A model generated the notes under the pieces. That model did no database searches, was not told the DNA's origin, and saw only the letters and a list, made by a program, of their open reading frames with translations. This document shows positions 1 through 64,000 of a DNA stretch of 64,000 bases, piece by piece (position 1 is the first letter of the stretch; each line of letters starts with the position of its first letter). Origin of the DNA: Ginglymostoma cirratum (Eukaryota); NCBI GenBank assembly GCA_024137785.1, contig JAHRHZ010000058.1, positions 17,500,599-17,564,598 of the forward strand, written 5' to 3'. The position numbers were made by a program, and so were the translations under genes.

Positions 1-295
1 TGCCTACAACACTATATCCGTTAACCTGAATTTGTTCATCTTCCCTGGTGTTCAGTTTGTAAGAATTCCCATTGCAGCAATCTTCTCGCACAGCTTCCCT
101 TTAAAAGGCTACCTGTAACCCTTTGTCTGGAGCTAGACCTCTTGCTACTTTTTTAACATGATGTGCAGATCTTAACCCCATGACTAAATACTTTCTCTTC
201 CATATGGTCAGAGTCATTCAGCTGATCTGAGTAATTGAATTTTCTGTCTTATCCTCTTAATGGTATCCCATAGTATGCAAAAATTGGTTGGATGA

Positions 296-660
296 ATTGA
301 CTCAATGTGTTGCTTTTGAGCCAGTTCTGCATTTGAATGCTTGAGCACAGAACTTGGGGAATTCTGCACTGTCAGTGCTATTGTCTTTCAGATGAAGCAA
401 CGAGAGTTTAATCTGCCTAATGGGCGTAAAAGATCCCATGACACTATTTGAGGAATAACAAGGGAGTTCTCTGTGGCTTGACCATATTTAACCTCCATCC
501 AAAGCTAGTAAAACAAACCATATATTCATTCATCTCAATGCTGATTTTGGGATCTTAGTGTCTGCAAATACGTTGTGAAACTTATCAATGCTCTAAAGGA
601 TATTTAAATTGCTGTGAAGCACTTTGAGATATCCTGAGGGCAGGAAGAGCAAGTTTGCTC
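296..660 (+). mobile_element. Old DeuSINE-superfamily (SacSINE1/AmnSINE-like) SINE
   Basis: Deu-domain-like core gtaaaagatcccatgacactatttgaggaataacaagggagttctc and tail gctgtgaagcactttgagatatcctgagg; recognised from memory of the consensus. Confidence 0.6.
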
Positions 661-792
661 GTAATTTCCTTGCTTAATTTAACACTTTGTTCTCAATATT
701 TAGCCCTGTAGTGACACATAATATCTTGACATTTTATCATGTTTTAATAGAAAGAATGTGCTCAGTTTGTGCAATTTCTTCTTTTTTTCCAG

Positions 793-923
793 TTCCTCCT
801 CAAATCAGAGAAAATGAAAAGCCAACCAACATATCAGTGGTCATGAACCAGCCTATTAGCCTCTTCTGTGATGTGTCTGGTCATCCTATTCCCATCATCA
901 CTTGGCATAAAGATGGGATACCT
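793..923 (+). CDS. HMCN1: HMCN1 exon (window exon 1), N-half of Ig domain 1: VPPQIRENEKPTNISVVMNQPISLFCDVSGHPIPIITWHKDGIP
   Basis: ttttccag acceptor, GTAAGT donor; phase 1->0; Ig Cys and Trp motifs. Confidence 0.93.
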
Positions 924-2529
924 GTAAGTGATATTGCGATCTTAGAAAGTTTAGCAGACTGTTAAAATATTCAGAAGATAGAGACATTTGTGGAGAATTC
1001 TAAGGAAATTAGAATTCCTTCATTAATATTAGCATTATAGCATTATAGGTAATATTGCCCAACACTACGTGACTAAGGGAAACTAGGGATTGGAAATAAT
1101 TACTGTCTTTGCCAGTTGTGCTCTTATCCTGACAATAATTGATTAGTTTCTATTTATTGATGGAATGTGGGCTTCCCTGATTGGGCCAGCATTTATTGCT
1201 TATCTATGGGTGTTCTTGAAAAGGTGGCGGTAAGCTGCCATCTTGAACAGCTACAGTACATTTGGTGTAGGTTACCCCGCAATTTTATTAGTGAGGGCAA
1301 TCCAAGATTTTGACCCAGTGAAACTGAAGGAATGGCAATCTATTTCGAAGTCAGCTTGGTGAGGAGCTTGAAGGGGAACTTGCATATATCTGCTACTCTT
1401 GTCTTCCTAGCTTTAGTTGTTGTGGGTTTGAAAGATGCTGTCTAAGGAGCTGCGGGGAATTTCTGTAGTGCATCTTGTAGATAGTAAACACTGCTGCTAC
1501 TGTGTGTAGGTGATGGAAGGAGTGAAAGTTTGTGGATGTGGTGCCAATCAAATGGGCTGCTTTGTCTTTGATGGTGTTAAGCTACCTGTGTTATTACAAC
1601 AACACTTATCCAGGCAAGTGAGGAGTGTTCCATCACACTGACTCATGACTTGTGCCTTGCAGATGGACAGACTTTTGGGAGTTGGGAATGTGAGCTTCTT
1701 GCCTCTGACCTGCTGTTGTTGTCACAGTATTTATTTATAGTCCAGTTCAGTTTCTGGTGAAGGGTAACCCCCAAGGTGGTAATAGTGGGAGATTAAGCAA
1801 TAGTCACCCCTTTGAATGTCAAGGGACAATATTAACTTCTCTCTTATTGAGAATGGACATCGCCTGGCACTTGTGTGGCACTAATGTTACTTACCACCTA
1901 ACAGCTCAAGCCTGGATGTTGTCCAGGTCCTGCTGTAATTAGACATGAACTGCTTTAGTTTCTGAGGAGTCATGAATGATGCCGAACATTGTGCAATCAT
2001 CAGCCCACATCTTCACTTCTGACTTCATGAGAGGAGGGAAGGTCATTGATGAAGCAGCTGAAGATGGTTACAGCCTAGGAGTTCATCCGAAGGAACTTCT
2101 GCAGAGATGTCCTGCAGCCGAGATGACTGACCTCCAACAACCATAACCATAACCAGTTTCCTATGTGCCAGGTATAATTCATTCAGTGTAAAACTTTCCT
2201 CAAATTCCCATCCAGAGGCTGAGATTGGTTATCCACTTGGCGCTTCTGGCTGAAGATAGTTGTAAATGCTTCAGCCTTATCTTTTGGCGCTGCTGTGCTG
2301 GGCTCCCTCATCTGTGGGGATGGGTACGTTTGTGGACCCTCTTCATCCAGTAAGTTGGTTAATTGTCATTACCACTTATGACTGTTTTTTGTTGGACTGC
2401 AGAGCACAATTCTAATCTATAGGTTGTGGAATTACTCATACCTCTATAACTTACTGGTTAGGCTGTTTGACATGTAGCTTCATCAGGTTAACACCTCAAT
2501 TTAGGTATGCCTGATACAGCTCCAGATCC

Positions 2530-2561
2530 AGGGTTCCAGGGTTCAAGTCCCTGTTCAGGCG
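2530..2561 (+). pseudogene. 3' fragment of tRNA-Lys(UUU) (T-arm + 3' acceptor strand, no CCA)
   Basis: agggttccagggttcaagtccctgttcaggcg vs vertebrate tRNA-Lys-UUU 3' end AGGGTCCAGGGTTCAAGTCCCTGTTC(G/A)GGCG. Confidence 0.7.
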
Positions 2562-2568
2562 CTGCTTT

Positions 2569-2891
2569 GGGGCGGCACGTTGGCTCAATGGTTAGCACTG
2601 CTGCCTCACAGTGCCAGGGACCCAGGTTTGATTCCATCCTTGGGCGACTGTCTGTGTGGAGTTTGCATGCTCTCCCCGTGTCTGTGTGGGTTTCCTCCAG
2701 GTGCTCCAGTTTCCTCCCACAGTCCAAAGATCTGCAGGTTAGGTGGATTGGCCATGCTAAATTGCCCATAGTGTTCAGGGATGTGTAGATTAGTTGGGTT
2801 ATAGGAGGATGGATCGGGGTGGGATGCTCTGAGGGTCGGTGTGGACTTCTTGGGCTGAAGGGCCAGTTTCCACACTGTAGGGATTCTATGA
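2569..2891 (+). mobile_element. HE1-type V-SINE (tRNA-derived), full length
   Basis: A-box-like tggctcaatgg, B-box-like ggtttgattcc, V-domain ggagtttgcatgctctccccgtg...cccacagtccaaag, CR1-like tail ccacactgtagggattctatga; homologous copies at 26428, 45033, 62393. Confidence 0.85.
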
Positions 2892-4147
2892 CTCCTGGCA
2901 TACCCTTTTGGACACTTTATTGAACCAGCATTGATCCCCTGGCTTGATGATAGAGTGGAGGATATACCAGGCTATGAAGTTGTAGATTGTGTTGGAACAC
3001 AGTTTGGCTGCTGCTGATGGCCTAAAGCACAGCATAGATGACCAGTTCTGAGTTGTTAGATCTTTTATCAAAACCTATCACATTTAGCACAGTGATATTG
3101 TTACACAACATAATAGAGGGCATCCTTAATGTGAAGACATGACTTCATCTCCGCAAGTCATGTGTCCTGGTTTCTCTGACTGATTCAATCTTGGTGCAGG
3201 CAGGTTGATGAGAATTTTTTTGATTCCCTCATCACCAGTCTAACAGCTGTGTCCCTCAGGACTTGACCATTTTGGTCAGTTGTAGTGCTCCTGAGCAATC
3301 CTGGTGACGGACATTGAAGACCCTACTCAGACTGCATCTTGTGCCCTTGCCACCCTCAGTATTGCTTGACTGGACAGTAAGGCAACTCTCCCAATTTGAC
3401 CACTAGTCCCCAGATGTTATTAAGAAGTCTGTGCAGGGTCGATAGTGCAGAGTTTGTTGTTGTCATTTATAATGCCGAGGTCATCGTCGGATGCTCCATC
3501 CAGTTTCAGTCAATCCACTTCCAGACTGCATCTATACCTGTGGCCTTCACCTCACTTTTTATATGCTTTGTGGACAGATTTCAGTACAAAACGTGGCATT
3601 TTCCTGGTATTGAGGTTTCGTGGGGAAGGTCAGGTGTTGAAATTTTTAAAAAAATAAACAAATACATTTTTTTTATTGTGTTTGTGCGACCAGCCTTCAG
3701 TCAAATTACTTCTCGGGACTGAAGCTCTTAGCAACAAAGTTTGTGCATACATCCAGATTAACATGTAAAAGTACAAGACTTTGTAAACAAGAACAAGACC
3801 AGGTTTGAATGAATTATGACCTTTTATCAATTGAATAGTATGAACATAGAAAGGCAGGGTTGGACTGCGAGATCATCTTCAAATTCTGCAACCCCAAATG
3901 AGCCTGATAGGTGTAGATTGTTCATAATTAATCCAGCAAATAAACTAGTCTGAAATTGAAAATACAAGATTTCACAAACAAATATGGGGGAGTCTGACTT
4001 ATGTTACTGCTTGCCTGTTGTATAGAGTATGTCGATATTTATGTCTATGTAAGGTTTGAAAATTATTTCAAGATAATGATATCTAAAAAAGTATCCAAAT
4101 GTCAAATTTATCAGGCAAAATATCTTTTAAAATAATATTTCTTTCAG

Positions 4148-4295
4148 ATTGCGAACAGCAGTATCTTACAGATATTGAATGGAGGTAAAACATTAAAAGT
4201 GCGCAAGGCTGCAACTAGTGACACAGGACGATATACTTGTCAAACAATCAATATTGCTGGAACTGCACAGAAGAACTTCAATGTAGAAGTGCTAG
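4148..4295 (+). CDS. HMCN1: HMCN1 exon 2, C-half of Ig 1: IANSSILQILNGGKTLKVRKAATSDTGRYTCQTINIAGTAQKNFNVEVL
   Basis: tttcag acceptor, GTGAG donor; phase 0->1; DxGxYxC motif. Confidence 0.92.
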
Positions 4296-5136
4296 GTGAG
4301 CTGAAGTTGATTGTCATTGAAGCTTTCCACCTGCAAGTGATATTATATATTATGTATTTCAAAAGCTTTTCAATATACATATTCTGTCTGAAATTAATGG
4401 ATAATTTATTTTTCAAATTGAGCTCTATAAAACTTTAAACTTTTTCAGTCAAAGTACAGCAAGAAATTACTTAAGATGTGCTATAGATTACATGACAGAT
4501 CAGATAGAAACATACTTTGAGGTACTTGCATACAGTTGCACAGATCCATACATACATTGTGGGTGAAGTTGCATGTTTCTAGTTTGAGCTGCTGTTTTAA
4601 TGGGGGACTTAAATTATGTCAAGGATAAAAGAAGGATCATACTGAACAACCAACTTGAAGCAATTGAGGGAGGATATTGATGGTAAATGTGCTTTTGGTT
4701 AACTTTTTTTTTACACAATCTCTTTCTTTTTAATTCCTCCCTCAATTTTAGTGCTCTGCAATCCTTGATTCCTCCTTGATCATTCCAGAACGTTGGTCCT
4801 TCTCTTTCCCTGTAATACCATTGATAATATTAAATAAAATGCACTGCCTCCCCACTCTAATTTTCCCTATCCAAAGACCCAAAAACAATGGAAATTTCCT
4901 TAGATGTCCCTTCCTCCTCTGCACTGATAAATTGTCCTGAACTTCATCTTTCCTAATCAATGTGTTTGTTTTCTTTTTCCATGTTCTATTCTTGTCAACT
5001 TCAACAATGTCATGTTGCCTCCATTCACTTAGATTTCGCTAATTACATCTTTTTAAAAAACCATCTCACAATCTGTGTTCATACCATTTAAGTGCATTTG
5101 AAATTGTTGTTTCTTCATTTTTCCTCTTTCCCCAAG

Positions 5137-5263
5137 TCCCCCCAAGTATTGTGGACGCTGGTAAACAAAATGAAGTGTCAGTGATACTGAACCGGGAAAC
5201 AACCCTGGAGTGCAAAGTCAAAGGCATCCCCTTCCCTAACATTCAGTGGTACAAAGATAACAG
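5137..5263 (+). CDS. HMCN1: HMCN1 exon 3, N-half of Ig 2: VPPSIVDAGKQNEVSVILNRETTLECKVKGIPFPNIQWYKDN
   Basis: polypyrimidine + AAG acceptor, GTAAGC donor; phase 1->2; missed by ORF track. Confidence 0.92.
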
Positions 5264-6483
5264 GTAAGCACCTTTTCTTGCCATGTCCACAAACAACACC
5301 CAGACAGTCTTTAATCCCAGTAGTTTCACTGCTCATTCTGAGACAAAAAAAAATCACACTCTTCAAACATATGGCTTTGCTTTCTGCAAATCTCAGCTCC
5401 TTCTGTCTGAGGTGCTTGTTACTAAAGACCTCTCATTGTGGCTGTCACTCTGCTTAAACCTTCACAAAGCAGTGATTCAGAACATTATTCCTGTCTCGTT
5501 TGCATGGTCTTTGGAATTTTATGGTCACTCCAGAAGCAAATGATCTTTTCTTCCTCCAATGATATATTAGAACGGAGAAAGTTAAGAATTTTGATAGAGT
5601 TAATCAAAACCGTGGATGGTTAGCAGGTAAAAGCATGTGCTGGTAACAGCACGATACAGAATCAGTTGCGAAGAAAGCCAGATGTAACATGAGGAAACAT
5701 TCTATAGGGTGTCATTGCAATTGCAGTTCAGTGCTTAAAAAAGTAGCAAATTCAATAGTAACATGCAAAAAAGAAATTCTAAATAAATACTTGAAGAAAT
5801 GCTCACATTAAATAGTTGCAACAAATATTTACAAGATTATGGGAAAATAGCAGTGCTGTAGAAATTAAATTTATAATTCAACCAAACATATGCACAGACG
5901 CAATGGGATGAATTACTTGTTCTGTGCTGTGTCATTTTATGCTTCTGTGACCTGGATTTTACATACCACTGTAAATGTGCTTTCAGTGGGGGCACATAAA
6001 ATACAAAGGGTGCCTTCCCCATCCCTTGATACCAAAAGTCAGCAGCCCACTTATCACTTATTAATAAATAATGAATGGTCATAGAGTCATACAGCAAGCA
6101 TGGAAACAGACCCTTTGATCCAACCAGTCCATGCTGACCTGTTCCCAAACTAAACTAGTCCCACCTGCCTGTGTTTGGCCCATAACCCTCCAAACCTCCT
6201 TTCCTATTCATGTACCTATCCAAATATCTTTCAAGTATTGTAAATGTACCTGCATCCGCCACTTCCTCTTTGTGTTGATTCCACACACTAACCGTGATCT
6301 GTCCTTTTTCAAACTTTCTCCTTTCACTTTAAAAATGTGTTCCCTAGTTTTCAACTCCCCCACCCTAGGGAAAAAAAACCCTTGTTATTCACCTTATCGA
6401 TGTCCTTCATGATTTTAAAATCCTCATTAAGGTCACCCCTCAACCTCCTACGTTCTAGTGGAAAAATGTCCCAGCCTATCCAG

Positions 6484-7097
6484 AGATGGTAGGAACTGCA
6501 GATGCTGAGAATCTGAGATAACATGGTGTAGAGCTGGATGAACACAGCAGGCAGGCCAAGCAGCATCAGAGGAGCAGGAAGGCTTACGTTTTGGGCCTAG
6601 ACNNNNNNNNNNNNNNNNNNNNNNNNNNNNNNNNNNNNNNNNNNNNNNNNNNNNNNNNNNNNNNNNNNNNNNNNNNNNNNNNNNNNNNNNNNNNNNNNNN
6701 NNNNNNNNNNNNNNNNNNNNNNNNNNNNNNNNNNNNNNNNNNNNNNNNNNNNNNNNNNNNNNNNNNNNNNNNNNNNNNNNNNNNNNNNNNNNNNNNNNNN
6801 NNNNNNNNNNNNNNNNNNNNNNNNNNNNNNNNNNNNNNNNNNNNNNNNNNNNNNNNNNNNNNNNNNNNNNNNNNNNNNNNNNNNNNNNNNNNNNNNNNNN
6901 NNNNNNNNNNNNNNNNNNNNNNNNNNNNNNNNNNNNNNNNNNNNNNNNNNNNNNNNNNNNNNNNNNNNNNNNNNNNNNNNNNNNNNNNNNNNNNNNNNNN
7001 NNTTTTTCTGAAGAAGGGCCTAGGCCCAAAACATCAGCCTTCCTGCTCCTCTGATGCTGCTTGGCCTGCTGTGTTCATCCAGATCTACACCATGTTA
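6484..7097. mobile_element. Fold-back Penelope-pLTR/hammerhead mini-element (copy 1), centre lost in the gap
   Basis: Arms 6520-6602 and 7003-7097 are reverse complements; TSD tcccagcctatccag (6469-6483) / tcccaacctatccag (7098-7112). Confidence 0.8.
6603..7002. other. Assembly gap (400 N)
   Basis: run of N. Confidence 0.98.
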
Positions 7098-9249
7098 TCC
7101 CAACCTATCCAGCCTATTTTTAGAACGCAAACCCTCCATTCCAAGCAACATCCTGGTAAATCTTTTCTAAACCCTCTCCAGTTTAATAATATCCTTCCTA
7201 TAACAGGGCGACCAGAATTGCACACAGTACTCCAGAAGAGGCCTCACCAACATCCTGTACAACCTCAACATGACATCCCAACTCCTATACTCAATGATCT
7301 GAGCAATGAAGCCAAGCAAACTAGATGTGTTGTTAACCACCCTGTCTACCTGTGATGCAAAGTTGAAAGAATTATGTACCTGAACCACTAGGTGTCTCTG
7401 TTTGACAACACTATCCAGGGCCCTACCATTAATTGTATCAGTCCTGAGCTTGTTACCAAACCAATTGATCAGTATTTTACACACTCTACACCATAATATA
7501 ACTGGCATTGGAAGGAGTGGACTGTTAGTTTATTGAGCCCTAGTTGAAAACAGGCAGAAAAGAAGGGGCATCACATTGTTCACTAGGGTGCAGCATGCAA
7601 ATTGGAGCTATTCAGCCACTAAGATATTCCTGTCTCTGTTTCTTCCCATCTGCCCTCCACAACCAGAGCCCCCATCCCCCTCATCCGCCTTCCATCCTTA
7701 GGCTGCCTGAACCGCATACCCCTCATCCAAAAAAAAGATCTGCGTTACCTAGCTTGGCAATCATGATCTCCTGTTTGTAGGCCACTTTGCAGTGCCCACT
7801 ACTGGGTCCTGTTGATGCTAGGACATCTAGAGGTTGGTTGGCTGGCTGCTCTTGAGGTTGGTGTTTTCACCCAGCTGTGCATTATGGCTGCTGCTGGGGT
7901 TCTTTCACTTGTGATGGCTGCCAGCTAACTTCCCTCTGAGGGGACAAGCAGCCTGAGCTCCCCACCTCTGCCAGTAAACACCAGCCCTATGAAATCATGG
8001 ACACATGAAGCCAGTACACAGGGGGCTGAGATACAGTTTAATACTCTCTGCCTCTTTTCTAATGGTAAGGAACAAATCTTCTCTAGACATATGGCAGGGT
8101 AAAATTGACTTCTGGATTTTCAGTCATAGTCCCATGCCCTGGCCCACTCATATTACTATTGAACATGGATATGGAAAAAGTGTGTATCCTTGATATAGTT
8201 CTAATCCAAAATCATTTACCTTCCAGATCCTAAGACTTACAGCATGAATCTTGATTGTAAAATTTGAACATTTTTTTTTTAGACATCTTGGTGCCTGATA
8301 ATTTGCTGGCAGAAATAGTCATGTTTGTGAGAGCAAGAATAATGAAATAAAAATATGAATTATCTCCATCAAGATTTGGCTTCGTCTTCATAATTCATGA
8401 TAGATCCTTTCTGGAGATGACTTTTTATACATCTCTGCAGTTTACAACAGTGCTGAGAAAAAGAGTTATTGTCATAGCGATGTGTATAATTGGGCACTGT
8501 GAAATATCTACCACTAATTGCTACACTTTTGATGAAGAAGATTGTTAATTGGAATTGCATATGTTTTGAGTAGCTCATTTCTAGAGATGATACAGGACAG
8601 ATTTTGTAATTCCTTTTGGAGCCAGAACCAGTCATGTTATCTGATGAATCCACACCCCTTTCCATTTCAGTCACGAAAACAATTACTTAATCTGAACCAT
8701 TTTAATGGTTTGAAGTTTTGTGAATTGCATAACTGGTCACAACAAAATGTTACTTTCTTTAATTATATATGGAAGGTCTATAAACTGTAAATTTCATAGC
8801 ACGAGAAACAAACTGAGCAAGAGAGCGAATGTAGTTAGAATACTGAACTGCTTCAAAAATATGACCATCAACACAGTTTTTAATAGGTTCAGTATGACTT
8901 TGACGATTGGTTAGCATTGCAATTTGTGGATTAGTGAGTGTAGAGTGTGTTACTGTCCAAATTAATCCAGCATTAAAATCTCTCATATGTTACCTTTAAA
9001 GGACAGGTTAAGCAACCAGAAGCACTGCTGTGCTGCCATGAAAACCAGGACTGTAATCTGCAGCATTTTTGCATTTTAAATGGAGTACAATTTCAGCAAA
9101 TATGTCACACACTGGATAGTAATCATAACCTTGGATGTTACCCCCCACCACCTCCAAAATAAAATGAAAATGTAATAATCAAATTAAGGTTTGTCTTCAG
9201 TTGTGCAATATTTAGTAATAACAAAAAAATTGCATTATTTACATAACAG

Positions 9250-9404
9250 GCTTTTGTTCCCTGGTGACATCAGCATGGAGATAAGAAACAAAGGGCAGGT
9301 ACTATATGTAAAGAGTGCACGTCTATCTGACCAAGGTCACTACCAGTGCAGTGCTGTGAATACTGCAGGAAAAAGATTCAAAGAATTCAAGCTCCATGTT
9401 TATG
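9250..9404 (+). CDS. HMCN1: HMCN1 exon 4, C-half of Ig 2: (R)LLFPGDISMEIRNKGQVLYVKSARLSDQGHYQCSAVNTAGKRFKEFKLHVY
   Basis: CAG acceptor, GTAAGT donor; phase 2->1. Confidence 0.92.
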
Positions 9405-10034
9405 GTAAGTGCAGCTTTTCTCAGATGACAAATGGTTGTTGCTCCTGATTCGCATGATAGTATCTTGTGTCATAGTTAATTCTGGGGAATTTCTGTCACT
9501 TCTTTCTATTCTCTACATCAGCTAACAGAACTGCAAGGTTGATATTATCAATTTTCTTTGCAACAGTTCAGAGATAGATCACAGGCGTGTGGGAACCTAA
9601 ATATGGCTATCTAGCTGGATATTATAAATCTAAAGAACCATGTTAAGTAGCCAGGATTTTGGCCACATATCATCATTTCATGACATGTTCAGCTCTACAT
9701 GCTTTGAACGAAATCTGACGTGATTATTTACAATAATTAATGTCTTATGATGTCACTTGTGGAGATCAGGTGATGTGCTTTAGCAGACTGAAGAAAACAC
9801 AGTGACAAACCACTGTGTATGTTCTGCTGTCACAATGGATTTATGTTTATGTAGCCTTTTCCTCTTGACGTTACAAGGATTCAGGCTAACACTGGGACAG
9901 TAAATGCTGCATTGACATTTTCATTCTGATACTGTCTCACATTTACCTGTGAGGTGTTTCCACAAAAATTAAAAAATATTAATCCTGAAGGTAGTAAGGG
10001 AAAGGGGTTCACTGGCATGAATATAGGAACATTA

Positions 10035-10716
10035 AAACTAAACAAAGAACAGCAGATCCTGGAGATCTGAAACAAAAACAGAAATTTCTGGTGAAAAGGT
10101 GAACTTTCTGAGGCCTTCCTGCAGAAGGTGGCATTTTCAGGACAGATGTGATGGAAACGGAGGAGCTGGGATGATGGGATGAAATCCTTCTGGGAAGCTG
10201 GGTGTGAGGATGTATAATCAAGCTAACTGTGGGAGTCGGTGGGTTTGTAATGGAAACCATTGCATCTGTTCTGATTATGCCACCTTCTGCAGGGAGACCT
10301 CAGAAATGTCCAACTTCACTCTCAACCGAGGATTCCAGCTCCTGTGGTCGACACTCTGGTCCACTCCTCCTCCATTCCCAACACCACCTCACACCCCCCA
10401 ATGGCACCTTTCCCTGCCATCGCAGTAGGTGTAACACCTGTCCATTTACCTCCTCCTTCCTTACCATTCAAGGCCCCAGATATACATTCCAGGTGAAGCA
10501 GTGATTTACCTGTACTTCATTCAATCTAGTCTACTGTATTCACTGTTCACAATGTGGTCTCCTCCATCTGCAAGAATGACCCCAGGCTTCAAGCACGCCA
10601 ACAATTTCTGTTGTAGGTCTGCTGCAGAGCTCCAGCGAACCCCAATGCAAGCTCAAAGAACAACATGTCATTTTCCACTTGGGGACCCTGAAGCCTCTAG
10701 GCCTTAATATCAAGTT
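10035..10716. mobile_element. Penelope-like element fragment with 5' inversion
   Basis: Minus part KPTDSHS*LDYTSSHP...SQLLRFHHIC (RT thumb); plus part GTFPCHRSRCNTCPF...FTCTSFNLVYCIHCSQCG (linker + GIY-YIG start); inverted pLTR-like piece at 10035-10095. Confidence 0.8.
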
Positions 10717-13660
10717 CACAACAAAGAACAGTACAACACAAGTTCAGGCCCTTTGGCCCACCAAAACTGTGCCAAAACATGATGCCTTTCTAAACTTAAA
10801 AACCTTTTGTCTCTGTGTGGTCACTATGCCTGTATTCCCTGCCAATTCCTACATCTGTCAAGATGCCTGTTAAATGTGGCTATTGTATCTACTTCCAACA
10901 CTCCGTCTGGCAGTGCATTCCAGGAACTCACCACGCTCTGTGTAAAAAATAAAACTTCCTGTCACATCTCCTTTAAACATACCTCCTTTTTATCTTAAAT
11001 CTACGTCCCTAGTAATTGACATTTCCACCCTGGGAGAAAGACTCCAACTATCTATTCTATCTGCGCCTCTCATAGTTTTGTAAACTTCTATCAGGTCACC
11101 CTCTCATCCTTTGATGTTCAAGTGACAACAAGCCAAGTTTGTCCAGTCACACTTCTTGTGGAACTGCATGCTGGTAAACTGTTTCTGTACCCTTTCCAAA
11201 GCCGCCTCATCTTCCTTGTAGTGTGATGACCAGAAAAGTACACAACATTCCAAATTTGGCCTAATGTTATGTACAGCTGCAATGTGATTTGCCAATTTTT
11301 ATACTCCACACCCTGACTAATAAAGGCATGCATGCCATATGCCGTCTTGACCAATTTATCCACTTGTGTTGCCACTTTGAGGGAACTGTAGATCTCTATG
11401 CTAAGATTCCTCTTTATGTTGATGCTGTTGAGGGTTCAGCCAATCACTGTATACTTCCCTCCTGCATTAGACCTTCCAAAATACATCATCTCACATTTGT
11501 GTGGACTAAACTCTATTTGCCATTTCTTTGCCCGAGTCTTCAGCCTATCTATATCCTGCTATGTTCTCTGGCAATCCCTCTCACCATCCACAGCTACCCC
11601 AATCTTTGTCATCTGCAAACTTGCTAATCAGGCCATCTACATTCTACTCGAAATTGTACGTATGTTATAGTGGTACCAGAAATGACCTCTGCGAAACACC
11701 AGATCTCCAGTCAGAAAAACCTTCCACTGCTACTCTCTCTGTTCTTACGACTTAGCCAATTCTGTAATCTTCTTACCAGCTCACCACAGATCTAATGTGA
11801 CTTCACCACCTTTTGAATGGGATGTGTTGTTGCAGTTATACAGGGCCATGGTGAGACCGCACCTGGAATATTGTGTGCCGCTTTGGTCTCTTTTTCAGAG
11901 GAAGGATGTTGTTGCTCTTGACGGAGTGCTGTGAAGGTTTACCAGGCTGATTCTAGGGTTGGCAGGTCTGACATATGAGGAGAGATTGACGAGGTTGGGA
12001 TTGGTTTTGCTAGAGTTCAGATGAATGAGGGGAAATCTTATAGTGACTAATAAAATTCTAACAGGAGCAGACAGGGTAAATGCAGGGAGGACGTTCCCGA
12101 TGGTGGGTGTGTCCAGAACCAGCCGTCACAGGGTAGATGATTTAGCATGGAGATGAGGAGACATTTCTTTACCCAAAGAGTGTTCAGCCTGTGGAATTCA
12201 TTACCACAGGAAATAGTTGATGCCAAAACACTGAATATATTGAAGAGGCAACTAGATTACAGCACTTGGGGCGAATGGGATCAAAAGTTATGAGGAGAAA
12301 GCAGGATTAGGCTATTGAGTTGAATGATCAGCCATGATCGTGAAGAATGGCTGCCTCTTGCTCCTATCTTCTATATTTCTGTGTTTCTATCAGCCTGCCA
12401 TGAGGGACCTTGCTAAAGGACCTTGCAGCCAATGTGTACTGGCCTACCCTCATGATTCGTCTTTGTCACTTCCTCAAACAAACTCAATTAAGTTTGTGAG
12501 ACATGATCTTCCCTGCACAAAACCATTATGCAATAAGTCCATATTTTTCGAAATGTGAGTAAATTCTATTCCCAAGAATCTTCTCTACAAATTTCCCTAC
12601 CACTGACCTAAAGGTCATCAGCCTGTGATTTCCAGATATATCCCTGTTGCCCTTCTTAAACAAAGGAATAACGTTGGCTTTTCTCCAGTCCTCTGGGACC
12701 TCTCCTGCTACTAAAGAGGATACAAAGATTCTGTTCAAGGCTCCTGAAATTTCCTCACTTGCCTCCCTCAGCATTTTGGAATAGATCCCATCTGGTCCTG
12801 GGGACTTGTTTACCTTAATACATTTCAAAACACCCAACGCCTTTTTCATATCTCCATGCCTTAGAATATCAATAAACCCCTTCCAAGGCTCACCATCCAG
12901 CATGTCTTTGTCCTTTGCGAATCCCAAGACAAAGTATTTGCTAAGGACCTCACCCACTTCCTCTGGCTCCACATATAAATTCCCTCCTTTGTCCTTGAGT
13001 CAACCTGTCCTTTCCCTAGCCACCCTCTAGCTCCTTATATCTGTATAAAATGCCTTGGGATTTTCCTTAATCCTGTTTGCCAAGCCCTTTTAGCCCTCCT
13101 AATTCCTTGTTCATGTTCTTTCCTGCTAGCTTTGTATTCTTTGAGGGTCCTGCCTGTCTTCAGTTTCTTAAACCTTATGTTTGCCTGCTTTTTCATTTTA
13201 AATAAACTGTCAATTTTTCTTGTCATCCTAGTTCCTGCTTAATGTTGTAGTAGAGCCTTCCCTCAATTACGTATTTTCACCTGAGGACTACTCTTGCCCT
13301 TATCCATAAGTAACTTAAATAATTATAGGCACTGTTCCCAAAATGAACCCCCATTGAAACTTTGACCACCTGGTTGGGCTTAGTCCCCAGTACCAGGTCT
13401 AGTATGGCTCCTTCCCTAGTTGGACTATTTACATATTGTTTCAAAAAACTGTTCTGGACATACATAATAATCTCTTCCCAATCAAGGCCTCTGCCACTAA
13501 GCGAGTCGCAGTCAATATAGGGGAAGTTAAATTCTCCCACCCCAGTAACTCTGTTGTTTTGCCATTTTTTTCTTAATTTGTTCACATATCTGTCCTTCTC
13601 ACACCCGTTGGTTTTTGGGAAGCCTATAGTCCAATCCCATTGAAGTGATTTCACTCTGAT
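10717..13660 (-). mobile_element. CR1 LINE ORF2 remnant (APE endonuclease + RT), decayed
   Basis: VGEFNFPYID..PTREGAILDLVL (endonuclease); KSPGPDGIY...VPEDWRKANVIPLFKKG (RT); RPNLECCVLFWS; frameshifts and stops. Confidence 0.9.
11813..12390 (+). mobile_element. CR1 LINE 3' fragment nested in the opposite-strand CR1
   Basis: LQLYRAMVRPHLEYCVPLWS; ends in ctcctatcttctatatttctgtgtttcta tail. Confidence 0.82.
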
Positions 13661-13679
13661 TCCATCTTTCCATGCTTTT

Positions 13680-13990
13680 TACGCACCCCACGTCCAGTCC
13701 TGTTATGACATGGGTTCCATTTAACACAGTCACCCATTCTCGTCTACTCCTAGGTCTATTATTACATTTTACAGGTTTGCTTTCAGCACAGCTCACCCAT
13801 TCTCTCCTACTCTTAACTCTTAATATCACTCACTCACTCATCCTGGCGTACTATCCATATTGTCCTTGTTTACCTGCCCCTTCTATATCTCTCTCTGCGC
13901 TCCAGTACAACCTATCTGCTCACTTCACTCCTTCCTTGCCCCCCACCTCCTCCAATATTATCTTCAGCATAAATATCACTTATTGCTAGC
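13680..13990 (+). mobile_element. Probable Penelope-like 3' region remnant (pyrimidine-rich)
   Basis: Composition and motifs resemble the pyrimidine-rich region preceding the pLTR at 23601-23900. Confidence 0.35.
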
Positions 13991-14010
13991 TGTTAACAAT
14001 TGGGAACATT

Positions 14011-15030
14011 GTCAGATGTCACATGGCACCAGGTTCTAGTCCAACAGGTTTATTTGAAATCACAAGCTTTCAGAGCACTGCACCTTCATCAGGTGAAGTG
14101 AAGGAAAGCATTTTCCACCCTAAACACATTAAAGAAGCCATACCCTACAAGTCCTGATCTGTTCAAACAAGGAGGAACGTGATGGACACCTAAAGATGCT
14201 GAAAGACACTCTCATAAGAACGGGATGAGATGCTCAACTCATCGATCGTGAGTTCCGACCTGCCACAGTGCAACGACATCCTCAGAAGACAGACACAGGA
14301 TATGACTGATAGGGTACCCTGCATTGTCCAGTACTTCCCCGGAATCGAGAAATTACGCCATGTTCTTCACAGCCTTCAACATGTCATCGATGACAATGAC
14401 CGCCTCATCAAGATCATTCATACGCCCCCACTTCTCACCTTCAAACAACTGCCAAATCTTAAACAGACCATCGTTTGCAGCAAACTACCCAGCCTTCAGG
14501 ACAACATCGGCCATGACACCACACAACTTTGCCACAGCAACTTCCACAAGACATGTCAGATCATTGACATGGATACTACCATTACACATGCAAACACCAC
14601 CCACCATGTACACAGCAGATACTCATGTGACTCAGCCAATGTTGTCTACCTCACATGCTGTAGGCAAGGATGGCCCGAGGCAAGTTATATTGGCGAGACC
14701 ATACAGACACTACAACAATGGATGAATGGACACTGCATAACAATCACCAGACAGGAATGTTCCCTCTCAGGCGGAGAACACTTCAGCAGTCAAGGACATT
14801 CAGCCTTCGATCTTCGGGTAAGTGTCCTCCAAGGCGGCGTTCAAGATACACAAAAATGCCGAATCACTGAGCAGAAACTGATAGCTAAGCTCCGTACCCA
14901 TGAAGATGGCCTCAAGCATGATCTTGGATTCATGTTGTCTTACATGTAACCCCACCATACTGTTCTGTGTTTGTAAAATCTTCTTTACTGTCCTGTTTTG
15001 ACACCACCACCTTGATAACTTGTGATTAAA
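14011..15030 (+). mobile_element. Penelope-like retroelement, 5'-truncated, GIY-YIG ORF with an inverted pLTR at its 5' end
   Basis: ORF 14230-14949: SCDSANVVYLTCC..YIGETIQTLQQWMNGH...EHF...EQKLIAKLRTHEDGL; minus-strand pLTR 14011-14100 with CTGATGA..GAAAGCT hammerhead core (14065-14092). Confidence 0.88.
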
Positions 15031-16574
15031 ATGTGAAGGGAAGTCTCTGTAAATGGAAACAGGTCCCCTCATGCTAAGGTCATGTCAATTCCATTCTGAC
15101 CAAATGCTATTCATGATACAGAAAAGGTGAAAAAAGTGATGATTTAATTAAAGAAACTAATAATAAGTGTAGGAAGACTAACATCTGTTATGCCTGTAGA
15201 AAGCTGGATTTTTGCACTTCAGCAAGAAGGAAACCAGATGTTGCTTATAAAGAATAATAGTCACAATATAGATTAACCAAATATCAGATGAAAAACAGCT
15301 GGATAAATTTACAACATGCTGACTGACAAAAACAAAAATGCTTTAGATCATTGTGCCCCTTGGATATCAGAGACCATGTCCAATGAGTGCTTGAAAATTA
15401 ATGTTTAACTACAATATTGTGCTCAGCTGTTGCGAAGCCCTCATTTAATTGTTTCATTTCTCATTGTGGATTACATACTTGAAATTAATAATTTTGATAA
15501 GACCTAATAGAGAAAAAATGATCCTTTGAGAAATTGAATATCATTTGTCTCTTGAGCCCGACACACGACTGATATTCCTTTGTCTAAATGTGGTGTGGCC
15601 TAGGCATATTTATGTGTAAGAATGCCAATCACAGCAGTCCAATACTCACCTATATAGCCCACCAACTCAGCAAAAGTATTGAACAAGTAATTTTAAAAAA
15701 TGAGAAATCCTCAGCACATCATTTAAATTTGCTGTTGTGTGTAAATTAAATATCAATGGATGTGATCTGTGTCTTCCCATGATGAAAAATGACCATGCGT
15801 TGCATTCCACTGCAACCCCAAATATGTTCATGTTTTCTTGATTTTGTATCCAAGCAAACGACTGCTATCGTCCAAACATGATAAAGCATGGTGAAATAAT
15901 ATGTGAACAACAGAGATTTGTCTGCAAGTGTATCTTTTACTGTATCTATACAGTAAACCAAGGACTCCTGATAGTCCCTGGCATCTAATTTCTCAAATGT
16001 GGGATAAAATATTAAATGTCAGGAAACCTACAAGTAATTGCAAGGCTACAGCATAAAAAATGTATTTAAAATGGAAAATACAATGGGGAAGATAAGATTT
16101 TTTGCATAGCACTTTGCACTGCCTGAAGAGTAAAGTGAGGCAGAGAGAATTGCAACTTTGAATTGGGTATATCCTTAAAAATAAAATATTTTCAGGGCAA
16201 TGGAAAAGAACAATGGATTGGAACTAGTTGTCCTTTCAAAGAATTGAAAGAGTTCAAAGATTGTAAGATTGCTCTTAAGATTCTATTATTTATGTTGTAG
16301 TTCTACCAACAGCCAGAGGCTGATGTCAAAGATAATTGCAGCATACCCCAACCTGCCACAATCTCTGCCCATGGACACTGCAGGACTCCTTCGTAGAGAT
16401 CATGGAATTTTTTCATAAATATATGCATGGCTGTGAGACTAGAATTCCCACGACAGACAAAATATCCTAGTTCTGCAAAAATTATATATCTGAGCTAATA
16501 CAGTTAACACATGCATTGTTTACATCTGTTATTTTATTAGATTATATACAGGTGACATTTTGTTGGTTAAGAAT

Positions 16575-16730
16575 ATTTAAATATCAGATTGAAATACAAT
16601 GCTGGTAATCTGAAAAAAGATTGAAAATGTTGGAAATAATGAGTGGGTTATTAGTACCTTTAACATTTCAAATAGGATCTTCCATCAGAATTTATTTGTG
16701 AACATTTCCACTATTTTCAGTTTTTATTCC
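16575..16730. mobile_element. Highly decayed fold-back pLTR-like element
   Basis: tgctggtaatctgaaaaaagattgaaaatgttggaaat ... aacatttccactattttcagtttttatt loose inverted arms around cttccatcagaa. Confidence 0.35.
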
Positions 16731-18653
16731 TCATTTAAGTCAAATCAATTTTAAAAATAAATGAAATATATGAAGGATATGTCTACAGATGGATTATCTA
16801 AGATACAGTAGCTGGCTGATTGATTAAATACATCCTACTTTCAGGGAATCTTTCCCAAAGTTATTACAAATCGGACAACTATTGTTGTTTTACTTAGTGG
16901 AAAATTGAACAACATGCAACCCAAATATCCCAGTAAACAATGTCAGTGGGTGCTACTCATTACTATTAATGTACATTTGCAAAATTAGTCCTGATAGTTT
17001 CAGTCCTGTTGTGACTGTGGAAATGACATTTGTGAAACATATCTACTCTAAAATGAAAAATAAAGGTTCTTTTGTGGTCGGTTAAATGATGTTGCTTATT
17101 TTGCCAATTTTGAAATTTAAGCTATCTTAGTATTTTGGTCGTAAATTAATTATTAGATTAACAACAATAAATACACACTTAGTTGCATTTCAAAGTTAAG
17201 GAAAAAATCACTTCTTCGAACTCTTGTATTAATTCAACTCCCTTGTGTACTTTGGGTAGATTTCATGTCAACAGAGTCTTGATGTTTGACTGATTAGGAT
17301 ATTTAGGTAGGCCAAATGTTAACATAGAACTGAATATCTTTTGACTCAAAATCACGACGTTACAACCTACATTTTTATATCTGGACCTGGGTTACAATTA
17401 GGTCTAAAGAAGTGGACTGAAAATTTCCTCTCTCTCGTAGCTGCTGAGGGCCTAATTCCAATATGTTTTTATGTTCTGTCCCCAATTCCTAGTTGGTAGC
17501 AAGCTCTAGCTTAATATTTAGCATAACATTGAATACAATTGTACAGAAACTAGCATTGTACTGATGTTCTGAACAACAGTGCTTGTAGATCTAGCAATTG
17601 AAATTCCGTTTTAATGGATCACTACTCTGATATTAAGAACGATGTTTGTGTAATGGTGAGAAATCTTTGTCCAACATTTAAGAAAAACTTGTATTTAAAC
17701 TTGTTTTATCACATCTTTCAAAGCAATAATAAGGCCTCATAAGAAGATACTATTAACAACAGAGATAAATTATTAGACTGCTTTTGGAGCTGTTTGAGAG
17801 AAGAAAATCAAAAGAACTAATTGTTGATCTTAAAAGGTGCCATTCAATTTGTAACTTTAACTTGAACCTTGGGAACGGGCAGGTATGAACTAATATCTCA
17901 TCTAATATATAGGTAACCTTAAAAGTACTTGATTCAGATGCAAGATTTAAAAATGTGAGAAGCACTGTTTCCCCAGTGCTCAAGCATCTCTTTTAAATAC
18001 AAAGAAATGAAAAGATTTATCATTGCAGACCAATGCTGGCCATTAACGACTGAGCAGTTGGCTATGATGTGACTTTATCTGTCATTATAGTAACTATCTC
18101 ATCACGCAGTATGCTTTGGTTCATAATGACCTGGACCACACGGATCACGGACATTAACATCTGTTAACAAAAGCTGAATGCTGTTGTTAGACTTTAGTTA
18201 ACAACGCATGGAATTTGGCTCATTTAGTCAGTATCCAGTTTCTGCTACCTTACTCTGGGGCACTGAAGCTATATAGTTCTGCCTCACCTGTGATGAACCA
18301 ACTCAGGAGATACAAGGATTTCAACTTGAGGCTTTCCTGTTCTTTATGAATCAGTACCATACCATGTGGTGTAATTACTGAGTTGTCAGGCCAGATCACC
18401 ATATATGCTAAAATTTGTCTCATTAGACTGAAAGTGTGGTTCCAGTATCGTGCTGATCAAGACAAGGTAAACTGACTCAGTAAGGTCTGATAATTTTAAA
18501 TATAAGTAAAAGCTGAAATATGTCACTACCTTCTTTAACACTGAAGGTGTATGATTCTATTGCTGGGTTGCTGCATAATCAGAAACTGCAGAGCATTTAT
18601 TTCAATTTATCTCTTATTTCATTGACACTGCTTTCTTCTTATTTTTCCAAAAG

Positions 18654-18932
18654 TCCCACCAAGTATCAAAGGTGGTAACATCACAACTGACTTGACAGTT
18701 TTGCTGAATCACCCTATCACCTTGGAATGTGAAGCTCGTGGCATCCCCTTGCCTGCTATAACATGGTACAAAGCCGATCGACCAATCATCTCTAGTCCCC
18801 ACGCTACATATATTAACAGAGGGCAATTCCTTCAGATCCCCCAGGCCCATGTATCGGATACAGGCCAGTATACTTGTCGTGTCACCAGTATTGCCGGAAT
18901 TGCTGAAAAACACTATGTGTTGGATGTGTACG
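18654..18932 (+). CDS. HMCN1: HMCN1 exon 5, complete Ig 3: VPPSIKGGNITTDLTVLLNHPITLECEARGIP...DTGQYTCRVTSIAGIAEKHYVLDVY
   Basis: AAG acceptor, GTAAGA donor; 279 nt, phase 1->1. Confidence 0.94.
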
Positions 18933-19866
18933 GTAAGAATTTGCCTTGTATATTTCTTTATCTTTTATCCTTCTCCTTCATTTTGTAAGCTTGTGTTTCC
19001 AGCCAGGCAAGTCAATAAATATTGAATCAATTTTGTTGCATCTCTTAAGGCAATTTTAGCCTACACAGAAAAATGTTGTTTTCTTGCAAATTTAGGAATA
19101 GATTAATATACTAGGTATCTGTACTCCCATTTCCAAGTGAGATGAGGCATATTTCCCCCTAAAAGTGTAGGAGAGAAGAGTTTAGACTTCACCAATGGTG
19201 ATACCACTGATTGCAGTGTTGGACCAGTCTGATTTACGATGGGCAATTTTTTTTTTGCTTTACTCCTTAATCTACAATCCTGTGTTTCCAACTATTTCAC
19301 ATTCTAATTTCACCAGTAGTGTAATTAAACACAGAAAGTGACAATATGCAAAATATTTTTGGGGTTTACAAAGATATTGAGGTTTTGACCATAGATGGCA
19401 CAGAAATTGTACGTTGTTGTATTGATAAATTTATTGTTCAAGATAAATAAAGATTCAATTGTAATAAATTAGCAGTGCAAACAAATTTAAGTAATGTGTC
19501 ACATTTAAATAAAATTCACAGTTTTGAATATTACTGCTCAGCGCTATCTTCTATTCCTCCTCAAACCCCACATTTTTCTTCCATTACTTCCTAAATGTAA
19601 TGGACTCACTGCAATGTAATTCCACGGGCAATGGCTATCATGTAACAACTCAACAAAATCGCTATTCTGTTTGTTTGAACCTATGAGCAGCAGAAGAGGC
19701 CTTAGTGTGGGGTTGCCATGTTCTCACCTGACATGCTTACCCAGTATGGACAGAATTTTAATCTGTATAGTACCTGTCACTCTCAACACCATAGGAAACA
19801 GAATAGCTATTCATTTCATTGCTATTTTTAGGATCTCAAGCTCCAATAAGCAACTATATTTGCCGA

Positions 19867-20083
19867 CAGAGATAGTAAGAACTGCTGATGCTGGAGTCAA
19901 AGATAACACAGTGTGGAGCTGGAGGAGCGCAGCAGGCCAGGCAGCATCAGAGGAGCAGGAAAGCTGACATTTCAGGTTGGGACCCTTCCTCAGAAAGAAG
20001 GAGGAGGATCCTGACCTGAAACGTCAACTTTCCTGCTCTCCAATGTTGCCTGCCTGCTGTGCTCCCGCAGATCCACACTGTGT
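19867..20083. mobile_element. Fold-back Penelope-pLTR/hammerhead mini-element (copy 2)
   Basis: Inverted arms around ~19995; exact 12-bp TSD tatatttgccga (19855-19866 / 20084-20095); minus-strand core CTGAGGA-AGGGTCCCAACCT-GAAATGTC. Confidence 0.88.
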
Positions 20084-21232
20084 TATATTTGCCGAAAAAC
20101 AACAATAAGTGCAATTCAAACGTTATTGGCTGCAAACCATTTGGATCAATGGCAACATGGAAACAGCTATAAAAGTGGTGCAAGTTCTTTTTTCTTTTAG
20201 GATGTTTCTGAGGGTCTCAAAGTAAATTGAATGCTTGAATTCCAGTCATATCGACCAATTTGTATACAGTGACAATTTGTAATCAGCAAATCAAATGAAT
20301 GACCAATTGTTTTTAGTTGAGGAATTAGTATTTGTAATGGTACTAGGAGAACTCTCAGTACTTGTCAAGATAGTTTCTGGAAAGGGAACTATCTGAAAAG
20401 GAAATTTGGATAATTTTTACCTATCTCCATAGCCAGTTTGCATGAAGGCTAATTAAAATATTCCAGCCAGTTTCAGTTTTTTCAGCAAGTTATTTTAGTA
20501 TGGTGATTTATGCTTAGTATCATGATTCCTATCTGAACCATTTGGGAACAAACACAACAGGTCAGATTTTTGGTAAGGTCATGATTAGACCCAACTTTCA
20601 CTCCGGGGTGGCAGGGTGGGATGAAATCAGACCCGCTGACATGTGACAAAGTGGGTTGCTTTCAAGGCCACCTTAATTCTTCTTGTCTGGCCATATGCTT
20701 TAGAAGTGTTTAGGCTCTCTGACCCTCACTTTTGACAGCCCCATTCCTCTCGGCCTCTCATAACCCTGTTCTACCACTATGCTAAGTTAATATGCTCACA
20801 TCAAATTTAGTTAATCTTTTAATAACCTCTTTAAATGGCCAGTCAAATTGTGAACGCAGAATCAGCTACTGAGATAATGGTGCTTCTGAAACTCGGCCAA
20901 CTATTGATGATGAACAGTCCTTCATGAAATGTCAAAAAAAGTACTGTCGACATTGTAGGACAAAATGGCAATTTACTTTGTAAATACACAAGATGGCTTG
21001 TCAACCAAAGCAATATCGCATAGGGACTTTTTTTGAAAAAACTCTTTGTCAGATTCAGCCTGTTTTTTTCATGTTGAAAGAGGAGGAATTGTTTTTAAAA
21101 TGCCAGTCCTCTTAGAAATGGAGATCTAGTCTATGCATCCAGGTCCTGCCCACCATTTCATTCTAAAAGTCTGTAGTATTAAAAGTGTATTTAAAGGGTA
21201 TATTTATTCTGATGTCTAAATTTATTTTTCAG

Positions 21233-21517
21233 TTCCTCCTCACATTGAAGGGGGAGGTCCTGATGGTCCTCTGCATAAGAAGGTCTCTGTCAGTAACTCA
21301 GTGGTTCTGCAGTGTGACGCATCTGGTTATCCCCCTCCTGTTCTCACGTGGTTGAAGGATGGAGTACCGGTGAAACCTAATGATAACATCCGTGTCCTTC
21401 AGGGAGGCAGAAATTTAGAAATCCTCAATGCATCTGTTCCTAATGCTGGTGGATACATTTGTGTGGCTAGCAGTATTTCTGGCGAAAGCAAAATAGAGTA
21501 CACCATTGATGTTTTAG
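21233..21517 (+). CDS. HMCN1: HMCN1 exon 6, complete Ig 4: VPPHIEGGGPDGPLHKKVSVSNSVVLQCDASG...YICVASSISGESKIEYTIDVL
   Basis: tttttcag acceptor, GTAAGG donor; 285 nt, phase 1->1. Confidence 0.94.
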
Positions 21518-22383
21518 GTAAGGAGATAGAAGAATTTATGGACTAATTCTGCAACTCCCATTCCTATCAAAATGCCACAACAAATGGGGTCAGAGATAGG
21601 AATTGAACTCTGGCCTGATACTAGCTCCTTACGAGCATGAAAGTAGTCTTACCACTTACGATGAACATCTGTCTCATCATTGCTGGGAGCCTTGATCACT
21701 TTAAAATGAATAATTTTGTTGGACGATTATGATTATACTCAGCCAGCTTATTATATAAAGGTGCTTTGATCTATCGTTCACTCAGTTAAAATTCTTCTAA
21801 CAAATATTAATATTGGTGTAGAAATTAAGAGAAACATTTTTTCATTTGATCTTCCTTTGAGTGAACATTAAGACATCTCTATATCTGTGCAATAGCACTT
21901 AAGCCATAGTCAATGTCATTTAAACCGTGGACCTAATTTGAATAAGAAAAAGTTATTCTTTCGCTCACCCTTTGAGGCTTATAGTAGTAAATTGTGCAAA
22001 TATTTGGCCAAATCAAATTCTTACTTACTATTCAAAGTGTATTTTGAACACAAACTGTTATGTTTTTACATTTACTCTTCTTTATAATCTGGATAGATTG
22101 ATTGCAAAAAATGATCTGTGCTATTTTTATGGGTAAGAAAATATCAGCAATTTAATAATGGAAATGGATACATTATATTAGCAGAGGTTAAAATGGATGG
22201 TATTTCATTTTTATAGAGCATATAGTTGGAATGAACAAATAACAGTATGGTGCAGTATTCTGCTGCATTCAATGGAATGTAGACAGTATTTCAAAGATGA
22301 GTTTTAGTTGACTGGTTATTTTGTATAGCACTATCCATGTGATTTGGATGCAACAAAGCTCTTTTTTTCTGCATTTTGTACAG

Positions 22384-22489
22384 TGCCACCAAATATAGAA
22401 GGAAATGATGCCACAGACACCACTGTAGTTGTCCACAATCCACTGGAACTCAAGTGTGATGCAAAAGGAACTCCTCCTCCAAATATCAT
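22384..22489 (+). CDS. HMCN1: HMCN1 exon 7, N-part of Ig 5: VPPNIEGNDATDTTVVVHNPLELKCDAKGTPPPNI(M)
   Basis: CAG acceptor, GTAAGA donor; phase 1->2. Confidence 0.92.
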
Positions 22490-22504
22490 GTAAGACTTTA
22501 GCAA

Positions 22505-23600
22505 TAGCAAGTAATACAAAAACAGACAACAGGAGCTTCTTTAAATATAGAAAAAGGAAGAGTGAGGCTGAAGTGAATGTAGCCCCCTTAGAGATTAAGT
22601 TTGGGGAAATAATAACGGGGTGCAGGGAATGGTAGAGGAGTAAATACTTTGCATCGGTGTTCACAGTAGAGGACATTAATAGCATTCTAAAAATACTAAA
22701 TAATCAAGCGGTAATTTATTGGGGGAAATAAATACAACAGCAATCAGGTTAAAAAGTACCAGGGAAACTAATGGGCCATATACTGAAACGACCCCTGGAC
22801 CTTGATGTGTGGAATTTTAAGATAGTATACCAAGTAGCTACAGGAATGATGGATGCACTGATAATAATATTCCAAAAATCCTTAGATTATGCAAAAGTCC
22901 CAAACAATTGGAAAACTGCCAATGCAACACCCTTATTCAAAAAGTGATGTAGACAGGAAACAATAGGCCAGTTAACGTAATTTTGTTTTATTCATTCACG
23001 GGATGAGGGGGCCACTAGCTAGGCTGACATTCATTGGCCAGAGGGCAGTTAAGAGTCAACAACATTGCTGTGGGTCTGGAGTCACATGTAAGCCAGACCA
23101 GATAAGAATGGCAGTTTCCTTCCCTAAAGGATATTAATGAACCAGGTGGGTTTTTCTTGATAATCAACAATGGAATCATGGTCATCATTAGATTCTTAAT
23201 TCCAGATTTTTCTGTTACTGAATTCAAATTCCACCGTCTGCCTTAGTGGGATCTGAACCCATGTCTGAGAAATATTCCTGGGTCTCTGGATAATATGACT
23301 AGACAATCCTCTCTCCAATATCAGCCATTGGGAAAAAGTTAGAGTCTATTATAAAGGATACAACAGGAGAGCGTATAGAAATGCATAACTGAACAGAATC
23401 AGCATGGCCTCATGAAGGGGCTGTCATCGTTGACAAATCTGTTACAATTCTTTGGGAGGTAAAAAGCAGGATAGATAGAGTGGGATCAGTAGAATATTGT
23501 GTGTTTCCAAAATGTTTTGATAAGTTATTGGGTGTAAGAGGCTATTTAATAAGATACGACCCCATGGAGCTGAGGTTGATATATTAGTGTGGATAGAGAA
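22505..23600 (+). mobile_element. CR1 LINE ORF2 internal fragment, interrupted by a SINE
   Basis: ASNTKTDNRSFFKYRKRK..NVAPLE; KYFASVFTVED; VPNNWKTANATPLFKK; NRPV..SAIGK. Confidence 0.85.
22981..23305 (-). mobile_element. tRNA-derived SINE with LINE-derived tail
   Basis: Minus-strand B-box-like gggttcagatccc near 23250; 3' tail similar to that of the LINE at 1147; inserted inside the CR1 RT region. Confidence 0.65.
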
Positions 23601-24000
23601 TTAGCCCAGCTCGTCCCCGCCTCCCTAACCTGTCCTTCCTCTCACCTATCGCCTCCTCCCACCTCAAGCCACACCCCCATTTCCTACCTACTAACCTCAT
23701 CCCACCCCCTTGACCTGTCAGTCCTCCCTGAACTGACCTATCTCCTCCCTAGCCCCCTACCTACACTCACCTTTACTGGCTCCATCCCCGCCTCTTCGAC
23801 TTGTTTGTCTCCTCTCCACCTATCCTCTCCTCTATCCATCCTCTATCCGCCTCCCCCTCTCTCCCTATTTATTTATTTCAGAACACCCTTCCCCTCCCCC
23901 ATTTCTGATGAAGGGTCTAGGCTTGAAACGTAAAGCTTTCCTGCTCCTCTGATGCTGCTTGGCCTGCTGTGTTCATCCAGCTCTACACCTTGTTATCTCT
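23601..24000 (+). mobile_element. Penelope-like 3' end (pyrimidine-rich tract + pLTR with hammerhead core)
   Basis: CTGATGAAGGGTCTAGGCTTGAAACGTA at 23905-23932, followed by the same pLTR sequence as the fold-back elements. Confidence 0.8.
23905..23932 (+). ncRNA. Putative minimal type I hammerhead ribozyme core (Penelope type)
   Basis: CUGAUGA box, short stem II, GAAAC then GUA; activity unverified. Confidence 0.5.
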
Positions 24001-24634
24001 TACCTATGTCTCATATCTGCTGCTGAAAAATGAATGCTGAGCTGTAAGGCTGCAATGATGTTTCCGACAATGAAGCTTATGACTATTATACACCAATTCC
24101 ACACAAATGGGAACACTTATGAGCAGATTATGAAAACCAGAGAAGGCCACTGTCACATTTTTTCCAAAGGAAAATATTCTGAGGATATTTCAGCCTGTTT
24201 CAAACAAAAGTTTCCTGGTTCCAATTGTTACAGGCTTTGTGTTGAAAATAAATTGCCCAGTTTACACTTTGGAATTCTCTAACCCAGAGACTTCAAATGC
24301 TGATTTAATGAGTTTTTTTCAACACTGAGACTGATGGAGTTTTACTGACTTAAGGAATGGAAAGCATAGGGGATAGTAGGGATAAATGAAGTTGATGTAG
24401 AAGTTTGACCATGCTGTTTGTTCCTGGTGCTATTTCTTATGTCCTTATATTTGTAGAAGTTCAGTCCTGATGAAAGTGTATATGCAAAATTCAAATGCAG
24501 GTAACAAATATTTTTTGAATGAGTTGTACAGTTATGTAGATTATAATTTTAAAGGTGTTTTGCTATTACATGCATTGACAATAAATATTTGTACATTATA
24601 TAGTTAATTTTTTGAAATAATATTTTTATTGTAG

Positions 24635-24804
24635 GTGGCTAAAGGATGGACAACCTATTAAAACCATGGCTGGTGTTCAAATTTTAGATAATGGCCAGAA
24701 GTTAATCATCTCTCAAGCTCAAGTCTCTGACACAGGCAGATACCAATGTGTAGCTACAAATGAAGCAGGCAGCCAACAGCGGGAATTCAATGTCATAGTT
24801 CAGG
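24635..24804 (+). CDS. HMCN1: HMCN1 exon 8, C-part of Ig 5: WLKDGQPIKTMAGVQILDNGQKLIISQAQVSDTGRYQCVATNEAGSQQREFNVIVQ
   Basis: TAG acceptor, GTAACT donor; phase 2->1. Confidence 0.93.
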
Positions 24805-25409
24805 GTAACTTGCAAATCCAGATCAGATTGTTAAAATGTTTTTGTTTTGGTTTTCTTTACTTTAATTTTAGTTTACTTTATACTCAGTTTAATGCTTAAT
24901 GGATAGAACTGAGCTGGTGGGTGATTGGAGATTTCTCCTTGGCCTCTGATAGTGTTGCAATTTATTCAATTAATGATATGAAGGAACTAAGCTAAGATGC
25001 AACATGAGGTAGAAACTGTACAAATTCTTCCTTCCTTTTCAAGGACTAACTACCCAACTTCCGTTGGGTGTACAACAAATGACCCAGCCACAGTGCACAA
25101 TCTGTTTTCTGTATAATTCTGAGTCTACATTTTGTGAACTATATCTTCTTTAATAAAGTTAAATCAGAAGCCTTTTTTTATAAATTCCTAATGTTTATCA
25201 GTTGGCATTCTTTCCAAATAATTAATCTCCAAAGATTTTTTTTTTCACCCCATGCCTTTTATTTTCTGTGACTGTTCATGTGGCATGACCAAGTCTTCTT
25301 CCTGAGAATTAATTGTACTGAGTCAGTTAGTTTTCGGCCAGATTTTTGCAGCCAGAAGTTCATTTATGTTTCAATGAAAACTGAACTGCTTTTTTTCACA
25401 TCAATGCAG

Positions 25410-25564
25410 TTTCACCAACAATTAGATCAACAGGACTTTCTGAACGCACAGTAGTTGTCCATAAAACTGTAAACTTGCAATGTGTAGCCAATGGCATTCC
25501 ACATCCTGCCATCACCTGGCTCAAAGATGGACGTCCAATAAACACAGCAGGAGGAAGCATTAAG
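25410..25564 (+). CDS. HMCN1: HMCN1 exon 9, N-half of Ig 6: VSPTIRSTGLSERTVVVHKTVNLQCVANGIPHPAITWLKDGRPINTAGGSIK
   Basis: CAG acceptor, GTATGT donor; phase 1->0. Confidence 0.92.
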
Positions 25565-25949
25565 GTATGTTCACTGAAGTACGTGAGACACTTTAAATAC
25601 ATTAAAGTATTTTAAATATTTTCTAGAATCATGTCTGAGGAATGCTCAGGTGGCAAGGAATTAGAAGTTCCAACTGTACCCTAGTGGAGGGAGAACAAAA
25701 CATTGTTGCAAGTTTTAGAATAAAAAAATTTTTGCTTTTGTGAATATTTCACCTTGAATGCAGCATTTCCAACAGAACAACACTTCCTCAATATTGCAGT
25801 CAAGATGTCGGCTGATGCTAATGTCTCTAGATGGGTGTGAACTTAACATCATCCCTACCTGTCCCTTCCTGCAACCTCCTCAACGATCAGACCCTACCTA
25901 CTCCTGCTCTGACCAACCAGGTTACAAAATAACCCCTAACTAAGCCCCC

Positions 25950-25993
25950 CAAGCTACGCGTGGTCATTCAGATGAATGGAAGGCCTCAGTTAA
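25950..25993 (+). repeat. 44-bp exact direct repeat, copy 1
   Basis: caagctacgcgtggtcattcagatgaatggaaggcctcagttaa, identical to 26734-26777. Confidence 0.95.
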
Positions 25994-26427
25994 TTGGCTG
26001 CTTGAGGCAGGGGTGGGCAGTCAATTCTATTTCCAACCAGCTCCTGGGAAAACACAACAACAGCAGGAATGCCTTGGAAATCCATCTTAAATGGCATCCC
26101 CCCTCCAACACAATTTTCCTGATAACACACCTATCAAGCTAGTCACCACAAATCCAGGAAAAATTAGCCTGTTTATTCCATCATCTGTAGTATTTTGCTA
26201 CCAAATTTTAGATCAGTTTCTGTTAGCTTCAGTAAAACTACTGGAAAACCCACAATTTTGGATTTCCCGGCTGCTATATCTTCATTGTTCCTTCTCTCTC
26301 TCCTTGTCAATTTCAGTTCTAGTTTGTATTTGTTAATAGGATACCCGATTTATCTCAAAGCAGTGAAATATTTACATTAGTTCCAAATCAAACAAAAATG
26401 AATTTGCAATACTTTAAAATACCTCAG

Positions 26428-26640
26428 AAGTGTGGAGTTTGCACATTCTCCCCGTGTTTGCGTGGGTTTCCTCCAGGTGCTCCGGTTTCCTCCCACAGTC
26501 CAAAGATGTGCAGGCTGGGTGGATTGGCCATGCTAAATTGCCCATAGTGTCTAGGGGTGTGTGGGTCTGGGTGGGATGCTCCAAGGGTCGGTGTGGACTT
26601 GTTGGGCCAAAGGGCCTGTTTCCACACTGTAGGGATTCTA
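26428..26640 (+). mobile_element. HE1-type V-SINE, 5'-truncated
   Basis: V-domain and tail homologous to 2569-2891. Confidence 0.85.
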
Positions 26641-26733
26641 ACGAAAAATTCTAATAAAGTCTCACTTTTTTCTACACACATCATCTCAGCTTGAGTGTCT
26701 GGTCTTTTCTGGAACCTTTATTTTCTCAGCTGT

Positions 26734-26777
26734 CAAGCTACGCGTGGTCATTCAGATGAATGGAAGGCCTCAGTTAA
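26734..26777 (+). repeat. 44-bp exact direct repeat, copy 2
   Basis: identical to 25950-25993. Confidence 0.95.
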
Positions 26778-27828
26778 CTGAAAAATAATTAATCGTTTTC
26801 ATTTTTTTTCTCAACAATCTCCGCCCTGAAATGATCACAAGACAAATGTGTAATAAACATTAGGAACATTTTTAACCTATTCTAGATCATCCTTTCAATC
26901 TTCCTTCAGTTATTCTAGCCAAAATGTGTTCCTTTTGTTGACTACTTTATTCTTGTATAGCATTCTGACAACAGTCACCAGATTTTATCTATCCCAATGT
27001 TCCTTTATGTAGCAAATTAACCTTCTGGAATTAACTTTCTATACTTTATTCCATTTTAACCAGCCTTTAAACCATCCTTTCTTCTTCAAATGTAAAGAAG
27101 CCAATTGGGGAGCAATTTTAACCTAACCCATAAGTGGGAGCACTGGCTGGACTGAGTGCAGTACAGGTTTTGCACTGGTCTTACTTTTGTTGAAGTCAGT
27201 TGAGAGTAATGATGGGTGGGGTTCCACCCCATTCCATGTTCTTCCAAGTTGAAAAGACCTTTCAATCTCCTCTGTGTACTCCTGTAGAACTTACAGATTT
27301 AGGATTCATCCAATTCACCTGCAAGAAATCACCTGTTTTCCATCGGGTTTTATACTTCATTAAAATCAAAAGTTTTCGCTTTGTTGAACTCAGTGGAGAC
27401 TCAAACTTTCAGTGTGGTAAAGCCAAACCTATTAGGTCCCATCAGCTGAGGTGGACCAAAATCACCCCATACTTTTAGCCATTCCTGCTTTTGATTTAAT
27501 ACTTTTTTGCTTTGTTGCTCTCTGGGTGAAAGTTCCCTTAAAATTCAAAATGGGCATTAAAACACTTAATCATTATCTTTTCCTTACAAAATTTCAAGCA
27601 TCATGCCTTCCAATGCTTTGCAGTTCAAGCTGGGAGTGAATTATCTTCTGTTTCCATAACTGAGGCAAGATGGTTTAATTTTGGGTGACTTGATCTGAGG
27701 GAAGGGCTAAAATGTGGAAGTAGTTTAAAACCAGGGATTTTTAAAATATATAAATGTTCATTATAAATAAAACCTGCAGTACCTGTAACTTGTTCATAAT
27801 GTTCTAGCATATCACTGTATCTTTGTAG

Positions 27829-27952
27829 CTGGAGTCTGCAGGTCGCGTGCTGCAGATTGTGAATGCCTTGCTAGAAGATGCTGGCCAGTATTCCTGTGTA
27901 GCAACTAATTCAGCTGGAGAAGCACAGCAGCACATCAGACTCTACGTACATG
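27829..27952 (+). CDS. HMCN1: HMCN1 exon 10, C-half of Ig 6: LESAGRVLQIVNALLEDAGQYSCVATNSAGEAQQHIRLYVH
   Basis: TAG acceptor, GTAGGT donor; phase 0->1. Confidence 0.92.
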
Positions 27953-28289
27953 GTAGGTCCTTATCTTCTAAAAAAAAAATCAAGAAATTTATTTGTATAA
28001 ATATAATTTTAATTATCCTGTACTATCTGCATAAACAGTGCTCCAATATAATGCTGCCTTCTAATTAGAATGATTTCTGTGTGCAATTCGGAACTGACCA
28101 GGTCCTAAAATCCATAGGGGGTGCAAAGTCCTAACAACTTTGGATTAATTTTAGCTAGTTCGCACTGTATTAAAGCTAGCATCTCTTAAGAAGGCATATG
28201 CAGATACCTGAATAATACAGGAAGTACGTCAGTCCTGGGAAAAATTGAGGAATGGTATAAAATGAGAGACATGGTTACACAGTTTTCCA

Positions 28290-28525
28290 ACACTCCACTG
28301 GAGGTGTCCTGTACCTATCTGTAATCTCCTATAGCTCTATAAGATCTCTACTCCTCCAAGTCTGGCTTCTTGTGCATTCTCAGTTTTAATCACTGGCAGT
28401 TTGGGTGCCAAGCCTCTCCAGTTGTCTGTTCTTCTTCAAGGAGCTCAGTGTTTAATTCTATTCCTGTGAAGAATCTTGAAAGAATTTACTGCATTGAAGT
28501 CTGTTTGTAAATGCAAGTTGTTATG
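28290..28525 (+). mobile_element. Old L2-like LINE 3' end
   Basis: tail gtgaagaatcttg...tgtaaatgcaagttgtt; related reverse copies at ~42860-43170 and ~48160-48280. Confidence 0.45.
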
Positions 28526-29205
28526 TGATGGAATTTGAAGTACAGTCAAAGGTAAGTTAAATTTTGTTACAAACATGTTTCATTTTACAAAACTTCAGCA
28601 TGTAACGGAATAGTCGGTATTAGAAGTGTGTCTAATGGAATTTAACCATATTTATCAAGGATCACAGTTTATTTACTGACATATGGCCTTGAGCAGCATA
28701 TTTTATTATTCTTATTTAATTCTTGGAACATTTTGTAATTTTTGACAATTACACCCAGGAAAAACATTGGTCATTTAAGTTTGAGTAACATTCTTAAAAT
28801 AAAGGCCAACTCCAGAGGAATTAATTTTATTTCAAAACCCAGCAGCTGTATAAAAGCTTGACAGAGTAGTTTGTAGAAAGTTGCTACTCATGTGTCCCTT
28901 CAACTAAGACGTTTAATTCAGTTTAAACCTGGAGAATGAATAAGGTAAATTGGAGTCCAATCAAATGGCAGACTCAGTTGGTCGAGAAGAGGAGATAGAG
29001 AAGATAGTGGGAGTAGGAGGTCATCTGCAAACTACCTGTCCAGGAGGATGTGGACAAAGGTTTACTTGGATTACTTACAATGGATTACTTGGAACGACTT
29101 GTTGAAAGGGAGGCAAGAACATTTACAATGTCTGGTCCTTAAGTCTGAAAGACCATTTAAACTTTGTACTCTTCCAATTATAAAATGGACAAAGATCAAA
29201 TATAG

Positions 29206-29410
29206 AGTGGAGCTGGAGCAACACAGCAGGCCAGGCAGCATCAAAGGAGCAGGAACGCTGACGCTTAGAGTTGAGACCCTTCTTCTGAAGAAGGGTACCG
29301 ACCCAAAACGTCAGCTTTCCTGCTCCTCTGATGCTGCCTGGCCTGCTATGTTGCTCCAGTTCCACACTGTGTTATCTCAGACTCCAACATCGGCAGTTAT
29401 CACCATCTCG
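29206..29410. mobile_element. Fold-back Penelope-pLTR/hammerhead mini-element (copy 3)
   Basis: Exact 14-bp TSD aagatcaaatatag (29192-29205 / 29411-29424); perfect central palindrome ACCCTTCTTC-T-GAAGAAGGGT (29276-29296). Confidence 0.9.
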
Positions 29411-29469
29411 AAGATCAAATATAGTTCGCTCTCAGTTATGAGCTCTCAAGACATCAATCTTACATGAAC

Positions 29470-32400
29470 GTGATATTACTGAAACTGGCTGCAAGGTGGA
29501 TGTTCCCAGTCAGTGCTTCATTGTAAAGCTTACGTGACTATGGCAAATCACCAGACATGTTGGTACAGTATTGCATTTTATCCCAAATATTCCCCTTTGT
29601 ACTAAAAACTAAGAAAAATTGTATGCATTAGCACTTACATTTTCAATTAATCAAGTTACATGGTGTGTATACAGTTGTTCTCATGCATTAGCATTTAAAT
29701 TGTATTGATTTCTTATGGGTGTGTGTGTTCACATTATTGTTAGTTCTTCATCTGACTGATGTTCCTTCCCCGGGGAGTGTTGTTCTTGTGTTATTTGTTG
29801 TGACCTGTTGTTTTTCCATTTCCTTCATTAAAATGCTGTGGACCACTGGGATTGATGGTGTATTTGCCTCTTCCTGATCAGTGCCCCCTGCAGTTGAGGA
29901 ACAGCTTCTCTTGTGTGCGACTGTGGTTGTGACCATATGTTATTCACTTCCACCACACATAATTGAGGTTGCATCTGTTGTAGGGAGGTCCCAAATGTTG
30001 CAATTTGATGCTCTCAACAAGAGTCATCCTAAGTTTTGCACCCTGACTGGCTCTCCAATGATGAATTCTGGCAGTGGCACGGTAGTGCTATGGAAAGGAA
30101 ATCGGCCTTCTGCCATTTCACCTTGATTCTGTCACTCATTCCTATACTTGGGAATGATGTCAGTCGTTGTATTGGGCTCCTTTCCATGCCTTCAGCATGT
30201 ACTTCTCCATTCCAGGATTACATTGCATACATCTGTGCTGTGCTGGGTTTGTTTTTTTTTTATTATTCATTTGGCAATTTTCAGTCACCTCAGCCTTTCC
30301 ATTTGACTGGGAATAGGGTGGAGATGATGTATGGTATTGAATTTCCCAATCTATTATGAAGTGCCTGAATTCTTCACTTGTGAACTGAGGGCCATTTTCA
30401 TTCATCACAATGTTGGGAATTCCGTAATGGCTGAAGTGTGCTTTCATCATTCTACAGTCTCACTGGTAGTGATTGAAGTCAACTGTCCTATCTTTCAGTA
30501 GTCAGAATTGTAGTAGTCAGTGACAAGATAATCAGTTCCTGTGGGAGTGAAGAGGTCCACTCCTAGCTACATCCTGTCTGTCTGGATGTTATGTGTCATC
30601 AACGGTTCTGTAACTTGCTTAGCTTGGTACTCATTACAAGCATTGCATTGGATGATGTGGTCCTTGATCTCATTACTTATGTTTGGCCGATAGATCCCAT
30701 TTCCTTCCTATTCAGACTTGACTCAATTCCTTGGTGGCTTGCGTGGGTGTACTTTAGCACCACTCCTCTCAACTACTTGAGGATAATGACTCTATTCCCT
30801 TTGTACAATATGCTTGTCTTGGGCTGTCAGTTCATCTCTACATGTTCAATATTCTCTTTTAGCAATAATTGTGTCCTTGATGGTTTCAGGTCATCATTTC
30901 ATCACTACTTCTTGCAACACTTGGATCATTGGATGTTGTTAGGTGGTTTGCTCGATTTGAGCAAGTTACCTGTCTGTTAGATTTTCAGTGTCTCTGCTGG
31001 GTTGATTAAATCTCAAACACGTTGAGTTGCTGCTTCTCATTGGAAGAAGGAAATTTCAAACATTATTATAGCATCTTCATTTTCTTCAGCAACCACTACT
31101 ATTGACAACATGTCAACAAAGTACATCTGTTTCCCTTGCTTGTATTGCATGTCCAGATGGTACCTCTGTAATTGGAGCAACATTCTTTCCATGCACTTGG
31201 AGCAATTAGTACTGGCTTGAGGGAATGACTTTGAAGATCTTCCAGTTGGTCTTGACTGTAACGTTAATAAGAACTTAAACAGGAGCAGGAGTAGGCCATC
31301 TGGCCCCTGGAGCCTGCTCTGCCATTCAATAAGATCATGGCTGATCTTTTTGTGGACTCAGCTCTGCTTCCGTGCTTTATCTCTTTCAGGTAGATATTGA
31401 TGAAAATGTTCACAGGCAAAGACAATGGAATTGCACAGTTTCTCAATGTGAACACGTATTATTTGTATTAACACCCGAGATGCAAATACAACCAGTTGTT
31501 CTTGTTGCGTTAAGGTTCCTCCAAGTCCTGTCTTGCTGATGACACACTGCAAGGTGACTTTCATTTCAGTGCTAGTGCAACCTTCACAAGTTGCTTGATT
31601 TTAATGAATGCTGCTTCTTGTGTTGTGCCCTAATCCTATTATAGGTCCTTGTCAGTGAGTTGACATAATAGTTCACTCTCCAAAGACAAATTGCCCAAGA
31701 ATTCTTCTAAGTAGTTGATGAATCCATTTATATCTGTTAGCTACAACTCTAACCTTTTTGGAATTTGGGACCAGACATCTTCAAATGCAGTTTTTCCATG
31801 TTCACCTTCAGGTGAGCTCTGTCTAACAGTCGCACTAGATTGTGATTGTAGTTGGCAGTAGCTTCTTCCATTGTGTCTCCACGTCCATAGACAAGAATAT
31901 CACCCACTATACTTTCTACTCCAGGAAGATTACTATTTATCTCTTGGTGACTGCATTCGTTTTCCTCTGGTGTCTTGGAAATATCAAACAACATGCGTAA
32001 CTATCTTCACCTCCTGAAAAGCATCTAGAATGCTTTCATCCAATAACCATCTTTCACATCAAATGCAAGTTGTGGCAAAATTTCTTTGATGTTTGGCAAG
32101 CAAATAATGAGATCTCTTTAGTGCTTTATTTGGATCCTTTGGACTGATGCGAAATCTCAGTTTTCCGGGTTGTTTCACAGCTACCATGCTGCTAACCCAT
32201 TCTGTTGGACACATCACTTTCTTCATTACTCCCTTCTCTTCTACCTCATCTTCTCGGCTGGCCTTGTGGGAAACTAGACTTCCCTTGCCATATCCTAAAA
32301 TCCTAAACCTGTAAATACATCAGGCTGAATTTTACAGTTCTATAACCAAGTGCAAGTTGCATTGAGCTTGTTAAAGGGATTCTGACCACAAGGCTGAGTA

Positions 32401-34675
32401 AGTTTCCATACCAAATCTTACCAAATTTGCCACTCCCACCCCATGGCTTGTATCACATCCAATTTATTTCCGATCTGTTCCCTGAACAACTTGCCACCAA
32501 TGGACTATTTGCCCCAAGACCAACATCCCTTGCATCAGTGCCATCTTTGAAAGCCCACTGCATGCCTGGAGGAGTGCTGGCAGCTGCCCTGCTTGTTATT
32601 GAGGACTGAGGAGAGACGGCTGAGAAAAGGGAATTTTTGCTGGAGCTCCTGGTGGACTGGATGGTGCATAGTTGGAACATGCTCTTCCCCAAGACCAGTA
32701 ATGGAGGCATTTATGCCAGGCAATGCTAGCTTGGTTAGAGGTCACCACCTCTAGTGATAACATTAAAGCTGTCTGAAGGAGAGAGCATTGTACAAAGGAG
32801 GTCAGTGAAATGCTCCACTCCACTAGCATAAGGACTAGATAGTGATCTTCTCTCCTTTCCCTCACACTTATGGTATCTCTGGTAAGGCAGAAAGAGTTAA
32901 CACTGATGTTGTATGGCCTGTCATTCGGCTCCTCATCTCTTAAGTGCCTGGTATAGGAGGCTGCTCTTGACTTACTGTGCCAGTATTCCATGAGAAAAGG
33001 CCATCCCCCTTGACTTAAGTGATGCCTGCTAACTTTCTGCTTTGTATCAGGGTTAAATGACATGGCAAGACAGTAGTAACATGAACCCAGTATCACTGCA
33101 TGAGGGGATAAAGCACAAAAAGGCACAACAAGGATGCTGTCACCACCAAGCTGGCTCAGCGTACGAATGCTCTGATAGTGAGAGAAGAACCTAAAGATGC
33201 AGTCTGATCTGGTCTACGAGCAGAGTCAATGTCCTGAGCGCAGTGACCCTGCAGCAGCATTCCAAATTATAGTTGCCCATGTAACCTTGAAGTACAGAAG
33301 CAATCTGTAAGTGCACTGGAAATGTACCATGAAGGTTCTTCAAGGCTAGCACATATCAGATGCCAATGTCTGCAGAGGTAGGGATGGGTACGCTAGTGCA
33401 CATGGAGTGTGCCCTGAGATTTTCGTGCTCAGTATCCAATATGGACTCATTGGAGCATGTGGCAAATTTAGCCTGCTGTGCAACCACTCTAAATTCCATA
33501 TCGGGTTTTCACAATGTCTAGAATGTTGGGAATGTGGCCAGATTGCAACAAGAATATTAATTAAACATTTTGAGCCATCATCAACAATTAATCAGTATTG
33601 ATCGGCAAAACACACTGCCGGATAAAGGATGGGATGAGATGATCTCCATTTCAAGATACACTTTCCTGGACATCTCACCCAATTTTGCCACTTCTTTCAC
33701 CACAGACCATGTCATCCAGTCCTCTATAAGATTCTATAAGTCCATAATTTCAATTCTATAGCATCTCTTCTGCAGTCAATAGTTTAATGTGCTGTAAAAT
33801 ATTACAAATCTATTTTGACATGTTGAGCATTACCAGTTCGAGCTTTAGACTTGCTCGAACTGAGATGATTGGCTTTGCTTGATGTCTGTGATCTGGAACT
33901 TCTGGTCTTTTTTCTGACTGTTGCATTGGATTCTGATTAATCTGTCTTCTTGGTATGAGTATGGTACCATCATATAGCCTCAACCTTAATTTCGAGGGCT
34001 TCATTTTTCAGTTGCCATGTTGAGTCACTTTGCGCAAGGTCATGATGTTGCATGACACACTGGTGTCAATCTGACATTGATTTGATATTCTTCTTCTACA
34101 GTCATCATTCCAACAGTCACAAACAAGAGAGTGATTTGTCAGAATCATTGGCTAACTCTCTATAGTGGCCATCTATACATGTATTCTGTGCTTTCATCTA
34201 GCCAAACACTTGTGTGCAAAGTGATCACGCTTCTTGAAGTGAAAACACTACTTTCTGTACACTGGACTTGCCTTCTTTTCTTTTTGTTGTATCCCCAACA
34301 GTATATGATTGCCCACAATCACAGAAAAGTTTGTCGGTTCTGCTTCATATCAGCTTTCATTACAACTAGCACTGAGAGTAAAAAATAGTTGCAGCTATTG
34401 TCTTGCCAATTGTTTCAGCAGTGGCTTGCTTCTTTGTTCTTTTTCATTTCTTTCAGTTATTTGAAGCAGCTTTCATATCTCGAAACATTCTTGTGTATGC
34501 TCTACTTCTGACAACATGTTAAGAGCACTCAAGACAACATTCAGCTTTGCCCTGTGATTTTATTGAAATTGGCTGCAGGATGGATGCCCCCAGTAAACAC
34601 CATATGGTACATGTCATATCACTACAGCAAACTGGGAAGCACATTGGTACAATATTGTATTTTATCCCAAACACA
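29470..34675 (-). mobile_element. Fossil Ty3/Gypsy LTR retrotransposon with nested insertions
   Basis: Minus strand in order: gag Zn-knuckle remnant (~34200-34320), protease QIDTSVSCNIM (~34050), RT PTEWVSSMVAVKQPGKLR and IVGDILVYG, integrase YGIPNIVMNENGPQFTSEEF...SQSNGKAE; diverged direct repeats at ~29470-29590 and ~34554-34672. Confidence 0.85.
31264..31380 (-). mobile_element. Short CR1-type 3' tail nested in the Gypsy element
   Basis: ggagcaggagtaggccatctggcccctggagcctgctctgccattcaataagatcatggctgatc; similar copy at 46355. Confidence 0.7.
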
Positions 34676-34887
34676 CTCTACCCAGAGCACCACTGCATGC
34701 TTTTTAAATATATTTATGGGGTTTGAACGGTGGATGTGAGACTAGATGAAGTAATTTGAATTTTGACTATAAAAAGATTCTTACACATTCACTTGCAATT
34801 TTTAGACTGAAGCAACTTAACAATTTACAACATGTCTTGTTTTTAGTGTTTTTAGATCACCTGCAAACATGATAAAGTATACTAGCA

Positions 34888-35104
34888 GTCCAGAATTTGC
34901 TGGAGTAGGGAAAGCCACACCATGCCCCATTCATTAGATTCTTTCCTCCCTCTTCAGCTCAAAGCTGTACGCACCACAGATTGCCAGCATTTCATTGTCC
35001 TGACAGTGTATCTCTTCCTTGCCAAAAATTAGTATTCTTTTCCATTTTAATAGCAGCATCCATTAGCAGCAGGTTTGCTGTTATTTCCCCAGCAAATTCG
35101 GGGT
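34888..35104. mobile_element. Small TIR element (MITE-like)
   Basis: gtccagaatttgctgg ... ccagcaaattcgggg imperfect terminal inverted repeats. Confidence 0.45.
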
Positions 35105-35606
35105 CCATGTCTAATTCAGATCTCAAAGGATGTTCCCAACTTGGGTTATAATGCATCAAACTACATAGAATGGATGAACACTGAATAGAGGATGCAGGGA
35201 TCACTTATGGGGTGTCCAGCATCACTGAACCCCAGAAAGTATCCAAGAAGACTGTGAGTTTTTATATAATCCCATTAAAAAGAAAATTAGCTGTGAAAAA
35301 CATTAGATTTGAGAAGTCTTTGCAAGGAAAAATACCAGATAATTTAATATCTTCATGTAAAATTTCATAGGAACCACAGCACGGAATTAGGTCATTCCTA
35401 ATCCAGATCTGGTCCAGTTTGGTGTTTATACTCCACACTAGCTTCTTCTCACTATAGTACTCCTTCTCTCATTATTGCTCTGTTCTCTTCTTGTTCAACT
35501 GTGCATCAAGCCTCCCTTTAACTGCATCAATGCTTCAACAATCTCATGTGGCAGCGAGGTCTTCTGAACCATTATTCATGAGAATCTACTTTATTTATGT
35601 TTGTAG

Positions 35607-35708
35607 AACCACCGAGCATTGAAGATGGAGGCCTAACTCTAAATGAAACAGTGATTGTTAGGAATCCAGTAGAATTGAAATGCAAAGCATCAGGGAATCC
35701 AATACCAG
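35607..35708 (+). CDS. HMCN1: HMCN1 exon 11, N-part of Ig 7: EPPSIEDGGLTLNETVIVRNPVELKCKASGNPIP
   Basis: TAG acceptor, GTAGGC donor; phase 1->1; missed by ORF track. Confidence 0.92.
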
Positions 35709-36981
35709 GTAGGCCTAAGAAACTCTGCAGCTATTTGCTGAGTACTTCCTTGGCCAGTGGAGTAAGTGGCATATAGTTGATTGTTGTGTTTGATGTGTTC
35801 ACATTTTACTGCATGCCTTTATTTTAATATTTGTTTTATGGGAAAATAGATGCTTAGTTAAAGGGTCCCACTTCTACTGGTCTCTTTGTCTTATATATGA
35901 GTTGCCACTGATAGCACCATTGCCCATAGAAATGTGTCCCAGCAACTTCAGAAGAGGGGGTTTAAGGGGGATAAAATTGAAGATTGTTGGGAATACAGAT
36001 CAACAAATTTGGCTGATATTGTGAACCACTGGTCAATTTGAGCACCACAAATGGATGTAGTTAAGATAGCTGAATATTATGGAGCTTAGATATAAGTTTG
36101 TAAGATATTTAGTTAATTGGAATATATGATGTGAGAGAAATTACGGGGAATGAGTGCAACTGAAACAAGAAGTTTTATACCTTGTCAGAACTTTACAGTT
36201 TGGTGGTCCTACACCATGTGGAAAGTTGGGGATAACCCTGCCGCAGCAGGTTCGATGTAGCAGATAATTAACAGCCAGCAGTTTGGAGTCAGATCATTTT
36301 AAAACAATTGTATCCTACCACCAAGGCCTGCTGGCCTCTCAGATGGCTTGCAGCTGTTCAGTCACCAGGAGCACTTTTGTGGCCACATCCAGGCTTCAAC
36401 TACTTTATGCACTAATGTAGTCACAATGGACGAAGGGCAGAGATGGGATTAAGTTGGCTGGGCTCAACAAAGCTATTGGGGCAAGCCCCATTTAGAAGAA
36501 CCATTGTTTGAGGCCAAGAGAGTTCTTTCCAAGGGGGTGGCCCTGGCCACATGGTACCAGAGAGGAAGGTCCCTCTACTGAGCCGCAGAAGGGATGTCAG
36601 AATATACCTGACCATCTCACCACATGACTGTGCCCACCTACCAGTTGTAAAACACAAACAGCACTGGACAGAACCCTGAAGTGAGCTAAATTAGAGACTT
36701 AACTGCCTCAACTATCCCGGGGACTGGAGGATCAACTACCACTTTACCTCTGCTGGTAGAATTCCAGTGATGATGGGAGGTGATATGCATGTCAATCTAC
36801 TGCAACCTCACCAGACTTTTGCCCACCACTTTGCAAAATAATCCAATAGAGCCACATAAAATCCCTGTTCTTGATTGGAAATTTTGTTCAATACATTTGA
36901 AATATCGAATCAGTCATGATTTTAGACTGTAAAGTAACAAGAGTTTATTCTAAAAAAATTTTTTATTTTTCTGAACACTAG

Positions 36982-37158
36982 CTTTGACATGGTACAAAGA
37001 TAACCAGCCAGTCAGCACAAGCATGGCAGCTTCCATACTGAATCGAGGTCAGCTTCTGCAGATTGCCAGTGCTCAAGTAGCAGACAGGGGCATGTACAAA
37101 TGTGCAGCTGTCAATTTAGCAGGCTCTGCTGAGATATTCTATGATTTGAAGATTTATG
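36982..37158 (+). CDS. HMCN1: HMCN1 exon 12, C-part of Ig 7: ALTWYKDNQPVSTSMAASILNRGQLLQIASAQVADRGMYKCAAVNLAGSAEIFYDLKIY
   Basis: TAG acceptor, GTGAGT donor; phase 1->1. Confidence 0.93.
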
Positions 37159-38120
37159 GTGAGTAATTTTGTAAGTTAGACATTATGAATTCATGAAGTT
37201 AAGCTGCAAATTCAGTTGATATGTGAGTATTAATTGTAGTATATCCTTCTGTGTTAAGATGTATAATATGCATTATACCTATTAAAATAATGAAAACTTT
37301 ATAACTTGCTTATCTATCATAAGTAATAAAGTAAGTGGAACAGTTCTTCGTGGAAGCAACGGGCAATTTGAATTTAAATTGTAAATGCTTAAATCCCAAT
37401 TTTACATTAGAAGGTTGAAAAACTGCTCACTGAATACATTCTTTGCACAAAGTCAGAGTTTTAGCATGCTGTAATTTAATCATTTTACATTGAATTTAAA
37501 TGGGTAGATTAGAAATTGAATAATAATTAAGGACAGGACTATTCAATGGTCATGCCATGATTATCATGGTAATATTATCAATAACTGGAGCTGAGTGGTA
37601 TCCCTCTGTGAAATCAGTTTGAGTGCATCAAAAGTGTAATTTTTCTGTCTTGATGATTTCTCAGGTACATCTTTTAAGTACCTTATTTCAAAATATTTCA
37701 ATGCATTTTATATACAGTGATGGCAATTTTGACACTGTGACACAGAATGCCAATTTACCATTACACAGTTATAACTACTCCCAATTCATTTTGAAAATAT
37801 TATGAATGCAAACAGCAGCCATTCAGAACCACAAAGCCCAGAAATAAGATGTGCTTTTGGGAATATTATTGAAAGACCAATGCTTAACAACACAGATAAA
37901 CCAAATAATTCAAAGTGCTTTAAAATTGGTTGCAGTGCATTTTGTTGACAGATTTAGCCAGTTCCATTACAGCTTAAAATGGATACTGAACGGCTGCATA
38001 ATAAAAATAGACAATGTGCAGCAAAGTTAACTGGTATGATGTCATAATCAACACAAAGCAAATTACATTCCAAAATTTTGAATGCATTTTTGTTAACGCA
38101 TTGATCATTTTACTTTGTAG

Positions 38121-38272
38121 TTCCTCCAACCATCATCGGCAGCAGTGACATGATGACAGTAGTGGTCAATAACCCTGTTAGACTGGAATGTGAGGCCAGG
38201 GGAATCCCAGTACCAAGCTTAACATGGCTGAAAGATGGCAGCCCTGTCTCCAGTTTTTCTGATGGTATTCAG
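38121..38272 (+). CDS. HMCN1: HMCN1 exon 13, N-half of Ig 8: VPPTIIGSSDMMTVVVNNPVRLECEARGIPVPSLTWLKDGSPVSSFSDGIQ
   Basis: TAG acceptor, GTACTA donor; phase 1->0. Confidence 0.93.
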
Positions 38273-38369
38273 GTACTATTAATTCATTGTATTAAACTCG
38301 ACAGTACTTTGCAGCTTTTCATGATTGTATCAAGCTTAACAGACTTTCTTCCTGTAAGGAAGGATACAT

Positions 38370-39895
38370 ATTGCCTTTATATAGCATTTTTCTTGTTCTT
38401 AAGCTGCATCAAACTGCTTCTCAGCCAATAAATTATTTTTAGAATGTGGTTACACTTGCAGGCAATTTCAATAACCAATTTGCAAAATGCAAGACCACTT
38501 AAAGAGCAAACATGATCAATGGTCACCCAATCTACATTTTTTGAAATTGGCAAGGGATGTTAGAACTCTGAAAAATTTTCTTTGAAAATGTCTCAAAATA
38601 TTTTTTATAAACGAGCAAGCACAGCATCAAAGTTGGCACCGTCAACAGTGAAGCTTTCCCTTGGTGTCGCGTCATTGGACTGAATTTTCCAAAGGGCACT
38701 GGGGCCACAACATTAGGATTAAAAGTGGGTTCAGAGGCTTGTCAAGATATCAGGTGCATTAGTCAGGGAAATTTAACATGAGGTGGCCTCCCAATTGACT
38801 GCCTCAGTATTTGTCATTCAAATAAGGATGGTAGTTGGTCAGGGTATCATGAGGCCCAATAGACAGCCTCTCACAATGTGAGGTTGACAGCACCACCTGG
38901 AAAGGTGAGTGCTCATGAAGAAGACAGAGATAGGAGACATCTCAAAGTGAGGGCACTCATGAATGCCTCCTCTTTCATAGGAACAGCCATTGTTCCTATT
39001 CAGCCCATTGAGCCTGCCCCACCAATCAATTAGACTGTGGCTGAGACTGAGCATCCATAGTCTTCTGTAGAGAATTCCAAAGGTTCACAACGCTCTGATT
39101 AAAAGAATTTCTTCTTATCTCAAGTCTAATCCTGGTCTCCCTGCTATAGGAAAAATGTTGTGAATCTTGAAAGGGTTCTTTTTCACACAGAAGATGGTGT
39201 CTATATGGAATGAGCTGCCAGAGGAAGTGGTGGAGGCTAGTACAATTACAGCATTTAAAAGGCATCTGGATTGGTATATGAATAGGAACGGTTTAGAGTG
39301 ATACGGGCTAAATGCTGGCAAAGAGTACTAGATTTAGCTGGGATATCTGGTCGGCATGGATGAGTTGGCCCAAAGGGTCTGTTTCCATGCTGTATAGCTC
39401 TATGACTCTAAGTGGCATCCTCCTTATTTTTAAATTGTGCCCCCTAATTTTATACTCCCAGCTCGGGAAACATCTTACCTGCATCTACTGTACCAATCCT
39501 ATTTTGTAAGCTTCAATGAGACCACTTCTCATTCTTCAAAACTCTAGAGGACATTAAACCCAATTTGTCCTTTCTGTCTTTGTATGACAGACCAGCCATC
39601 CTAGGAACACATCTGGAGGAGTGATCCTTCAAGTAAAGGGCCTGTGACCACTCACAGACCTATGGGAGCATTATAGCTCCCTGATCCTGTAAAGTGGTGG
39701 CCCAGCCCTGGGAATGTTGACTTTAGATCGGACAGCATTGGAGAGTTGTCAGTCAGTCACCTAGCCCACCATCTCCACAGAGCTGGGAAAATTCAAACCA
39801 CAGTAAAATATAGATTGATGTATTCAAGGCCTGGGGTGGAATTCCAATTTATATCCTTCTGACTACAAACAAAAGGGTGACTAGCGAGCCAAAGA
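38370..39895 (-). mobile_element. DeuSINE-like SINE (38370-38676 + 39800-39895) split by a TIR element
   Basis: Reverse-oriented tail (ttgcctttatatagc), Deu-like body, and tRNA-like head (ccttctgact...gagcca) resuming after the insertion. Confidence 0.55.
38677..39799. mobile_element. Non-autonomous TIR DNA element containing nested CR1 fragments (minus ~38977-39600; plus 39174-39410)
   Basis: ggactgaattttcc ... ggaaaattcaaacc inverted termini (2 mismatches); CR1 tails inside. Confidence 0.55.
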
Positions 39896-42513
39896 GAATT
39901 TAAATACAGATGTACTATTATTTATTTGAAATAATTATTTTCTCCGCATACCAGCTTATACCCCGAGCCATTTTGTTCCTGAATCTCATTACCTTATAGA
40001 ATAGACAATCCATTGCAGAGTTCAGTTGTGAGAAGACAAGAAATTATCTGACTTCTCTGCTGGACCAGGCAGCAGGTCGCATAAGCTGTTCAGGGAGGAG
40101 GGGAGGTTAGGGGGTGGTGGCAGCATCAAAAGCCAACAGTAGGCTGGAGTATTTTGGGAACAGGAGTGCATCTGTTCCTCTTGTGAACACCAGCAAAAAA
40201 AAAATTTCTTATTCTCACTTTTTCTTACATGGCCACTAAAGGTATTTCTAAACAATGATGGTTAGTTAGGTCACTCAAAATCTGGTATAAATGGTCAACC
40301 CGTATATAGTTCATCCTCCATCTATTTAGATCTGAAGATTGTAACTGATTTTCCACCACTATCATGGGACCCATTTTGCATTATTAACCAGCCTCCCACT
40401 CTATTTTAAGTGGATAAGCTGTCCTGTCATTTGCAGGCACCCTGCTGTTGGTATTATATAGGTCTTAGCTCCAGTAAACACAATGAGGTACCCCAATGAT
40501 TTTAAATCACTGGCCACCCATTTTGCCTTTTAACTGGCCATTTGGCCTTTTAACTGCCCATTTGGATGGCAGACAAAAGTTGCTTTCATTCTAACTATTT
40601 CAAAAGGCCACTTCGACATCTTTCTTGTAGCATTACTAACGCAGCGTGGAGTTTAGTATTTTGTTGAATGTAATTATTTTTGCAGATCCTGTAACATTTT
40701 GGAAAATTTAGTTAATTTCTGATTAGACAGATACAAGAGGTCCTAGGGCCTCAGTTAATTATTGGATAGTGGGCGGTCTGGGAGAGCTGCACAGCAGGCT
40801 GAATATCTGACACCCCAGCTGGTGAAGGGTATGACAGGAAGGGTCTGATGGGAGGAAACCTGTCTGTTGGTGGCAGAAAAACCATTGTTAATCATCCATT
40901 TGGATCTAATTATCCCTGACCCCACTGGGATTTAACAGGGTTCTCACCAAGTCTCCTGTGCCTCCTGAAAACCACCAAAAAAAACCTGTCGGGTTTGCAA
41001 GTCCCCGACAAGGATGCCTCATTCACAGATTGTTCATGCCCAATTGAGGAACGCGTCATCAGATAAAGAGGATTTCCTGCTAAGAACCACTTTGCATTTA
41101 GCCCCTCTAGCCTGCCTCACCTCATCAGCAACTCAGTCCTCTCAACCTCCATTCCATCTTGTTTGCCTTGCTGTAGGGATTCCTGATGAAGGCCCCAGTG
41201 TGTGACCAGCTGTGCCCATTACACCAAATGGCTGTGTCTTTAAGGGAGAGCTGTCAGCTTCTGATTGGCAACTCCAGTGGGTGATAACCTCCTTATTGGT
41301 AACATTGTCCAACACGAAGTCCAGCACTGTGCTAATGAGAGATTTTTATTTACCGTGTTGTAGTCCCAGGCCTCCCAGAGAAAAGATGACATGGGATTTC
41401 GAGAAGAGCAAGAAGGAAATGATGAAACAAAAACAATCATAACACAGTGATTTAATTGGTGGACAACATAACAAATTAAAATAAATTCTCATGTTAAAAC
41501 AGAATATTGATATAAAAGTATCATTTACAATCTCTCAGCTTTAGGTAATAGTATTTTTGTGACTTACAGCCTTAAACATGAAAAGTTAAGTTATCATGGT
41601 TAACAGTGTATCTCTAGGCTTCCTGTCATCTCTGTTGACAGCATTTTCTAACAGCAGTCATCCTTTTTTTTTCAGATGACTGACAGACTGTTCTTTTGGC
41701 CCTTTTGCAGCTTTTGAAGGATAGGTGGGCAATGCATTCTACACACCATGAACATAGTCTACATCATGCCTATGAACATTTTTAACTATGTCATTTTTGA
41801 TCTATCAGGGTCCGTAGCTGACAAACCTCTCACATTACTAGTGAGCTGTACACAGTCCAAGACTGCGGAGGTGCTTATGTAATGTTACTTTCTCTAATAG
41901 CTTTCCTTTCACTTAAAAAGGGAAGTGCACTCTTTTGAATTGCCTACCCTGTGTGTCTTTCCTACTTTAGCTTTGATATCTATAGAAAGATGGGACGCAT
42001 CATTTTGTAAAGGATCCCTTCTAATGTGACAGAGTGCAGATCTGCTTCTGTGATGTTAGGAGATTGGGGAGGGTGATTCAACATTGGAAAAGAAGACAGC
42101 CTGCTACCCCCACTTCTCCATCCTATTTCTAGCCCTCCTCCCCAAAGAACTACCAGCTTACAAAACACCTCACCAACTGGATTCAGATGAGCCTGAAACT
42201 GAAATATCTTTGGATTCCACAAAATCTATTAGAGCAAGTATCTTGGACACACTACTACCAGCCACAACTTCAAAATGTTCCCAAAGAGGCCAATCACAGC
42301 CCACTGCTTATTGTCATTATTCGAACTGCGCCGACACAAAATGTTTACCTCTTCTTTGTTTTAGAATTAAAGCTTAGAAACAAGGAGCAAAGGTACTAAC
42401 AGGTTTACATTTACCATTTTATTATGTGTAAAGTCTTTTCAATTTCAAAATGACTTGTGAAGTGAATCCTCTCATACATATTCTCTAAAGTACTGTGGAT
42501 ATCTTCCATGCAG

Positions 42514-42637
42514 GTTCAGTCCAGAGGTCGAGTCCTTGCCATCACCAATGCTCAGATCAGTGATACTGGCAAATACACATGTGTAGCATTAAATGCTGCA
42601 GGAGAACAGCAACAGGACATTGATCTCAGAGTTCATG
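42514..42637 (+). CDS. HMCN1: HMCN1 exon 14, C-half of Ig 8: VQSRGRVLAITNAQISDTGKYTCVALNAAGEQQQDIDLRVH
   Basis: CAG acceptor, GTAATA donor; phase 0->1. Confidence 0.92.
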
Positions 42638-42859
42638 GTAATATTATTACTAACCTTTCCCTTGTTTTTCTAATACTTTTCACGTGTTTTCTGGGAGGAA
42701 ATGTTTAAGCTGATTCGATAACCTGTACACAAGAAAGTAGTAATCCAACTGAACATGTTTCAGGCTTTCCAACAATAGCACCATCACATGATCACAACTG
42801 ATAGGTATCTATTTCCTATTTATTTGAGTAGTCCACATCAGCCGTGCACCATGCGCATT

Positions 42860-43170
42860 TTCAGATCACTAAAGAAGCATTTCTTGATCCTTCCCATTGT
42901 ATTAAAACAAAATATGACACTGGGGATTGCATAAGGACCTCTACGGTCAAACAATCAAAAGCTTCATCAAAGAAGGTTGTTTTAAAGTGTCTTAAAGGAT
43001 GAAAGCAAGGTAAAGAGGCAGAAAGGTAAATAGTTGAAGGTAAAGCAGCAAATGGTGGAGCAATTATCTCACAGTTGAGGCAAGGATGGATTTGTAAATG
43101 AGGACGAGATTTTAAAATCAAAGCATTTGCTTGATGGCAAACCAATGTAGGTTAGCAGGCACAGGAGTCT
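42860..43170 (-). mobile_element. Old L2-like LINE 3' fragment
   Basis: aaaacaaaatatgacac...aagcttcatcaaagaaggttgttttaaagtgtcttaaagga, related to 48160-48280. Confidence 0.5.
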
Positions 43171-43235
43171 ATACCACAGAAAAGTGCAAAACATTATGCA
43201 AACCTAAACGGGACCAAAATTCAAATATCCATATA

Positions 43236-43435
43236 CAAGGGTTTTCTAACTTATGAATATCCTACTTACAAAAGCAACTCCATATAGGTCTAAGTTTAAA
43301 TATCCAACATATGAACATTTCCTGTACTTAGAAACAGCTGCTTTATATTGTCCTGCATTGTGTTCCGACTTGCACGCAAATTGACTTGTGAACAGATTTG
43401 GGAATGGAGCCGATTTGCAACCCAGGAACTGCCTG
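43236..43435. mobile_element. Tigger/pogo-like MITE
   Basis: TA on both flanks; right end reads caggcagttcctgggttgcaaa on the minus strand, left end is a decayed match. Confidence 0.4.
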
Positions 43436-43779
43436 TAAATGCAAAGCTTATCCAAATCTCTCCTTCAGACCTGATGGCTCTTGTTTCTATCTTGGAATTT
43501 ACTCTCCAGTGTCTTTTTTTTTTCATAAATTGCTGCTCAACCTGAGAGCTTTGGAATAAACATGAGAAAAAGCACTCTGAAGCAATTAGCCTGTCTAAAT
43601 CTTCAAGCATAGAAAGCAAATTATGGCAAAATTATTGTGTGTTCCTATAGCTTATACCACATTAGAGGTGGAATCACCCTGAATATTGTGAGAACATCAT
43701 CACAAAACAAAAAAAAGCTAGAAACATTCAACGTGAAATAACTGAACACGTGCAGTAATTTGTAGGAGCCTACCTTGGA

Positions 43780-43905
43780 AGGCCCTACACCGGAAGAACA
43801 CCAGTAGTTTGAAAGGACAGCCTACCACCACCACCAAGGCAATTAGGATCAACAATAAATGCTGGTCTAGCCAGTGACTCACAAATCTCATAAACAAATT
43901 TTAAA
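43780..43905 (+). mobile_element. Short 3' tail of the LINE family seen at 1147-3555
   Basis: ggcaattaggatcaacaataaatgctggtctagccagtgactcac is the reverse complement of the tail near 1160-1215. Confidence 0.6.
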
Positions 43906-45032
43906 AACTTAAATGCGACAGATTGTTGACATGTTTTGACACAGGACTGTCAATAATGATTGCTACTGGTGCGAGTCCTTTCAAAGGAGGAATATTACTT
44001 TTATGTGTCTTTCCCCATGGAGATGAAACACTAATATCATGTGTGTAAGGAGTGTTATCAAAGACGTCAGAAATATCTTCAGATTGAATATGAAACATTG
44101 GCCATTGGGTTTGCACTGAACGAGTTTTACATGCATTTATATGACTACAATTACCTACACACGACAGATAGTAAAATGTTAACAGCTTTATTGGGCCCAC
44201 ACAAAGACTTATGAATATTTGTAGCTAAGAGAATGCAAATATAGGCAATGTACCTGGCAGGGTTTATTTAAGACCTTATGACTGATGTTCAAAGGTAAAC
44301 AGTAATCTGTGTTGTTGGTCAAGGTTGCCTGAGGACTAATGCAGATCCAATAGTACACAAATCACATTGGTAGTACTCCATATTGATGGCTTGCTATGTA
44401 GTAGGGAAGAAATTTGCACTCACGCACGCAAGGACATGTCCTTTCTAAATCATGATGTAGTCTTGGATGGCTAGCTGAGCAAGTTCTTCGAATAAAGTCT
44501 AGCAGGAGGTTTTCTTTTCCTCTTAGGTTTTCTCAGCCTCTGAGGAGACATGGGGATGGGTGAGTCTTGTTTCATCTCAGATCTAGCCTTTCCATCCAGA
44601 TTTCTTAACAACTCTACTTCATTTTGTCTTTAAGTTGGTTCAGTAGTTGCAGCCTCTAACCTCTCATGATGTGTGGAAATCTGTGTAGGAACGATCTTAC
44701 ACTATCAAATTTTTCACTGTAGATGGTATGTTGTTAGAAATTACATAGGCAAAATGGAGGGAGACCCAGTACTACTGAAAATGGGGAAGGTTAACTCACT
44801 TATAAGGTTCAAGTGCAAACAGGAATCTGGAAATACCATGTAGAACAGCTTTTACCGAGGATATGTGCAATGTTGAAATGTCAGAGAAGTTACAGCTCTT
44901 ACTAACAAGGAAACCTAAGCTTTCACTATCTTAGGCTAATGACATGCCCATCAATATTTTGGGTACTCACCCCATCATCCTGTTTACATTCCAGCTGCAA
45001 ATTCACATCTGTTACTGCTTATACAGAAACAT

Positions 45033-45340
45033 TGGGCGGCATGGTGGCTCAGTGGTTAGTACTGCTGCCTCACAGTGCCAGGGACCTGGGTTCGATTCCA
45101 GCCTCGGGTGTCTGTCTGTGTGGAGTTTGCACATTCTCCCTGTGTCTGCGTGGGTGTGCTCCGGTTTCCTCCCACAGTCCAAAGATGTGCAGGTTAGGTG
45201 GATTGGCTGTGCTAAATTGCCTGTAGTGTTCAGGGAGGTAAGGGTTGTTGCGGGGGTGGGTCTGGGTGGGATGCTCTGAGGTTCAGTGTGGACTTGTTGG
45301 GCCGAAGGGCCTGTTTCCGCACTGTAGGGATTCTATGATT
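45033..45340 (+). mobile_element. HE1-type V-SINE, full length
   Basis: A box tggctcagtgg, B box ggttcgattcc, V-domain, gattctatga tail. Confidence 0.88.
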
Positions 45341-46354
45341 TTATGTAAATGGTGGTTCTGACAACATTACGGATTCATTAAGCATGTCTACGTCTGGATA
45401 TAGAATTGAAGTTTGTTCTGCACTTGCCTGCTGTAAATGTCAAGAGGAAATTGGGCTTTAGTAGCAAACAAAAAGCAATCCATCTGGTGAACTGGTAGCC
45501 TAATACTTCAAATGACATCCACTGAATGAAGGCAGCTGTAAGGATGAAGTGAGCAGGCATTTGCATTTGGGACCCTCCTGATCCAAGTTGAATAACGGCT
45601 AGAGTGTGAACAAGTTTTTTTTTGTCACCTGTTCCCAACATGAGCCAAAACTCCGTTGAACTTGTTTGAACCTGCTCCAGATTCCATGGAAGCAGCTGGA
45701 GGTAAAGACATATAAACTGAGAATATATTTCACACAGAAAGCCTTTTAAAAATACAGTTTCATACTGTACTTAAAAAGAACAGAATGTACATAATTCATT
45801 TTTCATACAACAACATTATGCAAATCTTAACATTAACTCAAATAGAGCCATGTTATCTCAATCTCCTTGTACCCTACAAATCTCTAACACTATAATAGAC
45901 TTAGTAGAACTATTAGAGTTGTTTAGAACACTTTAGCTGAATAAACCAAAAGTTTGCCATTGAGGAAATAGTTATCTTGGCTATATTGCATGAACCTGAT
46001 TGAGATAAAGCTAACCAGTTTGCCAAATTAATGAATGGGAGGGAGGGAGGGCAGTTGAATGTCCATAATTGAATTCATGATCTCAGCTGATTGAAATCAG
46101 TTCATTCCATAAAAATGTAGCACCTGAGATGTCATGGTGACTTGGTGACTAAATCTTGATGCAACAGATATTCAGATCTCCAGCATCTGCAGTTCTTTGT
46201 TTTATGTTATGTACATGATCCCTCATTGCTCCTGATATCAGATTCACATGTTAAATCATCCACTTTATGTAATGTGGTTATGGTCTAATATGTGCTGCTG
46301 ACTGGTAGTATGTTAATTGAATAATTAAAACATAATTTTTGTTTGAAATGGTAT

Positions 46355-46690
46355 GTAGGAAAATAGGAGCAGGAGTAATCTATTTGACTCCCTGAGCCTT
46401 TTATGTCATTCAACCAGATCATGGCTGACCTTTTACCTCAATGCTATTTTCCTGCACTGTTTCTGTATCCTTACTGACTTGTTATTCTAGCTATGTACCA
46501 ATCTCAGTCCTGAACATACCTCGCGAATGCCTGATTGTCCATGGCCCTATTTGGGTAGAGAATTCTTTGTGAAGAAATTCCTCTTCATCTAGATCTAAAT
46601 GGCCTGCTCCTTATTTGAGACTGTCACTTGGGTCTAGACCCCAGACAGCGGAAACACCCTTCCTGCATCTACCTTGTTGAGCCCCTGTAA
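46355..46690 (-). mobile_element. CR1-type 3' fragment
   Basis: aggaaaataggagcaggagta...gatcatggctga...gaagaaattcctcttcatct. Confidence 0.65.
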
Positions 46691-48490
46691 TTAATATTTA
46701 CGATTTGATGAAATTGAAGCTGAACAGATACATGTATGACAGCCAATTTCATTTTAAAATGTTTTCTCCCTGCACAATTCTCTTTGCTCTCATTTGCCAT
46801 ATGATTTTACTCTAAAAGGAAAATAATTTAGACAAAGAATTTGATCTTTTTATAATTCAGCATGCTTTTTTTTGAAAAATGTTTCACTGCTTCGACTCAT
46901 ACTTAAGGCAGACGTAAATGTTGGTGATGCTTTTTCTATTCTGATTCAGCATTTCAGGCCCTCAAAAGGTGAAGGTGTTTGGGATTACTAATAAAACATG
47001 ACTTGCCATTGTCATTGTAAATATATTTTGAAATCTCAAAAAATTCTGATAGCTTCACACAGCTATAGTTTAGATGTCTAGCAAGCACATTCAGTGCAAC
47101 CAGAGTTTGCTTGTTCAGTTCTGAATAATACTTAGAAGAGCATATTGATTAGTGTGGCCAACGTGAGATGCATTGCCGGCTGTTAGAACTCTGAGTCAAT
47201 AGCTCTCTTTATTTTTGCTAACAAATCCAGAATGCAGTTATCCTTTGAGCCTTCTGATACTTTGTTTTACTTCACATAAGTTGCTTGCAGTGTATAAAGA
47301 AGCATTAATTTACTTCAGGAAGTATCTTCTTACCAAAAACTGGAACATGTTTTACAGATTTATTTGTAGGTTCCTTTAACATATCTCGGTTGAATCCATT
47401 ACTTGAGTGCTTTAAGAATGTTTTGAACCTTCATCATGAAAAGATAGTTATTTCTAATAAATGTTTAATGGACTTAATGTTGTCATCTAATCAGTACTAG
47501 GCTGTGGCAATTGTAATACTTGTTAGTATAACTGCAGGATTAGCCGCTATTGCAAGCCATTTTAAATTTAATTTTTCACCGCCCAAACTACTTAATAAAC
47601 ATGTAACACTAAAAGGCTGTGCTTCTGGTGAGAAGGAAATGCTTACATTGGCAGATCATACTCAAACGGTACTTCTAGATCTTTGAGCGCAGACCTTTAC
47701 CAGCACCGGTTGTGGAGGGATCAGCAATTGCAATTACAATCTTTGGCAGGCTGAATGGCTTCCTGCTGTGCCAGAAATGTTCTGTCTTTCTGTCATGGTG
47801 ATTATTAACCTCAAAGATATGAAAACATAGGGGTAAAATATGAGGAAAAACAAAATAAAGATTAACAGGAAGGATGTTGGCTTGGAAAACATATTTGTAA
47901 AGTATCAGTGCGTAATTTTGAATTGGTCTTTAATATGAAACTGAAGCAACACTGGCTTCTTTTTATCTTGGAGAGCGTGGGTGATTTATCTGTGTGAACA
48001 GCCCTTCAAAATTGTTTATCTTGACAAGCAGACACATAACTTAAAGAGGCTGACTTATGTATGGCCGCCTTTCAGATTATTGTCTGGCCATTTAGGTCTT
48101 AGGGAACATTGATTTGAATCACAACATGAGCTGAATCAGCTTGTCTCATATCTGTTCTCAGAAACAATGGCGTACGTTTATATAGCAAGTTTAGTTTACT
48201 AAACCATTTCAAAGTAATTTACATGAGTGTTATCAAATAAGATTTGACAAAGAAAATCTTATATTTATTAGGTCTGGTGATCATTTTATTTGTTGCAACC
48301 TACAGCTCAAAAGCAAGCAACCTTATCCTTAACCAGTGAATTACCACCTTTTCAAATTATGTGGGATAGACTCTATATTAGGTTGTTTTAGTGTTTTATC
48401 TAATGATTCAAACTAAATAATTTTAATTTCAGAGGAACTGAGTGAATGAGGTTTTCTGAATTTGTGTGCAGACTTTCTAACTAAAATTCA

Positions 48491-48534
48491 GCGAAGGGCC
48501 TGTTTCCACACTGTAGGGATTCTATGATTCTATG
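48491..48534 (+). mobile_element. Isolated HE1/CR1 3' tail (extreme 5' truncation)
   Basis: cgaagggcctgtttccacactgtagggattctatgattctatga. Confidence 0.75.
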
Positions 48535-49216
48535 AAAAAGCATAAAGCTCTAATTTTGCACTTTTATAAGTGAAGCATATGAGGCAGCGAAATGAATGCT
48601 GTTTTCCACATCTGTAATAACATTAATTTTCTCCAAGACTGCCATAAAAAAGTCATTTATTCTAAAAATGACTATGCATTTTATTTCTATTTTGTTCATT
48701 TCATTTTATTTAATCCTTCAGAATGATGCATTTTGAGATATTCATTCCAATGAAGGCGAGGAGAAACAGCTTTAAAATCTCTGCTGATCAATGATTGTCC
48801 TTGTGTGACTAATAGGAAACAGACATGCTGTTGGATCCAGAAACATACATCACTTTTTTCTGGTCCCACCCACCCCATTCGAGTCAATATTTCTCATCTT
48901 TGTGTAATAATGATGTTTTATAATATGTAGCGTAGTATTTGAGTGAATAAACATTTATTACTTCTTTCCTATTGCAAACATGCAAAATATTTAATGTTAG
49001 AAACATGCCAGGTGTCTATTCAGTAATGCATCAACGTACTATACATTGAAGCTTCTTTCTACAAGTGATTTTGATGCCTTTAACTCAGTTTTATTAAGCA
49101 CAAGATAAAAGTGTGGCACTTTATTCCTGTAGATCAATACTGAAGATTAATTAATATCTAGACTATATAACAAGAGTATGAATGCAACGCAAAGAGTAAT
49201 GTAACTTTTTTTTCAG

Positions 49217-49392
49217 TTCCACCAAATATCATGGGAGAAGAACAAAATGCCTCCGTCATCATCAACCAAGGTATTGTGCTGAAGTGTCAAAGTAATGCAA
49301 TCCCCCCTCCAACTCTCAGCTGGCTAAAAGATGGAAAACCTCTGTTCAAAAAGCAGGGGCTTACTGTTTCTGATGATGGAAGTGCTCTAAAG
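49217..49392 (+). CDS. HMCN1: HMCN1 exon 15, N-part of Ig 9: VPPNIMGEEQNASVIINQGIVLKCQSNAIPPPTLSWLKDGKPLFKKQGLTVSDDGSALK
   Basis: ttttcag acceptor, GTAAAT donor; phase 1->0. Confidence 0.93.
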
Positions 49393-50659
49393 GTAAATCA
49401 GAAGATTTATATCCACTGCAGACATCCTCTCTACGCATTTTTTTTCTTTTCTGTGAGTGTGCTTTTGCAATCAATGTTAGTGAATGGCTTTGCGGAGATT
49501 GTAGAATCCTGAATAAACAAAATAACTAAAGTAAAAGTTTTTTCAAATAGTTGTTACCATTTTACTTTGATAATCCCATTATGTCTTGTTCTGATACGAC
49601 TATGTTGGGAGCATTCACTATGCTGTAAAATCAATGAAAATCAAGTAGCAGTAAGAATGCAGTGGTAAATTTGAGAGTGCTGAATGAATTGCGATTCCTG
49701 TGCAGTATCATGAATGAAACCTACAGGCATCTCAATATTTCTGAATCTTGCTTCAGCTTGTTTAGGGAGAAACAATCACAATAATGTCAGGAGAGTATCC
49801 AAAGTAAATTTGTTGAATTGTTTTCTATTAACCTGTAATTGCATTTCTGCAGTTGTCATTTTGATTTCATTGATTGTAATCTCTTTCCCTATAACCTAAT
49901 AATCAGAATTTTCCTGAAATGGTGATTATCAAGATTTGATCAAAGAATCAGTTAAGAAAATTCATGTATTACATATATTTACACAGAGGTCTGGCAATAA
50001 TATTAAATGTCAGCTACTTCTAGTTGCAAGCTGCAGGTAGTGTTCGATACAAAGATTTATTTTCAAGATATTGAGATATGATTTATTGTCGTAGAGTGTC
50101 TAACATTGTTAATTAGTGTTACTCCTGTACAGTCAGGTTTTTAGACATTGAAGGTATATGTTTATAATGCTGAATGAGGAAGAGTGGGCATCAGGGACCT
50201 AAATGAACAGCAGCGTGTTTTCTCTAAACTAATCAGATTGAAATATTGTAAAATTAAGGGATTGCGAAGGAAATGTAAATTAGAGTGGATGAATTCAATG
50301 GCATAAGAGGTACAGAAAGAGAAATAGAGAGAAAGAAAGATTAGATTGAGTGACAGCAACAAAACAGACTAAAATCAGTGTTGCAAAATAAAGATACTTT
50401 TTTTTTACAAACCCAATAACAATTAAAACATAAAGAAACAAAACTCTGCATTTGTAATCATTAGTTTTCAATTCCAAAGAGGTTAGCCATCTATACTTAT
50501 CAGTTAGCATGTTTTCAAAAGGCTTCTGAAACTTAGACAGACAAGAGTTTATATTCTGTATCTATCCACAAATACAGCAAAGGAAGATTAACAGGGACCT
50601 GTTTACAGGAAGCTAAGTGTGAAACAGTGCAATTTGGTCTGCAACCTTTAGATTTCTGG

Positions 50660-50797
50660 ATGTTTTGTAGTCAACATGTTCAGAGATGTTGTTACACACT
50701 CCTGGAGCAAGTGGGATTTGAACTCAGGCTGCCTCCTGGTTCAGAGTCAGAGACACTATCACTGTAACAAAGGAGCCCTCCCCCCGCCCATCCCACC
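50660..50797 (-). mobile_element. Short tRNA-derived SINE
   Basis: Minus B-box gagttcaaatccc; flanked by TSD-like ctttagatttctg / ctttagatatctg; partial + strand copy at ~60268-60325. Confidence 0.6.
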
Positions 50798-50904
50798 AAC
50801 TTTAGATATCTGTGTTCAACCCTGAAATTGCTCACACCAGAAGTTATTGCAACACTTGAGCATAAGTAACAGCAAGCACCATCAGCCTTACTATTAATCT
50901 GACA

Positions 50905-51300
50905 GAAGTCTATGGGCTAATATTGTGTTCAGTTGTAGGTGCCACATTATGGGAAGCATGTGATTCATTGGAGAGGGTAAAGCCAATTTACAAGAATGAT
51001 TCCTGAAATGAGAAACTTCAGTTGTGAGGATAGATTGAATAATTTGGGACTGTTCTCCTTTGAGAGAAGGTGCAGAGGAGATTTGATAGTGGTTTTCAAA
51101 ATCATAAGCAGGCTGGACAGAGGAGGTAGAGAGAAACTGTTCTCCCTTGTGAAACAAAAAAAGACAGCAAGAGAGCAAACGAAGCAAGAACAATTTGAGA
51201 AAAAATATTTTCAAACATTGGGTAGTTAGGGTATGGAATGCACTGCATGGAGATTTGACGGGAACATGTTTAATCAAGGCATACAAAATAGAAATGGGGA
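50905..51300 (+). mobile_element. CR1 LINE 3' fragment
   Basis: MIPEMRNFSCEDRLNNLGLFSFERRCRGDLIVVFKII. Confidence 0.82.
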
Positions 51301-51549
51301 AAAGTGCATATCTGCACTGTGACAGTTCTGTGATTGTGAATATTATTCAGGACTATTCCCTGATATCATTCGTTTTGGCAGTATTCTGTTAACTTGATTA
51401 ATATCTAAAAATTTTGTTAGGTGCAGAGATATAAGTGGCAAGCTATCTTGTGTAAGTATCTGGTGCTGTTAATAGGATGCTAAATAACTAGGAGTTAAAG
51501 GTACCAAGGAAGACAAGTGTTGTGAACTAATTAGTTAATTGAATCACTG

Positions 51550-52975
51550 AATCCCAGATGTTTGAGTGGGGAAGGGAGCAATTCAGCCCTTCGTGCCTGG
51601 ACTGGCTCTTCAAATAAGCATGATAACCTAATGGCAATTTTCTGCTTTAACCACATGCGCTTATATGTTATTTTTATCAAAATAATCTCCAGTGCTGTTG
51701 AATTCCTCAATTGAACCTGTCCCAGCCACACTTTTAGGCAATGTATACCCTAACTACTTGCTGAATGAAAATGTTTTTTTTTCAAATCAACTGTGATTCT
51801 TTTGCACGTCATCACTTTTTAATTACATGACCTCTCATTCTTGTGCCTTTTACAAACAGAAACAATTTCTTCCTATCTGCTCTATCCAGCCTGCTCACGA
51901 GAGAACTCCTCTGTTTCTGTACTCTCTATAATGCATTCTATTCTTCTTTTAATGTGCCACACAAAACTGTACACAATGCTCCAATTGAAGTCTGACGAGA
52001 GTCTTGTACAAGTCCAACATCATCTCATTCTATTGTCCGTATTAATAAAGCCAAGGATACTGTATACTTTACTTATTACTCTCTCCAGCTGTCTTGTCGT
52101 CTTCAATAATCTATGCATGTTGAGGTTGGTTGGCTCACTGAGCTGGTTTGTTGTTTTGCAGATGTTTTGTTACCATGCTACAGATCTACTCCAAAATCTT
52201 AGAGATTTATGCATATATACAGTAAGGTCCTTCTGCTCCAGTCCCTTTAGAATTGTACCTACCAGTTTGTATTGACTTTCAGTGTTGTTCTGACCAAAAT
52301 GCATCACCTCTTACTTCTCTGCATTGAAACTCTAAAACCTATCTGCCCACTCCACCAGCTTGCCTATTTGTCCTTTTGGAGTTCAACACTGCTCTTCTCA
52401 CACTTTACAGTTCTTCCAAGTTTTTATGTCGTCTGCAAACTTTTAACTGGTCCCCTGCATACCAAGATCTATGTCATTAATATATACCAGGAAAAGCAAG
52501 GGTCCCAGTACTACCTCTGCAGAACTCCACTACAGATCTTCCCCCATCCAAAAGATATCCATCGACTGTTACTCTGTTTCTTTTCACTCAGCCAACAATT
52601 AACCCTTTAATTTCATGACCTGTAATTTTCCCCACAAGTCTATTATGTGGCACTATATCAAACACTTTCTGAAAGTCCATACTTCAACAGCTTTTCTCCT
52701 ATCAAGCCTTTCCATTAACTCTTCAAAAAAAATTCCAGCAAGTTAAACACCATTTTCCTTGTAGAAATTCATGCTGACTGTTCTTAATCAATCTACCTTT
52801 TCCATGCTGCTACTAATTACATCTCGAATAACTGTCTCTAGGACCTTCCCTACTGTTGATGTTAAACTGACCCTGATCTATAATTACTGGGTTTTCTTGG
52901 ACAGGCCATTTATTTGCATTTTCCAGTCTTCTGGTACTTTCCCTGAGTCTAGGGAAGACTTAAGATTATGACCAA
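51550..52975 (-). mobile_element. Decayed CR1 LINE RT fragment
   Basis: Reverse-strand CR1 motifs (MDFQKVFD, FADD-like gtcgtctgcaaac, DWKMQI). Confidence 0.72.
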
Positions 52976-53861
52976 TTCATGTCCAGATTTAGATGTTACA
53001 AATGTTTTTATCCTGAACTCTGTGAAAGTGTGTTTAATGCTATTGCCGCTTGAAGGACCTCACATCACTCAGAATTAGAGCCTGCTTCTTTGGAGATTGT
53101 AAAATTACTGTTCCCAGTTTGGTTGTGGTGATAGCCGTTCTTCATTTGAATTGTGCACTTGTGCTTTTGACGAGAATGGAAGGTAACACGGGTCATGCTT
53201 CAAGGAATGAGCCACAGACTCAGCATGTCAATCAAGGTGTCCCCCAAATTTTCATGTTCCTTTCTCTCTTGTCCTCCCTGTCATACCCATCAGCTTTGAA
53301 CTTCTCCATATTCTCAGCCAACTTTTATTTAACTGCTGTCCCAAAGTTACCCCTTGTGCACAGGGCTACAGCTTAGCTATGCTAAACATAGTTAGTTATA
53401 CACTTCACTCTCATTGAAGTCAGGATAGTAGTGATCATTCATGTTTCCCCTACCTGTACTATTCATTGTCCTCTCATGCGCAATCTTCTCCCAACCTTAT
53501 ATATTGAGTTGTTCGCTGCTGCACAATTATTATCCCCTCTTCGTCCTAGCATGCTTCCTCCAATCCCAACAATTGATTTCTCCAGTGTCCCTGCCACAGC
53601 ACTGTCTTCAGATAAACCCCACACCCACTTGACCTTCCGTGAACAGAACCCCTGGACTGAGCTTGGCCTACCCACCTAACTGACTTAGAAGGACAATGCC
53701 TGCACCATCATTTATAACAGGTGAGAAAACCTGTCATGGCAGAGGAGCATATTAGGTATTGTAACATTGAATAGAAATGTCAACATTTTTTTAAAAACTA
53801 ACAGATTCTGTACATTGTACATAATCTACCAGCAACCTAACTTACTTTTCCAAATTCATAG

Positions 53862-53958
53862 ATTGAGGCTGCTCAAGTCCTGGATGCTGGTCGTTATACA
53901 TGTGAAGCCATAAATGTGGCTGGTAAAACAGAGAAGAATTACAACTTAAATGTTTGGG
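53862..53958 (+). CDS. HMCN1: HMCN1 exon 16, C-part of Ig 9: [32 protein letters not shown]
   Basis: TAG acceptor, GTATGT donor; phase 0->1; missed by ORF track. Confidence 0.92.
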
Positions 53959-56900
53959 GTATGTTGGCTTTGTTGCATAAATGTGGAAAAGAGATTTTCA
54001 TAACTCCTTCTGAATATCATTTTCTATAACTTGCAAGTCAATGTTAGTGAGATAACTTTTAAGTTGTATTTTTAAAATTTTGTTTAACTTCTGTATAATA
54101 TATCTGTAATTGCAGAAATTTCCTTCCACTATCTGCAGACTAGTTCTTTCTCCCCCTAGTTAAAGGCTGTGGTCATAAAGCACAATCTTGTGGTTTGGTG
54201 TACCTGCAACAATAGGTTTCTAATAATCCTTGCCAGCAAATGCAGTGGCTTACAATGAACAAGAGTGGAGTCCATTTCAGAAGTTTGTTTGCAAGAAGAG
54301 GCTCTTGCCCACAGAATGCTTGGTTGTTCAAGAGCTACTGTATGTGAAAGTGGTTTAGAGATAGGAGGGAGGGGCTTAGCCCAAGAGGAAGATTAAATTA
54401 AGATGGAAATATTGAAAGCTGTGTATAAAGCCTCAAGCTGAGAAGATTCTAGTGTCCAAAAGAAGTCAATTCTATGAGGAAAGCTGATAATCTATTACAG
54501 ATTGATTATTTGGCATAGTCTTTCCCAGTTATTCGGGACATTTGCATGGATCTCTATTCATCTACCAGACACGGATTTGCTGAATTTTCATTCTTACCTC
54601 AATTGTAATCATCAGGCAAGGAGGAGTGTGAATCACTGCTCTTCTTTAACCCCTTTGGTTGGTTGCAACGAATATTTTATATCTTTAGCATGCAGATTAT
54701 ATCACACTTCAATTAAAATGTAGTCCCAGTCAAAATTAAGGAGCCAATTACAAGGCTTACCCGAGTGAAAAAAAGAACTTTTACTCATTAGTAAACCTGA
54801 GAAAAACATCCAGTAGACAGTGCTGTAAAGTTTAAAAGGGGGTTAAACCTTAAACCAAGGAAGAATGAAAAAAGCCCTTGAGTTGTTATAGTGAATATGA
54901 GAAACAGCTGTTGAGTTGATGCCTCGTATCCTCAGCTGAGTGAAATTTATAGAATCCTTGAGTTCTTGGTGAATGGATATCTCCAATTTGTTTTATCAGT
55001 GCTGCTGCCTTTCATAATGTTGAGGAGAGAGAGCAAGATTTCCAAGTTGTACTGTTATGCATCCATTTCCTTCCTCTGTCCTGAAGGCAACTTGCACCCA
55101 AATATGTGAAATTTCCAGTAAGATATAAATCAAAAATAGTAGACAGGGGTTTCTTCACACCTGACTGAGCTTCTGTACCTTTTGATAAAATACTAATTTT
55201 GGCTTAGATTGTCTTTGTTTATCTCATTTTGGTTTCACGAACGTAGCTCAACCTAGTCAGGTGACCACCGTGGCCATCTTAGGTCAGTGTTTTCAGCGCT
55301 CTTTTGGTGCCGTGGCAGCATCCCTCTGGGCCAGAAAGCCAGGGATCACATAACAAGCCTGAACAGATGGATTGATTAAAAATATCTAAGGCAGTGTTTT
55401 TGTTTTTCCCTTTTTTAAAAATATTTAGTGTGTGAATAGTCTCCAGTACTAAAATCAGATGGTGGAAGTTGAATATTGGTAGTTCATATTTTACCACTAT
55501 TGTGACACAATGTAGAACCAGAAATGTATTACTTCATCCACATGCCCACTTGTATTCACCTGACCCTCCCCTGTTTGCCTCCATCCCTATTCCAGGAATT
55601 ATCTGTAACCAGGATCACCTTCCGAGTCAGCTGATTTTGTTAAGGCCCAAACCAGCCAGCTGCGTCATAGGATGCTTGACAGGTGTCTGCAGCTTGCTGG
55701 CTTTATGAAAATGAAGTTCAATGTCTAGTTACATGTAAGCCTCAAGTCTCTATGTTCAGGTGCATATTCTGGGAAAAAAATTGTCCATTTTGTTGCAATT
55801 CCTGGCACAAAATCAGTTCCAATGTTGCCTTGATGCCAAGGATAATACAGTGATTTGCATAGAGAATGTTGGTCATTTTTTTGCACAGGAGGTGATTAGT
55901 TAAGTATGCGAGAGGCAGTCAGGAGCTGAATGACCCATATATTAGAACATAAAATTTTATCAATGATGAGGAAGTAAGGTCCAACCCAATGGAATAAAAC
56001 TCTAATTTAAGACTCCCAAATGAAAAGGGTTAGAAAACTTTAAATCCAATTTCTAAAAACTATAGTTCCAAAACACATTTTCTGACAGCTTGGAGTTATT
56101 ACTCATAAACCACAAGGATAATCAGTGTGGGGAATTAAAATTATCTTGTGAAGTATAGACTTGCGTCTCTGAGGTTAGATTTGAAGCACATTGTCAATGT
56201 GATGTAACAAAGGACTTGTACTTTTGCATTTGGCTGGACAAAACCCTACGCAGGATTGCTTGATCCTGATATCGGTGACAAAAGTGAAGGAGCATTTCAT
56301 TTTCTGGCATTGGTTATCTTGGAGTCTGTATTTACCACGCAAGCCTAAGAATAAATGAACATTCTATTTGGACATGTAACTTGACAGCCTCTTCAAGCAC
56401 ACACTTCTGTGCTTTCCCATTTTTAGTTTCCTGGTTTCTGTACCTAGTGATATTTAAGGATCTGAGACATAAATGGCATCATTGAGATGACATGACTAAT
56501 GACTGGATTAAACTGTCAGATTTGATTTGTAAGTCACCAGTGCTGCTTTTTTCGAAGCTTAATGTCAGCTAGGCAATGATAGACTTAAAAAAGGAAACCA
56601 AGATTAGTCCTGTCATAATTTAGCATCATTGCTCTTATTTTTGGAAATCCGTATCCAAAGTTATTGTTCTTAAACTTTGAGTCATTGAAGAAAAGTTGGC
56701 CACATGCCTTCAGAAAATTGTAGTTCATTTCAGTTTAGTCTAATACAATTGTTGAATATATTCCAACTGCTCTAGGCTGGGGCCAGTTGAATCTATTTTT
56801 TATAGAAGACCTAAACTTCAGATTGGAATTTGAAACTAGATTTTCGTTAAACTACTCACCTAAGTTGAAGTAGAACTGATGCAAAATTTTCCTGAGTTTT

Positions 56901-57121
56901 CATAAGTCTGCCTAAATTTTCCAGACTTTCATTTTTTATTATTTTATATTGTCACGAATGTGTATTATTCATACAGGGGACTGGAATTATTCACAATTAA
57001 TTTATTTTACTCCACTTGCATTATATTTCTTCAAAAAAATGTGGCTTAAAATTACATCTGAGAACATCTGTTCATATGTAGTTGTAATGTTATGTAAGAA
57101 AACTTATATCTTATTATTTAG

Positions 57122-57244
57122 TTCCACCCAGTATTCAAGGATTAAATGAACTATCCAAACTGACAGTCATAGAAGGAAGTCTAATCAGCTTGATTTGTGA
57201 ATCTAGTGGTATTCCACCGCCAAGTCTAATGTGGAAGAAAAATG
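57122..57244 (+). CDS. HMCN1: HMCN1 exon 17, N-half of Ig 10: VPPSIQGLNELSKLTVIEGSLISLICESSGIPPPSLMWKKN
   Basis: TAG acceptor, GTGAGT donor; phase 1->1. Confidence 0.92.
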
Positions 57245-57811
57245 GTGAGTAGTTAACATATACAGTAAAAAGTACACTATTAATTAAAACAGAGACATCA
57301 GCTGATACAAAGAATCTGATCATGTTTCTGATCCTTGAAATAAAGAAGAAAGATCCTGTATACTTGTAGTATGTTTAAAACATTACATCATGTTGATTTT
57401 TTTTTTCCCTTTTAAATTACTGTTTCTCACACATTGAAGGTTTTGCTCATATTATGGCAGGTTGCGAGGAGTGAATTAGCTTCCACCTTTTGACAATTTT
57501 AATTGATGAGTCAATAATTTAAGAGAATAATTAATAAAATTGGCCATTAAAAAGTGCCATACAGGATAGCTAACTAATTATTTTGCTTTGTTGGTTAAGG
57601 TAGAAAAGAGCGAGACTAGGCCCGAAATCTTGATCACCGGTGAGTTAAGGAGGGAGAACCAGGGCCAACTAAGGAATTGGGTTTAATAAATCCTGACCTT
57701 GCTTTTGCAAGGCGGTGTGACACATTCTGAGCTGGCATTAGTGGAATTCACAAGGAAGTGGGAGTAGGAAGAAGATGGCCCTTCAGCCTGGTTTTTTTCT
57801 ATCCTCCCAAC

Positions 57812-58033
57812 TGTAGCGATTGTAATGAGGTCAGCCACGTGGACCTCATGGAATATGAGTTCCCTGATTGGACCAGTTAACAGCTCCCAATCAGGGAGCC
57901 CTGGCTGACAGGTATAAACAGCAGTGCCAGAGGCTCTGTACGCTCTGAGGAAGCTGGATCAGTGTCAATGACTTTTCCACGTATAAATAAAGGGTGACTT
58001 GGTGATGGGATATTGACCTCTGAAGTTATTTCA
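57812..58033 (+). mobile_element. Solo LTR (222 bp)
   Basis: Starts TGTAG, ends TTTCA; TATA-like gtataaa, AATAAA; exact 5-bp TSD CCAAC (57807-57811 / 58034-58038). Confidence 0.85.
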
Positions 58034-58109
58034 CCAACCTGCTTTGTGGTTGGGCTTTTGAGAGTGTGCACAGGTCATTGTCAGGATTAACACACAAATT
58101 GGCTGTCCT

Positions 58110-58562
58110 TTTCCGACACTCTTCTTTCTCCCTCCTCTTATCTCCATGCATAATCTCTCCCCCTGCTTCTCTCAAATACTCTTTCACCTCCTTCTCTCAC
58201 AGTCTTCCTTCCCTCTCACTCCCTTCTTTCCTCCCTTTACAATCTCCCCCGTCCCCCAACTGTCCTCTTCTCCCTCCCCTCCCTCATTTTCCTCCTTTCA
58301 TTCTCTACTTCCCTCTCTCCAACACTGTACCTCCAACTCTCTCAGCTTCTACATTTGCCTCTCCCTCCTCATTCCACTTCCCTTGTACTCTTCCTTCCCT
58401 CACAGCCCCCACCTGTCCTTCCCCATGTTCTTCCCCATCTCTCCTCCCTTCACTGTCCCTTTCTGACCCACTTTACCCCTCCATCCCACCTTCCCTCTCC
58501 GTCCTCCCACATTCCTCCTCCTTCCCATCCACCTTACCCTCCCTCTATCCCACTCTCCCCGT
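58110..58562. repeat. Low-complexity C/T-rich tract
   Basis: strongly pyrimidine-biased + strand. Confidence 0.85.
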
Positions 58563-58974
58563 CGCAGCTACACATGAAAATGGCAAGTGCGAAGAAGGCC
58601 ATAAGTTAGAGAATTCGTGAATAGAAGGGAGAAAATGAACAAAAGAGTTGACTTTTGAAGGATTAGAAGGGGAAACGGAAAGTTGACAGGAGGTAGCAAG
58701 CAGGAGGGCTACAATGAGCAGAAGGGAGCCGGCAAGTGTAGCAAAGCTGTGAGTGGGATGGAGTAAGTGGGTGTAGGCAGCAAGCATGGGAGATAGTGAA
58801 CAGTTAGTAAGTGGAAAGAGTTATTACATTGTTAGTTATTAGCAATTGGTGCAGGGTGTATAGTTACTAATGTGTTTATCTTTTATTATCTTCTTTGTAT
58901 TACACCCACCAAGATAACTTATTTGATTAAATCACTATCACAATTAAATCACTAAATCACAATCAATCCAGAAA

Positions 58975-59800
58975 TATTTTTCTAATAACTACTCTTGCTT
59001 TAATCACAATGCCTAATGCTTAGCTTGCTTTTAATGCCTTGCTAACCTGTGATATAACTATTAATGATTTGGCAATGATGTATTTGTACGCTAAGATCCC
59101 ATTGTTTCTCTTTCCCACCTAGATTTGTACCTTCCAAGTGGTAACCTCCCTATTCTTTCTGCCACAACATACTACCTCATACTATCTGTTGAATTCTATT
59201 CACCAATTTTTGGCCATTTTGCAAGGTTATTAATGATGTCCTCCTGCAACTTTGTTGCAATCCTCTACATATTGCCTAACCCCACTGCCCCTTATTTGGT
59301 GTCATTCGCAAATTTAGAAATGAGGTTCTTGATTTCAAAGTCCAAACTGTTGATGCTAATTGTGAACAGCAGTGGTCCCAGCACTGATCCTTGTGGAACA
59401 ACACTTCCCACATTCTGTCACTCTGAATAATTACACTCTATTTCCACACTTTGTCTTGAAGTCAACTACCACTTTTTTATACTAATTGTCCTTGATTTCA
59501 CGTTCTCTAGCTTTATTCTTGTCTGTCTTCTCAAAGGCTTTTTGAACATCTAGCTAAATTACATCTACTACATTTTCATTGTCCACCTTTTCTGCTACCT
59601 CCTCAAAAATTTCAACAAGGTTGTGAAAGCAAGGTTTTTGCGTTTGAAATCTATGCAAACTATTCAGTACTGTATCCCTCATTTCTAAATGTTCTGCTTT
59701 TCTCACCTTTTGTAAGGATTCCATTATTTTATCTCATTATCATTACTAAACTCTCTGGTCTATAAGTTGCTGGACATGTTCTGCTCCTGTCCTTAAATAT
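58975..59800 (-). mobile_element. Decayed CR1 LINE RT fragment
   Basis: Minus strand: [17 protein letters not shown]...ISKFANDTK (gtcattcgcaaattt; ggtcccagcactgatccttgtggaac). Confidence 0.8.
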
Positions 59801-59806
59801 AGGATC

Positions 59807-60255
59807 ATTTCAAAACACAAGCTTTTGGAGGTCAGCCCCTTCCTTAGGCATAGTGTGAGAGAGAGAGTATAAGACACAATTTATAACCAGAAAGGTAACA
59901 ACCCTAAAACTGGCTGCCTCTTGTTGAACCTTTAATTAGTTAGGAAGGAGACTAATGATTGAAATACAAAATCCAGATTCCTTTCAAGTCATTGTCCTGA
60001 GGTAATTAAAGGTTTTATCAATGTATACAAGAGGTGACACCTCAGGTCAGACAATGCATTTTAGGTGTGAGGTCTTGTTTAGAATCTGTATGTAACCCAA
60101 GACCATGATTGAGACCATCCTCATGGGTACGGAACTTGGCTATCAGCTTCTGCTCAGCAATTTGGCATTATTGTGTATTTCAAAGTCCACTTGGTGGATG
60201 CTTACTCGAAGATCCGAGGCTGAATGTCCTTGACCACTGAAGTGTTCTCCCACTG
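59807..60255 (-). mobile_element. Penelope-like 3' fragment, same family as 14011-15030
   Basis: Minus GEHFSGQGHSASDLRVS...AEQKLIAKFRTHEDGLN; decayed pLTR/hammerhead at ~59807-59850. Confidence 0.8.
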
Positions 60256-61345
60256 TAATGTAATATATTCAAATCCCACCTGCTCCAGAGGTATACAAGA
60301 ACATCTCCACAACAGGTTTATTTAAAATATCTGCAAACTAGCATGGCATTCAAGAAGAGAAGTTGAGTAGTCATCAGTTAGTGTGAATGGGTCCATAAAA
60401 GCAAGTTGAGTACATGTACTGATAAAGATTCACACATTGGTCTGGCTCAGACATATGCAAAATAATGTGGCAAACTGGAAATTGCTGTCTGTGAACTCTC
60501 ACTCATCCATTGGATGCACAGTGGAGTGTCCTACAGAGTGCGATATTCCTTGTAATTGGGAACTGATGAGAACTCCCACTTTAATGCTATCTGTGAGACT
60601 CAAAAGTACTGTGCAAAATAATTCCACCTGTGATTGAGATGTATCTGCATTTTTAGTGATGCACTAACTGCATAATCATTGTGAGCCAGCCTGCCTAGCC
60701 CTGAAAAGCCAAATTCACATTTGAGAGGTATCAACTATTTTCTTAACTGGAATGCACTGTCTGGAAATATGGCGGAGTCTGGTTCATTTGAGACATTCAA
60801 GAGACATTAGATGTTTATTTGAATAGAAGCATTTTTTTTTTTACAGGGAAGAGTGACACTAATTCATAATGCTGTTGTAGACAGCTGGTGTGGATAAGTT
60901 GGGCCACATGGCCTCCGTATGCACCATAAAAAATCTTCGATTCTCTAATTAAGAAGTCCACATATTTGAATAATTATATCTTTTAAAAGTCTTTTTATTT
61001 GCTATAGATTTTAATGTGATGTAGTTGTGTAAGCATTTTGCTATCTGAACAATTAAAAATGACAAACCTTGCGTGTCTTTCAATTCCTGCTTTGCTGCAA
61101 TGTGAAAACTTTGGTTTAATTGCTTACTTACCTTGCTGATATCATTACTGCTGCATATCAAGATATCCTCTTGATGCCAGCTTTAAATTAATGTCTAGGA
61201 AAAGGAAATCCCCGCCACAGAGATTACTAGATCTTCGAAAACAGCTTCTTTTGAGTTCAGCAGCAAAACTCCTTCATTGATGACTGTAAAATCTTGGCTT
61301 TGTATGTGCCCGTACTTGCTGAGACTTGGCATTTCGATGCAGCAT

Positions 61346-61509
61346 GCAACAGGCCTGAATGAACCTTTAATTCCTTTACCTGCTTCTTGTGGATATATAG
61401 TCCTGCTGCACCTTGCCTTTGATACCATCCCAAATCTTGCCTCCAGGAAAGTAGTCCAGGGCCAGATGAAGCCAAAGAACTGCCACACTGGCTAGCATCT
61501 GCCTGTATT
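61346..61509 (+). repeat. 164-bp direct repeat, copy 1 (unclassified)
   Basis: Ungapped match to 63053-63216, 16 mismatches by hand count. Confidence 0.92.
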
Positions 61510-62099
61510 TAAATTCAGGAGTACGCCAACATTCTTCCAAGTTTAAGGAATTACTTCCTTCACTTCTCTGCCGCAGCCCCAGACTGGGTTTCCCAGTTTT
61601 GAAATCATTAGAATTCTGACAATAGAGTTTCCTTGACACGGTATTAATTAAATATTTATGAAATGTTTTGATGTTAACTACTATTACTACACTAAGCTTT
61701 GTAGTCTTTAATTTTGATAACTGGCATCTAATTTCACATCTTTGATCTTTGCTGTTCTGCCTAATTTCAACGTCAGATAAGGGAAGGATATTCTATTAGA
61801 TTTTGGTGTTTCTACTTTGTTCATTAGTTACGTGATCTCAGTTTCTCAATTCTTCCTATGAATGACAACAGAGTGAGGTGATGCATTGTATCAAGAAGAC
61901 ATACATCAAAGGGTGAGGGATAGGAAAGGTACAAATGAACTTTGCAGATCTCTAAATTCTTCACATTTGTCTTTGACTGTCAGGGAAGTGCTTGATTGCT
62001 AATATTGAGTTAGAAAATCATTATGTATTACGACATCATTTCTATAAAAACTTGCTGTATGTTTTTTATGAAATCTCTTTTGTACTTATTACATTTTAG

Positions 62100-62261
62100 G
62101 TTCTCCATTGCTGAATGACCGTACTGGACAAGTTCGTATTGTCTCTGGAGGACGACAGCTCCAAATCTCAAATGCTAAAACATCCGACAGTGCATCCTAC
62201 ACTTGTGTGGCATCTAATATCGCTGGAAATAGCATAAAGGAATACACTGTGGAGGTTTATG
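62100..62261 (+). CDS. HMCN1: HMCN1 exon 18, C-half of Ig 10: GSPLLNDRTGQVRIVSGGRQLQISNAKTSDSASYTCVASNIAGNSIKEYTVEVY
   Basis: TAG acceptor, GTATTC donor; phase 1->1. Confidence 0.91.
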
Positions 62262-62392
62262 GTATTCACAAAACTTGGCCTTAGCTGATTTTTTTGTGAA
62301 TGTAAAGTTACCTTCGCGTTGTTACTAACCCTATACCGGTTAATACGTGGGGACATTTCATCATTATTCTTGACCTTTACTAAAACATATTA

Positions 62393-62742
62393 GGGGCACC
62401 ATTGTGGCTCAGCGGTTAGCACTGCTGCCTCACAGTGCCTGGGTTCAATTGCACCCTCGGACAACTGTTTGCACATTCTCCCTGTGTCTGCATGGGTTTC
62501 GGCTGGGTGCTCTGATTTCCTCCCACAATCCAAAGATGTGAAGTTTCAGTGCAGTAGCCATGCTAAATTGCCTGTAGTGTCCAGGGGTGTGTACTTTAGG
62601 TGGATTAGCCATGGGAAATGCAGGGTTACATACGGAAAGGGTAGGAGAATGGGTCTGTGTGGGATGCTGTTCAGAGAGGTGGTTTAGACTTGTTGGGCTG
62701 ATTGGCCTGTTTCCACGCTGTAGGAATTCTGTGATTCTATGA
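62393..62742 (+). mobile_element. HE1-type V-SINE
   Basis: tRNA-like head, V-domain, gattctatga tail. Confidence 0.85.
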
Positions 62743-62775
62743 TATTGTGAAACAGCAAACCAGCAATAAAAATAT

Positions 62776-62985
62776 CGAAGATACCACGAACTGCAAATGC
62801 TAGAGTCAGAGTCAACACAGTATGGAGCTGGAGGGACACAGTTGGTCAGGCAGCATCAGAGCCGCAGGAAAGTCAATGTTTCGGGTTGGGACCCTTTTTG
62901 TTCTGAAGAAGGGTCCCAACCTGAAACATCGACTTTCCTGCACCTCTGATGCTGCCTGACCTGCTGTTTTCCTCCAGCTCCACGA
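62776..62985. mobile_element. Fold-back Penelope-pLTR/hammerhead mini-element (copy 4)
   Basis: Inverted arms around ~62900; TSD caataaaaatat (62764-62775) / caataacaatat (62986-62997); + core CTGAAGA-AGGGTCCCAACCT-GAAAC. Confidence 0.85.
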
Positions 62986-63052
62986 CAATAACAATATAGT
63001 CTGTGTGTATCGGATCTTTAATAGAACAATTGGATAGCCCACGTTGGCTTCA

Positions 63053-63216
63053 GCAACAGGCCTGAATGAACTTTTAATTCTTTTGCCTGCTTCTTGGGGA
63101 TATATAGCCTTGCTGCACCTTGGCTTTGACACCATACCAAATCTTGCCTCCGGGAAAGTGGCCCAGGGCCAGATGGAGCCAAGGAGCTGCCACACTGGCT
63201 AGCATCTGTCTGTATT
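63053..63216 (+). repeat. 164-bp direct repeat, copy 2 (unclassified)
   Basis: Ungapped match to 61346-61509. Confidence 0.92.
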
Positions 63217-64000
63217 CCAGGTCCCAACAGGGTTTCAAAATCCTTCATTTGATGCTATTCATGGAAAGAAATGCTGTAACACTATTATTATGATTTTTAA
63301 TCCGAATGGGGCATGTTAAAGTTTCTTTAGTCAGACAAGTACATGTTCCTTTCGATTACACTTATGCAGCATCTTTGTACAATTTTCACCCTGCAGGTGC
63401 TACCTTTGTCTTGTACTCTTAGTATTTTTGGGAACTAAAAAGAAATGAGTTAGCATGGTCAATATCCAGTTGGCCCCAATTAGAAAGCAAATACCTAAAA
63501 TTTTATGTTAATTTATGGAGGATCCTTAATAGCCAGGTAAGTATTGATATCAACCAATGTCATTCTAAACTAAGCTTATAAAGTCAGAGGTTCAACCTGT
63601 GGTCAACGCTAAATCACCTGATGTCTGCGAGGACAACAATACAGGCACTAGAATCAACTTCGGTGCGCGAGGGAAAAGATAGTTGCATCTCTAATTAGTG
63701 ATCATTGTGTGATAACCTTAATTTGACTTGAAAAACAGAGAAAAGATGCCAGGACACATATAACCCACAGGATTTATAACCTTTTAATATTTATACTAGA
63801 AGAACAGATGTTAGTGAGTGAGGTAGAGAGAAAAGAAGAGCCATTTATAGTTTCAATAGTTATTTAGAAAAGAAATATTCAGATATTATCAACTTGATCT
63901 TCATTAGCATGCAAGCATCCAAATAATATTTGGCATCTTTTTAATAAAATGAAGGGTAAGTCTGGAGTGTGGCCGTTCTGAAGTGAGAAACAATTTAAGC

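Follow-up and report, generated by a model that had tools for sequence, protein, structure and literature searches.

Insertions of EN+ Penelope-like elements (PLEs) are described as carrying an inverted, 5'-truncated copy of the pLTR, a tail of 30–40 bp on one side only and a TSD (PMC3846280; PMC8557442). The mechanism of inversion is, in the passages of these reports on which we draw, either left open or ascribed to self-priming on an antisense transcript, and PMC8557442 calls the origin of the inverted repeats with a one-sided tail undefined. In vitro, the element PAc from Anolis nicks and extends both target strands, with two start sites that bound the tail; PAc is predicted to be dimeric and uncut RNA is its main template (PMC11167929). 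That study detected no sign of ribozyme cleavage in vivo, and the passages considered draw no tie to inverted insertions or to TSDs. The minimal type I hammerhead of PLE pLTRs is defined by CUGANGA, an extra base before helix II and GAAAC-GUC, and has no helix III; in Schistosoma, pairs of the motif lie on opposite strands 100–700 bp apart (PMC4209133).

We analysed a 64-kb stretch of the Ginglymostoma cirratum genome, called the window below, in which a sequence-only reading had described four insertions, each with its own TSD and each made of a ~125-nt unit and a shorter inverted arm. This description is confirmed: in all four inserts the arms are head-to-head, the TSDs are 12–14 bp long, and the ~125-nt arm is the one that bears the tail. 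We number the unit from the C of CTGA (+1). In the insert at 29206–29410, a tail-less arm on the minus strand (29206–29285, unit ~+3 to +86), likely the cDNA from an inner RT start site, meets a tailed arm on the plus strand (29283–29410, −1 to ~+125), likely the cDNA from an outer one. The junction is a 3-nt overlap, TTC/GAA, at 29283–29285, with the tailed arm starting from −1 and the tail-less arm from +3. The Penelope tail of ~33 nt (29379–29410, plus strand) is present on that arm only, and the insert is flanked by two identical 14-bp TSDs, AAGATCAAATATAG, at 29192–29205 and 29411–29424. Around one base, 29199–29285 and 29287–29373 are complementary at 85%, and the overlap of two cores that had been quoted for this axis is indeed present, at 29276–29296.

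The other three inserts have their tailed arm on the minus strand. They lie at 6484–7099 (13-bp TSD with one mismatch, 6471–6483/7100–7112; the centre is lost in a 400-N gap at 6603–7002), at 19867–20083 (12-bp TSD, 19855–19866/20084–20095) and at 62776–62985 (12-bp TSD with one mismatch, 62764–62775/62986–62997). The list of copies was right for these four inserts and missed a fifth copy on the plus strand, at 23603–23999, where a tail-less unit is preceded by 300 nt of upstream element body that includes a TATA-like TATTTAT at ~23870–23880 and an Inr-like CCATTTC at 23899–23905. The inserts sit between the exons of a plus-strand gene of Ig I-set repeats, and are ordinary dead insertions in its introns. 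At least 16 exon-like frames of this protein, which we take to be hemicentin-like, are found on the plus strand between 678 and 62281. The window also contains four copies of a tRNA-headed SINE-like repeat, presumably HE1-like, at 2566–2891, 26430–26654, 45030–45349 and 62390–62745.

The Penelope origin that the earlier reading gave to the hairpins is supported by a full copy of the element found elsewhere in the genome (locus L291), in which the unit stands at both ends of an ORF with RT and GIY-YIG domains (Pfam RVT_1, E 4e-5; GIY-YIG, E 3.3e-5). This copy is frameshifted, and RVT_1 falls below the Pfam cut-off while GIY-YIG passes it. The two cysteines between GIY and YIG that belong to the CCHH motif and characterize EN+ PLEs (PMC8557442) are present (VVYCIRCTHCGFLYIG). 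Ahead of the endonuclease, L291 has a linker of the CX4CxxC type, CNRRKCYTC; the passages cited describe a CX2-5CxxC linker as a trait of Neptune/Nematis that is absent in Penelope/Poseidon (PMC8557442), which places the parent with the former rather than the latter. We call the parent of the hairpin unit a Neptune-type Penelope-like element, the linker being what groups it with Neptune/Nematis. The insertions themselves have the ~33-nt tail at one end, the inverted 5'-truncated copy and the TSD of EN+ PLEs, and the best 30 genome matches of the unit include body-bearing arms, arms that begin at the core, and palindromes. We also considered that the unit is the start of the ORF, as in Anolis, and rejected this: the frame of the ATG in the core stops just past the tail, and the long ORF of L291 begins near L291:2222, downstream of the tail.

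The same genome harbors a second Penelope-like family that has its own minimal hammerhead, a TATAAA and an Inr, a tail and palindromes. It is found at L046:3850-3990, L189, L278 and L290, among many loci, and one of its patterns has 3,091 exact starts without body. Arms of the two families are directly fused at L046, L246, L290:9261-9430 and L294, which reflects either nested insertion of one family at the end of the other or mixed templates. Short tandems at L181, L178, L196, L163 and L179 consist of a unit, 60–250 nt of ORF start and a second unit that starts at −4/−3, often after a G; they are likely template jumps after priming deeper in the ORF.

To place the four inserts in the genome, we sampled 140 stretches at fixed positions, amounting to 863 kb without N; 49 of the first 120 were entirely N, and 74 of 212 profile hits were set aside as second family or weak. 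The 138 family arms of the sample make up 25 short palindromes, 7 gap-centred ones, 8 long fold-backs flanked by TSDs (388–3120 bp) and 58 unpaired arms; many such "solo" arms retain a few bases of the opposite arm. A single layout, in which TSDs enclose a tailed arm and an inverted arm that lacks the tail, thus spans sizes from ~130 bp to ~3 kb, and the long fold-backs extend inward up to the endonuclease (L066). The sample has 29–37 short or gap-centred palindromes per Mb, a density that may be somewhat high since the last 20 stretches lie beside N-free, mostly copy-bearing ones; if 55% of the assembly is readable, it extrapolates to a genome total of about 70,000–90,000 short hairpins. Assembly gaps of ~400 N lie at the centre of palindromes in the window (6603–7002) and at L034, L040, L067, L278 and L281–L283, so that the junctions that can be read may not be representative.

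Among 94 palindromes with readable flanks, 72 have a TSD score of at least 9, against 5 of 94 shifted controls; the TSDs are therefore not due to chance, and a lack of TSDs in most copies, which the earlier reading had regarded as fatal to its own interpretation, is not what we see. TSD length ranges from 10 to 21 bp, mostly 12–16 bp, with a mode at 14 bp.

The 3' ends of the arms are bimodal, at ~+95 or ~+128, and tail-less arms mostly end between +90 and +98. All 25 sampled short palindromes in which both ends are readable have one arm with the 33-nt tail and one tail-less arm (one of these second arms reaches +115). Over all loci, some of them chosen by pattern, the rule holds in 97 of 108; 8 of the 11 exceptions are cut by N, one is a three-arm insert and two are double-tailed. 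The double-tailed palindromes are L009:1501-1736 and L153:1511-1694, and the flanks of the former also look inverted. At the tail ends, 28 of 54 show an overlap of at least 2 bases between target and template, compared to ~8% expected by chance; at the tail-less ends, an overlap between TSD and template is seen in 10 of 39.

Either arm can be the one that extends further 5': it is the tail-less arm in 35 of 81 inserts and the tailed arm in 31, with 15 ties; in the fixed-position sample, the respective counts are 11 and 9 of 25. This bears on the idea that one target-primed cDNA folds back and copies itself into the second arm. Junctions do make use of self-complementary words close to the axis (AT, AAGCTT, helix II), and the arms match within one insert, as a fold-back would have it. 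But a copy made in this way can neither exceed its tailed template at the 5' side nor gain a tail, so that RNA must have templated both arms in at least 35 inserts, and folding back does not account for a second arm that ends at +90 to +98. We consider this explanation unlikely in general: it is largely refuted for these 35 inserts and could hold for some of the other 31 and 15.

Another model, put forward for rotifer Penelope (PMC3846280), is self-priming on an antisense transcript, which has the merit of yielding the head-to-head geometry and of having been published for the same layout. It predicts neither the pile of 5' ends with an extra G at the sense Inr, described below, nor the overlap of target and template at both outer ends, and in our opinion it is a shade less credible still than a cDNA that folds back.

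The two arms of one insert are close relatives. Mismatch at subfamily-diagnostic positions is 8.5% between arms of one insert and 39.5% between inserts (7% and 35%, respectively, when arms are typed by motifs), and the mismatch between inserts is equal for tailed–tailed and for tailed–tail-less pairs. Tailed arms form no lineage of their own, nor do left and right arms. The earlier reading had singled out this comparison, arms of one insert being most alike pointing to hairpins made anew at each insertion, and this is the pattern that we obtain. The matching arms are compatible with one RNA or with two RNAs from the same source, and could also result from later gene conversion. The inserts L161 and L162 look like two haplotypes.

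The first option of the earlier reading, a non-autonomous, retrozyme- or MITE-like hairpin that replicates as a whole, does not survive these observations. Its attraction is the very high copy number, tens of palindromes per Mb, and one symmetric junction does recur (12 of 100 among the matches listed). This recurring junction occurs on different subfamily backgrounds, 26 short palindromes have 25 distinct types of junction, sizes range from 130 bp to 3 kb, and left and right arms have no separate lineages. In addition, folding of the palindrome RNA is predicted to yield a single long hairpin (−134.5 kcal/mol) in which the ribozyme is buried. MITEs have symmetric fixed ends, a uniform length and a short fixed TSD, unlike the present inserts, whose ends are asymmetric, whose length varies from 130 to 3100 bp and whose TSD varies from 10 to 21 bp. 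Non-LTR retrozymes share with the hairpins a derivation from PLEs, the lack of coding sequence and the type I hammerhead, but they are defined as head-to-tail tandems of two or more units (10.64898/2026.07.22.740005); the hairpins are head-to-head single events. Replication of whole hairpins is refuted as the main source of the inserts, and of all the explanations considered here it is the one to which we give the least credence.

The 5' ends may tell where the templates began. For 217 arms that were not selected on that end, the density of ends is 9.4 per nt from −6 to 0, against 0.11 per nt upstream and 1.7 per nt downstream. The main pile, C-4/A-3, lies 3–4 nt upstream of the hammerhead core. 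A-3 is within CCATTTC, and TATTTAT lies ~31 nt upstream; by comparison with consensus motifs, the former is Inr-like and the latter TATA-like. In the second family, TATAAA and TCAGTT occupy the same register, and the same palindromes are seen. The "fixed axis" of the earlier reading is not borne out: of 26 short palindromes in the fixed-position samples, only 9 have both arms beginning no further 3' than +7, and 18 have one arm or both extending to +2 or beyond it in the 5' direction. As to its second option, hairpins that form anew at every insertion as a stereotyped product of integration, that much stands, but the notion that the RT always folds back at the ribozyme does not, since the main pile lies upstream of the core and the tail-less arm is often the one that reaches further 5'.

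Many arms of the main pile begin with a G that is not in the template. Among unselected arms, 9 of 17 have this G before A-3, versus 20 of 87 elsewhere (p 0.018), and 9 of 10 have it when symmetric junctions are left aside. The G is likewise seen at 16 of 25 body-less loci and, among the matches listed, in 18 of 43 rows, versus 7 of 60 control rows. A G also precedes C-4 in 23 of 57 rows, again among the matches listed; several of these tallies, this one included, are hand counts among the first 100 matches listed. The second family shows the extra G in 16 of 48 non-C rows, which is not significant (p 0.12). A variant template that bears a G was rejected as the source, for body-bearing copies have C at this position in 15,858 of 16,214 cases (non-C, 356). 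A splice acceptor at −24 was likewise rejected as the boundary: there is no pile of 5' ends there. An extra G is the mark of cap copying in L1, according to the part of PMC11702581 that deals with it. Judging from sequence, the main 5' pile is likely the transcription start and the extra G the copied cap. Four sets of contigs, presumably assembled from RNA, mark no point at which molecules start or stop when aligned to L291:1800-2500, as is to be expected of contigs.

A smaller pile of 5' ends is seen at +29, the predicted cut of the ribozyme: exact starts across the genome number 966 at +29, against 237 at +27, 236 at +28 and 323 at +31, and 8 arms of the sample start between +28 and +30 (nominal p 0.02). 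The upstream pile is far larger (4,176 exact matches, for a more mutable pattern). About 44 of 100 rows at +29 among the matches listed abut GGAAA(A) of the partner arm, and point variants may account for 22 of 100; since about two thirds of the listed rows could thus be microhomology or point variants, the pile is suggestive only. The predicted ribozyme possibly has a minor role, a minority of templates being cut at +29.

These same rows favor an explanation in which two primed cDNAs are made, but where the 5' pile is a hot spot for RT stalling or joining below a C-rich tract rather than the end of the RNA, and the +29 pile reflects microhomology at AAGCTT only; the lack of a clear extra G in the second family goes in the same direction. 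On the contrary, stalling adds no G, the spacing between TATA and Inr is conserved in two families of different sequence, and the C-rich tract is passed by the many long arms, namely the 15,858 exact body-bearing copies mentioned above. We therefore regard a stall as improbable, on a par with the fold-back of a single cDNA.

The hammerhead itself is in a poor state in the window. The claim that each arm reads CTGANGA-GGG..CCC-GAAAC-GTC is not confirmed: none of the 8 window arms matches exactly and 2 of 8 pass a relaxed descriptor. In the 29206 copy neither arm passes: its core (29285–29312, plus strand, predicted cut after 29312) is decayed with respect to the minimal type I descriptor (PMC4209133), GAAA having become AAAA. 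The reading as a minimal type I hammerhead is nevertheless supported by the commonest haplotypes of the family, of which the intact core, with its boxes and the extra base before helix II, is a property. Read by eye, helix II is preserved with three different loops, and helix I is ATTT/AAGT in the first family and AGTT/AACT in the second, with only 2 bp in the GTCAGC subfamilies. The core boxes are like those of the PLE pLTR hammerheads of PMC4209133, whose relevant passages contain no analysis of junctions; most window copies, by comparison, are decayed. An Rfam scan of the window gave no match to any hammerhead family with an E value of 1 or less, and only hairpin or miRNA look-alikes below gathering scores. 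One of them is the hairpin at 62825–62980, whose match to a miRNA precursor family has 72 bits, under the gathering threshold; hairpins of this type are a source of false miRNA calls.

We argue that the hairpins correspond to the shortest insertions of a Penelope-like element, in which two target-primed cDNAs run off at the 5' end of a capped RNA and are joined, a mechanism that we consider probable; the hairpins are likely made afresh at each insertion. The GIY-YIG of the element would first nick both strands ~14 bp apart. Each target 3' end would then pair with 1–4 bases of the RNA and prime at an internal site; there would be two such sites, ~+95 and ~+128, each probably served by one protomer of a dimer. 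If the template is the front copy of the unit in a capped transcript that starts at C-4/A-3, both cDNAs would run off after 100–130 nt, the cap being sometimes copied as an extra base; if it is the downstream copy, the arms would enter the 3' UTR and the ORF, and give the long fold-backs. Last, both cDNA 3' ends would be trimmed and joined across a few bases that are shared or added. The position of the axis near the hammerhead would follow from the transcript beginning with the hammerhead.

In twin priming of L1, the cDNAs are copied from separate parts of the RNA, whereas here both would cover the same stretch, from two fixed sites and in most insertions. The likenesses with L1 are priming at the second end, the TSD of 12–18 bp, the cap G and joins at microhomology, as far as they are treated in the passages used (PMC11702581). 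PAc and the present element would have in common a pair of internal RT start sites on either side of the tail, the nicking and extension of both strands, a dimer, and uncut RNA as main template. PAc is a Poseidon element, while the linker found here is that of Neptune/Nematis; the start sites of PAc are given without a difference between strands (PMC11167929, in the sections concerned), and here the long ORF starts after the tail and a target–template overlap of 1–4 nt is seen. With described EN+ PLE insertions, the hairpins share the layout, the tail at one end, the TSD, TATA and Inr inside the pLTR, and palindromes at junctions (PMC3846280; PMC8557442, in the parts consulted); here, most copies consist of the two terminal arms only, at tens per Mb. 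A palindrome described in PMC2997562 was considered as a precedent and rejected, having no tie to Penelope.

The inserts are thus not a new replicating element: they belong to a known class, have a known shape, and their layout was already published. What is new in detail is the tail rule, the fact that either arm may extend further 5', the 5' pile at the Inr with its extra G, and the smaller pile at +29. In our search of the PLE literature, we did not find double priming, the cap G or this family described; an entry in Dfam or Repbase is possible. Whether PLEs as a rule insert by symmetric double TPRT, with a dimer that nicks 14 bp apart, one priming per start site and a capped RNA, so that tens of thousands of hairpins record transcription start, cap and in vivo cleavage by a minimal hammerhead, is to our mind a broader claim for which the balance is even.

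Such hairpins break assemblies and mimic miRNA precursors. Their ends give exact predictions, namely one start site per strand, a 14-bp stagger, copying of the cap and a minor cut template, which can be tested in the existing PAc assay; an open mechanistic question is thereby made testable. Double priming would explain the long-puzzling mirror-image shape of Penelope-like insertions, and the genome of Ginglymostoma cirratum is a very large natural record of the integration reaction.
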